From an uncultured Christensenella sp. (lineage in GTDB: Bacteria > Bacillota > Clostridia > Christensenellales > CAG-917), in the NCBI GenBank assembly GCA_910584155.1, contig CAJTYG010000001.1:29663-93662 (forward strand): a stretch of 64,000 nucleotides of DNA. The letters are read 5' to 3'. Positions 1 through 64,000 of this stretch are shown one piece after another. How positions within the stretch are numbered: position 1 is the stretch's first letter; every line of letters starts with the position of its first letter. Position numbers and translations under genes: made by a program. The notes under the pieces were generated by a model. The model searched no databases and was not told the DNA's origin. It was given only the letters and a program-made list of their open reading frames with translations.

Positions 1-333
1 CGTGATGTTTGCGTCGTCGAAGCAGCGCACGACGTGCACAATCGCATCCACCTCTCTGATATGCGACAAAAACTTGTTGCCCAAGCCCTCGCCCTTGCTT
101 GCACCCTTGACAAGCCCTGCGATATCCACAAATTCAAGCGAGGTCGGGGTGATCTTTTTGCTGTTGTAAAGTGCGGCGAGCTTCTCAAGCCTCTCGTCAG
201 GCACAGCCACTACGCCTACGTTTGGCTCTATGGTGCAAAACGGATAATTTGCCGCCTGCGCCCCCGCCTTTGTTATCGCATTAAACAACGTACTTTTGCC
301 GACGTTTGGCAAACCTACTACGCCTAATTTCAT
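1..333 (-). CDS. ychF: Ribosome-binding ATPase YchF, N-terminal part (gene runs off the left edge)
   Basis: Absent from the ORF track because it is truncated. Reverse complement from ATG at 333-331 reads [49 protein letters not shown]...[38 protein letters not shown], which shows the Obg/YchF G1 (GLPNVGKS) and G3 (DIAGLV) motifs. Confidence 0.88.
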
Positions 334-506
334 ATAGCCTCCGCCTGCTTTCAAGATGCTTATTCTAAAAGCAGATAGTCATACATAAGTATTAATATTA
401 TAAACAATCGGGCTGCAATAGTAAAGCAAAAACATTTTGATTTTGCTTTGCGGAAGCAAACAAAATGTGCGCCGCTTGTGCGCCGCACCGTATGAGGGAC
501 AGTATT

Positions 507-1277
507 ATGACATGGTGGCAGGCTTTGATTTTGGGGCTTGTGCAAGGCGCAAGCGAGTTTTTACCGATATCGTCGTCGGGACATCTGCTTTTGCTTGAAA
601 AGCTCGGCGTAGGACAAGAGGACTTGTTTTTTAACATTATCGTGCACGTGGGCACGCTGTTTGCAGTGCTCATAGCTATGCGGAAAAGCTGGGCGCCGCT
701 TTTACGCCACCCCATACAAAAGACCACGGGCTATATCATTGCGGCTTGCGTGCCAACGGTGATACTTGCGGTGATATTCAAATATCTTGCGCCGTCGCTG
801 CTCGCAGGCAGATTTTTAGGCTTCGGATTTGTGCTGACCGCATTTCTACTCACCCTCTCTCAAAACTTTAAACCGACAGAAACGACACTTCTCAATACCA
901 AAAAGAGTATTTTAACCGGCGTTTTGCAAGGTATAGCGGTTTTACCGGGCGTATCACGCAGCGGTGCCACAATATCCGCACTCACCCTGCAGGGCGTGGA
1001 AAAATCAGAAGCGGCAAACTTCTCGTTTTTGCTGTCTATCCCCATAATCATAGGCTCCGCCATACTTGAAATCATAGAGCTTGCAAGCGGCTCATTTACC
1101 CTTTCCGTGTCCCCCGTCGCCCTTGCCGTCGGCGCAATATCGGCATTTTTATCGGGACTTATATCCATAAATTTCTTTATGAAACTGATAAAAAATCACG
1201 GTATGACAGGCTTTGCCATTTACACCGCCCTGTTGGGACTTATCGTATCTCTGCTGCCCATTTGGGGAATTTTGTAA
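507..1277 (+). CDS. uppP: Undecaprenyl-diphosphate phosphatase (BacA/UppP)
   Basis: MTWWQALILGLVQGASEFLPISSSGHLLL signature, later PGVSRSGATI motif, polytopic membrane protein. Start moved to the internal ATG (M15 of the track ORF) that begins the conserved N-terminus. Confidence 0.9.
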   Translation: MTWWQALILGLVQGASEFLPISSSGHLLLLEKLGVGQEDLFFNIIVHVGTLFAVLIAMRKSWAPLLRHPIQKTTGYIIAACVPTVILAVIFKYLAPSLLAGRFLGFGFVLTAFLLTLSQNFKPTETTLLNTKKSILTGVLQGIAVLPGVSRSGATISALTLQGVEKSEAANFSFLLSIPIIIGSAILEIIELASGSFTLSVSPVALAVGAISAFLSGLISINFFMKLIKNHGMTGFAIYTALLGLIVSLLPIWGIL

Positions 1278-1280
1278 GCA

Positions 1281-1387
1281 AAAACCGACATTGATTGCCC
1301 AATATTCCCCACGGCATATTTCACCAAAACCGACCTCAGCGTGCCAAACCTCCCCGCTCACTTACCCTTGACGGACAGACATTCCTA
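1281..1387. repeat. Isolated copy of an approximately 110-bp noncoding repeat unit
   Basis: aaaaccgacattgattgcccaatattccccacggcatatttcaccaaaaccgacctcagcgtgccaaacctccccgctcacttacccttgacggacagacattcc is near-identical to the units at 2047-2303. Confidence 0.85.
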
Positions 1388-1467
1388 AATTTATAATCCG
1401 TCAGGTTGCGCTCACTTATAAAAACGGTATAAAAAAGGACGAATATTTTACTCGTCCTTTATACTCT

Positions 1468-1740
1468 TTATTCACTGTATTTATTCTTGTCCAACACGGT
1501 TCCCGATTCGATTTCGGTTTGCTTCGTATTCTGCAAATCACCGTCTTTCATACAGAGCATGAGTATACCTGCTATTGTATTGACAAAAAGCAGAGTAAGG
1601 ATAGACATTGTTTTAAGTTCATCCACTGTAGTTGCAGTTTTCAGTTTTTTAAGAGCTAACACGCCAACTATTATGGGATAAATCAAAATACACTGTACTA
1701 CCATACCTAAAATGATAAAAACCTTTGCTGCTGTTTTCAT
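1468..1740 (-). CDS. Small membrane protein (about 2 TM helices), unknown function
   Basis: 90-aa ORF with two hydrophobic stretches (VFIILGMVVQCILIYPIIVGVLAL; ILTLLFVNTIAGILMLCM). A rho-independent terminator hairpin (aaggacga...tcgtcctt, 1436-1465) lies just downstream on the minus strand. Divergent from an XRE gene. Confidence 0.5.
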   Translation of the reverse strand: MKTAAKVFIILGMVVQCILIYPIIVGVLALKKLKTATTVDELKTMSILTLLFVNTIAGILMLCMKDGDLQNTKQTEIESGTVLDKNKYSE

Positions 1741-1805
1741 TAAATAATCCTCCTAATTGTACATATTTTGTACATTTTACATCATAATAGTACATATTCT
1801 GCACA

Positions 1806-2024
1806 ATGTCAAGTATGAAGATATGTTTAGGTAAAACTTTAAAAGAGCTACGCAAAGCAAACGGAAAAACGCAACAACAGATTGCAGATGATTTGGGTAT
1901 TTCGAGAGTCAATTACACCCGCTATGAAACGGGTGCTTCCAATCCCGATTATGAAACTTTGATAATTATAGCAGATTATTTTGACGTATCTTTGGACTAT
2001 CTGTTTGGACGCACAAGTATATAA
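1806..2024 (+). CDS. XRE/Cro-C1 family helix-turn-helix transcriptional regulator
   Basis: LGKTLKELRKANGKTQQQIADDLGISRVNYTRYETGASNPDYETLIIIADYFDVSLDYLFGR is a typical HTH_3 domain. Confidence 0.85.
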   Translation: MSSMKICLGKTLKELRKANGKTQQQIADDLGISRVNYTRYETGASNPDYETLIIIADYFDVSLDYLFGRTSI

Positions 2025-2046
2025 TTTTTTGTTAGATTATCGTTAT

Positions 2047-2303
2047 ACTTACCCTTGACGGACAGTCATTCCCACGCAAAACGAAATTGATTGCCCAATA
2101 TTCCCCACAGCATATTTCACCAAAACCGACCTCAGCGTGCCAAACCTCCCCACTCACTTACCCCCCAGCGGACAGTCATTCCCACGCAAAACTGACATTG
2201 ATTGCCCAATATTCCCCACAGCATATTTCACCAAAACCGACCTAATTGCGCCAAACCTCCCCACTCACTTACCCCCAGCGGACAGACATTCCCGCAAAAT
2301 TCC
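2047..2303. repeat. Tandem array (2 full units plus a partial one) of the approximately 110-bp repeat
   Basis: Unit starts (cttaccc..gacggacag.cattcc) at 2048, about 2157 and about 2268. Each is followed by attgattgcccaatattccccacagcatatttcaccaaaaccgacct...gccaaacctccccactca. Confidence 0.85.
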
Positions 2304-2447
2304 TTTAATAAGCAAAAAAAGAGAAACAAATCTCTCTTTAATTGCTTTGTTTTGATCTTATTTTATCCTCGAAAAAACAAAAATAATGGTTTTATGACAT
2401 TATAGTCACAATTATAACCACTGTCAACCCTATATTTATAATTTATA

Positions 2448-2675
2448 ATGTTGGGTATGATAAGCTATCAACCGTTTTGGAACACAATCAAAGAGAGAGG
2501 CATATCCACATATGCCCTTATTTCCAAATACAACATCAGCAGCGCAACAATAGACCGATTGCGCAAAAATCAAGGGATCAGCACGATGAAGATAAACGAC
2601 CTCTGCCGAATTTTAGATTGCAGGGTTGAAGATATCCTGCAATATGTGGACGAATTTCCCGAAGGTACGCTTTGA
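2448..2675 (+). CDS. Small helix-turn-helix DNA-binding protein (XRE-like)
   Basis: ISYQPFWNTIKERGISTYALISKYNISSATIDRLRKNQGISTMKINDLCRILDCRVEDIL matches the short Cro/C1-type HTH layout. The true start may be the ATG at 2457. Confidence 0.7.
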   Translation: MLGMISYQPFWNTIKERGISTYALISKYNISSATIDRLRKNQGISTMKINDLCRILDCRVEDILQYVDEFPEGTL

Positions 2676-2680
2676 AATTT

Positions 2681-2711
2681 AAAAGGACAGGCAAAACGCC
2701 TGTCCTCTTTT
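2681..2711. terminator. Bidirectional rho-independent terminator
   Basis: aggacaggc-aaaac-gcctgtcct hairpin flanked by an A-run and a T-run, between convergent genes. Confidence 0.75.
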
Positions 2712-2731
2712 ATGTTATACTTTGATTTTTC

Positions 2732-4522
2732 TTATTTGATAGGCTCGAAATCCGCAACGCCGTGCTTGCAGAGGGGGCAAACGAAGTCCTCGGGCAGCTC
2801 TTCGCCCTCATAGACGTATCCGCACACCTTGCACACCCAGCCCTTTTTGCCCTCGGTTTGAGGACGGGGCTTGACGTGTTGCTGATAGTAGTTGTATGTC
2901 ATCGTTTCGGTGGGCTCTATCACACGAGACTCGGTGACGGTGCAGACAAACATTCCGTGCGTGTCGAGGTCGATATATCTTTCCACCTTGAGGGACATAA
3001 ACGAGTTGATATATCTCGGCAAAAACACCACGCCGTTGTCCGAGCGCAGAAGCTGCTCGCTACCCGCAAATTTGTCAGTATCTCTGCCGCTGTGGAAGCC
3101 AAACTGCTCAAACACAGCAAACGGAGCGTCCGTAGATAGGCAATTTACGTTTAAAACGCCGGTCTTTTTGATGATTTCGTGCGAATAGTTTGCCTTGTTT
3201 ACGGCAACGCCTATGCGGTTTGGCGAGTTTGTAAGCTGAGTTACGGTATTGACGATAAGTCCGTTGTCCTTGTCGCCGTCCCTTGACGTGACGACGTAAA
3301 GCCCGTATCCTATCTTAAATAACGCCGTAAGGTCGTTTTTATCCGCCGCCTCGGAGCGAGCCACATAATCTCTGCAAAGCTCGGTCGCCAAAGCCTCTAT
3401 CTGCGCAACCGATTCCTCGTTGAGCGCAGACATTATGCGCACGGTGTTTTCCGCATATGTGAGGTTTTTGCTGCCCTCGAGCATACTCTTCATCACACGT
3501 GTTGCCATAGGCGCCCAACTGCCGTTTTCAATGAAAGCGACCGTTCTGTTTTGGAAGTTGCGCTCGGTGAGGTGATGTATAAACTCTTTCATAAACGGGA
3601 AGACGTCTGCATTGTATGTCGTTGTGGCAAGCACTATCTTGCTGTATTTGAATGCGTCCTCAACGGCTTCCGCCATATCGCATCTTGCGAGGTCGCAGAC
3701 GGACAGTTTTTCACAGCCCTTTTCCTCAAGCTTTTTGGCAAGCAGCTCGACCGCCTCTTTGGTGTGCCCGTAAACGGAAGTATATGCGATGACAATGCCG
3801 TCCTTCTCCGCCTGATAGGACGACCAGATGTTGTACAGATTGATATAATATCCCAAATTTTCGGTAAGCACAGGTCCGTGCAGAGGGCAGATTATTTTGA
3901 TATCCAGTCCCGCCGCCTTCTTCAACAGCGCCTGCACCTGCGCACCGTACTTGCCAACTATGCCGATATAATAGCGGCGTGCCTCGCAAGCCCATTCCTC
4001 ATCGACGTCGAGTGCGCCGAATTTGCCAAAGCCGTCCGCCGAGAAAAGCACCTTGTCTGTAGAATCGTATGTCACGATGACCTCGGGCCAATGCACCATA
4101 GGCGCAGCGACAAACGTAAGCTCATGCTTGCCCAGCGACAGCGTATCCCCCTCGCCTACGACAAGATTGCGACCTGCAAAATCCGTGCCGAAAAACTGCT
4201 CCATCATCTTAAACGCCTTTTGCGAGGACACGACTGTTGCGGCAGGATATGTGTTCATAAACTTCACGATGTTTGCCGAGTGGTCTGGCTCCATATGCTG
4301 CACGATGAGGTAGGCAGGCTTTTTGCCGCCTAAAACAGCCGCAATATTTTGCAACCACTGCTCGCCAAAGCGAGCGTCTACGGTGTCAAAGACCGCAATT
4401 TTATCGTCCAAAATCACATAGGAATTGTATGCCATTCCGTTTTCAACAACGTACTGACCTTCAAACAAATCGATATCGTGATCGTTTACGCCGACATATT
4501 TTATATCGCCAGTGATATTCAT
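2732..4522 (-). CDS. Multidomain flavodiiron protein: metallo-beta-lactamase-like diiron + flavodoxin + flavin-reductase-like + C-terminal rubredoxin
   Basis: N-terminus has the HMEPDHSAN diiron/MBL motif, followed by a flavodoxin-like segment and a flavin-reductase-like segment (LYVVTSRDGDKDNGLIVNTV). The C-terminus WVCKVCGYVYEGEELPEDFVCPLCKH is a rubredoxin CxxC...CxxC. Start set at ATG 4522, preceded by a GGAGG RBS. Confidence 0.85.
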   Translation of the reverse strand: MNITGDIKYVGVNDHDIDLFEGQYVVENGMAYNSYVILDDKIAVFDTVDARFGEQWLQNIAAVLGGKKPAYLIVQHMEPDHSANIVKFMNTYPAATVVSSQKAFKMMEQFFGTDFAGRNLVVGEGDTLSLGKHELTFVAAPMVHWPEVIVTYDSTDKVLFSADGFGKFGALDVDEEWACEARRYYIGIVGKYGAQVQALLKKAAGLDIKIICPLHGPVLTENLGYYINLYNIWSSYQAEKDGIVIAYTSVYGHTKEAVELLAKKLEEKGCEKLSVCDLARCDMAEAVEDAFKYSKIVLATTTYNADVFPFMKEFIHHLTERNFQNRTVAFIENGSWAPMATRVMKSMLEGSKNLTYAENTVRIMSALNEESVAQIEALATELCRDYVARSEAADKNDLTALFKIGYGLYVVTSRDGDKDNGLIVNTVTQLTNSPNRIGVAVNKANYSHEIIKKTGVLNVNCLSTDAPFAVFEQFGFHSGRDTDKFAGSEQLLRSDNGVVFLPRYINSFMSLKVERYIDLDTHGMFVCTVTESRVIEPTETMTYNYYQQHVKPRPQTEGKKGWVCKVCGYVYEGEELPEDFVCPLCKHGVADFEPIK

Positions 4523-4761
4523 AATGTATGCCTCCAAATTTTTTTCGCACAAAGTATATCACACAAAATTTACGTTTTCAACCGCATAAGCGCATTTAGT
4601 GTAATGTAATATTTACAATCATTTGAAAAAACAAACTTTTGTTAGCTTTTTAAATCTCTGAAGCGCAGTTAAAGCAAATGCGTATTATTGCAAAAGCCGC
4701 AGTTTATCTGCGGCTTTTAGGTGTTTAAACTTTGTTTTAGTGAATTTTTGCCGATATTATA

Positions 4762-5445
4762 TCACACGTGCAAGCGGCGTTTCAGCTCGCCGAGGTAGGA
4801 TTTGTTTGCAAACACTGCAAGTGCAACAACGTCTATCACGCCTCTGCCTGCGCAGACATACCAACCCCATGTGCAGGTTTTCAGCCACGCAAAGGATATG
4901 CCTATGCAGATGAGTGAAAGCACCGCAAGCTTTGTCAGCGACATTTCATAATCCGCTCTGCACTTTTTGTGCGCAAGGCAAAGTATCTCAAGCACGGTTT
5001 GCCACACGAGCACTGTGACGGGTGCGCCAAGCCAAAATGCCCACGGCTCTTTAAACACGTTTATCCAGCCGTTTAAATAAAACAGCAGTGCTATTATTCC
5101 AAAGAAAACCCAAGACAGAATTTTGCGCACATTATGCTTTAAAAGAAGAGGACGGGCGACGCACAGCCACGGCAGCGCAATGCCAAACATCACGTGTATA
5201 GCCCAAGACAGCGTTTTGTTTACTGCAAGGTCCACGACAATGCAAATGCCCATTGCAAGCAGTGAGATAAACACGCTCCACTTCCAGAAGCTTTCCTTTT
5301 TACTTTTATCCTGTATTTGAGGATATGCGCAGTCTGACGGCGCAGTTTCGTCATTTACGTGTGCACCGCAAAGCGGACAGTTTATAAGCGAAGTATCCAC
5401 TTCTACGCCGCATCTGCGGCAATTTTTCTTTTCTGAATTATCCAT
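4762..5445 (-). CDS. Membrane protein with N-terminal zinc ribbon (DUF6320-like)
   Basis: CRRCGVEVDTSLINCPLCGAHV zinc ribbon followed by about 5 TM helices. ATG at 5445 is preceded by an AGGAG RBS and starts right after the stop of the upstream gene. Confidence 0.65.
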   Translation of the reverse strand: MDNSEKKNCRRCGVEVDTSLINCPLCGAHVNDETAPSDCAYPQIQDKSKKESFWKWSVFISLLAMGICIVVDLAVNKTLSWAIHVMFGIALPWLCVARPLLLKHNVRKILSWVFFGIIALLFYLNGWINVFKEPWAFWLGAPVTVLVWQTVLEILCLAHKKCRADYEMSLTKLAVLSLICIGISFAWLKTCTWGWYVCAGRGVIDVVALAVFANKSYLGELKRRLHV

Positions 5446-5447
5446 AA

Positions 5448-6722
5448 TCAGCTCCTGTTGCACGACACGGTCACGTCTATGCCGTGCTCGGTGAGAATTC
5501 CAAAGACCTCTCTTTCCAAAATAGGATCCTTTGTCGAGCGTGAAAATGTTATCACTGTCGTGCCGTTAAAGGAAGCGCAGGTCATTGCGTTGCTCATATA
5601 TTTTTGCGCACCAAGCACAAATTCGAATCTATCCACATAGTCGTTCCACTCTGCGGGAGCGGTGACGTTGCCTATATTGCTGAATGCGCAGGACATAACG
5701 CTTTCGCCCATAAGGAAAAATGACATATCCATAAATATCGTCTTTAAAAAGCGGGGCGCCACACGGATAATGGGATTTTTTTCCAGCGATACGTTGGAAT
5801 TGATAAATTTTTGGCAGTAATCGGGCGTTATCTTTTCCTTTAGCTGAGAATCAAGCTCTTTTACGATATCCTCAAACGTCCAATCGGCAAACGCAAGCGT
5901 GGTATTGTAGTATCCCGCAAAGTTTCTAAGCGTTGTCGAGCCCATCATCTTCCTAAGATTTATAGGCACCTGCACTCGAATCGGCAACGGCTTTGACTTT
6001 TTCTCGTATTTCTGACGTCTTAGCAACGCATAGCTTAGCACTGCTACAAGATAGGTGTTGACGGTGCAGCCATACCGCTTTGCGGCGGCGTGTAGCTGCG
6101 AGAACGGCATGCTGCCGTGCGTCACGTTTAAAACGCCCTGCTTTTCCTTTTGACCTTTTATCTGATACGCCTTAGGCTCTGTGCGAGGAAGGGTGCCCTT
6201 GCTCTTGTCTATGCAGCGTGAAAAGGAGTCCTCAACTTCCTCGGGCACGGGGTTGTCGTCATAGTGCAGCACGTCGCCCACGTTTTGCACCGTTACGCCG
6301 CAAAGCTCGAGATATCTTAAAGTCAACGTCTTCAAAAACGTGATACAGCCCGTGCCGTCCGTGATGGAGTGAAACACCTCAACCGATATGCGGTGCGAAT
6401 GATACAGCACTCTGAACAAATAGTCCTCGCCTGTGAGCGGCATCATTGCACAGGGATAATCCGTTTCCTCTGCGACCTTTGGCGGCGTTGTCAGATACTG
6501 AAAATAGTACCAAAAGAAGCCCCGTCTGAGCGTGACCTTAAAGGACGGAAATCTGTCGATAACGTCTTCTAACGCCTGCTGAAGCAAATCGGGCTTGACC
6601 TCGTCCTTTAAAACCACCGCCATACGGAAGACGGCGTTCCAACGTGAGCTCTTTGCGGCAGGATATATCTTTGCCGCATTGTCAAGCTTAAACCATTCTC
6701 TGTCAAACATTTCATTTTTCAT
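5448..6722 (-). CDS. Condensation-domain-like / alcohol acetyltransferase-like acyltransferase
   Basis: HSITDGTG (HxxxDG catalytic motif of condensation, WS/DGAT and PapA5-type acyltransferases). Forms an operon with the zinc-ribbon membrane protein. Start uncertain (ATG 6722 or 6710; the track uses TTG 6743). Confidence 0.6.
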   Translation of the reverse strand: MKNEMFDREWFKLDNAAKIYPAAKSSRWNAVFRMAVVLKDEVKPDLLQQALEDVIDRFPSFKVTLRRGFFWYYFQYLTTPPKVAEETDYPCAMMPLTGEDYLFRVLYHSHRISVEVFHSITDGTGCITFLKTLTLRYLELCGVTVQNVGDVLHYDDNPVPEEVEDSFSRCIDKSKGTLPRTEPKAYQIKGQKEKQGVLNVTHGSMPFSQLHAAAKRYGCTVNTYLVAVLSYALLRRQKYEKKSKPLPIRVQVPINLRKMMGSTTLRNFAGYYNTTLAFADWTFEDIVKELDSQLKEKITPDYCQKFINSNVSLEKNPIIRVAPRFLKTIFMDMSFFLMGESVMSCAFSNIGNVTAPAEWNDYVDRFEFVLGAQKYMSNAMTCASFNGTTVITFSRSTKDPILEREVFGILTEHGIDVTVSCNRS

Positions 6723-6921
6723 AATGTGTTTATTATAACGCAAATATTAAGTCGCCGCAATAATATAGCGGACAAATAAGCTTAAATATTATTAAGAAAG
6801 CCGTGTTTCCAGTTTTAATACAAATATCACTTATTTGGCATTATCGCAGCTTTATCTGTCGTTTTTTGACAAATAAACCTGCCGTTTTGTCATTTGCGGA
6901 ATAAACGATTTGTAAAAATAC

Positions 6922-6955
6922 AAAAAAATGCGGCCCGCATTTTGCGGACCGCACC
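6922..6955 (-). terminator. Rho-independent terminator of the rubredoxin gene
   Basis: The minus strand reads gcggtccgca-aaa-tgcgggccgc followed by attttttt. Confidence 0.75.
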
Positions 6956-6962
6956 GTTTTCG

Positions 6963-7121
6963 TTATTCCTCAACAAACATATCTTTGCCTACAGAGCATA
7001 ACGGACATTCAAAATCATCGGGAAGATCCTCAAATTTTGTGCCGGGCGCAATGCCCAAGCTTTCGTCGCCAAGTTCCTCATCGTACGTCCAACCGCACGC
7101 TTCACATACGTATTTTGCCAT
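6963..7121 (-). CDS. Rubredoxin (52 aa)
   Basis: Missed by the ORF track (under 60 aa). Reverse complement reads [52 protein letters not shown], with the canonical CxxCG...CPxCxxxK rubredoxin motifs. Confidence 0.92.
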
Positions 7122-7138
7122 ATTCTGTTCTCCTTTTA

Positions 7139-8833
7139 TTATTTAGCGGCAGGAGTGTAAAACACCTTGCCCGCATAAGGTCTCATGATTTCCGCAAAGC
7201 TTCCGTTATAAACGGATAAAATTTCCTTTGCGCCCTTTGGAATGAATTTCTTTACACGCTTGCACGGCACGCCCTTGTCGCTGACGTTTAGTATGACCGT
7301 CAGCTTAGAGCCGTCCTCGGCTATCTTATCGTAGACAAACAGGTGTTTATCGTGCTTGAGGTGCATTTGAAATTTGCCATATATTGCCGCTTCCTTATAT
7401 TCCTTACGCAAAGCGATAAGCTTGCGATAGAAATGCAACAGCGAGTTGGGATCCTTCTCGGCGGCTTCCACGTTTACTTCCTTGTAGTTGGGGTTGACCG
7501 TAAACCACGGCTCCGTCGTACAGAAGCCTGCGTTTTTCTCTGCGGTCCACTGCACAGGAGTGCGTGCGTTGTCACGTGCGGCGTGCGGCGCTACCTTGAG
7601 GATATGCTTGTCGCTGAAGCCAAACTTTTTCATAAGGTCTCTCACGCAGAATGTCGATACGTCCTTAAACTGCGTCCACGGATCGCTGCCTTTTGGATAT
7701 TTGTCGTAGTGCAGCGAGGTCATGCCTATCTCCTGCCCTTGGTATACAAACTGCGTACCGCTCAAAAACGTGTACATCATCGCAAGGCACTTGCCGCTTT
7801 CCACACGGTACTTCTCGCTGCCGTAGCGGGTGATTATCCTTGCATGGTCGTGGTTTTCAAGATAGTTGACGTTCCACGCCCTGCCAAACAGCGTTGTCTG
7901 CCATTTTTCGTAAATCTTTTTGAGCTTGACGAGATTAAAGGGCAAATGCACCCATTCGATCATAATACAGTCTGCTTCCATATGCTGAAAAGATATCATC
8001 ATATCCAGCTCTTTTTTGTCCTCGTTGACAAATGTGAGCGCCTTTTTAGGCGTCATAAACGGCGCCTCGCCGACCTGAAATGCGTCGTAACCCTTTAATA
8101 CCTCACGGTACTCGGACAAAAACTCGTGTATATGAGGACCGCAATCGTAGTGCGACAGACCTCTTGAGGCAGGCATAAACGGACTGCCGTTTGGAAGCCC
8201 CTCCGCCTTGCTTATCTGCGTGATGACGTCCTCTCTGAAGCCGTCTACGCCCATATCGAGCCAAAAGCGCATAACGCCCTTTATCGCTTCACGCACCTTG
8301 GGATTGTCGTGGTTGAGGTCGGGCTGTTCCTTTGCATAAAGGTGCAGATAAAACTCGCCTCTTTCCTCGCAGTATTCCCAAGCGGAGCCGGGGAACGTGG
8401 ACATCCAGTTGTTCGGCGGTCTTTTGCCGTTTTTGCCCTTGCCCTTGCGCCAGATGTAAAAATCGGTGTATGGTTCCTCTCGCTTTACGCTCTTTTTAAA
8501 CCACTCGTGCTGATTTGACGTATGGTTGATAACAAGGTCCATAACTATCTTAATTCCCATAGAATGAGCCTTGTCAAGCACCTCTTTAAAATCGTCGAGG
8601 GTGCCGTATTCGGGATTTATATTGCAATAGTCCGCTATATCATAGCCATAGTCCGCCTGCGGCGAAACGTACAGCGGTGAAAACCATATGGCGTCTACGC
8701 CCAAGCTCTTGATATAATCGAGCTTGCTCAGTACGCCCTTTAAATCGCCTATACCGTCATCGTTCCCGTCACAAAACGAACGGGGCCAAATCTGGTACAT
8801 CGTCATTTCTTTAAACCATTTTCTCTCTTCCAT
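7139..8833 (-). CDS. GH13 alpha-glucosidase / oligo-1,6-glucosidase family
   Basis: [60 protein letters not shown] and ENHD are the conserved GH13 regions I-IV. Start at ATG 8833, after an AGGAGGGG RBS. Confidence 0.88.
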
Positions 8834-9323
8834 ATCCCCTCCTGCCAAACGCACGTAGCATTTGACATATCATATATACAATAATTTTAACAGTATTACA
8901 CGGCAATTTCAAGACTAAATTTGTACAAAATGTCAAATTGTACAATAATTGGTTTACTTGTTTATTAAAAACCACTAAATATAGAAAATTTGCCTAAAAA
9001 TAAGCAAAAAAATGCATAATCGAAAAGAATTTAAGCAGCGAAATCTATTAACCACACATATATATCACTTAAAACGCAACAATGCGCCCATACCGCCAAA
9101 AACACATCAAAAAGTGCATTTTTAAATACGATTAAATTGTGAAACTATCATCAAAAAATAAGCAAAAATTTGAGAAACTTTCACCCTCAAAAAATTTGGG
9201 TGAAAGAACGCAAAATTAGCTAAAATTTGCTTAAAACTCAACACGGACAAAAAAGAAAAGTTTTTCAAAAGCCACTAAACAGCCGCAAAAGCCCCACTGT
9301 TTAGTAGGTTTTTGGCAGTTATC

Positions 9324-9339
9324 AGTTCCACGTGAAACG
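9324..9339. promoter_or_regulatory. parS-like site (14/16 match)
   Basis: AGTTCCACGTGAAACG versus the Bacillus-type parS TGTTNCACGTGAAACA. Confidence 0.6.
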
Positions 9340-9354
9340 AATTGCCACCCAAAA

Positions 9355-9370
9355 TGTTTCACGTGGAACA
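9355..9370. promoter_or_regulatory. parS site (perfect)
   Basis: TGTTTCACGTGGAACA is the reverse complement of TGTTCCACGTGAAACA. Confidence 0.85.
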
Positions 9371-9391
9371 TCGCCATGCCGCCCATTTGAA

Positions 9392-9407
9392 TGTTACACG
9401 TGAAACA
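9392..9407. promoter_or_regulatory. parS site (perfect to TGTTNCACGTGAAACA)
   Basis: TGTTACACGTGAAACA. Confidence 0.85.
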
Positions 9408-9721
9408 TCTTGGACAACCCTGTTTTAAGCCATCATAGAACTACGATTTGACAGCATCTCAAATTGCACTGTCAGATAAAAGTAAATATAGTTTGCCGTA
9501 TTATTAAATCTGAAAAGCCTATAGCCCAAATGACGATTGTCGCAAACCGCTGCCGACCACAATTTACAACTAATAAAATTTATACACCGTTGCTTTGGTG
9601 GTTATCAGCTACTTGATATATCCGACTGCATTAGAAGTACACAGAACCACAGACAGCTATGGCGCTATGTTTATGATAATGCCGCCACATCACACAGATA
9701 TTAAAGCACATTATTTAAAAA

Positions 9722-9737
9722 TGTTACACGTGAAACA
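9722..9737. promoter_or_regulatory. parS site (perfect to TGTTNCACGTGAAACA)
   Basis: TGTTACACGTGAAACA, identical to the 9392-9407 copy including the flanking aa/aT context. Confidence 0.85.
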
Positions 9738-10959
9738 TTTTGCTAAATTTAAGCAAATATTGCCAATTTGCACTCGGCTAACCACGATTAAACATATAAA
9801 AACCGCCACCTAAGTGACGGCTTATATTTGAATTATAATCTATTCAGACACCCGATGTACTTATTCAGCATAGACCGGGCCATAGTGACAAGAAACAATG
9901 CTGCTTGACCGGCGTCACGCAAATGTTTGCGCTATGGTCAACAGAATAGATTATGACAATATTATATCCAGCGCTTATCAGACTGTCAACCTTTTAAACT
10001 CAGGTTGTAAATATTTGCATTTGCAGCAATGATAATCAATGTAGTAAATCGCCAGCATTAAATCAATTCATAACGTCAAATAAACGATTGATTCAATGTC
10101 AAAGCTTTATGTTGGCTGTATTTAATATTTGCATAACGGATAAATATTTTGTATTTACGGATATTTCATAAATACAAGCGAAATAGTCCCTGTTTTACGC
10201 TATATTTAAGCAATTTAGGCTTTATATTTGATTGATGCTTGATTTTAACTACGCTATATTTGATTGATATTTGATATTAGCTGCAATAAATTCAGTGCGG
10301 CGCATATGATCAAAATTAGTATTATAGATATGTTGCATTATAAAAATAAATGCGATTATCAATATAGTTAAAATGTGCTACATCCTATAATCGCTTTAAA
10401 ATTATATCAAACCTGAACCGTATTATATTATTTGTAATGCAATCATTATCAACTCTAAATTTAAACATTGTAATTGATATGCTTATCAATTTAAAACTCT
10501 TCCAAATGCGATCGACAGCCGATTTATGCCAAACTTTCATTTTACATATTTTATTGGCAAAGTAAATCATTTCTGCGTTTGTATCTGCAATTTTTATTAT
10601 TGTTGAATTTTGATATTTGCAAATCGTAATTTTGATATATGTTAATTTTTAAATTTCGAATTATTTATATTCGTTAATTATTATGGTTTATATATTTAGT
10701 TTACTTGTAAATCATTTATTCTAATAATTTCTGCTCGATTTCTTATATTTTTTTATGATTTTACTTGTATTTTTGTGCAAAATACTTATGTTTTTTGTGC
10801 GATATCTCGTATCCGTATGTGCAATTACTTACATATATTTATCTGCCGCACAGTGAAAACGGTCATCTGTTTTCGTGATAAGCTGTGCAAAAACCTTTCA
10901 ATTTTTGTGCTTTGTGCTTTTATATTGCTTTACAACCTTAAATAATTTACAAAATGAGG

Positions 10960-10988
10960 TTGATTTTTCTATATATTACTGATATAAT
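10960..10988 (+). promoter_or_regulatory. Putative sigma-A promoter of gyrBA
   Basis: TTGATT, 17 nt, TATAAT, about 60 nt upstream of the gyrB ATG (RBS AGGAGG at 11041-11046). Confidence 0.5.
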
Positions 10989-11014
10989 CTATTTACTTAT
11001 TATATTGTATATAA

Positions 11015-12961
<1,947 letters not shown>

Positions 12962-12972
12962 GAGGAGGATCT

Positions 12973-15534
12973 ATGGCAAACATAAGAGATGATAAAAACA
13001 ACGAATATATACAACATATAGCCAACTCCACCGTCAAAGACATCGAGATAAACGGCGAGCTTAAAAAATCATTTATCTCATACGCAATGGCAGTGAACGT
13101 GTCACGTGCAATTCCCGACGTACGTGACGGCTTAAAGCCCGTGCACAGGCGTATCCTTTACGCTATGAGCGAGCTCGGTCTTACGCCCGACAAGCCTTAC
13201 CGCAAGTGCGCAATGGTCGTCGGTGAAGTTTTGGGTAAATATCACCCGCACGGCGACAGCTCCGTCTACGACGCATTGGTACGTCTTGCGCAGGACTTTT
13301 CCATACGCTGTCCGCTTATCGACGGACACGGCAACTTCGGCTCGGTCGACGGCGACCCCGCCGCCGCATACAGGTACACGGAAGCACGTCTCAGCAAAAT
13401 AGCGCTCGAGATGATACGTGACATCGACAAAAAGACCGTCGACTTCTATCCCAACTTCGACGACACGAGGGAGCAGCCCGTTGTATTGCCCTCTCGTTTC
13501 CCAAATTTGCTTGTAAACGGTTCGGACGGTATTGCGGTCGGCATGGCAACTTCCATTCCGCCTCACAATCTTGGCGAGGTCATAGACGCAACGGTGGCTC
13601 TGCTCAAAAACCCCGACGCTACGGTGGACGAGCTTATGGAATTTATGCCTGCGCCCGATTTCCCCACAGGTGCGCTCATACTCGGCAGAAACACCATAAA
13701 GCAGGCATACCGCACGGGCAGAGGCATGGCGATACTCCGTGCAAAGGCTGAGATAGAGGAAATGGCAAACGGCAAGAGCCGCATTGTCGTCACCGAGATA
13801 CCTTATCAGGTCAACAAAGCTCAGCTCATTGAAAACATCGCCGATCAGGTCAAGGACAAGCGCCTTGAGGGCATTGCGGATCTTAGAGAAGAGACCGACC
13901 GTCACGGCATGCGCATCGTCATAGAGCTCAAAAAGGACGTCAACGCACAGGTGCTGCTCAATCAGCTTTATAAGCAGACTGCAATGCAGACAAACTTCAG
14001 TATGATTATGCTTGCGCTTGTGGACGGCGTGCCTCGCATACTCAACCTCAAGGAAATCCTAAGCTGCTACGTTGCGCACCAAAAGGACGTCATCGTCCGC
14101 CGTACACGCTTCGACCTTGAAAAGGCGATGGAGCGTCAGCATATCCTGCAAGGTCTTCACATTGCGCTTGAAAACATCGACGCTATAGTAGAACTTCTCA
14201 AAAAATCGAGAGACCGTCAAGACGCCATCGTTAAACTCACCGAAAACTATGCGCTGTCCGAAAGACAGGCGGTCGCAATACTCGACATGCGTTTGCAGCG
14301 CCTCACAGGACTCGAAGTGGAAAAGATAAACAGCGAGCTCGAGGACCTCGGAAAGCAGATAGAATATTTCAACTTCATTCTCTCGCACGACGAGGAAGTC
14401 ACGGCTATAGTCATCAAAGAGCTTTCCGACATCAAGTCGCAGTATAACACTCCAAGGCTTTCACAGCTTACGTACGACTACGGCGACATCGACATCGAAG
14501 ATCTTATCGAAAAAGAGGACGTCGTCATCTCTATGACGCACGGCGGCTATATCAAGCGTATCCCCGTGTCCGAGTATAAGGCTCAGCACAGGGGCGGCAT
14601 GGGCGTCACGGCGCATAAGGCAAAGGACGAGGACTTTGTTGAAAAGATATTCACGTCCAACACGCACGAGCTGATAATGTTCTTTACAAACAAGGGCAAG
14701 GTGTTTACGCTCAAGGCGTACGAGATCCCCGAGGCAAGCCGCAACGCAAGAGGCAGGGCGGCGGTCAATCTGCTGCAATTAGAGCAGGGCGAAAAGATAC
14801 AGGCATTCCTGAAGGTGCCCGAGGACAGAGAAAACAAGTTCCTTATGCTTGCTACAAAGCAGGGGCTTATCAAAAAAACTCCGCTTGAGGAATTTGATTC
14901 TATCAAGCGCAACGGCAAGATAGCCATCAAGTTCAACGATGACGACGAGCTCATCGACGCCGTGATAACCGACGGCAACTGCGAGCTTATCGTTGCCTCC
15001 AGCACGGGCATGAGCATTCACTTCCACGAGAAGGTCGTGCGTGCTATGGGCAGGACGGCAATGGGCGTCAAGGCAATGAACATACCCGAGGGCGCAAGCC
15101 TCGTGACATTCACGGCGGTCAACGACGGCGACGAGATTTTGACGGTCACCTCAAACGGCTACGGGAAACGCAGCGACGTGTCCGAGTATCCGTTGCAGGG
15201 CAGAGCAGGCAAGGGCGTGCGTGCAGGTGTATTCAACGACCGCACAGGCTCGCTTGTATGCCTCAAGGTCATTCCCGCAGACACGGACGTGATGATGATA
15301 ACCGACACGGGCGTCATCATAAGAGTACAAGCCGACGAGATAAGCAAGATAAGCAGAAATACGCAGGGCGTGCGCATTATGAAGCTTAAGGACAGCAACA
15401 TCAACGTAATGGCGATAGCGCTCACGCCTCACGAGGATGAGGAAGTTGAAGAGGGCGAGCAAGCTTTAGCAGAGGGCGGCGAAAACGTCGAAACAGAAGC
15501 CGTCGGCGAGACGACCGAGACGTCTGAAGAATAA
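12973..15534 (+). CDS. gyrA: DNA gyrase subunit A
   Basis: [36 protein letters not shown] and [11 protein letters not shown] (active-site Tyr region). Has an acidic C-terminal tail and a GAGGAGG RBS. Confidence 0.97.
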
Positions 15535-15560
15535 GCTTAAAGCTAAAAAAATTAAACTTA

Positions 15561-15589
15561 CAGCGCACCGAAATCGGTGCGCTGTTTTC
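15561..15589. terminator. Rho-independent terminator after gyrA
   Basis: cagcgcaccg-aaat-cggtgcgctg followed by tttt. Confidence 0.8.
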
Positions 15590-15672
15590 ATTTGTATTGC
15601 TTATTATAATAACAAAAACAGACGTTTATATGCGTAATATTGATATATAAAATATCTGTTTTACCGTTTCGT

Positions 15673-16395
15673 TTATTTCTTTATCGGCGGCAACGGGGCG
15701 GTTTTCCCTGTGACGCCCGCAAGCACGGCGGGCAGTATTTTTTCATATTTGCTAAGCCCCTTGCGCACCACCTCTTCAAAGCTGACGGGGGCGCCGTCGT
15801 CAGCCCTGTCGGAAACGACCTTTATTGAAAGCAGCGGGATAGAGTTACGCATACACGCAATGGCAAGTCCAGCAAGCTCCATTTCGCATATATCGCAGCC
15901 AAATTCTTCGGCAAGCCTCTTCTTCTGCGCCGAGCTTGCCACAAACACGTCGCCGCTTGCAACGGCAACTCTTTTCATATCCTTGCCTATCGCCGAAAGC
16001 ACACGGTCTATCAGCGAGCCGTCCAAATAAAAATAGATATCGTCGCTGTCGATATACTGTCCCACTCTCGTGCCGTCCAGAAGCGACGTATCAAACTGAT
16101 AGTGACAAACTCTGTCTGCAATGACAAGCTCGCCTACGGCTATATTTGCCTTAAGCGTGCCGACAAAGCCGAAATTTAACAGCACCTCGATGTCAAACAG
16201 ATCCACCAACAACTGCGCCGTCGTTGCGGCGTTTATCTCGCCGACGCCGCAGGTCGCAAGATACAGCGTATCGTCTGCAAGCTCTATCTTGCGCACAAGT
16301 GCGCCGTGTATTTTGCTCTGTGCAGTCACATTGCCCAGCTTTTGATATATGGGCAGCATTTCTTCCGCCATAGCGGTTATGATCCCTATTCTCAT
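15673..16395 (-). CDS. mtnN: 5'-methylthioadenosine/S-adenosylhomocysteine nucleosidase family (PNP_UDP_1)
   Basis: MRIGIITAMAEEMLPI N-terminus and EMELAGLA / VVSD C-terminal motifs are typical of Pfs/MtnN. Confidence 0.75.
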   Translation of the reverse strand: MRIGIITAMAEEMLPIYQKLGNVTAQSKIHGALVRKIELADDTLYLATCGVGEINAATTAQLLVDLFDIEVLLNFGFVGTLKANIAVGELVIADRVCHYQFDTSLLDGTRVGQYIDSDDIYFYLDGSLIDRVLSAIGKDMKRVAVASGDVFVASSAQKKRLAEEFGCDICEMELAGLAIACMRNSIPLLSIKVVSDRADDGAPVSFEEVVRKGLSKYEKILPAVLAGVTGKTAPLPPIKK

Positions 16396-16496
16396 AAAAA
16401 GCGCTCCTTACAGTTTTTTACAGGGATATTATAGCACCGCAGTTTTGAGATTTCAATATGCTTGCAATATCTCTCAATAACTGATAAAATCAAAAT

Positions 16497-17189
16497 ATGC
16501 AAAATACGGAAGCTTTAAAAAACTATCTGTCCCAAATAGGGTGCGAGCTAGCAGACGAAAAGATCGCCTGTCTTTTAAGCTTCTGCGACAGGGTGCTCGA
16601 AGCCAACAAAAGCTTCAACCTCACCGCTATCACCGACTATACCGATTTTTTGATAAAGCACGTCACGGATTCGCTTTTGGGCGCAAGCGAAATTCCGCAA
16701 AACGCATTGGTTTGCGACATAGGCTCGGGAGCAGGCTTTCCCGCAATGCCTTTGGCTATCGCACGAGATGATATAACCGTCACCGCACTCGATTCCACCG
16801 CCAAAAAGATGACCTTTGTGGCGGAAAGCGCACGTTCTCTCGGCATAAAAAACATAAAGACGGTCGCAGGCAGGGCGGAGGATCAAAAAAAACTGTTTTG
16901 CAGCTTTGACGTGGTTACCGCCCGTGCGGTCTCATCGCTGCCCATATTGCTTGAGCTCGCCATGCCGCTGCTTAAGGTAGGCGGTCTTGCAGTATTTTAC
17001 AAAACCGACGAAAGCGAGCTTGCAGGCGTTTCAAACGCTCTCAAAACGCTAAAGGCAGAACATATCGGCACAAAGCTTACAGCCCTGCCAAACGGCGACA
17101 AAAGGGCGATACTCACCTTCAAAAAGCTTGCGCCTACGCCGCCGCAATATCCCCGTCAATACGGCACGATAAAGAAAAAGCCTCTCTAA
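16497..17189 (+). CDS. rsmG: 16S rRNA (guanine527-N7)-methyltransferase RsmG (GidB)
   Basis: FNLTAITDYTDFLIKHVTDSL and DIGSGAGFPAMPLAI (SAM-binding) motifs, about 230 aa. Confidence 0.88.
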   Translation: MQNTEALKNYLSQIGCELADEKIACLLSFCDRVLEANKSFNLTAITDYTDFLIKHVTDSLLGASEIPQNALVCDIGSGAGFPAMPLAIARDDITVTALDSTAKKMTFVAESARSLGIKNIKTVAGRAEDQKKLFCSFDVVTARAVSSLPILLELAMPLLKVGGLAVFYKTDESELAGVSNALKTLKAEHIGTKLTALPNGDKRAILTFKKLAPTPPQYPRQYGTIKKKPL

Positions 17190-17230
17190 AGAGGCTTTTT
17201 GTTTGATTTGTTTAAGTCGTTATGGTCATT

Positions 17231-18682
17231 CTAAAAATCTGAAGCGGTGATATAAAATCGTCCCTTTTCCGCACCGCTCAGCTTTTCCACTTTTATATAG
17301 TAGGTATGAGGTCCTGCGGTATAATCTGCGCCCATCAGCTTAAACGGCTGGGCAAAAAACAGTATTCCGTCCTTTGTCACCTGCCTGTCCTGCGGGTTGC
17401 CCCAATCAGATCTTATGATGGGCTCAAAATTCCAATACTCATATATTACGCCGTATGAAAATCTGTCATAGCAGATATCAAATCTTTTATACTGCTGATG
17501 CGTTACGTTTAGCTTGTAATATTTAAACCTCGTATCGTCGTCAAAGCCGAATTCATACACTTTGTCAAGCTCTATTTCCTCAATTTCATCCTGTATGGCT
17601 ATGCGGTGAGTTGAACCCGGTACTCCCCAGTCCTCAATAGAAATACTTTCATCGCTCGGATTTCTGATAATAAGTATGTTGGCAAAGCCTTCGTATATGT
17701 GATATTCACAGGGCTGAAGCACGGCTTCAAACACCTTTCTCGAGCCCGTACTTTCCTTGTCGTCCGCACGCCAGATTGTTTCGTACTCACGCTTGCCCGT
17801 TCTGTCTATATACTTCAGCTTTACAAGTCTGTCAAATTCCAAAGCTTCGGCAGACCTCTTTGAATTGTCGGGATTCATAATGTATCTTACGGGCGTCATC
17901 TCAGTGGCGTTGAGCGCTATTGCAAATTCGGAATGCGGTGCAATGGATATTTCATTAAAGTTATCCTGCATTTTTACGCTTACCCGTTGAAAACTGTCTG
18001 CGCCATAAATTTTTATTCTCACCTCGTCGCCGACGTTTAACCATTTCTTTAAATTTAACTCTCGCCATCTGTTGCCGTTGTCATCCTCTTTAATGGGCGG
18101 ATATGTGTATTCCGAATCATTGATATACAGTTTTGACGCTTCAAGCATTCGTATATCAAAATAATATATGCTGTTAAATTCCGCCGTAAATTTGTAGTAT
18201 GCATTTACTCCTCTTTCGTCAAATATGGGGCAGTAAATATCGCTGCCAAGGCTTCCGTCAAAGCCGGCGCTGTTGCCTACAAAATCCATTTCCTGATAAA
18301 CAGGCTCGGGCTGCTGCGGAGCGGGGGCGGGCGTTTTGTTTATCGCCTTTGGTATATACACGCTCATCAGAGTGACCGCAACTATCAAAACTATCACAAC
18401 AGGCGCAATTATCGCTATCAGCGTGCGCACGGACGGCTTTTTCACGACCTCTCTTTCCACTATTTCCACACGTGGCTCGGGTTCTCTGCCCGTAAGCAGC
18501 TCGTCTACGGTCACGTCGATTATCTCGGCGAGTGCGGATAAAATGGAAACGTCGGGCATACCTTTGCCCGTTTCCCATTTGGATACTGTCTGCTTTGTCA
18601 CGTGAAGCTGCTTTGCAAGCTGCGCCTGCGACAAACCTTTTTCCTTGCGTTTTTCAATGAGAATTGTTTTAAAATCTTTCAT
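17231..18682 (-). CDS. Membrane-anchored XRE-family HTH protein with a large extracytoplasmic domain
   Basis: The N-terminus KGLSQAQLAKQLHVTKQTVSKWETGKGMPDVSILSALAEIIDVTVDELL is an HTH_3 domain. It is followed by one TM helix (LIAIIAPVVIVLIVAVTLMSVYI) and then about 370 aa with no recognisable motif. Confidence 0.7.
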   Translation of the reverse strand: MKDFKTILIEKRKEKGLSQAQLAKQLHVTKQTVSKWETGKGMPDVSILSALAEIIDVTVDELLTGREPEPRVEIVEREVVKKPSVRTLIAIIAPVVIVLIVAVTLMSVYIPKAINKTPAPAPQQPEPVYQEMDFVGNSAGFDGSLGSDIYCPIFDERGVNAYYKFTAEFNSIYYFDIRMLEASKLYINDSEYTYPPIKEDDNGNRWRELNLKKWLNVGDEVRIKIYGADSFQRVSVKMQDNFNEISIAPHSEFAIALNATEMTPVRYIMNPDNSKRSAEALEFDRLVKLKYIDRTGKREYETIWRADDKESTGSRKVFEAVLQPCEYHIYEGFANILIIRNPSDESISIEDWGVPGSTHRIAIQDEIEEIELDKVYEFGFDDDTRFKYYKLNVTHQQYKRFDICYDRFSYGVIYEYWNFEPIIRSDWGNPQDRQVTKDGILFFAQPFKLMGADYTAGPHTYYIKVEKLSGAEKGRFYITASDF

Positions 18683-18923
18683 CTTTTCCTCTCTCGATAC
18701 ATTATATAGATTTTACCCGTGTTTTTCAATGACAAAACGCATTTTACGCCGTCAACGCTCGGTTGACGCATATATTTTACAGTATTTATCCGATATATCT
18801 TACATAGCGCACCCAAAGCTTGCTACTCAGGCGATTTTGCCGACAAATAAATTGCGCATATAAAGTTGGTGCAAATATCCGTTTTGTCTTGAAAAATTTT
18901 TTCGGTTGTGTTACTATCTTTTT

Positions 18924-19691
18924 ATGGCTCGAATAATATCCTTTTCAAATCAAAAGGGCGGAGTGGGCAAAACCACGTCCTGCGTAAACTTAGCTACCTG
19001 CCTTGCTATGAGAGGCAAGCGTGTGCTTATTGTCGATTTTGACGCACAGTGCAATGCGTCAAGCGCTCTGGGCGAGTTTGACAAGCAGCCGCAAAAATCC
19101 GTATACGACGTTATATGCAGCGACCTGCCCGCAAGCGAGGCAGTGCGCAAATCGGAAATAGAAAATCTTGCTTTCATTCCGTCGTCCTGCGATCTCGCAG
19201 GAGCGGAGCTCGAGCTTTCGCAAATAGTCATCGGCAGAGAACGGGTTTTGCAGGAAAAGCTTTCCGAGATAGAGGACGGCTACGATTTTATCTTTATCGA
19301 CTGTCCGCCGTCGCTCGGGCTGCTCACGGTCAATGCGCTCACTGCGTCAAACGGCGTGCTTATCCCCATACAGAGCGAGTATTATGCGCTCGAGGGCTTA
19401 AGCCAGATGATGAACACCATTAAGCTCGTCAAAAAGTTTTTAAACAAGGACTTAGAGGTGGACGGCGTGCTGCTCACTATGTTTGACAGCCGCTCAAAGC
19501 TTTCACGGGGCGTACTCGAAGAAATATCAAAGGTATTCGGCGATAAAGTATTCGATACAAAAATACCCCGCAATATCAGGCTTGCCGAGGCGCCAAGCTA
19601 TGGCAAACCCGTTATGTTATACGACAAAAAATGCACGGGCGCACTCGCTTACGAAGCCCTTGCGGACGAATTTTCGGCAAAAATAAATTGA
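18924..19691 (+). CDS. parA: Chromosome partitioning ATPase ParA/Soj
   Basis: ARIISFSNQKGGVGKTTS is the deviant Walker A, followed by DCPPSLG. parB is directly downstream. Start placed at ATG 18924. Confidence 0.93.
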   Translation: MARIISFSNQKGGVGKTTSCVNLATCLAMRGKRVLIVDFDAQCNASSALGEFDKQPQKSVYDVICSDLPASEAVRKSEIENLAFIPSSCDLAGAELELSQIVIGRERVLQEKLSEIEDGYDFIFIDCPPSLGLLTVNALTASNGVLIPIQSEYYALEGLSQMMNTIKLVKKFLNKDLEVDGVLLTMFDSRSKLSRGVLEEISKVFGDKVFDTKIPRNIRLAEAPSYGKPVMLYDKKCTGALAYEALADEFSAKIN

Positions 19692-19699
19692 GGTGAATT

Positions 19700-20626
19700 A
19701 TGGCAAGCAGCAAAGGCGGATTAGGCGGAAAGGGTATGAGCGCTCTTTTCAGAGACAACACCCAAAACGTGAGGGTGGAAATTGACGGCGGACTGACCAC
19801 GCAGGAGATCGACATACATCTTATCGACCGCAACCCCTCGCAGCCACGTAAATCGTTTGACGAAGAAGCGCTTAAATCAATGGCGGCTTCCATTTCGATG
19901 TACGGCGTGCTGCAGCCCATACTGCTCGTAAAAAGCGAGGGCGGCAGATACCTTATCATCGCAGGCGAACGCCGTTTCAGAGCAAGCCTGCTCGCAGGGC
20001 TCAAAACTATCCCTGCAATAATAAAAGAGCTTTCACCGCAGGAAATACAGGAAATCTCGCTTATAGAAAACCTGCACCGTGAAAACCTCAACGCTATCGA
20101 AGCCGCCGAGGGCATAAAAGAGCTTATGGAAAATCACGGGCTCACGCAGGAAGAGGTCGCCGTGCGCATAGGCAAATCCCGCCCGTACGTCACAAATACG
20201 CTGCGCCTGCTCCAACTGCCCGACGAAGTTATGGAAATGGTCAAAGAGGGCAAGCTTTCACCCGGACATGCCCGCACAATTCTCACCGTCGACAACAAGG
20301 AAAAGCTCATCGAATTTGCAAAGCTCGCCTGCGACGAGGATATTTCCGTGCGTGATTTGGAGCGCATCGTGCAAAACTACTTTGCGGACAGCTCGCAACA
20401 GGAAAAGCAAACCAAGCGCAAAGCAAAAGAGCCGCTACCTATCGAGCTCAAAGCGTTTGTCAGCGATATGAAACGCCTCTTTGCAACCAAAGTAAAGCTT
20501 GTGCGCAACGGCTCGAGAGGCCGCATAACGATAGATTACTTCAGTGACGACGACCTTGAGCGTATCCACGCAATAATGCAGCTGCTTCAAATCTACAACA
20601 ATCAAAACAACAATAAACCAAACTAA
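19700..20626 (+). CDS. parB: Chromosome partitioning protein ParB/Spo0J
   Basis: NPSQPRKSFDEEALKSMAASISMYGVLQPILL, IIAGERRFRAS (the GERR arginine patch) and LTQEEVAVRIGKSRPYVTNTLRLLQLP (HTH). GAGGTG RBS. Confidence 0.95.
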   Translation: MASSKGGLGGKGMSALFRDNTQNVRVEIDGGLTTQEIDIHLIDRNPSQPRKSFDEEALKSMAASISMYGVLQPILLVKSEGGRYLIIAGERRFRASLLAGLKTIPAIIKELSPQEIQEISLIENLHRENLNAIEAAEGIKELMENHGLTQEEVAVRIGKSRPYVTNTLRLLQLPDEVMEMVKEGKLSPGHARTILTVDNKEKLIEFAKLACDEDISVRDLERIVQNYFADSSQQEKQTKRKAKEPLPIELKAFVSDMKRLFATKVKLVRNGSRGRITIDYFSDDDLERIHAIMQLLQIYNNQNNNKPN

Positions 20627-20633
20627 ACAATAC

Positions 20634-20655
20634 AGCCCCTGAAAAGGGGCTTTTT
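20634..20655 (+). terminator. Rho-independent terminator after parB
   Basis: agcccct-gaaa-aggggct followed by tttt. Confidence 0.8.
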
Positions 20656-20673
20656 ATAAGGAAGGATATTTAA

Positions 20674-21516
20674 ATGCAGTGCGTATATTGTGGTTCTCAA
20701 AATATTGAAAGTGACAATCAAAACGATATTTTTATTTGTAATAAGTGCCACAAATCTTATAAAAAAGAATACTTTTTTATATCACACTCGCACAAAGATA
20801 TAGAAAAGGTAAGGATAGTACGCAACACAATAGAAGAAAGTTTTTATAATGAACCAATACTTTTCTTTTTGAAATGCCTTGAAGATGACAATGAGATTAC
20901 TTCGCTTTTAAAACGAGAAATAGACGCTCGCCGATGGTTTATTTATTGTAACAGTAAAAACGCAGACGCCTCAAAATACGTACAAGAAGAGCGTAAATAT
21001 GTACAAAGTTTAATAGATAAGGGGATAAACAAAAATATAGTTACTATAGATTTAGATAAATTTTCTTTGGATAAACCCGATGAAATTAAAAAATTTACAT
21101 TGCGGCAACTTAAAAAACGTTTTGCTTTTATCTCATATAACCAAACTGATATTCAATATGCAAACCAAATTTATAATGACCTTACAAATATTGGATGTAA
21201 TACTTATTGTATTGCCTGTCATAATTATGATATTGAAAACGATTTTGGTTTACATATTAACAACACAATACAAAATATCGCAAAAAACAATGGATATTTT
21301 ATTATTTTACTATCAAAAAAATCTTTATCAAACAATTTTGTTAAATATGAATATGACCTTGCTGTAAAAAATAACTGCATCATTTTACCTGTACTGATTG
21401 ATTTATCATTTAATGATGAGGAATTGATGACAAAATTTCCCATATTTCAAAATACAACAATGCTGAAATACACGGATAATTTTGCAAATGAATTTTTAAA
21501 ATTTAATCCAATATAA
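20674..21516 (+). CDS. Zinc-ribbon + tandem TIR-like domain protein
   Basis: The N-terminus CVYCGSQN...CNKCH is a zinc ribbon. It is followed by FFISHSHKDIEKVR and a second FAFISYNQTDIQYANQIYNDL...YFIILLSKKSL, both matching the TIR beta-A/alpha-A (F-I-S-[YH]-x-x-x-D) and beta-D patterns. Lies in a strongly AT-rich island. Confidence 0.6.
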   Translation: MQCVYCGSQNIESDNQNDIFICNKCHKSYKKEYFFISHSHKDIEKVRIVRNTIEESFYNEPILFFLKCLEDDNEITSLLKREIDARRWFIYCNSKNADASKYVQEERKYVQSLIDKGINKNIVTIDLDKFSLDKPDEIKKFTLRQLKKRFAFISYNQTDIQYANQIYNDLTNIGCNTYCIACHNYDIENDFGLHINNTIQNIAKNNGYFIILLSKKSLSNNFVKYEYDLAVKNNCIILPVLIDLSFNDEELMTKFPIFQNTTMLKYTDNFANEFLKFNPI

Positions 21517-21558
21517 TACTTTATCTATACAAAATTGAATAATAAACCTCTTATTTTA

Positions 21559-21807
21559 TTATTTAACATCTTTCTTATATATATCTACAATATCTCGCAA
21601 ACATTTCTCAACGTAATCAAAGCGTTCGGGTGAAAAATCATATTCTATAACTTTTCTCTGCCACTGCTCGCAACTGTCGTTAAGCTTTATAAGCTTGTTG
21701 CACTTTACGCAAACAAACCTTTGCATTTTCCAAAATTTAATAATCTGCCTATAAAGTCGCTCGCAATACTGACAGTTTTTACACTTTTTTATTTTGATCG
21801 TTCTCAT
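21559..21807 (-). CDS. Small Cys-rich protein, family member 2 (unknown function)
   Basis: CKNC-x..-CVKC-x9-CEQW followed by a helical tail. Paralogous pattern to 21779-22060 and 44280-44549. Overlaps the upstream paralog by 29 nt. Confidence 0.5.
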   Translation of the reverse strand: MRTIKIKKCKNCQYCERLYRQIIKFWKMQRFVCVKCNKLIKLNDSCEQWQRKVIEYDFSPERFDYVEKCLRDIVDIYKKDVK

Positions 21808-22060
21808 ATTCCAATATCTGCCTTATAGTACAAATTTCCTTTAAAACCTCGTTTACCCAATATTCCACAGGCAATCCGTTTATGCGAGGATATTGCTTTA
21901 ATATATAATTGCCACAGCTTTCGTCGGCAGTGCATTGACAGTGTTTTCTTAAACAATATCCAAATTGAGTTTCTATAAAATTTCTATCACCTCTTGTGTA
22001 ATACACATTGAAATGTGCACACGTACAGCATTTGTTTTTTGATAATATTCTATCTTCCAT
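21779..22060 (-). CDS. Small Cys-rich protein, family member 1 (unknown function)
   Basis: CCTCAHF...GYCLRKHCQCTADESCGNY followed by a helical tail. First gene of a two-gene minus-strand unit divergent from an XRE gene. Confidence 0.5.
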   Translation of the reverse strand: MEDRILSKNKCCTCAHFNVYYTRGDRNFIETQFGYCLRKHCQCTADESCGNYILKQYPRINGLPVEYWVNEVLKEICTIRQILEYENDQNKKV

Positions 22061-22072
22061 AGCAACCTCAAT

Positions 22073-22088
22073 TACTCACATATGAGTA
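22073..22088. promoter_or_regulatory. Palindromic operator candidate
   Basis: TACTCA-CATA-TGAGTA in the divergent promoter region between the Cys-rich genes and the XRE gene. Confidence 0.45.
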
Positions 22089-22128
22089 TATATTAAAAAT
22101 ACCACACAAATGTGAGTAAATCAATTAT

Positions 22129-22148
22129 TTAACACATATTTGTGTTAA
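22129..22148. promoter_or_regulatory. Palindromic operator candidate
   Basis: TTAACACA-TATT-TGTGTTAA, a perfect 8+4+8 palindrome 20 nt upstream of the XRE ATG. A related half-site, cacaaatgtgagta, lies at about 22104-22117. Confidence 0.5.
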
Positions 22149-22167
22149 ATTTTTATAAGGAACTATT

Positions 22168-22380
22168 ATGATAAACATAGGCGAAACAATAAAAACACTT
22201 AGAGAAGAAGCACAGTTAAGTCAAGATGATTTAGCAAAGTTGATAGATACCTCTCAACAAAGTATAAGTAGATGGGAAAATAATGTTGCAGAACCAAGCA
22301 TTTCTTTTTGCGTTGCTTTGGCTGATTATTTTCAAATTTCTCTTGATACGTTAGTTGGAAGAAATAATAATAAATTCTAA
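22168..22380 (+). CDS. XRE-family helix-turn-helix regulator
   Basis: IGETIKTLREEAQLSQDDLAKLIDTSQQSISRWENNVAEPSISFCVALADYFQISLDTLVGR. Confidence 0.85.
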   Translation: MINIGETIKTLREEAQLSQDDLAKLIDTSQQSISRWENNVAEPSISFCVALADYFQISLDTLVGRNNNKF

Positions 22381-22400
22381 TTTATATTTAGTATTATAGT

Positions 22401-22465
22401 GTACACTCATTGCGAAGCTCACTCTATACATTTTGCAAAAGTGGGAATTGACTTCCCGCTTTTGC
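22401..22465. repeat. Fragment of a dispersed repeat family (19-mer core plus hairpin)
   Basis: gtacactcattgcgaagct (22401-22419) is the exact reverse complement of 44013-44031. It is followed by the hairpin gcaaaagtggga...tcccgcttttgc (22435-22465), which could also act as a terminator between convergent XRE and recF. Confidence 0.6.
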
Positions 22466-22566
22466 ACCTTATGTCGCATACAGCGACAGGCGTTTGCGCT
22501 TACAGTAAAACTCGCATTTATGCGATTTTGCGTACCGAACAAAGTGAGGTGTAACATTCGGCGCAA

Positions 22567-23664
22567 TCAAAATTTTATTATCTGTCCTTCATTTATTGTT
22601 ATTTTGTTTTTTGCACCGTCCAATAAAAATTCGGTGCAGGTGAGTATAGTTTGAAAACCGTCCGTCATTTTTAACAACAGATTTTGTCTTGTGATGTCAA
22701 GCTCGCTCAGTACGTCGTCAAGCAAAAGCACGGGCGGCTCGCCTATTTCGTTTTTGTATATCAAAACCTCGCCGAGCTTAAGCGCAAGCGCAACTGTGCG
22801 TTGCTGTCCTTGCGAGGCAAATTTTCGGCTGTCCTTTCCGTTTATCTCAATCTTTAAATCGTCTCTGTGCGGACCTACAGTGCTATATCCAAGCTCTTTG
22901 TCCTTTTCTCTTGATTTTGTAATTTTTTCAAAAAGTCGGGCTTCTATATCCTCTAAATTCATATCCGCAGAAAAATCAAATGCGCTTTCGTATGAAAGAC
23001 ACAAATCTTCCTTTTCACTGCTTATTGCAGTATGAAATTTTTTTGCGCTGTCGTTGAGGGTGACAACGTACTCAAGCCTTTTTTTTATTATAACAGCACC
23101 TTCCTTTGCAAGTCCTGCGTCCCAAACGTCAAGCATATCGTCTATATTCTTATTGCCTCGCCACTCTTTAAGCAGATTGTTTTTTTGCTTTAGTGTTTTA
23201 TTGTATCTTTGCAGCGAGTAAAAATATCCTCTTTGCTGCTGACTTAAACCTACGTCCATAAATCTGCGCCTTTCCTGAGGCGCTTCTTTTACAAGCTTCA
23301 TTTCGTCGGGTGAAAAGAACACTACGCCCAAAACTCCGAAAAGCTCGCCCGCTCTGTTAAGGGGGATATTGTCAACAAAAACCTTTTTCTTGCCTTTTTC
23401 GTCTATCTGCAAATTTATGATGTGCTTTCTGAATTGCTTTTGTAAAACAAGCCTTATGTTTGCACACTTTTCGCCGAGCAGCACCATTTCCTTATCGGCT
23501 GCCGTGCGTGGGCTTTTAAATATCGAGCAAAGATATATGCTTTCAAGCATATTTGTCTTTCCGCTTGCGTTTTTTCCGCATAAAACATTCAGCCCGTCCG
23601 CAAAATCTACGGCGGCGTGCTTGTAGTTTCTGAAATTTGAAAGCTCAAGAGAAAGGATTTTCAT
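22567..23664 (-). CDS. recF: DNA replication and repair protein RecF
   Basis: MKILSLELSNFRNYKH...LCGKNASGKTNMLESIY (Walker A), SQGQQRTVALALKL (signature) and LLLDDVLSELD (Walker B). Confidence 0.95.
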   Translation of the reverse strand: MKILSLELSNFRNYKHAAVDFADGLNVLCGKNASGKTNMLESIYLCSIFKSPRTAADKEMVLLGEKCANIRLVLQKQFRKHIINLQIDEKGKKKVFVDNIPLNRAGELFGVLGVVFFSPDEMKLVKEAPQERRRFMDVGLSQQQRGYFYSLQRYNKTLKQKNNLLKEWRGNKNIDDMLDVWDAGLAKEGAVIIKKRLEYVVTLNDSAKKFHTAISSEKEDLCLSYESAFDFSADMNLEDIEARLFEKITKSREKDKELGYSTVGPHRDDLKIEINGKDSRKFASQGQQRTVALALKLGEVLIYKNEIGEPPVLLLDDVLSELDITRQNLLLKMTDGFQTILTCTEFLLDGAKNKITINEGQIIKF

Positions 23665-23735
23665 TGTGTCAATTATACATTACGGCTTATTTTTTTTCAA
23701 CATCTTGTGTTTCTTTTTTATTTTTTGTTTTTTGC

Positions 23736-23763
23736 TTGAAATATTCGCTCTATTTGTTATAAT
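23736..23763 (+). promoter_or_regulatory. Putative sigma-A promoter of dnaA
   Basis: TTGAAA (23736-23741), 16 nt, TATAAT (23758-23763). The -10 element ends only 9 nt before the dnaA ATG, and no Shine-Dalgarno is visible. Confidence 0.4.
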
Positions 23764-23772
23764 TCAATTATT

Positions 23773-25143
23773 ATGATAAATATAGAAGAATTTTGGGAAG
23801 ACGCCAAAGACGGTTTATCAATATCAATTCAGGCAATAAGCTTTGAGGTGTGGATCGACACCTTAAAGCCCGTTTGTTTTACGGAAAATTCCATTGTTTT
23901 GGAAACTATTTCCGCAAACGCAAAGCGCACCATAGACAACAAATACCGTGATACGATAAAAGAAGTCGTAAACAGTCTCAATCCGTCCATCACAAATGTA
24001 ATTATCATTTTGCCGTCTCAGCGTGAGGAATATTTAAACCGTCAGTCTGTATTTATCGACAATGAGGGCTTTGTCACGTCCGAGCCGCCTGCGCAAAAAA
24101 ACAAAAAGAAGTGTCCTTTCCTTGAAAAATACACCTTTGAGACATTTGTAGAGGGAAAATCCAACTCGTTTGCGCTTGCCGCCTGCAAGACTGTTGCGGA
24201 GGATCCCGGTCACAAATTCAATCCGTTGTTTATCTACTCGGGCGTAGGCTTGGGCAAAACCCACCTTTTGCACGCAATAGGCAATTATATCTGCAAAAAA
24301 TCACCGCAAAGCAACGTGCTTTACGTCAGCGCTGAAACGCTTGTGAACGAGCTTATTTCCGTCATTCGCAACAAGTCTAATGAGGAAAACAACAAGTTTA
24401 GAGAAAAATACCGCTCCTGCGACATACTGATGATAGACGACATTCAGTTTTTGATAGGCAAGGACGCTACGCAGGAAGCATTTTTCCACATTTTCAACGA
24501 CCTTTACAACGCAAGCAAACAAATTATCATCACGTCCGACCGTGCTCCGAGCGACCTCACAATGCTCACAGACAGGATAAGCTCACGCTTCAGTTGGGGG
24601 CTTACCGTAGACATTCAGGTGCCCGATATGGAAACAAGAGTGGCTATCCTCAAAAACAAATCTGCGCAGATGAAGTTTGACCTATCCGACGACGTTGCCG
24701 AGTTTATTGCTGAAAACGCCACCACAAACATTCGTGAAATGGAAGGGCTTTTAAACAAGATTGTATTTTTCAGCTCGCTTACAAACAACGTCATCAACAC
24801 AAGAGAGCTTGCAGCCGAAGCGCTTAGCGATTTTATAGAGGAAAAAAAGGATACGGTGGACGCAAGCGATATCGTCGGGGCAGTGTGCAAATACTATAAA
24901 ATAACCACCGACGAGATTTTTTCCAAAAAGAAAACCAAAAACCTTGTTGAGCCACGCATGATTGCAATATATCTCATAACCGACCTTCTTCCTATGCCGC
25001 TTGTGCAGATAGGTGAAATTTTCGGCGGAAGAGATCACACGACCGTCATACACGCAAGGGATAAGATAACCGACGAAATAAAGACAAATCCCCGAGTGCG
25101 AATCACAGTTGCGGATATAAAAAATATGCTGTTAAACAGATAA
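23773..25143 (+). CDS. dnaA: Chromosomal replication initiator DnaA
   Basis: NPLFIYSGVGLGKTHLLHAIGN (Walker A), ILMIDDIQFL (Walker B), NIREMEGLL (sensor) and GGRDHTTVIHARDKI (domain IV DNA-binding signature). Confidence 0.97.
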   Translation: MINIEEFWEDAKDGLSISIQAISFEVWIDTLKPVCFTENSIVLETISANAKRTIDNKYRDTIKEVVNSLNPSITNVIIILPSQREEYLNRQSVFIDNEGFVTSEPPAQKNKKKCPFLEKYTFETFVEGKSNSFALAACKTVAEDPGHKFNPLFIYSGVGLGKTHLLHAIGNYICKKSPQSNVLYVSAETLVNELISVIRNKSNEENNKFREKYRSCDILMIDDIQFLIGKDATQEAFFHIFNDLYNASKQIIITSDRAPSDLTMLTDRISSRFSWGLTVDIQVPDMETRVAILKNKSAQMKFDLSDDVAEFIAENATTNIREMEGLLNKIVFFSSLTNNVINTRELAAEALSDFIEEKKDTVDASDIVGAVCKYYKITTDEIFSKKKTKNLVEPRMIAIYLITDLLPMPLVQIGEIFGGRDHTTVIHARDKITDEIKTNPRVRITVADIKNMLLNR

Positions 25144-25163
25144 ACTCGTTTTATAACAATAAT

Positions 25164-25194
25164 AAAAAAGCAAAGCGCAAAGCTTTGCTTTTTT
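25164..25194. terminator. Bidirectional terminator between convergent dnaA and dnaN
   Basis: aaaaaagcaaagc-gcaaa-gctttgctttttt. Confidence 0.8.
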
Positions 25195-25215
25195 ATGTAT
25201 TTCTCTTTTGTAAAT

Positions 25216-26316
25216 TTATCCTACTACTCTGAGAGGCAGGATGAAGTAAAGCCACTTTTCGCTATCGCTCTTTATTACACCGGGCGAGCCCGAAGCATTG
25301 AAGTTGAGTGTGATAACGGGCTCGTCTATGACGTGCAGACAGTCTATGAGATATTTTGCATTGAAGCCTATCGTAAGATCTTTGCCGTGAAGCTTTGTCG
25401 TTATCTTTTCGTTTATCTCGCCGTCGTCGCTGTGAGCGTTGAGCAAAATTACATCCTCTTTTATCTCTATCTTTACAAACGCCTTTTTGTCAAGACGGTT
25501 GATGAGAGACACTCTGTCAACGGCGGTTTCAAACAGCTTTTTATCGACTGTCGTCACTGTGCTGAAGGTGACGGGAATTATCTTTTCGTAGTTGATAAAT
25601 TCCTCGCTAATAAGGCGTGTAACTATCTTTGTGTGGAACAGATCCACCATCATATAATTGTTTTCAACATAAACCGTCACGGTGTCGTCGCCGTCGTCTA
25701 TAAGCTTGCTAAGCTCGGATATGCTCTTTGTCGGCACTACGAGCTTGTCTATTATGCCGTTGTTTTTGATGATAGCCTTTGCCATTGCAAGGCGGAAGCC
25801 GTCTGTCGCAACTGCGTCTATCTCGTCCTCTTTTACGTTTAAGCAAACGCCTCTGAGCGACGGACGCCCGTCGTCGGAAGCAACCGAAAACAGAACTCTG
25901 CCGATGATATCCTTAAATTCACGCTTGAGTATAACAAACGAGTTTTGTGTGTCCACGCTTCTGAACATAGGATACTCTTCTGCGCTTAGGCACTTTATTT
26001 GCAGCTCGCTGTCAAGATATCTCAGCACAAGCTTAGTCGTTGTCGTGCCGTCAAGCTCGACCTGTTCTTCCTCTATCTTTTTTGCATAGTCCGCAAACAG
26101 TCTGCCGGGGACAACGATTTCGCCTTCGATGAGCACCTGTGCGTTTATCTTTTTTTCAATAGCAAGCTCCAGATCTGTCGCAAACATAGTGAGCGTGTCG
26201 CCCATAGCGGTGAGTTTAATGCCTTCGAGTATAAGATTGTTTCTCTTTACAGGCAATGCCTTTACAACTTTTGCAAGAGCGTCGCTAAGCTCCTTTCCTT
26301 GACATAAAACTTTCAT
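25216..26316 (-). CDS. dnaN: DNA polymerase III beta sliding clamp DnaN
   Basis: About 366 aa, three-domain clamp pattern: MKVLCQGKELSDALAKVVKALP..., ...DGRPSLRGVCLNV..., ATDGFRLA, ...ILPLRV C-terminus. Confidence 0.92.
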   Translation of the reverse strand: MKVLCQGKELSDALAKVVKALPVKRNNLILEGIKLTAMGDTLTMFATDLELAIEKKINAQVLIEGEIVVPGRLFADYAKKIEEEQVELDGTTTTKLVLRYLDSELQIKCLSAEEYPMFRSVDTQNSFVILKREFKDIIGRVLFSVASDDGRPSLRGVCLNVKEDEIDAVATDGFRLAMAKAIIKNNGIIDKLVVPTKSISELSKLIDDGDDTVTVYVENNYMMVDLFHTKIVTRLISEEFINYEKIIPVTFSTVTTVDKKLFETAVDRVSLINRLDKKAFVKIEIKEDVILLNAHSDDGEINEKITTKLHGKDLTIGFNAKYLIDCLHVIDEPVITLNFNASGSPGVIKSDSEKWLYFILPLRVVG

Positions 26317-26572
26317 ACATCTACCCAAAACTATCCGCCTTTGCGCATAGTTATTTATTATCTTTTATTTTTAATAATGATAACATAAATAAGCGCTGTT
26401 GACAAGTGGAAAACTTAAATCGTCAACTACAACTTGTATAAGGTTTTTTTTAGAAACAACTATATATCGGATTTTAGCATTTTTTTGTTGTAGACAACTC
26501 TGTCCTGTTTGTCAACATTTGTTAAACACAAAACGTGAGTTATAAACACACCTCATAAAAAGCCTTGCTTTT

Positions 26573-27616
26573 TCAGAAGGAAAGCGTGTCAAAAGAGAAC
26601 GCAAGCGAAAAAATATAACCTATAAACAGGCTTATCGCAAGCATAGACAAAAACACGAGTATATTGCGTTTTATATGCTTTATATCCTTAAACAAAACCA
26701 TAAAAGCAATGCCTGCATTCATACAAAGTCCGCCGAGTGCGGCACCGAAGCCGAGACCGCCCATGATATATAGCTCGCTCAAAATAATAGAGGAAGCGCA
26801 GTTTGGGATAGCCCCGATAACAACGGATACGAGAGGCGCAATGTATTTGTTTTGCAAAAGAAAGTCGATTATCTTATCCTGTCCTACATAATAAATGATA
26901 GTGCCGAAGATTATGTTTATAACAAACACGTAAATAAATATTTCAAGCGAGTGTGAAAGCGGCGCCCAAAGATAGCGTTTTATTTTTTCAGCTTTCTTTT
27001 TTGAAGAGTCAAAACGAGATTTATATTCGTTTAGAATGCCTGTTTTTTGATTATTACCGTTTATTTCGCTGTGGTGTATATGATGAAGATGAGCACACTC
27101 GGATTGCGCACATTCCTCACAACTGCAGTCGCATTTTTCAGACGTACTTTCTATACGCTCGGCGCCCTCGCAGTGCATAAGCTTTATCTGATACTGCTCG
27201 TTGCAGTGCTCGACGTGGTGCGACACCGCCTTGCGGCTTTTTACAAAGATAAAATCTATAAGATATCCGAAAAACAGACCTAATACAAACTTAAACCCAA
27301 GCAAAGGAAGCACGTGCAGGGCTTTGTCGGGATAGCTTAAAAATACGGGCAAAGCTTCATCAGACGTGGCAATAAAAACACCTATCAACGTGCCAACAGT
27401 AATATGCCTTTTTTGATAAAGATCCGCCGCTACGACGGAAAAACCGCACTGCGGCAAAAGCGAAACGCTTACGCCAATAAGCGGCGCAAGCTTGCCCTTC
27501 AGCTTCACTTTATTTTCAAAAAACGGCTCCAAAAAGGCAATAATAAAAGTAAATGCAGCCACAACTGCAAGTATTTTAAGACTGTCTATAAATGAATCCA
27601 GTAAAACTTCCGCCAT
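26573..27616 (-). CDS. Polytopic membrane protein with His/Cys-rich central loop; putative heavy-metal exporter (ArsP_2-like)
   Basis: About 10 TM helices split by the loop HHVEHCNEQYQIKLMHCEGAERIESTSEKCDCSCEECAQSECAHLHHIHH. The family assignment is from memory of the 10-TM putative metal exporter architecture. Confidence 0.5.
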   Translation of the reverse strand: MAEVLLDSFIDSLKILAVVAAFTFIIAFLEPFFENKVKLKGKLAPLIGVSVSLLPQCGFSVVAADLYQKRHITVGTLIGVFIATSDEALPVFLSYPDKALHVLPLLGFKFVLGLFFGYLIDFIFVKSRKAVSHHVEHCNEQYQIKLMHCEGAERIESTSEKCDCSCEECAQSECAHLHHIHHSEINGNNQKTGILNEYKSRFDSSKKKAEKIKRYLWAPLSHSLEIFIYVFVINIIFGTIIYYVGQDKIIDFLLQNKYIAPLVSVVIGAIPNCASSIILSELYIMGGLGFGAALGGLCMNAGIAFMVLFKDIKHIKRNILVFLSMLAISLFIGYIFSLAFSFDTLSF

Positions 27617-27786
27617 AAATTATCCTAAATTATTTTATATACTTTATCTTTCAAAAGCAAGCGTTATAAAAAAATTATGTATGCGATTATTGATTATATA
27701 ATAAGACTGTTATATAATTTGTTTATATTTTAGAGATGGTATTTAAAATATATCCGTTATAGTATAAGCAAAAAAAGGAAACACAT

Positions 27787-29037
27787 ATGCAAAAATACAT
27801 TTTTATAAGCTACAGTACAAAAAATACGGAAACAGCATTTAAAATAAAGAACATTCTGGAAAAGAGAGGTTTTGATATCTGGCTGGCACCAAACGATATT
27901 CCGATAGGACAGCGTTATGCAAACGTAATAGAAAAGGCTATTCAAAATTGCACAGTTTTATTGCTTATAATGAGCAGATATATCTGCACTTCTATGTGGA
28001 TAAATAAAGAAATAGAAAGAGCAATAAATTATGGAAAGAACGTTTTTGGCATAAAAATAGAGGAGTTTGAACTGAATGATGAATTTAAGTTTTTACTTTC
28101 TACAACACAGCTTTCTCCGCTATTAAAGGAAACCGATATTTACAGTGAAAAATTTGAACGTATAGTTTGTGATATACAACGAGTTTATAATGGGGAAATA
28201 CCCAGCGGATTACCGCTTAAATATCCTGTTTTTTCAAAAATAGAAGAAGAAAAAACTTATAATAAATCAAATCTTGTAAAATCTGCAAAAGATATGATAT
28301 CTGCATTTTTGTGCAGTAAAGAGGATTGTATAAATATACTTACACAACTGCATTATTCCGAAATAAATAAATATGTAAAGATTTTGTTTAATCAACTTAC
28401 AGATGAACAAAAGAAGACAGTGATGAAAAACCTAAATGAGGCATATAATTTAGCTTTGCTTGATCCGAATTTAAGCGGACGTAAAGAATATGCGGTAAAA
28501 GGGCAGATAATTTATTATATTACACGCTTGTGTGAACACGATGAAAACAGTATAAGTAAATTAAAAAGTTATTATTACAGCGAATCTAATATTTGGCAAA
28601 GACAGTCCATTGCATATGGGCTTGCGGCTCTATCGGAAATTCAGGTTCCTTTTGATTTTGCTCAAAAAATTTATTATGATTGCGATGAAGCAGTAATCAA
28701 CCGTTCTTGGACGCTTGTTTTCTTTGGTGATATACAGGAAAAAGATGCTTATTTATATCTTGACGACGGAAAATGTGATTGGACAAAATGCCGCACAGTA
28801 AGAATCAATAGATTAAAAAAGAATGAATTACAGGCACAAGCATTCCGCTCTTTAGACCTTTGTTTATTGCATTCGTTTTTATCTACACGTGGCTGGGAAC
28901 TTTCTCAGTTTGAAATCGAAGTTGTGAAAAATACAGTTTTTGACAAAAAACTTTTCACAAAACAACAGCTTAGATTTCTAAAAACAGTACAAAAAGAAAT
29001 CGTTAAAAACTGTAAAAAACAAATACGAAAAAAATAA
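27787..29037 (+). CDS. TIR-domain protein with about 280-aa helical C-terminal domain
   Basis: The N-terminus KYIFISYSTKNTETAFKIKNILEKRGFDIWLAPNDIPIGQRYANVIEKAIQNCTVLLLIMSRYICTSMWINKEIERAI is a canonical bacterial TIR. The C-terminal part looks like alpha-helical repeats (HEAT-like?). Lies in an AT-rich island. Confidence 0.7.
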   Translation: MQKYIFISYSTKNTETAFKIKNILEKRGFDIWLAPNDIPIGQRYANVIEKAIQNCTVLLLIMSRYICTSMWINKEIERAINYGKNVFGIKIEEFELNDEFKFLLSTTQLSPLLKETDIYSEKFERIVCDIQRVYNGEIPSGLPLKYPVFSKIEEEKTYNKSNLVKSAKDMISAFLCSKEDCINILTQLHYSEINKYVKILFNQLTDEQKKTVMKNLNEAYNLALLDPNLSGRKEYAVKGQIIYYITRLCEHDENSISKLKSYYYSESNIWQRQSIAYGLAALSEIQVPFDFAQKIYYDCDEAVINRSWTLVFFGDIQEKDAYLYLDDGKCDWTKCRTVRINRLKKNELQAQAFRSLDLCLLHSFLSTRGWELSQFEIEVVKNTVFDKKLFTKQQLRFLKTVQKEIVKNCKKQIRKK

Positions 29038-29304
29038 AGACTTATAAAGTAAGATAAATATTGCCATTTGGTGTGCAAGTCAAATGAAAAACATAAAGTT
29101 ATTGAAAAATGCTTTGTAAATGTTTATAAAATATCTTACATTTTGTATTATTACTTACGATAATATTGACGTTTTACTTGATAAGCCGTATAGCGTGTGA
29201 TATATTTATAATATAGTTTTTTATCATTTGCGGGTTGAGGACATTGTGCGATTTAAAACTTTTGATTGCGATGTTGGAGTTCAATGCCGTTTGTGGGAGG
29301 AAAA

Positions 29305-32040
29305 ATGCAAAAAAACAAAAAATTAGCATTGTTATTGATATTGTTGATGCTTGCGCTTTTATGTCTGCTTGCAGGCTGTAATGACAGAGAGATAGGATAC
29401 GACGTCAAATTTTTGCACTTTGTTGACGGAAATGGGCAGACGGTGTTCGATTTTCAGTTGGATCAGTATTATAAAAGCGATAAATTAAAGCAAAAGCTTA
29501 ATGAAGTAAATATTCCGTTTTATACTAAAAACGGCGCAAAATACCTTGACGGGACGGAATTTTCCGTAGACAAAGACAAAATCAACGAATATTTTGTCGC
29601 TCACGATGCGGACTGCACCGTATATGCCAAAGTATCGCTTTCAAAAAAAGATTATCCCGCTTACACTGTTGTGCTTAACCTTGTTCCCGTCGATTATACG
29701 GTCACATATCTCGATATAGAAGGCGCAACGTTTGACGGAGCGACGACCTATAATGTGGAATCCGATTCCGCCCTGAGCAAGCCGAGCAAGCCGTTTTATC
29801 GCTTTGCATATTGGTATGAAATAGGTGAGAATGATACGCAAAATGTCGTAAATGCCCTTCCTACAAACGAGCCGCACAATATAACGCTGTACGCAAAGTG
29901 GGAGCCGAAAAAAATAAATCTTGTATATCAAGGACTTTACGGCACGATAGCAAATCCAAACGAAGTAGAAGCTGTGTATCAAAGGGACGGCGCATACACT
30001 TTGCTGCCCGTTCAGTCCACCGCCGCATACGAATTTAAAGGTTGGAAGCTAAACGGAAATTATATTACGGAAATAGACCCTGTAGAGCTGTGGAATACGT
30101 CGTCCGACAGCTCGGAAATGCAGTTGACATTGACCGCCGATATCGAATTTAAACAGTTTGAAGTAAAATATTACGTCGGCGGCGAATTGAACGATACAAA
30201 AACATTCGATTACTTTACGTTGCAGGAGTTTGAAAATCCCGCCGTTCCGTCCATAGATCATTATGTCGGGCGTTGGTCGGAAGAAGTGACGGAATTTAAA
30301 AATTATATTATCACTGCGATATACGAGGTGGAACGGTTTGAAGTTGCCGTTTGCACCAACGTAAGCGGCTATTCGATAGAAACACAAAATTATGTATACG
30401 GCACAAAATATAAAACCGTTTATGACAAGCTGTCATACGAAAATAAAGTGCTTGTAGGGTTGTACTACGATGAAGATTGCTTAAACAAGGTCAACAAGGA
30501 CGATTTAATTGACAAGAGCGGCACATTATACGCAAAATGGTACGACCGCTACGTTATTTCATCCGCTGCCGATTGGGTTTTACTGTCTACTCATCCCTCT
30601 GCGTATTTTGTAATAGAAAACGATATAAACTTTTTAGGCGAAGCGATACCTATCGTAGCTGAATTTAACGGAGTGCTTGACGGGCAAGGGCATACGGTAA
30701 GCAATTTTAACAATCAAAACAGCTCGTGCGATATAATTTATGGGTTGTTCAGCAAAAACAACGGAACGATAAGCAATATTAACTATATCAACGGCAGTTA
30801 TAATGTCGTATCGCCTGAGGGTGCATATGACACCGGTATAGGCTTTTTGTGCGGAATAAACAAGGGCACTATTTCAAACGTACAACTGTCAAATGTGACG
30901 GTCAATATCACCAACAGACATTCCACAAAATGGTTGGACGAATTATCTGCAAGCAGTAGCGAGGTCAATTTACATTCCGGTGTGCTTGCTGCTATCAACT
31001 TAGGCACAATCTCACAAATTGAGCTTGATGAAACCGTGTTGGCGGAAATAAACACCTTTATGTATTCCTCAATCGGCAATGATTCGATCGATACATTCAG
31101 AACGTGGGGGCATTATGGACTGCTTGTAGGCACAAATAAAGGGCAGATCAACAGCGTAACAGCCTTGGGCTCGCTTTACAGCACGGCAACCCAAATGGAT
31201 GAAATAGATAAACAGATTTATACCGGGAACAATTACTTCCCGCTCCAAGCAGGCGGAATTGTGGGAAACAATGCGAAGGAAGGCACAGTCAGCGATGCTT
31301 TATGCAATGCTACAGTGAGGATAAATCTGGAGAGCGACAAAAGAAAGTTCTTCGGCATTGTTGATCTGGGTGGCATTTGCGCATTTAATAACGGGCAATT
31401 AAACAAATGCCGTGTAAGCGAAAGTGCTTTGTTGGATATTAGCTTTATACCCGGCATAAGGCTGAGTGGCACATCAGAAATAAGAATGGGCGGCGTATGT
31501 GGAAATAATGAGGGTGATAGTGCAATAATCAAGGCTTCCTATTCAGAGGCAAGATTTAAAATCGTCAGCACAAACAACCTCTATGTTGTGGACAAATTTA
31601 TTGGCGGAATAGCAGGGTTGAATACGGCTCGAGTCGCATATAGCTATGCGATAGTAAGAAGTGTAGAAGCCAGTATTAACAACCGCCGACAAGGCAATGA
31701 AAGTTTTGGCGGCCTGTTTGGATATGATAAATATAATTCATCGACAGGTCTTACGACACATTGCTTTGCAGTGCTTGACGTTGACCTTAGTTCACTTTCA
31801 ACTATGTTTAAATCTTATCAAGGGAAAGCCGAAGGGACTGTGATAAACAGCTTTGTTTATGCAACGGATACTGCCGCAGGATTTAACGACGACGAATATG
31901 TTGCGACGCTATGCGCAACAGAGCAGGAATTGTTTGCAGCCCTCGACAAAACCGAATACGAAGCTATGGGCTTCTCTTTTGCGGATAACTACCCGACCTT
32001 GCCGAATGTAGGAAAACAGCTCGAAAATCGGCGTATTTAG
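29305..32040 (+). CDS. Surface lipoprotein with Listeria-Bacteroides (InlB B-type) repeats and a GLUG-motif C-terminal region
   Basis: Lipobox LLAGC after the signal peptide. Repeats of the type Y.V.Y...G......Y......L..P....Y.F.GW/YW...LYAKW. Multiple GG[IVL].G (GLUG-like) motifs in the C-terminal half. Start moved to ATG 29305, after a GGGAGGAAAA RBS. Confidence 0.7.
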   Translation: MQKNKKLALLLILLMLALLCLLAGCNDREIGYDVKFLHFVDGNGQTVFDFQLDQYYKSDKLKQKLNEVNIPFYTKNGAKYLDGTEFSVDKDKINEYFVAHDADCTVYAKVSLSKKDYPAYTVVLNLVPVDYTVTYLDIEGATFDGATTYNVESDSALSKPSKPFYRFAYWYEIGENDTQNVVNALPTNEPHNITLYAKWEPKKINLVYQGLYGTIANPNEVEAVYQRDGAYTLLPVQSTAAYEFKGWKLNGNYITEIDPVELWNTSSDSSEMQLTLTADIEFKQFEVKYYVGGELNDTKTFDYFTLQEFENPAVPSIDHYVGRWSEEVTEFKNYIITAIYEVERFEVAVCTNVSGYSIETQNYVYGTKYKTVYDKLSYENKVLVGLYYDEDCLNKVNKDDLIDKSGTLYAKWYDRYVISSAADWVLLSTHPSAYFVIENDINFLGEAIPIVAEFNGVLDGQGHTVSNFNNQNSSCDIIYGLFSKNNGTISNINYINGSYNVVSPEGAYDTGIGFLCGINKGTISNVQLSNVTVNITNRHSTKWLDELSASSSEVNLHSGVLAAINLGTISQIELDETVLAEINTFMYSSIGNDSIDTFRTWGHYGLLVGTNKGQINSVTALGSLYSTATQMDEIDKQIYTGNNYFPLQAGGIVGNNAKEGTVSDALCNATVRINLESDKRKFFGIVDLGGICAFNNGQLNKCRVSESALLDISFIPGIRLSGTSEIRMGGVCGNNEGDSAIIKASYSEARFKIVSTNNLYVVDKFIGGIAGLNTARVAYSYAIVRSVEASINNRRQGNESFGGLFGYDKYNSSTGLTTHCFAVLDVDLSSLSTMFKSYQGKAEGTVINSFVYATDTAAGFNDDEYVATLCATEQELFAALDKTEYEAMGFSFADNYPTLPNVGKQLENRRI

Positions 32041-32132
32041 CGCAAACCTGCCCTAATTTCGGACAGGTTTGTTGCTTTAGCTTGATTTTCTCGCTGCTAC
32101 CGCACAAAAGATTATTTGCTATAATTTCAATC

Positions 32133-32388
32133 TGACGTTGTAAACTCAAGCCTCGTTTCGCATAATCTTTTGTTTAGTTTACAAACGTCACAATAAGTGT
32201 TTGATGTCAATTATTGATAAATAGAACCCCCGTGAAGAGCGAAGAAGGCAAGCTTGCTTGCAAAAAGAGGCGAAGCGTCCACTTCGGAAGAAGTGTCGTC
32301 AACCGTAGGTTGCAGGGCAAGAATTGCCCTGAGGGGTACAAGTCCCAAATATAATATTAAAAAAGCGCACCAACGGTGCGCATTTTTG
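32133..32388 (+). ncRNA. Candidate structured small RNA of unknown identity (speculative)
   Basis: Extended -10 TGcTATAAT at 32117-32125. A 5' hairpin at 32134-32146/32176-32189. A cluster of hairpins at 32224-32336, including CACUUC-GGAA-GAAGUG and CAGGGCAA-GAA-UUGCCCUG. Ends at the bidirectional terminator shared with tRNA-Asn. No ORF. Confidence 0.25.
32358..32388. terminator. Bidirectional rho-independent terminator downstream of tRNA-Asn
   Basis: aaaaa-gcgcacc-aac-ggtgcgc-attttt. Confidence 0.8.
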
Positions 32389-32390
32389 AG

Positions 32391-32466
32391 TGGCGCCTGT
32401 TGAGGGACTTGAACCCCCGACAATTCGGTTAACAGCCGAACGCTCTACCGACTGAGCTAAACAGGC
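32391..32466 (-). tRNA. tRNA-Asn (anticodon GTT), CCA encoded
   Basis: Reverse complement reads gcctgtttagctcagtcggtagagcgttcggctGTTaaccgaattgtcgggggttcaagtccctcaacaggcgcca. This gives a cloverleaf with a 7-bp acceptor stem, D arm agctc/gagc, anticodon loop ctGTTaa and T loop ttcaagt. Confidence 0.93.
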
Positions 32467-32885
32467 AAAGTATTGTCAATGCTTGATTATCATAATATTT
32501 TAAACTTACTTTGTCAAGGATTTTTTATTGATTATATGATTTATATAATAAACAGCGTGAATAATACGGCAAAAAAATACAAGCGTTTTTATAAGCATTA
32601 TATTTTTGATTTATCAAATATTAAAATGAGCATACTTCACTTTTATAAAGATTTATAAATTTGCATATAAGCTCTCTTAATATTTGACATAACGTTATAG
32701 ATAATATTTATAAATGCAATATAATAATACAAAAATTGTGTATATATTATAAAATTTGCATAAAAATACATAATATAAGGTTAAATTATAAAAAATAGAG
32801 CAAATTTTTATTGCGGATATGCTTATTGTTTGATAAGCTAATAACATAAAAACAAATCGAACTAAAGAATAAAGGAGATATATCA

Positions 32886-35800
32886 ATGAAAAGAAGAAAT
32901 GCAATCGTACTGATATGCCTCGTGCTGATTCTTGCAATGACGTTGACTTTGGTCGCCTGTGACAAGACCAAAAAATTTAAAGTCACGTTCAGCGGAGAGG
33001 GCATAGAAACTTTTACGCAGCAGGTGGAGGCAGGTAAAACAGTAGAAAAACCTGCCGACCCGACGAGGACGGGGCACAGGTTTGAATATTGGGCTCTGAA
33101 CGGTGAGGAATATAATTTTTCCACTCCTGTGAAAAAGAATATAGAGCTTGTTGCCGTTTGGGAAGTCGTTGGCACCGAGGATAGCGGATTTAATTTTGAG
33201 CTGGCGGCGGATGAAACTTATATTGTCAGCGCAAAGCAGGGCTTTGATTACGACGAAAAATATGGCGATTCGGTCACGCTTCCTTCAAGCTACAATAATG
33301 TTGAGGTCACTGCGGTCGGCTCTATGACGTATCTGACAAATTATGAGGTCATCATTCCGTCGACAATCAAGGAAATCAAAGGCAGTGCTTTTGAAGGCAA
33401 CGCATACGTTGGCGTAGTTGATATGTCGGCGTTTAGCGGTGTCATCGGCGAAAAGGCTTTTGCTGACAGCGAGGTCAAAATCGTTCAACTGGGCAAGGCG
33501 ACCTCTATAGGAAAAAATGCGTTTAAAAACGCTCCGATAAGTGCGATAACAATTCCAAAGACAGTTACCGCTATCGGCGATGAAGCGCTTCTCAGCGTTG
33601 AAATAATGGAAGTCGGCTTTGCGGGTGCGATACCTCAACTTGGTCAAAACGTATTCGGCGACGGAAGGCGCAGCGACGGCAAGATTAGCGTCATCGCAAC
33701 GCAGACGGCATGGGAAACGCTCATCGGCGAAGACGATAACACAAACAATGCGGCTATCGCTCAAAAAACAGGCTTAGCGGAAGCGAATATCGTGTATTAT
33801 ACCGACGAAGAGATGAATGACGGTTTGGCAATGGAAGGCATTTATCGCAACAAAGCGGAAGCAAAAATAGTATATCACAGCATAAGCCTTACTGCCGTCA
33901 TATACGATTATCTTAAAAACAGCGATATGACTACGGTCTCGGATTTGTATGATGAAAGTCATTTCTATGTAAATTTAGAAAATCTGGCGACGAGAGAAAC
34001 ATATTTCTTTGACAATACAAATCACACTATCGTTAAGTTGCAAAAGAACGCAAACGGCGAGGTAATACACGACGGCGTGCTGTATGACTATGTAGGTAAC
34101 GAAATTATTTATGCAGTGCCGACAGGTATCACAAAAATCGCAGGCGGCGCAGGCTTTGCAAACGCCAACGTGCGTTTTGTGGAAATGGGCAGCGACGTCA
34201 CCGAAATAGGCTCGTATGCGTTTGCATCGGGTCAGCTGTTTGGCATTACAATAGGCGAAAACGTATCGGACATTGCTCCGTATGCATTCTTCGGACACAA
34301 TTATCTGCAGCAAATCATATTTAAGGGAACAACTGTTCCTACTATCGGCTCTGCGGCATTCTGCACACAGCTTGAAACGCAGGGAATCGGACCGTCTATT
34401 CTTTGCACGACAACGGCGTTGAGCACCGATTTATATGTCTATACGGTTTTGGCAACATATGGATGGCCAACTGCGCCTGCGGACGCTTTGGTCGAAGCGC
34501 TCAACGCAAGCCTCGAGGAGCTTAAAGAGGACGGATTGCTTCCTGTATTCAAGGAAAATGAAGATGACGAGGGAGAATATGTGTCGTATACGTCAAGCAA
34601 TATGAAACAAATTACCACAGATTCGTCGTATTCGTCATATTTTTACAGCGTGGGCAAGCAATATGAAACCCCTTATGGCACGATAACGATGGCGGGCACT
34701 AGTAATGCGGGTTACGCAACTATCGAGTTTGCAGAGGAATCCGATTACGACGGCATAAGCTATGTTTATTATAAGAGCATGGGTTTGCCCGGGTATTCGA
34801 GCAGCGACGCCAACGACCCGAAGGAAATCGAGATATTTACAAGAAGATCTGCAGCTTTTTATAGTTTTAAGATATACGGACGCCTGATCGACGGTCGCTT
34901 TGTTGCACGTGGAAACGAAGCGGGCACGTTCGGCGAAATCGGACAGGATACTCTCGACCTCGACGGCTTCGGCAAATTTGTATTTTATGGCAAAGCGGGC
35001 AATACGGTTGAGGGAAGCTACACCGTAAGCGGATCCACGATAAGCTTTGACGGGCTTAGCGGCACTGCTACGATAAGCGAAAGAAACGATAAAGTTATCA
35101 TCAATTATAACAACAAGGATATGTTGCCTCTTGACGCAGCGGCAGGCGTATATTATGACACATTAAACGGCGCAAAGCTTACCATGGACGGCCGTGGACA
35201 TGCGACTATCGAGTTTGAAGGCGAGACGACAACAGTAAACTATACGTTTAAAAACTCCTCGGCATTAACTGTGGATAACTTCAAGGGCAAAGAGAGAGAA
35301 TGGAGCTTTTCCAAAACCTCAAAAGACTATGTAATACAATTCTATTATGATCCTGACAATTACAACAAGCAGCTCAGCTTTAAAACCGTTGAAACGGGCT
35401 TGAAGGGCACATTTACAAACGGAAGCAACAGCGTTACGCTTGACGGTTATTATGCAATAACTATCAATGACGGAACGGCGGAAAAGGTCGGCACATATCT
35501 CAATTTCCAAAATGCCGACACGTATCTTGTGACCGTTGACGGCGAAAAACTGATTATGAAGTTGAATAAGAACAATAATACGTTTGAGTTTGTAAGCGGA
35601 AACGAGGCGGGCGTTTGGTATACATCGTCAAGCGCAAATTACAGATGGTATTTTGACGGAGAAGGCAATTTCATCTATTATAAAGGCGATTATAACTTTG
35701 GAACGTATGAATTCGATACGACCACAGGCGAGCTTAATTTGGTATACGCAGGCAATGCAGTAAGCGGCGGCGAAAAGAGCAAACTGGATTTGAATAAGGG

Positions 35801-36200
35801 AATCGGAACGCTCATTTATAATTACTCCGGCAATACCTATGCGGCAGTAAGCAGAATTCCTTTCGACTCGTATAAAACGACTTGGGGCAGCGATACGCCG
35901 ACATTCAGTTCCAATTCGATGTCTATAGAATTTACAAGCGGTGATAAACAAATCAGCACATCCCAAAGCTTTTACTTCTGCAAGACGGGAAATACGCTGT
36001 TTATATATCCCTACGGCAAACCTATGGTGATAGTGACAATGGACGGCGAGCTTAACGGCAATTCCTGTGAATTCAGCTATGTTCTGACAAGCAGCGACGT
36101 GACGTTTACGGTAAATGTAAGAGCAACGTTTGAAGTGACGGACGGAGTCGCAAAAGCGACGGTCAAGCTTATCGGACAACCGCAGGTGGTAACCGAATAA
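32886..36200 (+). CDS. Large surface lipoprotein: InlB B-type repeat + BspA-type leucine-rich repeats + long C-terminal region
   Basis: Lipobox LVAC. FKVTFSGEGIETFTQQVEAGKTVEKPADPTRTGHRFEYWALNGEEYNFSTPVKKNIELVAVW is a Listeria-Bacteroides repeat. IPSTIKEIKGSAFEGN..., ...IGKNAFKNAPISAITIPKTVTAIGDEAL and ...IGSYAFAS... are LRR_5/BspA-like repeats. Confidence 0.7.
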   Translation: MKRRNAIVLICLVLILAMTLTLVACDKTKKFKVTFSGEGIETFTQQVEAGKTVEKPADPTRTGHRFEYWALNGEEYNFSTPVKKNIELVAVWEVVGTEDSGFNFELAADETYIVSAKQGFDYDEKYGDSVTLPSSYNNVEVTAVGSMTYLTNYEVIIPSTIKEIKGSAFEGNAYVGVVDMSAFSGVIGEKAFADSEVKIVQLGKATSIGKNAFKNAPISAITIPKTVTAIGDEALLSVEIMEVGFAGAIPQLGQNVFGDGRRSDGKISVIATQTAWETLIGEDDNTNNAAIAQKTGLAEANIVYYTDEEMNDGLAMEGIYRNKAEAKIVYHSISLTAVIYDYLKNSDMTTVSDLYDESHFYVNLENLATRETYFFDNTNHTIVKLQKNANGEVIHDGVLYDYVGNEIIYAVPTGITKIAGGAGFANANVRFVEMGSDVTEIGSYAFASGQLFGITIGENVSDIAPYAFFGHNYLQQIIFKGTTVPTIGSAAFCTQLETQGIGPSILCTTTALSTDLYVYTVLATYGWPTAPADALVEALNASLEELKEDGLLPVFKENEDDEGEYVSYTSSNMKQITTDSSYSSYFYSVGKQYETPYGTITMAGTSNAGYATIEFAEESDYDGISYVYYKSMGLPGYSSSDANDPKEIEIFTRRSAAFYSFKIYGRLIDGRFVARGNEAGTFGEIGQDTLDLDGFGKFVFYGKAGNTVEGSYTVSGSTISFDGLSGTATISERNDKVIINYNNKDMLPLDAAAGVYYDTLNGAKLTMDGRGHATIEFEGETTTVNYTFKNSSALTVDNFKGKEREWSFSKTSKDYVIQFYYDPDNYNKQLSFKTVETGLKGTFTNGSNSVTLDGYYAITINDGTAEKVGTYLNFQNADTYLVTVDGEKLIMKLNKNNNTFEFVSGNEAGVWYTSSSANYRWYFDGEGNFIYYKGDYNFGTYEFDTTTGELNLVYAGNAVSGGEKSKLDLNKGIGTLIYNYSGNTYAAVSRIPFDSYKTTWGSDTPTFSSNSMSIEFTSGDKQISTSQSFYFCKTGNTLFIYPYGKPMVIVTMDGELNGNSCEFSYVLTSSDVTFTVNVRATFEVTDGVAKATVKLIGQPQVVTE

Positions 36201-36274
36201 ACAATAAAGCAGGCGCTTTAAAAAACAAAAACCGCAGTCTGACTGCGGTTTTTTTATGGACTTGACGTGCAAAA

Positions 36275-36829
36275 TCAATCGATTTTTATGCCGTATACAT
36301 AATGCGTTTTGTCTATGCGCAATATCCGCTGAAAGCCGACTCTTTCACAGAAAGCGACGGCGGACGGGGTGTCCGCAACGGTGTATACGCCCGATACGTT
36401 TATTTCCTTGAGGTGGGCAACGAGCGTTTCAACAAGCGCTTTTGCGCCGCCCTTGCCTCTGAAGGAGGGCAGTATGCTGATATGCAGGTGTGCGGAATAT
36501 TGCTTTGGCACGGCAAGCAGTTTTTTTTGCAGGCGCAGCTCTTTGCGGAACTGCTTTTTATCCTCCTCTTTTACGATAGCGAGGTATGTTGGATATAGGT
36601 CTGAAAAGCTTTGCCTGTCCACGCTGCATACGGCGTAGCCTGCGGGCTTATCGAACTCGTCCGTCATCACAAAGCAATGCTGAGGCTCGTGGTCGATGTA
36701 GTAGTCGCAGCGGACTGCGGACACTGCACGCATAGAGCCCCTTTCGTCATCGTGATATGCGATTGATTTTACTGCTTTAGCGTCCTCTTTTCTATACTGT
36801 CTGATCATTGCTTGATTTGTTGTATCCAT
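36275..36829 (-). CDS. GNAT-family N-acetyltransferase
   Basis: MIRQYRKEDAKAVKSI..., then LHISILPSFRGKGGAKALVETLVAHLKE (acetyl-CoA-binding Q/RxxGxG/A motif) and ...AVAFCERVGF. The start may be the internal ATG at 36808. Confidence 0.75.
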   Translation of the reverse strand: MDTTNQAMIRQYRKEDAKAVKSIAYHDDERGSMRAVSAVRCDYYIDHEPQHCFVMTDEFDKPAGYAVCSVDRQSFSDLYPTYLAIVKEEDKKQFRKELRLQKKLLAVPKQYSAHLHISILPSFRGKGGAKALVETLVAHLKEINVSGVYTVADTPSAVAFCERVGFQRILRIDKTHYVYGIKID

Positions 36830-39800
36830 ATAGCTTGAGCATATCTATCTTTATTTCGTGCGTGGTCTCGTCAAGCACCATACTCGAGATGAGCCGTTGC
36901 AGCGTCACGTCCTCGAGGGCGAGGCGGACGTATTCGTTGACGTCCGTCACGTGCGACCAAATTATGAGGTCGCCTATGGTCATATCGGTGAGCACGTCGC
37001 CGAATACGCTGCCAAGCTCAGAAAGCTTTGCCTGCTTTATCAGCTCGTTGTCGAACAGACTGCCGGGCTCTGCTTCGATGAGGTCGCCCACCGTAGCGTT
37101 GTTGATGATGTTGCTCATCTCGCCTATAGTGCCTCTTGCAAGCATACGCAGCACGGGCGAGCTCTTTTCCCTTATAAAGGTGACGGGGGCGATATCGAGC
37201 TCCGTCACACGGGTGGTGCCCGAGGTATAGGACACTTCGTTGAGCATTGCGATATAACCTATTTTGCGGTCAAAGCGTTGCAGCTCGTCCGAGTGGATAT
37301 TTGCGTCGTAGGGCACATACTGTCCGTCCACAAACACAAACTCGCCGTTTTGAGCAAAAACGTAGATATTTTCACATTCTCTGCGTGCAAAATAGATTCC
37401 GTCCTCGTGCGTAACGCCCGTATCGGGCTCCGTATAGGCGCCCATAGATTTGAAATCATGTCCGCTGAGTACGTCGGCAAGCTTTTGCACGTCGTTTCTG
37501 TCTACTATGAACGTGGGCTCGCCCGTTGCGGATCTTTCAAACGTATACAATGGCTTATCCGCAAATGCGGGGTCGTTTTCGATGTGGGGTATATAGCCTC
37601 TGAAATTGTCTCTTATCACTATGCCGTAGGCAGGATCCGTGCCCGTATACGAATATACTGTGCCCTTAAACACTGTCCTGTTGTCCACGTCGGCGTCGGT
37701 TTTGCCGCTGACCGCCTCTCTGTAGAAAATCTGATTGTGATATTTTCCGCTCAGTGTGGGCACGGGCGTTGTGCCGACCATTGTGTACTCAGTGTGCGTG
37801 AGCATGTATGTGCACAGCACCATATTGCGTGTATATTCGTTGGTTTTGCCGTCAAAATAATACAGGTTGCCCTTTGCGGTGTAGGCTACGCTGTTTTCCA
37901 TGACCTCCTTGGGGGTGGAGCCGAGCGTGCTATAGGGCTTATAGGTGTAATATATCGTGCTTTCGCTGACGTTTTGGTCTATCGTCACGGGACGGAAGTT
38001 GGCTTTTGTATACTCGCCGTAGATGTCGTAAACATAGACGTATTTTGTGCCGTTGTCCGTGTAATTGTCATTTTTGTCAAATTCCACAAAATAGCTGCCG
38101 TTCTCGTCAAAGGTGTTGTCAAACTCGCCGAGCGTCACTGCGTATTCCGAGTAAACCTCGATAAATTCAGACAGCATCATATCGTCAATTATCACTTCCA
38201 TAGCGTCGGACATTGCGTCTATTTTGACGTAGGCGAGCTTTTTCATAAACGAAGCGCTGTCGCCCGACTGCGCAATGCGATAGAACGTGACGTTTTGATT
38301 TGAGCTTATATACTGTGCGTCTGCGACACGGTAAACGCTGTTTGTAGCGTCATAATAGAAGTATCTTTCGCTTGGGTGCGTGTCTATATAGTCGATGTCA
38401 ACGGCTGCATAGACGTCGGCGTCTATCTCGAGCACGTCGGCAAGCATAAGCTGATCGAACGAGCTTGAGAAGCTGCCCAAGGTTGCGCCTGCAAAGCGCT
38501 GAAGCAGTGCGGACGAGGCGGCGCCGTCATCTGGCAAACGCTCGTATCTCTGCTGTCCTGCGTGCTGTGCGGGGTTATACAGCGTGTAGTAGTTGCCGTC
38601 CGAGATATAAACGTATTTACCTGTGGGGCTTTCCTCGTAAGAGTACCTTACAATATCTATCATCTCGTCAAGCGTAAGCTCGTTTGCAACGGTGCCGAGC
38701 TCGAGTATCTTGCAGTTGCGTGCCGCAAGCGATTTGATTATCCTTGCCGTATCGTCCGTGATTTCTATGACGTCGTTTATTGTGAGGTTTGCAAGCAGAT
38801 TGTCCGCATTTTGCAGCTCGTTCACCGTGAGGTGTGCGATAGTTTGCAGCAGGGTGGTCGAGGTGCCGATATGCACACGCTTGTAGGTGTGTCTTGCGGT
38901 CAGACCGCTCACGATTTGCATTTCGCTGTCGGAGGTTATTACGTCGTCTGTGACAGACCAGATGTCGTCGTCTATGTTGTCAAAATCGGACAGGGGATAT
39001 ACGCCCGTCTGCAACGCCGTAAAATCATAGCCTGCGCCGCCGTTTATTATTTTGCCAACTCTGTTTGCGTAGCCTATCGCATACTGCTGTGCATCGGGCG
39101 CAGCAGAGGCGGGCACTTTTTCGTAGATAACGTGCATATAGATGTCTGCACTGTTGACGTTTTCCTTGCTTAAAGCCTTGTTGTCCACGACGTATTTGGT
39201 CGTTTCCTGTCCGTCCACTGTCACGGTTTTTTTGACAAACAGAGTGGTGATTTCCTTAAGGCAGTCCGCAACGCCGTCGCCGTCGCTGTCCTCGCCGCCC
39301 ACTGTAGACGTTTCAAACAAAAGACCGTCCGCAGGCTCCGTGCTGTACTGTACGTATCTGTCCGCCGCTATATAGCGGTCAAAAGTTGTGGGGATAAATA
39401 TATCCGTATCCGCATTGAGCAGGGCGTTCACTCGCAAAAAGTTGATAACGTTGCCGAATTCGGACAAAACTACGTCCTGCAGCTGCTTGAGCAGCGCATT
39501 GTCCTCAACGCCGAGGTCTATGCCGAAGCTGTCCTTTATGGCACGTATGGAAAGGTCGCCGTTGAGCGAGCCGAGGATATTGTCCATTGCCGTTGACAGA
39601 TTATTGTCTAAGTTATCCGTCAAAACGGGCAGGTTATATGACGCAAAATCAACGCCCGCTATCTTGCTCACGTCGTTGAGCGTAAACGAATTTACGATGA
39701 TGGACAGGTCGTTGACGAGGTCGGTGATGGGCACCGTATAAAAATCTTTTGTCGTAAAATCTATGCCGCTTATTCCGTTTAAAAGCTTTATGCCGTAGTG

Positions 39801-40058
39801 CTCATAAAGCGTTTTAAGAGTCAGCTTATCAAAATTTTGCACGTCGTCTATCACGCCCTTTACTGCCTCGAGTACGGTTTTGTTGTAAAGCTCGCTGTCG
39901 GGAGCGACGATTTCTGTGCCCGTGACGGACTGCTGCAATTCGCCCACCTTGACCTGTGTTGCAAGTATAGCGACCGTGCCGCCTATTGCAACTACAAAGA
40001 GAATGATGCCTATTATCATTCCCAAAACAAAAGTTAGCGTCCCTTTTAAAACCTTCAT
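36792..40058 (-). CDS. Large (1088 aa) N-terminally membrane-anchored protein, unknown function
   Basis: Single N-terminal TM (FVLGMIIGIILFVVAIGGTVAIL). Recurring short motif [TM]-[ILV]-x-[DE]-[VLM]-[IL]-[ED] (TLNDVSKI, TINDVIEI, MLADVLEI, TVGDLIEA, TIGDLIIW, TLDEMIDI). GGAG RBS. Co-oriented with cvpA-like and GNAT genes. Confidence 0.55.
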   Translation of the reverse strand: MKVLKGTLTFVLGMIIGIILFVVAIGGTVAILATQVKVGELQQSVTGTEIVAPDSELYNKTVLEAVKGVIDDVQNFDKLTLKTLYEHYGIKLLNGISGIDFTTKDFYTVPITDLVNDLSIIVNSFTLNDVSKIAGVDFASYNLPVLTDNLDNNLSTAMDNILGSLNGDLSIRAIKDSFGIDLGVEDNALLKQLQDVVLSEFGNVINFLRVNALLNADTDIFIPTTFDRYIAADRYVQYSTEPADGLLFETSTVGGEDSDGDGVADCLKEITTLFVKKTVTVDGQETTKYVVDNKALSKENVNSADIYMHVIYEKVPASAAPDAQQYAIGYANRVGKIINGGAGYDFTALQTGVYPLSDFDNIDDDIWSVTDDVITSDSEMQIVSGLTARHTYKRVHIGTSTTLLQTIAHLTVNELQNADNLLANLTINDVIEITDDTARIIKSLAARNCKILELGTVANELTLDEMIDIVRYSYEESPTGKYVYISDGNYYTLYNPAQHAGQQRYERLPDDGAASSALLQRFAGATLGSFSSSFDQLMLADVLEIDADVYAAVDIDYIDTHPSERYFYYDATNSVYRVADAQYISSNQNVTFYRIAQSGDSASFMKKLAYVKIDAMSDAMEVIIDDMMLSEFIEVYSEYAVTLGEFDNTFDENGSYFVEFDKNDNYTDNGTKYVYVYDIYGEYTKANFRPVTIDQNVSESTIYYTYKPYSTLGSTPKEVMENSVAYTAKGNLYYFDGKTNEYTRNMVLCTYMLTHTEYTMVGTTPVPTLSGKYHNQIFYREAVSGKTDADVDNRTVFKGTVYSYTGTDPAYGIVIRDNFRGYIPHIENDPAFADKPLYTFERSATGEPTFIVDRNDVQKLADVLSGHDFKSMGAYTEPDTGVTHEDGIYFARRECENIYVFAQNGEFVFVDGQYVPYDANIHSDELQRFDRKIGYIAMLNEVSYTSGTTRVTELDIAPVTFIREKSSPVLRMLARGTIGEMSNIINNATVGDLIEAEPGSLFDNELIKQAKLSELGSVFGDVLTDMTIGDLIIWSHVTDVNEYVRLALEDVTLQRLISSMVLDETTHEIKIDMLKLYGYNKSSNDQTV

Positions 40059-40149
40059 AAATTCTCCGACAGCTCCCGTTTAGTATGGGAGCCGCATAAT
40101 TTTTATTTTTATTAAAGTAAAACGGCAGAACAGGTCTGCCGATTTCGTG

Positions 40150-40914
40150 TTATCCGAATATGCTCTGAAATACGGTGCTTATGGGGTTGTGCTCGTAGAA
40201 GAAGCCGCACACCTTTGAGCTTGACAAATATTCGTGCACCGTCGGAATGGTCTTTGCAAGCGCATGCAGTATCGCAAGCACAAGCAGGATAAACAGCAGT
40301 GCAAGCCCTGTGGCAACTATTGCGCCGAGCGTGCGGTCTATTATGCGTACGGCACCGCTGTCGGAGTCGTGCATATTTTTGAATATCTTGCGCAAAAGCC
40401 AGCATAAAAGTGCCAGCACAATGCAATAAAGAATAAATGCGATGACGGATACGATAATACTCGTCAGCATTTTTGCGCAAGCGTCCGCAAGCGTCTGTCC
40501 GTCTTTCTCAATAAATCTTCCCGCAAGCCAGTTTGCAAATTTGGCTTTGCTCTGCTCTACAAATCCGTCGCCTGCGTTTTGAAGCTGAATCTTGTTTATC
40601 GTGCCGTCATATTCTACCTCGATATAATACGAGCCGTCATCTGCAATATGGATAGGCTCTGAAAACACTGCGCCCCAGCCCTCAGCCTTGCTTGAAAACG
40701 AAGCCGTCATATCCTTGACTGCGCCTATCTCGCAGATGGGCGCAAGCGTTGCGCCTACAAGCAAAAGCGAAACGAGTATGATTGCGATAGACTTAAAAAA
40801 GCCCTTGAGCGCTTTTGCAAGTCCGCCGAAAATTCCTCCGAGCAAGCCTAAGCCGAGTATCACAAAAAACACGATGTCCGCATATGGTACTGCCGATAAT
40901 AAATTTGTAATCAT
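40150..40914 (-). CDS. CvpA-family membrane protein
   Basis: The N-terminus DIVFFVILGLGLLGGIFGGLAKALKGFFKSIAIILVSLLLV is typical of colicin V production protein CvpA-like proteins. Has 4 TM segments. Start at ATG 40914, after an AAAGGAAG RBS. Confidence 0.6.
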   Translation of the reverse strand: MITNLLSAVPYADIVFFVILGLGLLGGIFGGLAKALKGFFKSIAIILVSLLLVGATLAPICEIGAVKDMTASFSSKAEGWGAVFSEPIHIADDGSYYIEVEYDGTINKIQLQNAGDGFVEQSKAKFANWLAGRFIEKDGQTLADACAKMLTSIIVSVIAFILYCIVLALLCWLLRKIFKNMHDSDSGAVRIIDRTLGAIVATGLALLFILLVLAILHALAKTIPTVHEYLSSSKVCGFFYEHNPISTVFQSIFG

Positions 40915-41107
40915 AAATCTTCTTCCTTTGGTTTGACCCCTTAGGACACGTCGCCGCACTCTCCCCGGTCACGTGCACCGATAAGATAATATACATCAAG
41001 TTTATTATATTATAACCAATATCGAAGTTTTACGCAACTGCATTTTTTATGCGTAGCAAAATAGGGCGGCAGGTTTAAAAAAACCGCATATCGGCAATAA
41101 TCGAAAA

Positions 41108-41695
41108 ATGAAAAAAACATCGTCAGCAAATAAGACAGCAACAAAAAAGCAAACGCCGTCGGAGCTTATAGAGCAGACTGTAAATCCCGACGCAGAGGAC
41201 AAGGCGCTCGCACCGTTTGTAGGTGCGCTTTTCCGTGAGATTTTGGGCGCAGACGACCGCCAGACCGTCATCGTGTGCTTTGGCACTACGGCGATTTCAG
41301 GCGATTCGCTCGGACCTATGGTGGGCAGTATTTTGCGTGAAAAATACGATATCCCCGCATTTGTTTACGGCACCGAGGATTGCTCGATAAACGGCAAAAA
41401 TATGGACGAATGGATAGACTTTATCAGACAGGTGCACGAGGGCGCCGTGTTCATTGCGGTTGACGCAAGCTTGGGCACGGAGCAGAAGGTCGGGCAGATA
41501 GTGCTGCGCTCTGACGGTGTTTGTCCCGCAGCTATAAAGGGCAAAAAGCAGAGATTCGGCGACGTTGGCATTTTGGGCGTGGTGGCAGAGAGCACCGACG
41601 ATCCTCTTATGCAGTTAATGACAGTATCGCCGCTTTATGTGCAGGAAATGGCAAATAAAGTGGCAAACGTGTTGAAAACGGCACTTTCGTACTGA
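41108..41695 (+). CDS. yyaC: Putative sporulation protein YyaC (spore-protease-like, DUF1256)
   Basis: TVIVCFGTTAISGDSLGPMVGSILRE...FIAVDASLG pattern. Origin-linked gene in Bacillus. Confidence 0.7.
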   Translation: MKKTSSANKTATKKQTPSELIEQTVNPDAEDKALAPFVGALFREILGADDRQTVIVCFGTTAISGDSLGPMVGSILREKYDIPAFVYGTEDCSINGKNMDEWIDFIRQVHEGAVFIAVDASLGTEQKVGQIVLRSDGVCPAAIKGKKQRFGDVGILGVVAESTDDPLMQLMTVSPLYVQEMANKVANVLKTALSY

Positions 41696-41814
41696 TTTTA
41701 CAAACGACGGGAATTATGTTTTAAAAGCGCACGCCGTGCGCTTTTTTACTAAATTAAATCAAATTTGTTGCACAATATCATATAGGGTGTTATATTATCT
41801 ATGGAGAAACAGTT

Positions 41815-42732
41815 ATGGAAAACAACATCATTCAAATAAGCGGGCTTTCAAAAAGCTTCGGACAAATCAAGGCTGTGGACGACATTTCCTTTGGCGTAAG
41901 AGAGGGCGAGCTGTTTGCCTTTTTGGGCGTCAACGGCGCAGGCAAAAGCACGACTATTTCTATCATCTGCGGCACTCTCGGCAAGGACGCAGGCAGCGTG
42001 ACGGTGGACGGCGAGGACGTGGCAAACGACAGCGAGGCAGTCAAGCGCAAGATAGGCGTAGTGTTTCAAAACAGCGTGCTTGACAAAATGCTAAGCGTAA
42101 AGGATAACCTCAAAAGCAGGGCGGCGTGCTACGGCATTTGCGGCGCAGATTTTGACAAGCGACTCAAAGAGATTGCCGAGCTTTTCGATTTAAATGACAT
42201 TTTAAAACGTCCCGTAAACAAGCTGTCGGGCGGACAGTGCAGGCGTGTAGATATCGCCCGTGCGCTGATTGCGCAGCCGAAGATATTGATACTTGACGAG
42301 CCGACGACAGGACTCGATCCGCAGACGAGAAAGAACATTTGGGACGTTATACATACGCTGCGCAAGCAGACGGGAATGACCGTGTTTTTGACTACGCATT
42401 ATATGGAAGAGTCCGCCGACGCCGATTATGTTGTGATAATAGACGCAGGCAGGATAGTTGCCGAGGGCACGCCTTTGCAGCTTAAAAACCAATATACGGG
42501 CGACTTTATCACGGTATACAATGCGGACGAGGCGGCGGTGCAGGCGCTCGGGCTGCCGTATGAAAGGATAAAGGACGCTTATCGCATTGCCGTAAAGGAT
42601 ACTGCGCAGGCGACCGAGCTTATCACGTCAAACAAGAGCCTGTTTTGCGACTATGAGGTGATAAAGGGCAAAATGGACGACGTATTTTTGGCGGTCACGG
42701 GCAAGAAGCTGGGCGGGGAGGATAAAATATGA
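41815..42732 (+). CDS. ABC transporter ATP-binding protein
   Basis: GVNGAGKST (Walker A), LSGGQCRRVDIARAL (signature) and ILILDEPTTGLD (Walker B). Confidence 0.93.
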   Translation: MENNIIQISGLSKSFGQIKAVDDISFGVREGELFAFLGVNGAGKSTTISIICGTLGKDAGSVTVDGEDVANDSEAVKRKIGVVFQNSVLDKMLSVKDNLKSRAACYGICGADFDKRLKEIAELFDLNDILKRPVNKLSGGQCRRVDIARALIAQPKILILDEPTTGLDPQTRKNIWDVIHTLRKQTGMTVFLTTHYMEESADADYVVIIDAGRIVAEGTPLQLKNQYTGDFITVYNADEAAVQALGLPYERIKDAYRIAVKDTAQATELITSNKSLFCDYEVIKGKMDDVFLAVTGKKLGGEDKI

Positions 42733-43655
42733 AAACCTTTTTTACAATGACGGGGCGCAATATAAAGCTGTTTATGAAGGATAAGGGAATGTTTTTTGCC
42801 TCTCTCATCACGCCTGCGATATTGCTTGTGCTTTACGTCACGTTTTTGGCAAACGTATATAGAGACAGTATGCCCGAGGGCCTGCCCGAAAAGCTTGTAA
42901 ACGGAATGGTCGCAGGCGAGGTGATGTCGTCAATGCTTGCAGTGATTTGCGTGACGGTGGCGTTTTGCTCCAACCTCGTGATGGTGCAGGACAAGATAAG
43001 CGGAGCGCAAAAGGACTTTTCGATCACGCCCGTGCGCAAATCCACGCTTGCCGTGTCCTATTTTGTCGCCACGTTTGCGGTGACAATGCTCATCACGCTT
43101 GTGGCAATGGTGCTTTGCCTGATATACGTAGGGGCTTCGGGTTGGTATATGTCGGCGGGCGACGTATTTTTGCTGCTGTTGGACGTCATATTGCTTACGC
43201 TGTTCGGCACAGTGCTGTCCTCGCTTGTAAACTGCTTTGTCAACACTCAAGGGCAGGCGTCGGCGGTAGGCACGATAGTCAGCGCAGGCTACGGCTTCTT
43301 TTGCGGTGCGTATATGCCCATAGATTCAATGGGCAAGGGTATGCAGGGCTTTATGGGCTTGCTGCCGGGCACCTACGGCACGTCGCTTGTGCGCAATCAC
43401 TCGCTAAACGGCGCATTAGGCGAGCTTGCCAATATAGGTGCGCCGCAGGAGGTCATCGACAAAATCAGAGACAGTGTGGATTGCAACCTGTATTTTTTCG
43501 GCACCAAGGTCAGTATAACGGCTTGCTATCTTGTGATAGTGCTCACAATTCTGGTGGCGTTGGGGCTTTATGTATTGCTTAGCTATCTCATAGCCAAAAA
43601 CAAGATAAGATTTAAGGAGCCGAAGCTCAAAAATCGGCGTCTTAGGCTTCGATAG
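42729..43655 (+). CDS. ABC-2 type transporter permease
   Basis: 6-TM protein, translationally coupled (ATGA overlap) to the ATPase. Confidence 0.8.
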   Translation: MKTFFTMTGRNIKLFMKDKGMFFASLITPAILLVLYVTFLANVYRDSMPEGLPEKLVNGMVAGEVMSSMLAVICVTVAFCSNLVMVQDKISGAQKDFSITPVRKSTLAVSYFVATFAVTMLITLVAMVLCLIYVGASGWYMSAGDVFLLLLDVILLTLFGTVLSSLVNCFVNTQGQASAVGTIVSAGYGFFCGAYMPIDSMGKGMQGFMGLLPGTYGTSLVRNHSLNGALGELANIGAPQEVIDKIRDSVDCNLYFFGTKVSITACYLVIVLTILVALGLYVLLSYLIAKNKIRFKEPKLKNRRLRLR

Positions 43656-43671
43656 CTTGCAACCTCTTAAG

Positions 43672-44097
43672 GCTCCCTTTAGTAAGGGGAGCTGTCTGCG
43701 TAGCAGACTGAGGGGATTGTCTAACTAAGCTTCGTAACGAGTGTTCGTCGTGCACTTTAAATGAAATAGCCCCCTCTTTCCGGTCTCGCCGGAATTTCTC
43801 CCCCACTCAAATTAGATGCGTGCGGTAGCTCGCTCATTCTCAACATATGTTTTCCGTCGTTCGTGGGGGCGACACTCGGTCTGCGCAAACAGATATCGAT
43901 GCCTTATTATGCCACTCGTTCACGGGCATAAAAACAACACTTGCCCGTTCACTTGTACTAAGAGCGTGCTTGACGCTCAATTTAGCGCTCGCCGTTGCGA
44001 GCGCTTGTTCTAAGCTTCGCAATGAGTGTACATTAGTTGACAATCCCCTCACCGCTCCGCTTACGCTTTGCGGAGCTCCCTTTGCTAAGGGGAGCCA
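43672..44097. repeat. MITE-like noncoding element bounded by approximately 65-nt imperfect terminal inverted repeats
   Basis: The left arm is ggctccctttagtaaggggagct[hairpin gtctgc-gta-gcagac]tgaggggattgtctaactaa. The reverse complement of the right arm is ggctccccttagcaaagggagct[hairpin]gtgaggggattgtcaactaa. An internal direct repeat agcttcg[tc]aa[ct]gagtgt occurs at about 43738 and 44013. No credible ORF. Confidence 0.7.
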
Positions 44098-44279
44098 TAA
44101 TAGCGATATTTTGAAGCTTCGTGCAATAAAATGCGTGTACGTATTACAAATGCTTTGCCACATTATTAGTAAAACTAATCATTAAGTCGATTTTTATTTA
44201 TTGTTGTATAGTATGACTGACTGCAGATTTGGCACGTTAATGTTAAACTTATATCACAACGCATAAGCGAGGTGAAAAG

Positions 44280-44549
44280 ATGTATGACATCGATTGTAGA
44301 AACTGCATATATTATATGCCGCATTATATCTTATCGGGTTTTCAATATAGAGCTATTGACGGGCATTGCTTGAATACCAATTTGCCTTTTCGAACAAGAC
44401 ATAGGCTTTGTCTGAAAGGGGGCTGTTCCTTTTGGGAAGAAAAGCAAAAAGATATCGTAAGCGAAGCTAAAAGCATAAAAGAAATAATAAGTTTGATGCA
44501 GGTCAGACTTGATGAATTGTTAAGTATTCTTCAAAATTATATAGATTGA
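44280..44549 (+). CDS. Small Cys-rich protein, family member 3 (unknown function)
   Basis: CRNC...GHC...C-LKGG-CSFW followed by a helical tail. GAGGTG RBS. A terminator hairpin (atcctctcg..cgagaggat) lies at 44558-44578. Confidence 0.55.
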   Translation: MYDIDCRNCIYYMPHYILSGFQYRAIDGHCLNTNLPFRTRHRLCLKGGCSFWEEKQKDIVSEAKSIKEIISLMQVRLDELLSILQNYID

Positions 44550-44587
44550 AATAAAAAATCCTCTCGACCGAGAGGATATATTTTAAA

Positions 44588-45217
44588 TTATTTTACAGTG
44601 CGCAGCTTGCCGTTTGTGCCTTTTATCAGAAAGCATTTGCCTACCACGTCGTCGGTGGACACAAGTCCGTATGTGCGGCTGTCGGACGAGTGATTGCGGT
44701 TGTCGCCCATACAAAACAGATGTCCGTCCGTCACGTAGACGTCAAGTCCGTCATAGTTGAAATTCATAGGCTCGGCGATGTATGGCTCGTCAAGCGGACT
44801 GCCGTTGAGATATACGACGTTGCCTATTATCTGAATATGGTCGCCCGCAACGCCTATCACTCGCTTGACAAGCGTGGATCTGTTGCCAAATGAGTCCGTG
44901 ATATCCCAGTCGTGTGGCGTAAACACTATTATATCCCCACGCTTTGGCGTTGCAAGCTTATTGAGTATCAGCGTTTCGCCGTCAGTGCGATATGTCGGGT
45001 CGCCGTCGGCGGTTGCGGTTATGCCGCCGTCAAGCGTCGGATCCATAGAATGACCGTCCACGATATATGTGGTTATGACAAAATAACGCACGAGCAGAGC
45101 ACAGGCGATAGCCAAAATTATCACGCACAGCGTGACTATGACCGCAACGATCAGTTTGCGGTTGTTGCCGGACGGCTTATTAAGCTCTATGGGTTCAAAG
45201 TCGTTTTGCATATTCAA
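44588..45217 (-). CDS. lepB: Signal peptidase I
   Basis: An N-terminal TM helix, then GHSMDPTL (catalytic Ser box), LVKRVIGVAGD (Lys box) and GDNRNHSSDSR. The first ATG is at 45211. Confidence 0.92.
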   Translation of the reverse strand: MNMQNDFEPIELNKPSGNNRKLIVAVIVTLCVIILAIACALLVRYFVITTYIVDGHSMDPTLDGGITATADGDPTYRTDGETLILNKLATPKRGDIIVFTPHDWDITDSFGNRSTLVKRVIGVAGDHIQIIGNVVYLNGSPLDEPYIAEPMNFNYDGLDVYVTDGHLFCMGDNRNHSSDSRTYGLVSTDDVVGKCFLIKGTNGKLRTVK

Positions 45218-45235
45218 GTATATGTAATTATCTCG

Positions 45236-46906
45236 CTAAATCCACAAAAAGTTGTTTAAAATAATGCCTGCCACGTCATTGATAACAAGTATCTTAGTGT
45301 CGTTGAAGTTTGCGAGGGTTTTTCCTTCGTCGCTTTTGAAGTCCGCACTGCGAAGCAGCAGCTTCTGCCAGAACTCGCCGCCGTCAAGCGTTGCGTATGC
45401 CGTAAAGCGTTTCATTTCGGGGAAGGTGTACATATTTATGCACAGCTCTCTTTTTGTGGGAGAATACACGTCAAAGTGCAGCGATATCGTTCTGTCAAGC
45501 GCTTTCATTTCGGCTGCGCTGCGGCAGAAATACAATCCGCCCTTTGTGGCGGTGATTCCCTTTATCTCAAAGGGACCTTCTTCCTGCAGCACAGTGCCGT
45601 CGGGCAGAATGGCGTCGTCGGTCAGGCTTGCAAATGAGCCTATGCCCATATTCCCTTCATACATAATGCGATAGCTCTCTCGTATGGGATCGAAGCTTGT
45701 TATGCCTATTTTTTTTGGCAGCACGCACATTGTCGGCACAGATATGGCGTTGCCGTTTTCGTATGTAAACGTCGCATATGCGATGATATATTCGTTTAAG
45801 TCAAACACGGGGACGTTTATCGTATAAACGTGCGTATCTACCTTTTGCGGATTTTTAATTTCCGTCCAATGTCTTGCGGCAGACGTTTCCTCGCCATAGC
45901 AGGCAAACACCTCTATTTTTTGCGCTTTATGCACTGTGTGCATCCTGAGATATAGCTTTCCGTCGGCGTTTACAAACTCTGCGGAGGGAGTAAACGTCTC
46001 GCTGCCGCTCATCACAAAATGCGCCCTCAGCCAGCCGAGCAAGGTTTCCGCCGCCGTGGTGGTAAGCTGCGTTTCGCTTGCCGTGGTGTAAAGCAGTTGC
46101 TTGCAGTCCGACTGTACAAGCGACAAAATGTCGTTCGCTCTGTCGATGTCCGTCATATGCGACGTCCTCGAAGCGATGTATAGCACGGGGCATTTTACAA
46201 ACTTTGCATAGGTTTCTGCGCCCACGCCTGTGGAATACGCTCTTTCCTCATCAGTTTTCAGCACAGTTGCGACTGTAAATCTCGCCTTTCCCTTTGCCCA
46301 GCGATATCCGCCGCCGTCTATAGCTACAAGCGCCTTTACACGGCTGTCCATTCCCGTGACCTGCCATGATATCTCTGCGCCTATGCCAAAGCCTATCACA
46401 CCTATATGCGTTGCGTCGACGATGTTTTGCTGTTCCAAAACGCAGAGGGCACGGCGGGCGATCTTGCTCCACACAAACCACGGCGTATTGCGTGCGTTTG
46501 TCTCTACTGTGTCGAGATGGCTTTTGCAGTCCGGATATGCCGCAAAGCTCAGGTCGGCAGGGAAGGTGGTTTTTTCCTCGCTGCCTGCGCCGCAATAATC
46601 GAGCACGCCTACAACGTAGCCCTCGTTTACAAGCTCACGCACGATGTCGCCCGTGTCGTTGCGGTGATAGTTGGATAGCAGCAGCACCGCAGCACGCTTG
46701 TCCGACCAGCGTGCGTCGTAGTAGATTTCCATAAACGCACGAATGCGCCCCTGAGCGCTTTCGTCCGCCGTGAAATACTGCTTGGAGCACACGAGATTGT
46801 TTGCCGCCTCAGCGGAGATTATTGATGTTTCTAAATTCATTTGGGAGGGAATGAAGCCTTCCCATACTTCTGTCGGAGTTAAAAATTGCAGTTCCATATC
46901 CCACAT
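45236..46906 (-). CDS. Alpha/beta-hydrolase-fold (acetyl-xylan-esterase/CE7-like) protein with the nucleophile position substituted
   Basis: LVNEGYVVGVLDYCGAG...VDATHIGVIGFGIGAEISW follows the AXE1/dienelactone-hydrolase strand-turn-helix pattern. It reads G-F-G-I-G where G-x-S-x-G is expected. The roughly 250-aa C-terminal extension is unknown. The start is ambiguous. Confidence 0.45.
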   Translation of the reverse strand: MWDMELQFLTPTEVWEGFIPSQMNLETSIISAEAANNLVCSKQYFTADESAQGRIRAFMEIYYDARWSDKRAAVLLLSNYHRNDTGDIVRELVNEGYVVGVLDYCGAGSEEKTTFPADLSFAAYPDCKSHLDTVETNARNTPWFVWSKIARRALCVLEQQNIVDATHIGVIGFGIGAEISWQVTGMDSRVKALVAIDGGGYRWAKGKARFTVATVLKTDEERAYSTGVGAETYAKFVKCPVLYIASRTSHMTDIDRANDILSLVQSDCKQLLYTTASETQLTTTAAETLLGWLRAHFVMSGSETFTPSAEFVNADGKLYLRMHTVHKAQKIEVFACYGEETSAARHWTEIKNPQKVDTHVYTINVPVFDLNEYIIAYATFTYENGNAISVPTMCVLPKKIGITSFDPIRESYRIMYEGNMGIGSFASLTDDAILPDGTVLQEEGPFEIKGITATKGGLYFCRSAAEMKALDRTISLHFDVYSPTKRELCINMYTFPEMKRFTAYATLDGGEFWQKLLLRSADFKSDEGKTLANFNDTKILVINDVAGIILNNFLWI

Positions 46907-47093
46907 TATAACTCAACCTGATTATAAAGTAAAGAAATAATAATGCCGTAGATATGTACGTCCCGCCCCCGTCCGAGGGCGAGGGCTGTGTATCTGAAAG
47001 CGCATATGCACAGGCGCTGTCGCACGTTTTGAGCCTGTCAAATTCCTGCCGCATTATTTCCATCGTAGCGTCGTCGGGCATAAGATAATCCAT
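46809..47093 (-). CDS. Hypothetical small protein (94 aa), uncertain
   Basis: ATG 47093 is preceded by a strong GAGGTG RBS. The 3' end overlaps the predicted start of the downstream hydrolase-like gene by about 90 nt, so one of the two models is probably wrong. Confidence 0.3.
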   Translation of the reverse strand: MDYLMPDDATMEIMRQEFDRLKTCDSACAYALSDTQPSPSDGGGTYISTALLFLYFIIRLSYNVGYGTAIFNSDRSMGRLHSLPNEFRNINNLR

Positions 47094-47141
47094 AAAACAC
47101 CTCACAGTATTCTATTAAATCTTGCCGACCGTTGTGCCGCA

Positions 47142-48308
47142 CTATGCGGTTTCCTTTACTTTTATAGTGACCTGAGGCGAAAAGGACAGAGTATCGAGGC
47201 AGTCCTTTTCAAGCTTTCTTCCTACGGACTGATACGCCTTTGCCTGCAGCCCCAGATAGTCGATATCATATTGCTTTGACAGCTCAAACAGCTCGGTGAG
47301 CAGGTCCTCGATTTCCTTTTCAAGCTCCTTTGCGGCTTTCTGTATCTGCGGGTCTGCGCCCGTAAGCACCTTGTCGGTAGTGATAAACTGCACGTCTAAA
47401 AGCTCTACGGTGAGCTCTATTTCCGCAGTGATATTTCTGCCCTTTGCGGAGGTGTCCACGTTTTTGTTGAGCAGGCGGAATTCTACGGTTTCGCCGTTTT
47501 CGGATTTGCGGTTGAGCGAGCCGAACGAGGAATCCGTCAGATACAGAGCAAGCGTTTCGGCAAGGTCGTCCGTCAGAATTTCCGACTTGTCGTGATTGAA
47601 CACCATCACGCTCGACAGGTCGAATTCATAATAATCCTCGCCCTGTCCGTCGTCCGTTATGGGCTGATCGGAAAGCTTTTTCAAGGTGATATAAGGGATA
47701 GCCACCGCTTCGCTTCTTGACAGCGACCGCACCAAAAGGTCCTTTACGTTTGTGCGTATCATTCCGTTTGTGCCTTCCTTGTTGGACAGCGCAAGCTGCA
47801 GAAAATACGGGGCGCTCACGGTGGTGCCTATCTGCGTCGCAAGCATTTCACGGGGGCTTTTTTCGCCCGTTACGATGATGGCGTTTTCGGGCAGAGAGTA
47901 CATTCCCGTCAGCGGATAAATGAGCTGCATATGATCGAGCTTCAAAACAGATTTTGACACAAACAGCACATTACAGTGCGCAAACGATATTGTTAAACCC
48001 ATTTTACGTGAAATATCGTCCAATGCCTCCGCAATCGTATTTCCCGTAGCACTGTATGTGTCATATGACGTTTTGCCTGCGCCCTCCGATGACGACGACG
48101 CCATCAGCACGGATTGAGTTGTCACGATAAACTGTCTGTCCTGCTCGGAAAAATCTATGCCTGCGCCAAGCACTATCGCCGTCTTTGTCAGCTCGGGGCT
48201 GTGTACGGTGCGACCGAAAACTATCAGCGCAAGTATCGCAAGCGCAATGATAAACCACTTTGTGCGCATAAGATATGACGGAACGTTGATTTTTTTGCCT
48301 TTCATCAT
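47142..48308 (-). CDS. Spore germination receptor, Ger(x)C-family subunit
   Basis: About 388 aa, N-terminal anchor. Third gene of an A-B-C germinant receptor operon, with a 4-nt overlap with the B subunit. Confidence 0.75.
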   Translation of the reverse strand: MMKGKKINVPSYLMRTKWFIIALAILALIVFGRTVHSPELTKTAIVLGAGIDFSEQDRQFIVTTQSVLMASSSSEGAGKTSYDTYSATGNTIAEALDDISRKMGLTISFAHCNVLFVSKSVLKLDHMQLIYPLTGMYSLPENAIIVTGEKSPREMLATQIGTTVSAPYFLQLALSNKEGTNGMIRTNVKDLLVRSLSRSEAVAIPYITLKKLSDQPITDDGQGEDYYEFDLSSVMVFNHDKSEILTDDLAETLALYLTDSSFGSLNRKSENGETVEFRLLNKNVDTSAKGRNITAEIELTVELLDVQFITTDKVLTGADPQIQKAAKELEKEIEDLLTELFELSKQYDIDYLGLQAKAYQSVGRKLEKDCLDTLSFSPQVTIKVKETA

Positions 48309-49564
48309 TCGCCCTCCTGACTGTCCGGCTGCAGCGAGCCGTTCTGAAGCACCGTCTGCGTTTGCTCGGCTTCCTCTTTCATACCCGCAAGCACGTTATC
48401 CGCAAGGCTGTCGGGTGCGTCGGGACGTACGGGCGGGTGCGGACAGTATTCGTCGCTTATGCACCCGTAGACGCCCGCATATTTTTTGCGTGCGTACAGT
48501 CCCACCGCAAAAAACATAAGCGGCAGCACTACAGCGAGCGCACTCAGAACGTAGCCCATCCACTGCAAAGAGAACTGCGCCACCGCCTGCGTCGATTTTG
48601 CAAACAGAGCGCAGCAGGCGACCGCTATCGGGAAGATTATCTTTGCGGGCATGCTGAAGCGGAACGCACGCTCCGCCGCCGCAGTGCAGCCGTAAAATAT
48701 AAACGATTGCGAAAGTATCGAGAGCGTGATGACCGCAAACAGATTTGTCCATTCCATTCTGCCTATATCCAGCGACAGTTGGTTGAAGCCCGCCAAGCGT
48801 ATAAGAAGATCCGTCACGGTCTTTAAGGCATCGCCGTATATCGCCACGCCGAGAAAGACCACAATGTTGATTATGGAAAATTTGAGGACGAGCCCTGTCG
48901 TCAGATAGGGCATACGTTTGTTTTTTATGCGCAGAAATGCAAACGGGATAACGTCGCCAAGCCACAGTCCGTAGCGGGGAAGTCCCGTGAAAAAATCCTT
49001 TGGCTTGACGGCGAATACGGGCAGATTGCGTCCTATATCCAACTCCGTTTCCAAAAAGACGAGGTTTAAAACTATCAGCACAAAAAACAGAGGCACAAAT
49101 ATTTCGCACGTCCTCGAAATTGAGCGTGCGCCCTTTATGCCCAAATATATGGCGGGGGAAAGCAGCAGCAGATAAAAGAGCGCAGGCTCCACTCCGCCAA
49201 ACTGCTCGTGCGCAAGATATGCGGCGCTGTAGCAAAAATAAAATACGCCCTTTAATATGAGCCACACCGAGCACGCCGCACAGCACAGTCTGTACGCTTT
49301 GCTGTTTGTAGCACGCAAAAGCAGGTCGCTTTGCGAGCGCACAAAGGCAAAGATAAATATTGTCAGAATTATCTCTATTGCAGTCAGTATCAGATATACC
49401 CACAGCGTGGACGAGCCGTAATGCTCGGATATCACGCCCGGCGCTGACGAAAGCTTAAATATCGTGCCCAGAGCAAGGACTATGCAGCCCGCCTGCGAGT
49501 TGTAAATGGTGTCGTTTGGCAAATGCTTGTAAATGCCGTGTTGTATCCTGCTTAATTGTTTCAT
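48305..49564 (-). CDS. Spore germination receptor, GerAB-family permease subunit
   Basis: 10-TM APC-like integral membrane protein located between the A and C subunits. Confidence 0.75.
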   Translation of the reverse strand: MKQLSRIQHGIYKHLPNDTIYNSQAGCIVLALGTIFKLSSAPGVISEHYGSSTLWVYLILTAIEIILTIFIFAFVRSQSDLLLRATNSKAYRLCCAACSVWLILKGVFYFCYSAAYLAHEQFGGVEPALFYLLLLSPAIYLGIKGARSISRTCEIFVPLFFVLIVLNLVFLETELDIGRNLPVFAVKPKDFFTGLPRYGLWLGDVIPFAFLRIKNKRMPYLTTGLVLKFSIINIVVFLGVAIYGDALKTVTDLLIRLAGFNQLSLDIGRMEWTNLFAVITLSILSQSFIFYGCTAAAERAFRFSMPAKIIFPIAVACCALFAKSTQAVAQFSLQWMGYVLSALAVVLPLMFFAVGLYARKKYAGVYGCISDEYCPHPPVRPDAPDSLADNVLAGMKEEAEQTQTVLQNGSLQPDSQEGE

Positions 49565-49567
49565 AGG

Positions 49568-51034
49568 TCAGTGTTTTGCGTTTTTCCTTATACGGGTGCG
49601 GTTTGCGGTGGGGATAGAATACGGCCGCCTTTCAATGGACGAGGTGCCGCTCTTTATCACGCCGTCCTGCAAATCGGGGTTGATACGTGGTGCGTAGGGC
49701 GCAAGATAGGGTGCGCCGAAGTTTTCAAGTCCCGCAAGATATGCGATGATGATGATTGCAAGTATGATCATTCCTACAAAGCCTGTCACTGCGCTTATGC
49801 ACAAAAACAGCAGTCGCAGTATGGACAGCGTGCCTACCTGATCGGGCACGCAGAATATGCCTATTGCCGACAGCGCTATAACGAGCACTGACGGCGAGGA
49901 AATAAGCCCCGATTTCACCGCCGTATCGCCAAGCACTATTGCGCCCACGACCGACAGCGATATGCCAAGATATCTCGGCATTCTGAGAGACGCCTGATTT
50001 AAAATTTCAAACAGTATGAGCACTATCAGCATTTCTATCGCAGGCGGGAAGGGGATTCCCGTTGTCGCCGCCATCAGCGTCATCAGAAATTTCAGCGGCA
50101 GCAGTTGAAAGTGATAGGTCTGAAGCGCAATGTACGCCCCCGGCAGCAGAACTGTCATAAGTGCGCCCATTATGCGGAAAATCCTTATCATCGTCGCACG
50201 CCAGTCCGCCGAGTAGTAGTCGTAGCCGTCCTGCACGTCCTCGAAAACGAGATAGGGCAGAGTCACCGCAATGGGCGAGCCGTCCACAAGTATCACTATG
50301 CGCCCCTCGAGCAGCTTTGCTTCGGCGACGTCCGGCTTTTCGGTCGTGCCCGTCTGCAGAAAAAAGGAATTCTTTTTTGTCTGTATAAACGACGTGATGT
50401 ATGCGCTGTCGATTATGCCGTCAATGTCTATGCGGCTTATCTTGTCGCATATGTTTTCAACCAGCTGCGGATCGGCAATGCCTCTCACATACAGCACGGA
50501 TACGGTCGTTGTGGAATACCGTCCCACCTGAAAAAATTTCACGGTGAAGTCGGGCGTTTTCAGCCTGCGGCGCATCACGGAAAGGTTTGTTTTCAATTCC
50601 TCTATAAAACCCTCTCTCGGACCTTTTAGCACGCTTGAGGTCGGGGGCTCGGTCACGGAGCGCTTTTCGGGCTTGCGCAGCGAAAACACGTATGCGTTTT
50701 CCTCGCCGTCTATCACAAATATGATGTCGCCCTCTGCTACTGCGCCTGCGCTGTTTGAAATGGGCAGGCTCGTTATCTCTTCAGAGTAGACGACAGTTTG
50801 CGTGATAGTATCGAGATACGGCGGCTCAAACTGCGTCAGATTGCGCAGCGGCAAAATGATGTCCTGCTCAAAAAGCTGTTTATCCGAGCCGCCGTCGATA
50901 TAGCAAAACACGCATTTTTTGCCTGCAACGGTAAGCTCACGGCACTTAAGGTCGTCGCTGTATGAAAAGGTTTCCTGTATCAAGGGTATAAATTCTTCTA
51001 TTTTCACATTTGGCAGTATTGACCATAGCGGCAT
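49568..51034 (-). CDS. Spore germination receptor, GerAA-family subunit
   Basis: Soluble N-terminal domain (...FCYIDGGSDKQLFEQDIILPL..., VTEPPTSSVLKGPREGFIE) followed by a 5-TM C-terminal domain, typical of GerA/KA proteins. Confidence 0.85.
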   Translation of the reverse strand: MPLWSILPNVKIEEFIPLIQETFSYSDDLKCRELTVAGKKCVFCYIDGGSDKQLFEQDIILPLRNLTQFEPPYLDTITQTVVYSEEITSLPISNSAGAVAEGDIIFVIDGEENAYVFSLRKPEKRSVTEPPTSSVLKGPREGFIEELKTNLSVMRRRLKTPDFTVKFFQVGRYSTTTVSVLYVRGIADPQLVENICDKISRIDIDGIIDSAYITSFIQTKKNSFFLQTGTTEKPDVAEAKLLEGRIVILVDGSPIAVTLPYLVFEDVQDGYDYYSADWRATMIRIFRIMGALMTVLLPGAYIALQTYHFQLLPLKFLMTLMAATTGIPFPPAIEMLIVLILFEILNQASLRMPRYLGISLSVVGAIVLGDTAVKSGLISSPSVLVIALSAIGIFCVPDQVGTLSILRLLFLCISAVTGFVGMIILAIIIIAYLAGLENFGAPYLAPYAPRINPDLQDGVIKSGTSSIERRPYSIPTANRTRIRKNAKH

Positions 51035-51218
51035 TTTATAAGCTCAAATCAAACAATAAAGTGCATTTTCGTGCAATTTATGCAAAAATTTACAAAAATC
51101 GGCAGGTTTTATCAAAATTCGTTTTTGCGGTTTCAGGCGGCGGTAAAGCCGATATTTACGGCGTTACCGTCAACGTCTGACGGGCGTAAATAGGTGTTTT
51201 CGGGTTGAACGATATCGC

Positions 51219-51248
51219 TTGACAAGGCGGCGGGTTGTTTATTATAAT
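51219..51248 (+). promoter_or_regulatory. Putative sigma-A promoter of the rpmH operon
   Basis: TTGACA (51219-51224), 18 nt, TATAAT (51243-51248), about 95 nt upstream of the rpmH ATG. Confidence 0.55.
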
Positions 51249-51343
51249 AGACAAGCATTTTATTTATATATAAAACAAAATAACTTGCGCTTAAAACAAA
51301 TACAAGCACTCGGCACATTGCCGAGCTACGGAGGAACAAGGAT

Positions 51344-51478
51344 ATGAAACAAACCTACCAACCCAAAAAGAGACAGAGAAACAAAGTGCACGGCTTCCGC
51401 AAGAGAATGAGCAGCAAGTCCGGAAGAAACGTTTTGCAGCGCCGCCGCAACAGGGGCAGAAAGAAGCTGTCCGCATAA
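51344..51478 (+). CDS. rpmH: 50S ribosomal protein L34
   Basis: Missed by the ORF track (44 aa). Reads [52 protein letters not shown] at 51330-51334. Confidence 0.95.
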
Positions 51479-51482
51479 TGCG

Positions 51483-51818
51483 ATGCAAAGGCAGTATCGG
51501 CTTAAAAGACGGGCGTCCTTCGCATATGTATATCGCAAGGGCGAAAGGTCGTTCGCAAAGGACCTGCTACTGCTTAGCGCACGCTCGAGAGAGGGCTTGA
51601 AGATAGGGCTTTCCGTATCCAAAAAGGTGGGCAATGCCGTCACCCGCAACAGGGTGAAGCGCCTGCTGAGGGAAGCGGTCAAGCTCATCGAGGGCAGCAT
51701 AGACAGCGGTCGTATGTACGTTATCGTTGCCTATCCGTCAATAGTGGGGCTGCCCTTCAGGCAGGTTTGCGACGAGGTCGCAGCCGTATTTTCAAAGGCA
51801 GGCAAACTAAAATGTTAA
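51483..51818 (+). CDS. rnpA: Ribonuclease P protein component
   Basis: YRLKRRASFAYVYRKG...SVSKKVGNAVTRNRVKRLLREA (the RNR motif), directly after rpmH. Confidence 0.92.
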   Translation: MQRQYRLKRRASFAYVYRKGERSFAKDLLLLSARSREGLKIGLSVSKKVGNAVTRNRVKRLLREAVKLIEGSIDSGRMYVIVAYPSIVGLPFRQVCDEVAAVFSKAGKLKC

Positions 51819-52057
51819 AACGGCTTTGTCAGGCAATGCTGCTTGCGTACAAGCGCACGCTTTCGCCGCTTACGGGCAGGCACTGTGCGTATACGCCGAC
51901 GTGCTCTATGTATTCCTACGACGCTATCGAAAAATACGGTGCGATCGTCGGCATAGCGCTCACGGCAGGCAGGCTGCTTAGGTGCACGCCGTTTTCAAAG
52001 GGCGGCTTCAACCCCGTCAAAGAAAATTATCGAGGAAGGATCAAATGGCTTATATAG
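51812..52057 (+). CDS. yidD: Membrane protein insertion efficiency factor YidD
   Basis: LLAYKRTLSPLTGRHCAYTPTCSMYSYDAIEKYG...RLLRCTPFSKGGFNPV. Start placed at the internal ATG overlapping the rnpA stop. Confidence 0.9.
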   Translation: MLKRLCQAMLLAYKRTLSPLTGRHCAYTPTCSMYSYDAIEKYGAIVGIALTAGRLLRCTPFSKGGFNPVKENYRGRIKWLI

Positions 52058-53262
52058 GCTATGAACGCAAGCGCAAGCTGCAGATATATCTGCTTACGGC
52101 ACTCATTTTGCTGTGCTGTCTTATGCTGGTTGCGTGCAACAGCGACAACTCATACAGTGTGGAGGGCGACGTTGTGCAGGCGCCCACTCACTTTATGGCA
52201 AAGTTTATGCTTGTCATAAACAACAGTATGGGCGGAGGCACCGTCAGCTTTGGCTGGACAGTGGTCGTGTTTACGATAGTTTTGCGTTTGATACTTTCTC
52301 CGCTCGACATATGGCAAAAGGTCATCGCCCGCAAAAATGCAAAGGCGATGGAGCGTATGAAGCCTCAGCTTGAGGCTTTGCAGGCAAAATACGGCGAGGA
52401 CAAGGTACGTCTTCAGCAGGAGCAGAAAAACCTTTATAAAAAGGAAAAATATTCCATGATGGGCATGTGCCTGCCCACGATAATCACATTCGTGGTGTTT
52501 TTCGTCGTGTTTGCGGGCTTCCGTCAGATGGTGGGCTTCCAGTTTGCGCAGGACTACAAGACAAGCCAGCAGGTCTATCAGCAGGCGATAAGTGCCGAGA
52601 TAGACGCTGCCTACGGCGACTTAAACGCCGACGGCAAGTTTGACAGAGACGACGTGCCGAATACAGAGGAAGGCGCAGCGTTCTATGCGGGCGCAAAGGA
52701 TAAGGCTCAGCAGGCGGTCTATGATGCGTACTACTCGGACGAGCACAAAAACGTGCGTAGCTGGCTTTGGATAAAAAATATTTTCGTAGGCGACAACTGG
52801 TCCGCCGCAGTGCCCGATTTCACTACGGTCACGGGGCAGTCGGGCTTTGCCAACTCAAGGCTTGCGGGCATAACGATAGACGAGTACAACGACGTTATGG
52901 GCAAGGTCATAGGCACGGGCGGCTACGGCAAAAACGGCAAGTGGAACGGCTTGCTCATTCTGCCCGTCCTGTCAATAGTGTTAAGCTTCGTGTCGCAAAA
53001 GCTTATGTCAAAGGCGCAGGGTCAGCCTCCCGTCGCATCGGGTGACGCCGCAGGCGCAAATCAGCAGTCAATGAAGATGATGCAGTGGATGATGCCCATT
53101 ATGATGGGCGTGTTCGGCTTGCTGTATTCGGGCGCATTTGCGCTTTATATGTTTACGTCCTCGCTTACGGCTATACTTTTCCAACTCGTGTTTACGCTGA
53201 TAGGAAATATCGTAGACCGTACTCGTGGCGACAAGCCAAATCCCAACATTGCAAAGAGATAG
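52045..53262 (+). CDS. yidC: Membrane protein insertase YidC (lipoprotein type, SpoIIIJ/YidC-like)
   Basis: Lipobox LMLVAC. WTVVVFTIVLRLILSPLDIWQ is the conserved TM2 region, followed by MKPQLEALQAKYG. Basic C-terminus. Start at ATG 52045, after a GAGGAAGGA RBS. Confidence 0.9.
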   Translation: MAYIGYERKRKLQIYLLTALILLCCLMLVACNSDNSYSVEGDVVQAPTHFMAKFMLVINNSMGGGTVSFGWTVVVFTIVLRLILSPLDIWQKVIARKNAKAMERMKPQLEALQAKYGEDKVRLQQEQKNLYKKEKYSMMGMCLPTIITFVVFFVVFAGFRQMVGFQFAQDYKTSQQVYQQAISAEIDAAYGDLNADGKFDRDDVPNTEEGAAFYAGAKDKAQQAVYDAYYSDEHKNVRSWLWIKNIFVGDNWSAAVPDFTTVTGQSGFANSRLAGITIDEYNDVMGKVIGTGGYGKNGKWNGLLILPVLSIVLSFVSQKLMSKAQGQPPVASGDAAGANQQSMKMMQWMMPIMMGVFGLLYSGAFALYMFTSSLTAILFQLVFTLIGNIVDRTRGDKPNPNIAKR

Positions 53263-53269
53263 GAGAAAT

Positions 53270-54151
53270 ATGGACAAATTTGCAGAAACGCAAGCGAGCA
53301 GCGTAGAGCTCGCCGTAGAAAAAGCGCTTGAGCAGCTCAATGTGTCGAGAGAAGACGTCGACGTCGAGATACTCTCAAAGGGCGGGCTTTTCTCAAAGGC
53401 AAAGGTGCGTGTTACGGTAAAGGAAAGCATTTCGGAAAAAATGGCGAAATTTATCAACGGCACGCTCGAGCATATGGGGCTTAAATCCCGTGCGACCGTC
53501 ACCGACGAAAACAATACCTTATTTGTAAAGATAGAGGGCGAGGACAGCGGCACGGTCATAGGCTACAGAGGCGAGGTGCTGGACGCATTCCAATATCTTG
53601 CGCTCACATTCCTCAACGAAAACAAGGCGGAATTCAAAAAGGTCGTCGTAGATTGCGAAAACTACCGTGATAAGCGCAGAGAAACCCTCACAGCGCTTGC
53701 GCTGAGACTTGCCGAAAAATCGGTCAGACTTTGCCGCAAGATACAGCTTGAGCCTATGAATCCGTTTGAGCGCCGCATAATTCACAGCGCACTTGCCGAC
53801 AGCAAGATCGCAAGGACGGAAAGCGAGGGCGAGGATCAAAACCGTCACATCGTCATCATTCCGATAGGCGTAGAGCTCAAGGACGAGCGTCCTTTGAAAA
53901 ACGGCGAGCGTGAGAGCAGTCGCAGCGGAAAGGACGGCAATCGCAGAGGCGGCAAGCGTGACGACAGACACGGACGTGGCGATAAGCGCAGCCGTAACGG
54001 CAGAGAGCGCAAGCCCCGTGAGGACGAGCCCGAGGTCGAGGACGGCAACGTATATCTCGGATATATCACAGGTCAGGACGATTTTGTAAAGCCGACTCCG
54101 CAGGGAGGCTTCCCAAAGTATAAGAGCTTTGGCGGCAAAAAGAGATTTTGA
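53270..54151 (+). CDS. jag: Jag/KhpB RNA-binding protein (Jag_N + KH + R3H)
   Basis: SSVELAVEKALEQLNVSREDVDVEIL (Jag_N), GTVIGYRGEVLDAFQYL (KH) and MNPFERRIIHSAL (R3H). Has an unusual Arg/Gly/Asp/Lys-rich C-terminal extension. Confidence 0.88.
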   Translation: MDKFAETQASSVELAVEKALEQLNVSREDVDVEILSKGGLFSKAKVRVTVKESISEKMAKFINGTLEHMGLKSRATVTDENNTLFVKIEGEDSGTVIGYRGEVLDAFQYLALTFLNENKAEFKKVVVDCENYRDKRRETLTALALRLAEKSVRLCRKIQLEPMNPFERRIIHSALADSKIARTESEGEDQNRHIVIIPIGVELKDERPLKNGERESSRSGKDGNRRGGKRDDRHGRGDKRSRNGRERKPREDEPEVEDGNVYLGYITGQDDFVKPTPQGGFPKYKSFGGKKRF

Positions 54152-55491
54152 TGAAAACAATAGCGGCAATTTCGACACCGATAGGTGCGGGTGGTATCGG
54201 CATAGTGCGTGTATCGGGCAACGATGCGCTTGGCATAGCCGATGCCATTTTCAATTTTGGCAAACAAACCTCACGTGTGCGTATGGGCGGAAAGCCTGTG
54301 CTGCAAAAGTGGGAGCCTCTCAAAATGCACTTCGGCACCTTTGTTGCAAAGGATTTTTGCGACAGAGGCTATGCGGTGTATTTTCCTGCGGCGCAGGCAT
54401 ATACGGGAGAGGACACAGTTGAATTTTATCTGCACGGTGGCGTGCGCATCATGCAGGGCGCACTCAATACCTTGCTTGAGGAAGGCGCCGTACTTGCCGA
54501 GCACGGCGAGTTTACAAAGCGTGCGTTTATGTCCGGCAGGCTGTCGCTTGCCGACGCAGAGGGCGTCATAGATATGATAAACGCAGACAGCTCTGCGGGC
54601 CTGCGTGCCGCATACAGGCTCATGGACGGCAAGGTGGCAGGCGCAGTCGACGTCATCTTCAAACAGCTAGAGGATGTCATTGCGGGGCTTGAGGCTACGC
54701 TTGACTATCCCGACGAAACAGAGGACGAGGTGTTGCCTCCGCTCGCAGGCGAGATAGACGAGTGTATATCCAAAATAGACGCCTTGCTTGCGACGGCAGC
54801 GCAGGGCAGAATAGCAAAGCACGGCATAAACGTGGTGCTCGCAGGCAGCGTAAACGCAGGCAAATCGTCGCTTATGAACGCTATGCTCAAAAAGGAGCGT
54901 GCCATCGTTGCTGACGTTGCGGGCACTACCCGTGACACCGTTGAGGACAGCTTGGAATATAACGGCGTGCGTATCAATCTTGTGGATACGGCAGGTCTGC
55001 GTGACAGTGACGACGTTGTGGAAGCGCAGGGCGTCGTGCGTGCCAAGCGTGCCGTTGAGGGTGCGGATATAGTGTTGCATGTCATAGATAAAACCGCCCC
55101 CTGCGATGACGGATTTGATTTTTACGGCAAAAAGGTGTTTACGGTGTTCAACAAGTGCGATATAGGCGGCTTCGCCATACCCCGCATAGCGTATGCGTTT
55201 GCCGTCAGTGCAAAAACAGGCGAGGGCGTGGACAGCCTTATAAGTGCGATAGCCTCAACTTACAACGAGCGCTCGGGCGGCGGCGAACTTATCACCAACG
55301 AGCGGCACATTTCTGCACTTCTTTCCGCAAAGCGTGCGCTTGAAAGCGCCAAGCAGGGGCTTGCTTACACCGTCGATTGCACCCTTATCGATTTACGTCA
55401 AGCTTATGACGCCTTAGGGCAGATCACAGGCAAAACTGCGACGGAAGATATAGTGAACGCTATATTTTCTAAGTTCTGTATAGGAAAATAA
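54148..55491 (+). CDS. mnmE: tRNA modification GTPase MnmE (TrmE)
   Basis: TIAAISTPIGAGGIGIVRVSG, GSVNAGKSSLMNAML (G1), DTAGLR (G3) and the C-terminal FCIGK motif. Confidence 0.95.
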   Translation: MMKTIAAISTPIGAGGIGIVRVSGNDALGIADAIFNFGKQTSRVRMGGKPVLQKWEPLKMHFGTFVAKDFCDRGYAVYFPAAQAYTGEDTVEFYLHGGVRIMQGALNTLLEEGAVLAEHGEFTKRAFMSGRLSLADAEGVIDMINADSSAGLRAAYRLMDGKVAGAVDVIFKQLEDVIAGLEATLDYPDETEDEVLPPLAGEIDECISKIDALLATAAQGRIAKHGINVVLAGSVNAGKSSLMNAMLKKERAIVADVAGTTRDTVEDSLEYNGVRINLVDTAGLRDSDDVVEAQGVVRAKRAVEGADIVLHVIDKTAPCDDGFDFYGKKVFTVFNKCDIGGFAIPRIAYAFAVSAKTGEGVDSLISAIASTYNERSGGGELITNERHISALLSAKRALESAKQGLAYTVDCTLIDLRQAYDALGQITGKTATEDIVNAIFSKFCIGK

Positions 55492-55524
55492 CGGAATTTT
55501 GTATATGGTATTTAAGCTAACACT

Positions 55525-57369
55525 ATGGAAAATTATGATGTTATAGTCATAGGCGGCGGGCACGCCGGTGTTGAAGCAAGTCTTGCGGCGGCAAGGCTCA
55601 ATAAGCATACGCTTATGCTTTGCCAAAGCTACGGCACGGTGGCAAATATGCCCTGCAATCCTGCTATCGGCGGAACCGCAAAGGGACATCTTGTCAGAGA
55701 AATCGACGCACTCGGCGGACAGATGGGACTGACTGCGGATATGGCTTTGCTACAAGTCAAGACTCTCAATTCCGCCAAAGGACCTGCGGTTTTTTCGCTT
55801 AGAGGGCAGGAGGACAAGGCTAAATATCATGAGCTTATGCTTGACACAGTTTTGCATACGGACAATCTCACCGTGCTGCCCGAAGAATGTGCCGAAATTT
55901 TGGCTGCTGACGGCGCTGTTATAGGCGTACGTACGACAGACGGTGTAGAATACGGAGCAAAAGCCGTCGTGCTTGCAACAGGGGTTTATCTCAACAGCAC
56001 AATCATCACGGGCGAAAGCGTAAAGGAAAGCGGTCCGAGCGGCTTTGACAGCGCAAGGCAGCTCACGGACAGCCTCTTAAAGCTCGGCATACCTATGCGC
56101 AGATTTAAGACGGGTACGCCTGCGAGAATTTATCGCAGCAGCATAGATTTTGACAAAATGCAAATACAGCTCGGCGACGACAGCGACAGGTTTTCGTTTA
56201 TGTCGTCGCACGCAACCTATAGGGAAGAGCCGTGTTGGCTTACCTATACCAACGCACGCACGCACGAGGTCATATTTAAAAATTTGGAGCGCAGTCCGCT
56301 TTACAACGGCACGATACAGGGCATAGGACCTCGCTACTGTCCGTCTATCGAGACAAAGGTCGTTCGCTTTAAGGATAAGGAAAGACATCAGATTTTTGTA
56401 GAGCCCGAGGGACAGGACAGCGACGAAATGTATATTCAAGGTATGTCTACCTCGCTTCCCTCCGACGTGCAGGAGGAAATGTATCGCACTATAGAGGGGC
56501 TCGAGCATTGCGAGTTTGCAAAATACGGCTATGCCATAGAGTATGACTGCCTCGATCCGCTGTGCCTGTATCCGTCGCTCGAATGTAAACAGCTTAAGGG
56601 ACTTTTTACGGCAGGTCAGATAAACGGAAGCAGTGGCTATGAGGAAGCGGGTGCGCAAGGGCTCATCGCAGGTATAAACGCCGTGCGCTCAATAGATAAA
56701 AAGCCGCCTGTGGTGCTTGGAAGAGACGAGGCGTACATAGGTGTGCTCATTGACGATTTGGTGACAAAAGGCACAAACGAACCCTACAGAATGATGACCG
56801 CACGTGCGGAGCACCGCATAATGCTCAGGCAGGATAATGCCGATATGCGCCTTACGCCTCTCGGATACGAAATAGGTTTGGCAAGCGAGGCAAGATTTGC
56901 ACGGTTGCAGCAGAAAAAAGCAATTATGGCATTGATATTCGCACAAAAGGACAAAGCAGTGGACAGAGATAAAGCGGCGGCTTTGTTTGATAAGCTCGGC
57001 GAGCCTATGCCGCAAAAAACGCCTACTCTCGGCGAAATTTGCAGACGTCCCGCAGTATGTGTAGACGATGTTTCGCCGTTTTTGAGCTTCGAGTGTGAAA
57101 AGGAAGCACTAAACGCCGCCGTCATCGAAATGAAATACGAGGGCTATCTCAAAAAAGAGCAAAGCGCCGTTGCCGAGCAAAAGCGCTTAGAGGGCAAGCT
57201 CATTCCGCCCGATTTCAATTATGACCAAATAAAAGCCCTGCGCATAGAAGCACGCCAAAAGCTAAGCGAAATACGCCCCCTCAACCTCGGACAAGCATCC
57301 CGCATATCCGGCGTTTCCCCCGCAGACATCGCCGTACTCATAGTAGCAATGCAAAAGCACGGCAACTGA
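55525..57369 (+). CDS. mnmG: tRNA uridine-5-carboxymethylaminomethyl synthesis enzyme MnmG (GidA)
   Basis: YDVIVIGGGHAGVEASLAAARL (FAD-binding), NPAIGGTAKGHLVREIDALGG, GPRYCPSIE and GQINGSSGYEEAGAQG. Confidence 0.97.
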   Translation: MENYDVIVIGGGHAGVEASLAAARLNKHTLMLCQSYGTVANMPCNPAIGGTAKGHLVREIDALGGQMGLTADMALLQVKTLNSAKGPAVFSLRGQEDKAKYHELMLDTVLHTDNLTVLPEECAEILAADGAVIGVRTTDGVEYGAKAVVLATGVYLNSTIITGESVKESGPSGFDSARQLTDSLLKLGIPMRRFKTGTPARIYRSSIDFDKMQIQLGDDSDRFSFMSSHATYREEPCWLTYTNARTHEVIFKNLERSPLYNGTIQGIGPRYCPSIETKVVRFKDKERHQIFVEPEGQDSDEMYIQGMSTSLPSDVQEEMYRTIEGLEHCEFAKYGYAIEYDCLDPLCLYPSLECKQLKGLFTAGQINGSSGYEEAGAQGLIAGINAVRSIDKKPPVVLGRDEAYIGVLIDDLVTKGTNEPYRMMTARAEHRIMLRQDNADMRLTPLGYEIGLASEARFARLQQKKAIMALIFAQKDKAVDRDKAAALFDKLGEPMPQKTPTLGEICRRPAVCVDDVSPFLSFECEKEALNAAVIEMKYEGYLKKEQSAVAEQKRLEGKLIPPDFNYDQIKALRIEARQKLSEIRPLNLGQASRISGVSPADIAVLIVAMQKHGN

Positions 57370-57402
57370 GTTGTCATTGATTATTGATATAAGAGGTATA
57401 TC

Positions 57403-58161
57403 ATGAACAAAGTGCAAATGATATTAAAAGCAAAAACTTATATGGAATTTATGGCTCATTCAATCGATCCGACCACTCAGGAAGATGTTGAAGACTCAGT
57501 GCTGCAAAAATGTGAAATCAAAGATATGTTTTTATTTATAGCTTCTTTACTGGATGAACTTATTAAAAATAACGGAGAGGTTATAAATGTTGCCTCTCCT
57601 ATTGAATTTTCAATAGATAAAATAAATAAAAATATGATTGCCGTTTCGGAGCAGCCTATTTAAATAGACGGATTTGTAAGACGTATCAATAGCCAAGTGG
57701 ATAAAACCAAAATGAAAACATTCAAGCCTTCACGGCTTACAGAGTGGTTGTTAAATAACGGATTTTTAAATAAGGATAAAAAAACTGTCGTGAAAAATCA
57801 AACAGTTTATACCGTGACCTCTACTTCATCGGACATTGGAATTATCGAGCAAGAAAAAACAAATTCAGAAACAGGAGAAATAGATAAAACAATCGTTTTA
57901 ACTAAAACGGCACAAGAATTCATTGTAGAAAATTTAGAAAGTATTATGGGACTTTCAGAGGATATAAAGGCTCCGAATCATGATATTGTATATCCGACAT
58001 CAGATATGGTCGGGCAAAGATGGACTGAAGAAGAACAGCAAAGACTGATTTGTGAGTTTGTTAATGAAAAGTTAACAATAGAACAAATTGCCCGTCTTCA
58101 TCAAAGAAAATCAGGCGGAATAAAATCACGCTTAATAAAATTAGAGTTGATAGAAAAATGA
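57403..58161 (+). pseudogene. Gene split by a single in-frame TAA (57661-57663); C-terminal Myb/HTH_40-like helix-turn-helix
   Basis: ORFs 57403-57663 and 57697-58161 are in the same frame. The read-through text is ...AVSEQPI*IDGFVRRINSQVDKTKMKTFKPSRLTEWLLNNGFL.... The C-terminus is WTEEEQQRLICEFVNEKLTIEQIARLHQRKSGGIKSRLIKLELI. It resembles the C-terminal accessory region of RecQ/RecD-like helicases (assignment from memory). Confidence 0.45.
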
Positions 58162-58460
58162 AAATTTAAATTGTTACATAATCTTTAGATATTAAAAGTG
58201 TGATGGGCTGTCTCATTTTGTTCTGCAGAAAAACAAAATTAAGTGTAAATGAAAAATGATAGAGCATGAATAATCCTTGCCCAATCTTATCAAACATAAA
58301 CTTAATTCAAATTAAATTTATATAAGGCAAGAATTTGCGAAATTCCGAATTTTTTACATATAAGAAAAAGTTTGGGATAGTGGTGGCGATAGAGTGAGTA
58401 TATTCTCATTATTTATGTTGGCTTAGAGGTAAGATAAATTTGCAATACTATGTAGTTCTT

Positions 58461-60185
58461 TTATATTGGCACATTGTTTTGCAAATTTATTATTTTATTT
58501 TCAAATTGTTCTATAAGATTTAAAATATTAATATTTTTAATTTTAGTTTTTCTATTAATCTTTGCTTCTAGACTTAAATATGTTTTTTCGAATCTATCAC
58601 GCAACGAGTGCTTATGATAGAGAGGAAAAATTTCTTTGGTTCTTTTACAAATTGCAATAGCATCCAATTTGAAATATGGTAGGATTTCTTTTATTAGATT
58701 ATTGTCATAGCTACAGAATAGAGGCACCAACAAATCACTTGTTTCATCGTTAAATGAAAAGTTAATTATCAACATCTTTAAATGGAATATATCCCATGCC
58801 ATATTCTTAATAATAGAAAGTATATTCTTTGTGTTGAATTGAATGCCATTGAAGAATTTTAGTGCGCTAGGATTCTTGTAGAAGTCATAGGCTAGTTCTA
58901 GTTCGGCAATTGGAAAATTGCATATTTCATTGTCAAAAATTTCGCATAATAAATTAAGTTTGCTTTCAAGCGATTTCTTAGAATGCTTTAAATGTATATA
59001 GCATATTACCAAAATATTAAGATATACTGAGTCATATATGTTTTTAAAAATTATAAGGGCACTTTCTTTTAATTGGAGATATAAATCTCTGGCTTTTTCA
59101 AAGCATTCATTATCTGTTAGACCTTGACGACTATAGAAGTATTTTTCCATATAAAAAATCGTATCACAAATTTTTGCTTCGTTTGGAGAGGTGGACAATA
59201 GGTTTTCTAAAATATAAGGTTGGTAATCAAAACTAATATTCCCATGGTTCATGATTGATAGACAGGCGTTAATTGTTTGTAGTACGGAGGTGGGTAAATG
59301 GGATGTATTACCTTGTAAATAACTGCGTATATATGAGGCAACATTAGTATCGAACGAGACAGATTGTTGGCGCAATACCAAATTCTTACTTCTGGTTAGA
59401 ATATCGATATTGATAAAATTAACGCAATCATTATAAAAAGGAGTGTGCAAAACATTTTTAATATCTTTTATTCCAGTAAAAACATTATAAAGGTTAATAG
59501 GTATAACATCAGCATTGTCATAATTGGATTTAATTATAACAAGTTCCGAAAACGACACGTCATTTAAATATGTATTAGCTAGATCTTTGATTGGCATTTT
59601 GCACAAATCGTAGATTTTTTGTTCAAAAGGTGTATATCTATAAATTTGGGGTGCTTGAATAGCTCTTAAATATGCAGATTCAACTTCATTATATTCTTTA
59701 CTATTATCTTGATTGGTTATTTTATTTAATAGAGTTAATGCTAGTTTATAAGCATGAAAGAGATTTGCTATTATTAATTTAGTAATTTCTATTTGATCAT
59801 TCAGTGTTTGCGTGGCTGTATTGATTAATTCGGTATAAGACTTTGTCCTCCATTCTCTTTTGTCTTTAACTCCGTTGATTACTAATTCCGCAAATTCATC
59901 TTCTGTTAGATTGTGTTGTTGAGCTTTTATTAATAGTTGTTTTATTCTGTCTATTAAACTTGATAGCTTAAAAATATTATGATATGCGGTTTTTTGCCCA
60001 GCTTCTAATTCAGAAATATATTTATTGGTGGTTTCTTTGGAGAATGAGGCATATCCCGATACAAAGACATCATAGGGAATGCCATATATTTCTGCTTGTA
60101 TTCTATATATGTTGTCAATGGCATTATAATCGTATATTATTTCATTATTTATATGGGTAGAATGATTTTTATTTCTGGTTTTCAT
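58461..60185 (-). CDS. Hypothetical 574-aa protein, no recognisable motif, predicted all-alpha, soluble
   Basis: Long uninterrupted ORF in a very AT-rich island. Lies 124 nt downstream of, and co-oriented with, the NucC-like gene. Confidence 0.6.
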   Translation of the reverse strand: MKTRNKNHSTHINNEIIYDYNAIDNIYRIQAEIYGIPYDVFVSGYASFSKETTNKYISELEAGQKTAYHNIFKLSSLIDRIKQLLIKAQQHNLTEDEFAELVINGVKDKREWRTKSYTELINTATQTLNDQIEITKLIIANLFHAYKLALTLLNKITNQDNSKEYNEVESAYLRAIQAPQIYRYTPFEQKIYDLCKMPIKDLANTYLNDVSFSELVIIKSNYDNADVIPINLYNVFTGIKDIKNVLHTPFYNDCVNFINIDILTRSKNLVLRQQSVSFDTNVASYIRSYLQGNTSHLPTSVLQTINACLSIMNHGNISFDYQPYILENLLSTSPNEAKICDTIFYMEKYFYSRQGLTDNECFEKARDLYLQLKESALIIFKNIYDSVYLNILVICYIHLKHSKKSLESKLNLLCEIFDNEICNFPIAELELAYDFYKNPSALKFFNGIQFNTKNILSIIKNMAWDIFHLKMLIINFSFNDETSDLLVPLFCSYDNNLIKEILPYFKLDAIAICKRTKEIFPLYHKHSLRDRFEKTYLSLEAKINRKTKIKNINILNLIEQFENKIINLQNNVPI

Positions 60186-60309
60186 AATTTCTAGTATCTT
60201 TAATTTTTTACTGTTGATATGTCTGGTCTATTAAGCCCATTAAGTCAGTTTCAAGTGTCGGCATAATGTAATTATTACGGAATGGCTGAAAACTAAAAAA
60301 ATCTTCAAA

Positions 60310-61095
60310 TTAAAGTATTTTAGGGTCAATACCTTTTATGCCATATTTATCGTATTCTATTGCTGGGACATTACCTAAGTCCTGCAACATTCTTAACAAC
60401 TTAAAATATGTAAAAATTAAAGGACTATTTTCACTGTCTGTTACAATTTCGAAATCTGGAACATATATATTAACTCCATGAAATTGTGAAATTTGTGCGC
60501 TGTGTTTTAAAGCACAAGCAAATATTGAGAGGCAGCAAATAAAATCAATTTCTTCATTATTTTCTTTAGTGATTTCATTTATTGTATTTATTATATTTTG
60601 CTGAATATTTTCATTAACCCATGAACTTTTTAAGGTTAATAATCCGCCAACTATTGTTGGTGCGGTTCTTCCTTCTATATAACCACTTATTGTATTTATA
60701 GGCGCAGAAGTTCTAATAAGAGATTTAACGCTTTTTATTTTATTTTTTGTATAAACTAGATGTTCTTTTGTAAGTTCTTGTTTTACTTCAAAAACAGCGT
60801 AAACACTCTCTGCTGGAATATATTTTGAACTATTATTCTCAAATATTGTTGGAGAAAAATGCGTGTCATATATAACTATGTCCATTTGTTCACTGCAATT
60901 ACCTAAATGATCTATAACAAAGGCCTTTTCCGCATGATATCTTTTGGGGAAGTTATTATTGAACCAATTTCTCCATTCCTCCTCTGTTGCATCTCCTTTT
61001 GTAACTGGATGCTCAAATCCAGCGTTTAATCCAAAACTAGCCAGCATTTGGTTTTGTTTTAATTCAAATAATTGTTTTATGTTTATTTTTGTCAT
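60310..61095 (-). CDS. nucC: PD-(D/E)xK nuclease, NucC-like candidate CBASS effector
   Basis: ...HPVTKGDATEEEWRNWFNNNFPKRYHAEKAFVIDHLGNCSEQMDIVIYD-x25-IPAESVYAVFEVKQ is a D...E-x-K restriction-endonuclease core. With the ATG at 61095 (GGTGGA RBS), the Glu/Lys fall at residues 103/105 and the Asp at 72. That is essentially the positions I recall for E. coli NucC (D73/E103/K105). Confidence 0.55.
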   Translation of the reverse strand: MTKINIKQLFELKQNQMLASFGLNAGFEHPVTKGDATEEEWRNWFNNNFPKRYHAEKAFVIDHLGNCSEQMDIVIYDTHFSPTIFENNSSKYIPAESVYAVFEVKQELTKEHLVYTKNKIKSVKSLIRTSAPINTISGYIEGRTAPTIVGGLLTLKSSWVNENIQQNIINTINEITKENNEEIDFICCLSIFACALKHSAQISQFHGVNIYVPDFEIVTDSENSPLIFTYFKLLRMLQDLGNVPAIEYDKYGIKGIDPKIL

Positions 61096-61455
61096 CAATA
61101 TCCACCAAACCATTTTACTTAGGGCATTAGTATAACATGTAACTATCAACTTTGTATGAAAATTTAATAAAAAATTGATAGGGAGGTATCATAAGTTTGT
61201 TTATGCGCTTAATTGTGCGGCTGTCAATGTCTTGCATATTATCTTACGTATATTCTTACTCATAATTAATTGCGTGTCCTGTTCTTTTTGTGAATGTAGT
61301 CTACCACGAATATTTAACTCGAATACTTGATTTATTGTATTCCAGATATCGTTAAGATTTTAACGATTACTTGTTTCATATGATTATTAAAAAAGAATAA
61401 TAGGGGTTAAAGTTTCTTAAAATGTGCACAATAAATTTTTAAATATATCAGTTTG

Positions 61456-61935
61456 TCATTCTAATTCTTCGAGTTTTATTACAGTGTTATTTAACGCCAA
61501 ATAGACATTGAACTTATAATTATTCTTTTCATTACTAGCGATTATCATAATAGGCTCAGGACACTTATAATCTTTTTGTTTAGAAATAGATAACAGTTGG
61601 TTAATATCAGTAGAGCTCGCTGTGGGAGTTGCATAAGGATGCAAGTGCCATTCGCCCAAATAATATTCATTTTTTTCCCATAGTTCTCTTAATTTGGCCG
61701 TCAAACCTGAAACACCACGAACAAATGAGAATCTTTTTATAATAGAATCGGTAGGGGGTAGATGAAAAGTTTTAATAGTTGCTATTGAATTATTATTTTC
61801 ATAGGTGCCGGTTAAAATTCCACCTATTTCATTTGACGAAACAGATAGAGTGTCATTGAGTATTTTTATAATAGTATCGGTCTCAAATTTTACACATAAA
61901 TCTTTATATTTAAAAATCTTATTCTGACCACTCAT
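61456..61935 (-). CDS. cap3: JAB/JAMM metalloprotease, Cap3-like
   Basis: NEIGGIL (catalytic Glu) and EWHLHPYATPTASSTD (HxH-x7-S-x2-D JAMM motif). 159 aa, with a 17-nt overlap with the upstream E2/E1 gene. Confidence 0.8.
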   Translation of the reverse strand: MSGQNKIFKYKDLCVKFETDTIIKILNDTLSVSSNEIGGILTGTYENNNSIATIKTFHLPPTDSIIKRFSFVRGVSGLTAKLRELWEKNEYYLGEWHLHPYATPTASSTDINQLLSISKQKDYKCPEPIMIIASNEKNNYKFNVYLALNNTVIKLEELE

Positions 61936-63676
61936 CTACTACCTCTATTTTATATTTATTTAATTTCCAGTGAATGCAAGAATTTGTAAATGTTTCTTGT
62001 TCTTTTTGTTCAATTGCCTTTACTAGAATACTTGACCAAATATTGATATCATCAAATCTAGCAGGGAATACAGGATGATAACAGCCAACGCCTTGCATAA
62101 CTAAATCTTGTTCAGTCAATTCTAAGTCATCAATAATTTTTTTATAGATAGGCACAATTCTATTTTGATATTCATCTGTGTTGAATAGCTTGCCCTTATT
62201 AAAATAGACAATAAAGTCTGTAGCCCCATATCCGACAGCGGCTATTACAAATAATTTATCGTCTTTAAATTCATAAGTTTTAAGCAGTTTGATTACTTCT
62301 GGATTTGCGGAGCAATCTATAATTATGTTGGCTGACTTTAACTTGCTGATATTGGATGATTGTAAGTCGCCGTTAGAAGAAACCGTTAAATTGGGATTGT
62401 TCTTCGTAATTTTATCTTTTATCGCTACAACCTTATATTTCCCATTGTCATCTAAGTTTAGAATATGGCGAGCTATATTAAAATATGTAAAATGATCAGA
62501 ATCATATAAGGCGATTTCGTCAAATCCCAATCTTGAAAGATTCTCTGCCAAAAGAGATCCTATAGCGCCTAGACCAATTATAGCGATATTTTTTTGAGCA
62601 ATGCTTGAGTCCATTTTCCCTCTTGAAAGTAAATATTCATTATCTATATTCTCTGAAAAGCAATATTTAATTTTGCCTTTGAATAGATTTAAATAGTACT
62701 TTAATTTGCTGTGAGTAGAATTTCGAAAACCGTTTTGGGGATAATTAAATGCTGGAAGTTCTATAAACAGCCAGCTCATAGTGCGATTCGGGCCGTTGAT
62801 TTTAGCAGGAATAGGGAAAGTCAAACATAAAATCTTGCCCGCTGCAATCATATTGCTTTTGATAAATAGCTTTGTTAATGTGCCTAATAAGTCTATTTCT
62901 TGGTCTTGACAAATTTTTATTAAAGATTCCCATTTGACTGGAAAACTCCACGGTAATTCCAGTGGTAGTTTTTTTAATTTTATCCAAACGGAATGTTTGC
63001 TTAAAATTCTAGCACTTTCAATATAATTCCCCCAAAAGACTCGGCCTCTACTTTCATCATAATCGATATTATATATTTCTTTGAGTACAAGATAGTTTGC
63101 TTCTCCAAATGTTTTTTCAGCTAATTGAGCATAACCGAAAGTGTATGGGAAAGCAACCCAATTATCCAAGCTGTTTTCTTTATATAAACACTTAAAATCA
63201 GATAGAGCATAATCAGTCAAAGGTATCTCAAAAGGATCATTATTTTTTACCAATTCATTTTTTGATGCTTTAGTTATCCATTCAATAGCTCTATCTAAAT
63301 ACCATTTGAATATATCTATATAATCTTTTGGTAAGTAGTCAAATGATTGATTGTCAAGAACATGTAATGTACGGTCTAAGCATAATTTTCCTTGATAATA
63401 TGGAGCAGCTGGTTCATCATCACGATTTAAAGATTGATGTTGAAAAGTAACTTTTATCCCACCATCTTTTGCGGGATAAAAGTCTATCTGCTTTTCATGA
63501 AAAATAATCACCCAATGAGTTACTAAAGGAATAAAAGCATTATTTGATTCGTTTAATGTAATACTTATTTTCATCAAATAGTCATCCTTAAATTTGTATA
63601 CATCTTCAAGAATTTCTACATTATTATAAGTATCAATTATGCTTCTTGCCTCTCTAATCTGTTGTTCGCTTATCAT
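61919..63676 (-). CDS. cap2: E2-like + E1 (ThiF/MoeB-like) fusion protein, Cap2-like
   Basis: The N-terminal TFQHQS...YYQGKLCLD is an E2-like H-x-[NQ]...Cys segment. The C-terminal IAIIGLGAIGSLLAENLSRLGFDEIALYDSD is the ThiF Rossmann GxGxxG, followed by GVGCYHPVF (candidate E1 Cys). 585 aa, ATGA overlap with the upstream gene. Confidence 0.8.
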   Translation of the reverse strand: MISEQQIREARSIIDTYNNVEILEDVYKFKDDYLMKISITLNESNNAFIPLVTHWVIIFHEKQIDFYPAKDGGIKVTFQHQSLNRDDEPAAPYYQGKLCLDRTLHVLDNQSFDYLPKDYIDIFKWYLDRAIEWITKASKNELVKNNDPFEIPLTDYALSDFKCLYKENSLDNWVAFPYTFGYAQLAEKTFGEANYLVLKEIYNIDYDESRGRVFWGNYIESARILSKHSVWIKLKKLPLELPWSFPVKWESLIKICQDQEIDLLGTLTKLFIKSNMIAAGKILCLTFPIPAKINGPNRTMSWLFIELPAFNYPQNGFRNSTHSKLKYYLNLFKGKIKYCFSENIDNEYLLSRGKMDSSIAQKNIAIIGLGAIGSLLAENLSRLGFDEIALYDSDHFTYFNIARHILNLDDNGKYKVVAIKDKITKNNPNLTVSSNGDLQSSNISKLKSANIIIDCSANPEVIKLLKTYEFKDDKLFVIAAVGYGATDFIVYFNKGKLFNTDEYQNRIVPIYKKIIDDLELTEQDLVMQGVGCYHPVFPARFDDINIWSSILVKAIEQKEQETFTNSCIHWKLNKYKIEVVDEWSE

Positions 63677-64000
63677 GCAAATCTGCCTTCTGAGTTTATT
63701 ATTGAAGGACCTTTTCTATCTGTAAAAGATGAAGTTGGGGTTCTATATACAGGGAACTCATTTCCAAAAATTTTTTGCCACAATTTAGAACTCTCAGTTT
63801 TGTCTTGTTCATAATAAGCTTGTGAAGCTATCTTTGCCGCATTTCTAACTTGAGTTATAAATTGTTCATAATCTTCTTGTGTTACTCTAGCAAAAACATC
63901 ATGTTCGGGAACGCCAATATCGGGTAATTTAGGTTTTATAATGGATACTTTTGATATTGCATTAAAAGCTTCATAAATAGCTTCTTCCAATGTCAAATAG
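63673..64000 (-). CDS. C-terminal part of a probable CD-NTase (SMODS-type nucleotidyltransferase); gene runs off the right edge
   Basis: The reading frame is open to the window edge. The helical C-terminus ...QAYYEQDKTESSKLWQKIFGNEFP is followed by a disordered tail ending ...SEGRFA. Its position directly upstream of cap2-cap3 is the usual CD-NTase position. The catalytic domain is not visible in this window. Confidence 0.45.
   Translation of the reverse strand, partial: YLTLEEAIYEAFNAISKVSIIKPKLPDIGVPEHDVFARVTQEDYEQFITQVRNAAKIASQAYYEQDKTESSKLWQKIFGNEFPVYRTPTSSFTDRKGPSIINSEGRFA

Follow-up and report, generated by a model that had tools for sequence, protein, structure and literature searches.

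The four parS sites upstream of gyrB in this uncultured Clostridia bacterium form a single cluster, and we consider it highly probable (at roughly 87%) that this cluster is the chromosomal centromere at which the sole ParB of the genome, encoded at 19700-20626, nucleates. The observations behind this reading are the sites themselves, their uniqueness in the genome, their conservation among relatives, the cognate gene set, and a position close to the origin, while the way in which the cluster would work is taken by homology from characterized systems. What is new in this locus is only a conserved module of ~200 bp that flanks the sites. Unless a contig is named, coordinates refer to the window, i.e., the whole stretch of 64,000 nucleotides that was analyzed (C1:29663-93662), which comes from an assembly of 1,917,404 bp in 26 contigs.

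The sites were located by a pattern search in which the 16-bp palindrome TGTTNCACGTGAAACA served as the parS consensus. The first of them, parS A (9324-9339, AGTTCCACGTGAAACG), matches the consensus at 14 of the 16 positions, and as both mismatches are at the outermost positions, the 14-bp core GTTCCACGTGAAAC is intact. It is followed after 31 bp by parS B (9355-9370), a perfect match on the minus strand (TGTTCCACGTGAAACA), and these two make up a conserved doublet. The remaining two, parS C (9392-9407) and parS D (9722-9737), are perfect matches on the plus strand (TGTTACACGTGAAACA), with D coming 330 bp after C. The successive spacings are thus 31, 37, and 330 bp, which places A to C within 84 bp and A to D within 414 bp. 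A sequence-only reading of this DNA had already pointed out the same four sites, three of them perfect and one a 14/16 copy, and the crowding of three of the four into 84 bp; the pattern search returned exactly these positions.

This accumulation is far from what would be expected by chance. In the window, 7 strand-matches to parS were observed, against 0.18 expected from dinucleotide-preserving shuffles. Over the whole genome (1,917,404 bp), sites B, C, and D are the sole perfect parS, where 0.004 exact sites and 0.19 sites with one mismatch would be expected per genome from its base composition. Further near-matches amount to one site with one mismatch (C3:174812) and two sites with two mismatches. 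The earlier statement that the window holds no other parS-like CACGTG palindrome is correct in substance: 15 other CACGTG hexamers are present, each with at least three mismatches to parS.

The one-mismatch site at C3:174812-174827 (positions 3812-3827 of locus L036; AGTTCCACGTGAAACA, 15/16) is the sole other near-consensus parS in the genome. It is found just upstream of a small gene cluster that includes a DUF6874 gene and is divergent from the genes for an XRE-type HTH protein and a large serine recombinase, neighbors that place the site within an integrated mobile element. Chance could account for it (0.19 expected), as could an element that uses the host ParB.

All four sites of the cluster lie in a stretch of 2.2 kb with 30% G+C (8855-11050), bounded by an alpha-amylase gene on the minus strand and gyrB on the plus strand; no non-coding stretch of the window is longer. 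Its open reading frames are only 50-72 aa long, and none has a Pfam match at the family cut-off (two hits, with E values of 0.017 and 0.083, are at chance level). Neither are these frames conserved in relatives, with the exception of translated parS DNA. With Pfam below the cut-offs and no conserved frame, hidden small genes were rejected, and the surroundings are effectively gene-free, as had been noted before. An RNA gene in the region was dismissed as well, since Rfam at gathering thresholds gave only a tRNA elsewhere, and two hits with E up to 1 are at chance level. According to the alignment of the intergenic DNA, the stretch is poorly conserved, and conservation is limited to three places, namely the parS sites, the gyrB promoter block, and the ~200-bp module. 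The likely gyrB promoter (TTGATT, a 17-bp spacer, and TG-TATAAT; 10960-10988, plus strand) is situated 1.2 kb downstream of the last parS, and its block is kept in the four closest genomes.

On the minus strand of the same stretch, a separate unit can be recognized at 9790-9995. It starts with a perfect sigma-70-type promoter (TTGACA, a 17-bp spacer, and TATAAT; 9989-9961), continues with a strongly folding stretch of ~170 nt (z = -4.67), and ends in a terminator (9823-9800), which makes it a candidate small RNA. The unit has no Rfam match and is missing in the 40 relatives searched. It is thus species-specific and falls outside the conserved centromere.

The gene order in the window is amylase (-), the 2.2-kb gap, gyrB and gyrA (+), a PNP_UDP_1 purine nucleoside phosphorylase gene (PNP, -), gidB (+), an HTH gene (-), parA, parB, a TIR gene, recF (-), dnaA (+), and dnaN (-). 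The parA (soj) gene (18906-19691, plus strand) encodes a Walker-type ATPase of 261 aa (AAA_31, 5e-66; CbiA/ParA). The parB (spo0J) gene (19700-20626, plus strand) encodes a protein with a GERRFRAS CTP-pocket motif, the sequence ENLHRENL, and an HTH. As it is the sole ParB_N-family gene of the genome, there is no Noc. Along its HTH, ParB shows GKSR, then T, and then G-H-A-R, in register with R173/T179/G201/R204 of the Caulobacter protein; residues of the R173/G201 type represent the parS-type pattern, as opposed to the Q and R of Noc (PMC7383237). Judged by these HTH residues, the protein appears to be of the parS type. In a comparison with solved relatives, it also scores higher to the parS-binding ParBs of M. 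xanthus, B. subtilis, Thermus, and Caulobacter than to Noc. A mixed parS/Noc array was discarded on account of this single ParB-family gene and of the window itself, in which no NBS was found within two mismatches. Finally, SMC is encoded on contig 2 (SMC_prok_B, 978 bits, above the cut-off).

From the cluster to parA (18906) the distance is 9.2 kb, in agreement with the ~9-10 kb to the parA-parB operon that had been given earlier. The dnaA gene (23773-25143, plus strand) is 14 kb away, and the GC-skew switch ~16 kb, which is <1% of the genome. On the 288-kb contig, the cumulative GC skew has its minimum at ~55 kb of C1, corresponding to ~25 kb in the window, thus at dnaA or dnaN (~24-27 kb). 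The intergenic DNA flanking dnaA has no DnaA-box cluster, so the term origin-proximal is used here on the basis of skew and gene content. Taken together, a single parS-type ParB gene, a Soj-type ParA, SMC, and the proximity to both parAB and the skew switch point to a chromosomal ParABS centromere.

The origin region and other parts of the assembly have some peculiarities of their own. The order recF (-), dnaA (+), and dnaN (-) at 22567-26328 is unusual, with dnaA and dnaN being convergent. Two TIR-domain genes (20674-21516 and 27787-29037) are located in low-GC islets on either side of this recF-dnaA-dnaN block, and both are likely defence genes that were inserted in the origin region. Contig C8 holds four DnaA boxes in 56 bp (40152-40207, or 4153-4208 of locus L035), three of which are perfect (TTATCCACA) and which occur in both orientations, between an amidase gene (-) and a PRC-barrel gene (+). 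As the GC skew is uniform around them, they are probably a DnaA-box cluster outside oriC and not an origin. On contig C2, the GC skew changes from positive to negative at ~35 kb and from negative to positive at ~200 kb, which could reflect the terminus together with an inversion, or a misassembly.

The clustering of parS extends well beyond this genome. Of the 41 relatives scanned, whose genomes belong to this genus or to its order, 35 carry sites within one mismatch, and in nearly all of these 35 every parS is on one contig, in a span of ~0.1-2.1 kb. Four of the 25 genus genomes that were scanned lack a parS within one mismatch, and G003 and G014 have none within two. The homologous region was compared over twenty loci plus one single-contig genome. 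Within the genus, the cluster has 3-5 sites, and in 11 of the 12 loci examined it occupies the long intergenic DNA upstream of gyrB; the exception is G002, where it is next to dnaN. In those 11 loci, parAB and dnaA are within ~4-10 kb of the cluster despite several rearrangements. On the other flank, either amylase or PNP is found. Inversion or relocation has affected the gyrBA block between clades, and depending on the species, this block lies on one side of the cluster or the other. Outside the genus, the clusters in other families of the order have 2-3 sites and are immediately next to parAB.

Throughout this comparison, the parS sites are kept while the flanking and intervening DNA drifts. 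Among 14 genus genomes, the core of parS A is invariant and its outer bases vary, and the spacing of the A-B doublet is 31-33 bp in all 14. parS C is also present in the closest relatives G024 and G006. parS D is kept in relatives too, unlike the sequence that separates it from C.

The sequence-only reading had measured the locus against B. subtilis and had regarded a tight intergenic cluster as something out of the ordinary. The Spo0J/parS system of B. subtilis is indeed similar, with an identical consensus (TGTTNCACGTGAAACA) and a Soj-Spo0J-SMC set that is likewise from a Firmicute. Its parS sites are origin-proximal and mostly inside genes, and a Noc paralogue is present, whereas all perfect sites are here in one intergenic cluster, and neither Noc nor, in the window, an NBS was found. 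According to published surveys, most bacteria have one or a few closely spaced parS (PMC8357415; PMC7333895), scattered sites are restricted to few lineages, the Bacilli among them, and B. subtilis with its eight parS over ~0.75 Mb is the exception (PMC8357415). The chosen benchmark is thus an outlier, and the supposed unusualness finds no support in these surveys or in the related genomes (35 of 41 with parS, nearly all of them in one cluster of at most ~2 kb). A review describes the clustering of parS as a general, still unexplained feature (PMC7333895), and a compact cluster has been argued to prevent collisions between SMC complexes that are loaded at distant sites (PMC8357415).

Several clustered systems resemble the one described here, namely those of P. 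aeruginosa (parS1-4), C. glutamicum (PMC7083940), and S. coelicolor. They have in common several 16-bp palindromes within a few kb near the origin, one ParB with a CTP pocket, a Soj-type ParA, SMC, and sites that are partly or wholly intergenic. In P. aeruginosa, for example, two sites of the four-parS cluster near oriC are intergenic (PMC7022226, PMC5961200). In contrast to these systems, the locus packs three sites into 84 bp and all four into 414 bp, a very compact arrangement. It is found upstream of gyrB rather than adjoining parAB, and it is flanked by the genus-specific module of ~200 bp.

Plasmid centromeres (such as sopC of F and parS of P1 with its accessory sites) also have several ParB sites packed in non-coding DNA, and the conserved flanking motifs loosely recall their accessory boxes. 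The locus differs from them in being chromosomal, with a chromosomal ParB, the universal chromosomal parS, and no identical tandem units. A centromere of a plasmid or mobile element was rejected in view of a 288-kb contig that carries gyrBA, dnaA, dnaN, recF, and gidB, the genus-wide synteny, and the single ParB_N gene. A tandem array of the plasmid type was rejected too, given the spacings of 31, 37, and 330 bp and the fact that only the palindromes repeat and the intervening sequence does not. Of the two likenesses suggested earlier, the plasmid-style centromere therefore has to be given up for a chromosomal locus that goes with the only ParB gene, whereas the hub for SMC/ParB loading, as one dedicated locus, holds by analogy. 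In short, the earlier interpretation would be right on function, as far as known systems can be transferred, and is wrong on unusualness.

The steps by which the centromere would operate follow from analogy with characterized ParABS systems (PMC7333895). ParB dimers would recognize each 16-bp palindrome through their HTH, bind CTP at the GERRxR pocket, close into a clamp, and slide to the flanking DNA, which at this locus would be largely transcription-free. A single partition complex, a few kb wide, would be built in this way, which ParA/Soj (18906-19691) would then segregate. SMC is expected to be loaded from the same complex, resulting in alignment of the chromosome arms, and one compact cluster would provide one loading point.

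The conserved module (9124-9323, plus strand) is genus-specific, abuts parS A, and was defined from alignments, a heptamer map, and a sequence model. It contains three heptamers on the plus strand that resemble half a parS site: GTGAAAC (9139-9145), GAGAAAC (9172-9178; G(A/C)GAAAC across relatives), and GTGAAAG (9200-9206). The last of these goes with the box of the module (AAAAATTTGGGTGAAAGA; AAAAATTTGGGTGAAAG with GTGAAAG at 9200). Most modules of relatives have a fourth heptamer, G(A/T)(G/C)AAAG. The 3' part consists of an A-tract, the palindrome CCCCACTGTTTAGTAGG (9292-9308), and a T5 run, which stops 10 bp before parS A. Between species, the 4-nt loop of the palindrome at the centromere copy is inverted (AAAC versus GTTT/ATTT). 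No reading frame is open through the module across species, and beyond the short hairpin it has no consensus RNA fold (RNAalifold gives -0.3 and -3.8 kcal/mol on the two strands). The hairpin (9292-9313) is part of a dispersed family composed of an A-tract, GCCYACT-GTTT-AGTAGG, and a T-tract, with ~6 further genomic copies (C8:51606, C4:167863, C1:256507, C3:128228, C10:~70, and C13:~15070).

As a whole, the module is single-copy in this genome. A sequence-only model was applied to 37 genomes of the genus and detected the module once, at full length, in 31 of them, 20 of these 31 having been left out of model building; it detected no copy in 24 genomes from other genera of the order. For seven independent genomes, the coordinates show that the module is immediately adjacent to the parS doublet. 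The other six genus genomes have no full-length module; completeness is 82% or less in four of these and 97% in G003, so the module may have been lost in some species of the genus. In a comparison with the literature, we did not find it described for model ParABS systems. Most likely, the module is a putative accessory DNA element of the centromere. It might offer additional weak half-sites to ParB or be bound by some other factor, and a terminator or insulator ahead of the loading site is a further option.

A more far-reaching interpretation is that the centromere is composite, with the module (9124-9323) as a functional part of it and ParB loading at the doublet depending on more than the palindromes. 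We see this as possible, though rather doubtful. The phased half-parS heptamers would then recruit or pre-concentrate ParB, and the palindrome would bind a second factor or be a terminator or roadblock, a division of labor that we suggest only tentatively. Extended to the genus, the heptamer array, the palindrome, and the T-run upstream of the 31-33 bp doublet would all be needed for recruitment of ParB or a second factor, or for transcription insulation, which we would likewise not expect to be the case but take seriously. The module is invariably found right beside the doublet, as a single copy, and recurs in 31 of the 37 genus genomes, including 20 that had no part in building the model; the other families of the order, however, have parS clusters without it. 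Its heptamers (GTGAAAC, G(A/C)GAAAC, and GTGAAAG) share one orientation and are spaced at roughly 29-33 bp, and ParB of P. aeruginosa has been reported to bind the half-parS heptamers GTTCCAC/GTTTCAC (PMC7022226, PMC5961200), but two of the heptamers depart from the parS half-site. Nor are half-sites avoided genome-wide, with an observed/expected ratio of 1.11 against a Markov-5 background; an apparent 2-fold deficit under a mononucleotide expectation vanishes with that background, and avoidance was thus rejected. While the non-coding character of the module and its lack of a consensus RNA fold also speak for a composite centromere, 5 of 14 genomes have a C-A mismatch at the fourth stem pair of the palindrome, and with ~6 similar hairpins elsewhere this part may be a generic terminator-like element.

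Two other explanations concern the gene-free stretch and its palindromes. It is unlikely that the stretch is or contains oriC, with an AT-rich unwinding element and parS merely embedded in it. In its favor, the stretch is the longest non-coding one of the window, gene orientation switches there, no DnaA-box cluster was seen beside dnaA, and 10001-11000 has 26% G+C; this AT-rich part, on the other hand, is unconserved even among the four closest genomes. Perfect DnaA boxes do exist in the equivalent stretch of some relatives, but the box content of relatives is inconsistent (0 to 6), and the 2.2 kb examined here contain one box with one mismatch where ~0.8 are expected. Considering that DnaA boxes are not enriched and that the GC-skew switch of the contig is 16 kb off, at dnaA/dnaN, we rejected oriC in this stretch. 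We think it very improbable that the palindromes are mainly operators, through which ParB or another CACGTG-binding regulator would control gyrBA or the neighboring transcript. Such a role has a precedent in the intergenic parS3 and parS4 of P. aeruginosa, which repress adjacent genes (PMC7022226), and it would agree with intergenic sites that are tied to the gyrB upstream region in 11 of the 12 genus loci examined. Yet the gyrB promoter is 1.2 kb from the nearest parS, half of the genus has the array facing away from gyrB, with G002 having it beside dnaN, and the clusters of other families in the order flank parAB and not gyrB.

With the cluster read as the chromosomal centromere, a tight intergenic group of parS sites near the origin is what would be expected and no anomaly, and an uncultured Clostridia genus receives an annotation of its centromere. 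The cluster stays together as a unit through several rearrangements of the origin region. Should the centromere prove to be composite, the module would represent a type of accessory cis-element that has not been described for chromosomal ParABS systems. The genus-wide module is a testable candidate for an accessory centromere element, and it bears on the question raised in PMC7333895 of why parS sites cluster and what shapes the architecture of centromeres.

Follow-up and report, generated by a model that had tools for sequence, protein, structure and literature searches.

A type II CBASS cassette with a helical-domain SAVED protein, followed by a NucC nuclease of probable type I origin, in an AT-rich island

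The window analysed here, the whole 64-kb stretch of source DNA, carries four minus-strand genes at its far edge. A preliminary description had placed these genes from the letters alone, and all four open reading frames were found at the positions that it gave. They are the 3' end of a CD-NTase gene (63673..64000; the last 108 codons and the stop, open at the window edge), cap2 (61919..63676; an E2-linker-E1 fusion of 585 aa), cap3 (61456..61935; a JAMM/JAB isopeptidase of 159 aa) and nucC (60310..61095; a putative cyclic-trinucleotide-activated PD-(D/E)xK DNA endonuclease of 261 aa). HMM support is very strong for all four, and every catalytic motif is intact. The start codon of cap2 lies over the stop of the cyclase gene (a 4-nt overlap), and cap2 and cap3 overlap by 17 nt. 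These overlaps support translational coupling of cdn, cap2 and cap3, as had been proposed. On extending the contig (L001), we observed the order SAVED-cdn-cap2-cap3-nucC, all on one strand, with the SAVED receptor gene and most of the cyclase lying beyond base 64000.

The genes lie in an AT-rich island, as had been noted: GC drops directly past the mnmG stop (57369), from about 0.50 to about 0.29, and remains low over at least 16 kb. The operon had been described as sitting right after mnmG; however, three other island genes (57403-60185) intervene. We did not observe rsmG, which had been named as the other side of the synteny breakpoint. We considered two neighbours as parts of the system and rejected both. 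Homologues of the 574-aa protein encoded downstream of nucC (Unk574) sit in other defence islands without CBASS, and a divergently oriented neighbour of the SAVED gene, RNase III-like and a candidate regulator, is kept in a near-identical island alone (L006/L007) and is missing in L093, a more distant relative of the locus.

The upstream gene encodes a CD-NTase of the CdnD clade, similar to CdnD itself, the cAAG synthase of E. cloacae. The fragment inside the window ends ...SEGRFA and matches the PADLOC 'oligonucleotide cyclase' model (PDLC00822, E = 4.9e-26) over profile positions 267-353 of 375. The full-length protein of 361 aa (L001 8919-10004, which is window 63673-64758) matches the PADLOC Cyclase model PDLC00822 (4e-98), Pfam SMODS (3.7e-23) and, in the PDB, the E. 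cloacae cyclic AMP-AMP-GMP synthase (7LJL/7D48/7TO3; about 1e-63). Extension past base 64000 had been suggested as a check on this gene, and the nucleotidyltransferase core (GS...DxD) was indeed present beyond the window edge, as G51S52, D68-I-D70 and D129. About 25 residues past the last conserved helix form a disordered tail with the terminus GRFA, and this tail aligns with that of the CdnD homologue 7LJM, which ends ...GRF-x. In type II CBASS cyclases, such an extended disordered C-terminal tail with a conserved terminus is the substrate of Cap2 (bioRxiv 10.1101/2022.03.31.486616). The closest solved homologues of the cyclase make cAAG as product and cAAA as a minor product; by analogy, the enzyme here would be expected to make a cyclic trinucleotide of the cAAG/cAAA type.

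Cap2 was matched by the PADLOC E1-E2 model (8.8e-128), Pfam ThiF (9.9e-21) and the Cap2 structure 7TO3 (3.4e-49), in agreement with its earlier reading as an E2/E1 fusion. It contains QHQ, GKLC99LD, G368LGAIG (the adenylation loop, G368xGxxG) and GVGC532. The E2 Cys99 and E1 Cys532 align with C109 and C548 of E. cloacae Cap2 (C109A and C548A in the deposited mutant), and the adenylation loops of the two proteins align as well. Cap3 was matched by the PADLOC JAB (1.1e-46) and Pfam Prok-JAB (1.2e-9) models, and the JAMM motif that had been pointed out could be assigned to E36...H97xH99-x7-S107-x2-D110. The system is a type II CBASS, as first suggested. The E. cloacae type II system (cap4-cdnD-cap2-cap3; 7LJL, 7TO3, 7YIB) is alike in its order of SAVED effector, CdnD-clade cyclase, Cap2 and Cap3, and shares with the present locus both catalytic cysteines of Cap2 and the CdnD-type C-terminal tail; it differs in that here nucC has been added after cap3.

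The 261-aa protein had been recognised as NucC from its D/E/K positions, and homology searches likewise place it in this family. The longest open reading frame is 279 aa from a TTG, while the 261-aa form from the ATG at 61095 fits the N-termini of the homologues; a GGTGG ribosome-binding site lies upstream. The protein matches the PADLOC 'Endonuclease (NucC)' model (2.3e-74), Pfam DUF6602 (1.6e-30) and E. coli NucC 6P7O (5.1e-38 over residues 6-252). The homology to the NucCs of type III CBASS (E. coli MS115-1 / P. aeruginosa; 6P7O, 6P7P, 6Q1H) is full-length (5e-38), with about 35-40% identity. The active site M71-D72...E103-V-K105 aligns with I72-D73...E104-A-K106 of E. coli NucC (IDx30EAK). 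In the ligand pocket, R53 is kept as R52, Y81 aligns with another aromatic residue, F80, V227 is V243, and T226 is replaced by N242. The gate-loop latch H136/Y141 of E. coli NucC is not conserved in the pairwise alignment: it aligns with T135/I140, with Y139 adjacent, although the loop alignment is uncertain. In type III CBASS, the cyclase is accompanied by HORMA and TRIP13/Pch2 genes, whereas none was called here in L001, and in-house HORMA and TRIP13 HMMs matched nothing in the window.

We then compared the boundaries of the homology on either side of nucC. The four-gene block SAVED-cdn-cap2-cap3 recurs in L093-L095 at 40-59% protein identity, without NucC, and its SAVED-cyclase start recurs in L096. 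The L093 operon has cap3 as its last gene, followed by a terminator-like hairpin and then, judged by eye, an apparent tRNA gene. A much closer relative, L098, is 92.6% identical in DNA over cdn-cap2-cap3, and here the homology stops exactly at the cap3 stop codon (window 61458) and unrelated genes occupy the slot after cap3. On the nuclease side, NucC is 74-81% identical to the NucCs of L003 and L005, each of which lies 7-10 nt after a 278-aa cyclase, and the abundant relatives at 75% and 65% are likewise arranged as pairs of genes, with serine recombinases alongside. The closest NucC relatives (65-81%) are all found in two-gene cassettes of a small cyclase and NucC. DNA homology to the type I cassettes L003/L005 covers window 60317-61117 (75-80%, blastn), that is nucC only, beginning 22 nt before its ATG. 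The breakpoint at the cap3 stop in L098, together with this 22-nt start of homology, indicates that NucC was captured without its cyclase. On this evidence, NucC lies outside the conserved four-gene cassette, of which cap3 is the final gene, and was acquired separately from a type I cassette.

Between cap3 and nucC lie 360 nt (61096-61455). Most of this gap is an AT-rich spacer of 338 nt (61118..61455, minus strand) that is homologous neither to the CBASS relatives nor to the cyclase-NucC cassettes. In the type I loci (L003, L005, L099-L106), a cyclase of 278-280 aa always precedes NucC by 1-10 nt, whereas here it is absent and the spacer holds no remnant of it: from cap3 to 22 nt before the nucC ATG, neither a tblastn search using the cyclases of L003 and L005 (E <= 10) nor a blastn search (word size 7) gave any match, and a decayed small-cyclase gene was rejected on this basis. 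A structured RNA or a small gene was not supported either: we found no Rfam match at E <= 1, no excess folding (z = 0.28), no open reading frame above 36 aa, no notable repeats and no match to plasmids. No terminator-like site was seen between cap3 and nucC, although promoter and terminator scans perform at chance level in such AT-rich DNA. By eye, we noted a perfect TTGACA about 115 nt before the nucC ATG, but with only a weak -10; this was not counted as evidence. The spacer marks the junction at which NucC was captured, and the unusual length of the gap is explained by that history. The gap is indeed out of the ordinary, as had been remarked: all the other cdn-cap2-cap3-nucC loci that we examined have 0-68 nt here, against 360 nt, and this makes co-transcription uncertain. 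The spacer may carry a promoter for NucC.

The combination of a type II module with NucC had been thought unusual, but this is not the case. In our own survey of 80 metagenomic NucC loci, which is our basis for how often NucC occurs with type II genes, 10 had a tightly packed cdn-cap2-cap3-nucC arrangement, and another is present on the Rhodococcus rhodochrous BX2 plasmid NZ_CP027558.1. A metagenome scan with Cap2 alone as query gave no matches. The type II loci with NucC as sole effector (for example Rhodococcus, L014, L051, L061 and L078) share the gene order on one strand with the present locus, and might suggest that it too is an ancestral cdn-cap2-cap3-nucC operon with NucC as its only native effector and merely a long intergenic region before it. 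We consider this very improbable, as it is already contradicted on several counts. In those loci, NucC lies 0-68 nt after cap3 or the two are read as a single ORF, and their upstream flanks showed no SAVED gene, whereas here a SAVED effector gene occupies the canonical upstream position as a second receptor. Their cyclases are only 20-24%, and their NucCs 36-42%, identical to those here, while the present NucC clusters with the type I NucCs at 65-81%; and the homology to the close relative ends at the cap3 stop.

The protein encoded directly upstream of the cyclase is 390 aa long and consists of an all-helical N-domain and a SAVED sensor. PADLOC and Pfam matches (Pfam SAVED, 1.4e-10) span only residues ~171-384, and the best Foldseek match of the SAVED domain was E. 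cloacae Cap4 (7YIB, 1.6e-13; 6VM6, 4.9e-12). Residues 1-150 of the AlphaFold model form six helices with zero beta-sheet. Cap4 of E. cloacae has an N-terminal DUF4297 PD-(D/E)xK nuclease, whereas PADLOC, Pfam and the AlphaFold model all lack this domain here, and a six-helix bundle takes its place. The N-domain matched no PADLOC 2.0, Pfam or PHROGs model, no PDB sequence and no plasmid, and Foldseek of the isolated domain against the PDB gave no significant fold match (best E = 0.57, TM <= 0.31). No transmembrane segment or catalytic motif was seen in it. The family is rare: a search of 1.84 billion cluster representatives gave only 17 relatives (E <= 0.001), and it occupies the effector position in every case. 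A divergent family member in L097, matched over the N-domain only, joins this domain to a Cap5-type SAVED and lies upstream of a different cyclase of 510 aa.

By analogy with Cap4, to which its sensor fold is nearest, this protein would be the native receptor and effector of the cassette, with an uncharacterised N-domain. NucC, which had been taken as the likely effector of the operon, does not seem to be the native or the only one, given the SAVED protein in the canonical effector position upstream of the cyclase. The roles could also be reversed, with NucC as the real killing effector and the SAVED protein as a regulator (a signal buffer, ring nuclease or adaptor). The helical, motif-free N-domain would fit such a role, and stand-alone SAVED proteins with ring-nuclease activity do exist, one of which (PDB 9R8S) is among the fold matches. 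However, in L093 the SAVED protein is the sole effector candidate of a complete operon, the close relative L098 has no NucC, and the joining of the N-domain to a Cap5-type SAVED beside another type of cyclase is shuffling typical of effector modules. We regard a purely regulatory role as improbable.

The reading that we prefer is of a complete type II CBASS, with its 3' part inside the window, and of a separately gained NucC, acting most likely as a second effector in trans; we give it about an even chance. As in the E. cloacae system, Cap2 would adenylate the disordered tail of the cyclase (...GRFA) and conjugate it to a target, the conjugation would prime the cyclase, and Cap3 would reverse it. 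On infection, the cyclase would make a cAAG/cAAA-type cyclic trinucleotide, to which the SAVED protein would respond as the cassette's own receptor and effector. NucC, from a mobile two-gene type I cassette whose cyclase was left behind, would bind the same trinucleotide in trans as trimers, which would pair into hexamers and cut DNA, giving a second, nuclease output. We infer that NucC is co-expressed with the CBASS genes and responds to the CdnD-clade cyclase. In favour of this role, nucC is co-directional with cap3, no terminator-like site separates the two, and the adjacent cyclase belongs to a trinucleotide-making clade. Counting against it, the close relative L098 manages without NucC, and the ligand and gate positions T226 and H136/Y141 of E. 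coli NucC differ here. cAAG is a weak activator of NucC.

Another reading is that NucC is an unlinked orphan, leftover or stray cargo in a variable island slot that came to lie next to the CBASS by accident. With its own cyclase absent, it may be silent or inert, or it may serve another source of cA3, such as a type III CRISPR system; another such source is possible elsewhere in the genome. The homology breakpoints, the unrelated genes in the same slot of L098, the atypical spacer and the neighbouring Unk574, also independent cargo, are all consistent with it. In L063 and L081, NucC likewise stands without a cyclase in the surrounding 8 kb, and NucC is known as an accessory nuclease of type III CRISPR. 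On the other hand, the gene is intact and has all the family-invariant residues (28 columns in an alignment of 29 sequences that includes the query, so that they are present in it by definition). It is on the strand of cap3 with no terminator-like site between, the adjacent cyclase belongs to a clade whose product fits the NucC ligand, and no CRISPR or second CD-NTase was detected within the 64-kb window. We consider this reading possible, but on the unlikely side.

CdnD, Cap2, Cap3 and NucC make up a textbook CBASS core, and in this respect the locus is a modest variant of a known system. Its unusual feature is the presence of two candidate receptors for one trinucleotide signal. The breakpoints offer a clean natural example of effector movement between CBASS types, in which NucC left a type I cassette and its cyclase behind and came to lie next to a type II system, the cyclase of which belongs to a clade with a compatible product. 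The six-helix N-domain is a candidate for a new CBASS effector domain. Quite tentatively, the locus may be a natural dual-output CBASS, in which one CdnD-made trinucleotide triggers both the captured NucC and a rare SAVED effector with a new, non-enzymatic-looking helical module for killing or signalling. If both receptors do respond, a phage would have to beat two unrelated outputs, or sponge the shared signal, in order to escape.

We observed that the open reading frames reported in the preliminary description of window 60310-64000 were all present on the minus strand; its family assignments, made by eye, were correct and the finding is real. The partial cyclase ORF, which runs off the window edge and has the C-terminus ...SEGRFA, matches CBASS oligonucleotide-cyclase profiles over their C-terminal third (PDLC00822, 4.9e-26). 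Next come a Cap2-type E1-E2 fusion of 585 aa (PADLOC 8.8e-128; ThiF 9.9e-21; PDB 7TO3 3.4e-49), a JAB/JAMM protein of 159 aa, Cap3 (PADLOC 1.1e-46), and, after cap3, NucC (PADLOC 'Endonuclease (NucC)' 2.3e-74; DUF6602 1.6e-30), which matched E. coli NucC (PDB 6P7O) over its full length (5.1e-38). Every motif previously named for Cap2, Cap3 and NucC was found. Cap2 carries C99, G368xGxxG and C532, and the two cysteines align with C109 and C548, the catalytic cysteines of E. cloacae Cap2 (bioRxiv 10.1101/2022.03.31.486616). Cap3 has E36 and H97xH99-x7-S107-x2-D110, while D72, E103 and K105 of NucC correspond to D73/E104/K106 of the NucC IDx30EAK motif (bioRxiv 10.1101/694703). The overlaps are 4 nt for cdn/cap2 and 17 nt for cap2/cap3, and a gap of 360 nt lies between cap3 and nucC. 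The AT-rich island was also evident, the GC content falling from ~0.50 to ~0.29 directly past mnmG.

The parent contig (L001; window = 73677 minus L001 coordinate) was recovered by exact look-up of Cap2, and extension past the window edge yielded the full upstream cyclase of 361 aa. The nucleotidyltransferase core expected of it is present (G51S52, D68xD70, D129; SMODS 3.7e-23). Its closest solved relatives are the structures of the E. cloacae cyclic AMP-AMP-GMP synthase CdnD (~1e-63), and its disordered tail terminates in GRFA, the CdnD homologue 7LJM terminating in ...GRF-x. A 390-aa gene was found 10 nt upstream of the cyclase, with a SAVED domain at residues ~171-384 (Pfam 1.4e-10). The operon layout is therefore that of the E. 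cloacae type II CBASS, in the order effector, cdnD, cap2, cap3. However, E. cloacae Cap4 has a nuclease domain where the protein here has an uncharacterised helical domain.

In an AlphaFold model of the 390-aa protein (pLDDT 78), the SAVED fold is nearest to E. cloacae Cap4 (Foldseek 1.6e-13) and is preceded by six helices without a sheet. For the isolated helical N-domain, the fold comparison gave nothing significant (best E = 0.57), no PADLOC, Pfam or PHROG profile matched, and a transmembrane segment was looked for and was absent. The protein is rare, with only 2 sequences in a word-indexed search of 5.8 billion proteins and 17 matches when 1.84 billion representatives were scanned in full with HMMER. 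In every relative with retrievable context, the SAVED gene was directly upstream of a CD-NTase. Three of these loci (L093-L095) have the complete SAVED-cdn-cap2-cap3 arrangement at 40-59% protein identity, and L096 has the start of it; the four-gene block is a conserved unit. A protein of L097 (220-1416), encoded beside a 510-aa AGS-C cyclase, combines the helical N-domain with a Cap5-type (dinucleotide-type) SAVED domain; the N-domain thus behaves as a mobile module across CBASS lineages. Such shuffling among sensors of two types, each time at the effector position, suggests that it is an effector module. P0146 has a fragment of the N-domain flanked by an HTH and an integrase C-terminus, and is probably a chimera or pseudogene.

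We further examined the position after cap3. L093 has no NucC there, its cap3 being separated by ~200 nt from a terminator-like hairpin, behind which lies an apparent tRNA gene (judged by eye). A closer relative, L098, from the same sample as the near-identical island L007, is 92.6% identical in DNA to the window across cdn-cap2-cap3. This alignment ends at the cap3 stop codon (L001 12219, window 61458), and unrelated ORFs of 161 aa (3042-3527) and at least 395 aa (3614-4798) follow, neither with a PADLOC or PHROG match. The island seems to carry variable cargo at this position. One reading, in which killing is left to NucC and the SAVED protein has a regulatory role, seems rather unlikely, as the L093 operon and the close relative L098 both lack NucC after cap3.

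NucC itself is 74-81% identical to the NucCs of L003 and L005, where 7-10 nt separate the gene from a preceding 278-aa cyclase that matches another PADLOC model (PDLC00803). Its relatives P0007 (75%) and P0022 (65%) are abundant, being present in hundreds of collection blocks with the same two-gene layout, and serine recombinases adjoin them in most of the places shown. The DNA homology with L003 and L005 covers only window 60317-61117, that is, nucC and 22 nt upstream. For the other 338 nt of the spacer, neither the CBASS relatives nor the cyclase-NucC cassettes nor the plasmid collection gave a match, and no cyclase remnant, ORF >36 aa, Rfam family or folding signal was found there. Since homology breaks at the cap3 stop and 22 nt before nucC, NucC was captured into the variable slot after cap3 without its own cyclase, which accounts for the long gap. 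The same breakpoints contradict the native cdn-cap2-cap3-nucC operon of the preliminary description, and we consider that arrangement very improbable.

The gene next after nucC, 125 nt downstream, is a 574-aa ORF (Unk574; window 58461-60185, minus strand) with no match in Pfam, PADLOC, NCBIfam, PHROGs or PDB. Its homologues (80%, 31-34% identity) occur in other defence islands without CBASS, with WYL/UvrD/OLD-family genes as neighbours or with an HpaII R-M system on one side and AbiH on the other; a cluster member found in 177 contigs is named only 'hypothetical protein [Clostridia bacterium]'. Unk574 is independent cargo, like NucC, and a candidate for a defence gene that works by itself. Past mnmG, the AT-rich island opens with plus-strand ORFs of 86 aa (57403-57663), without any match, and 154 aa (57697-58161), with weak KilAC/ANT and 'D5-like transcriptional regulator' matches (E 5e-4 to 0.02). 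Where the latter and Unk574 converge, an inverted repeat (58434-58490; 20-nt arms, 90% complementary, 17-nt loop) partly overlaps the Unk574 3' end and is probably a bidirectional terminator. On the other side, the gene of a 352-aa RNase III + dsRBD protein, longer than usual (L001 6303-7361, minus strand; window-equivalent ~66316-67374), and the SAVED gene diverge from a shared intergenic region of 375 nt; the protein is 93% identical (aa) in the near-identical island L006/L007 and absent from L093. The island, of at least 16 kb, also encodes a 1596-aa DEAD/Helicase_C + UvrD-type helicase fusion (L001 561-5351, minus strand; PADLOC DpdF 1e-94, GajB 3e-46), followed by a partial radical-SAM gene at the end of the L001 locus.

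The combination of a type II module with NucC had been considered unusual; we found instead that it is recurrent. Metagenome contigs were scanned with a 29-sequence NucC alignment, and the neighbours of the best 80 loci, which are those nearest the query alignment rather than a random sample, were classed by HMMs built for this analysis. A cyclase adjoining NucC, with nothing more detected, was seen at 54 loci, and Cap2 and/or Cap3 lay immediately upstream at 10; five gave a HORMA/TRIP13 signal (L008 among them doubtful), a class from which divergent HORMA proteins may have escaped as the HMMs came from few seeds. No cyclase was seen at 11 loci, whose flanks were mostly short. At the ten type II loci, none with a recognisable extra effector upstream, NucC begins 0-68 nt after cap3 or forms one ORF with it. 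The latter is a possible Cap3-NucC fusion, based on ORF calling, of 419-422 aa (L073 7536-8792; L083 7542-8807). A cultured case is the Rhodococcus rhodochrous BX2 plasmid NZ_CP027558.1, where nucleotidyltransferase, ThiF, JAB and DUF6602 genes have generic RefSeq product names and 34 nt separate the last two. NucC is often annotated merely as 'DUF6602 domain-containing protein'. The one Acinetobacter plasmid inspected among the plasmid NucC matches (L107; A. baumannii pBJAB0715, 12126-15671) encodes, going by RefSeq product names, a cyclase, a hypothetical protein, an AAA ATPase and DUF6602, which we take as a type III arrangement, and the 3' end of its NucC gene is overlapped by another hypothetical ORF of 138 aa. 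As the cyclases of the ten loci are only 20-24% identical to the one here, and their NucCs 36-42%, the pairing in the window arose independently.

By analogy with the E. cloacae and V. cholerae systems, Cap2 would adenylate and conjugate the cyclase C-terminus, priming the cyclase, and Cap3 would reverse this conjugation. Upon infection, the cyclase would produce a cyclic trinucleotide; E. cloacae CdnD makes mostly cAAG, with cAAA as a minor product. The SAVED protein would be the native receptor, and NucC may respond in trans to the same signal, as a second effector. We favour this role for NucC with moderate confidence, since it has every invariant residue of the 29-member alignment (which includes NucC itself), no other cyclase or CRISPR was detected within the 64-kb window, and no terminator-like site was found between cap3 and nucC. 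Of the residues that contact the ligand, R52 is retained, the F80 found for Y81 is a conservative replacement, and N242 stands in place of T226; a pairwise alignment shows no conservation of the gate-loop latch H136/Y141. The main rival, that NucC is unlinked cargo, is a tentative possibility. The CBASS system found here is already known. It is new as a variant: a single type II locus has two candidate receptors, NucC is documented to have been captured without its cyclase, accounting for the long gap, and just beyond the window is a rare, uncharacterised helical-domain SAVED candidate effector.
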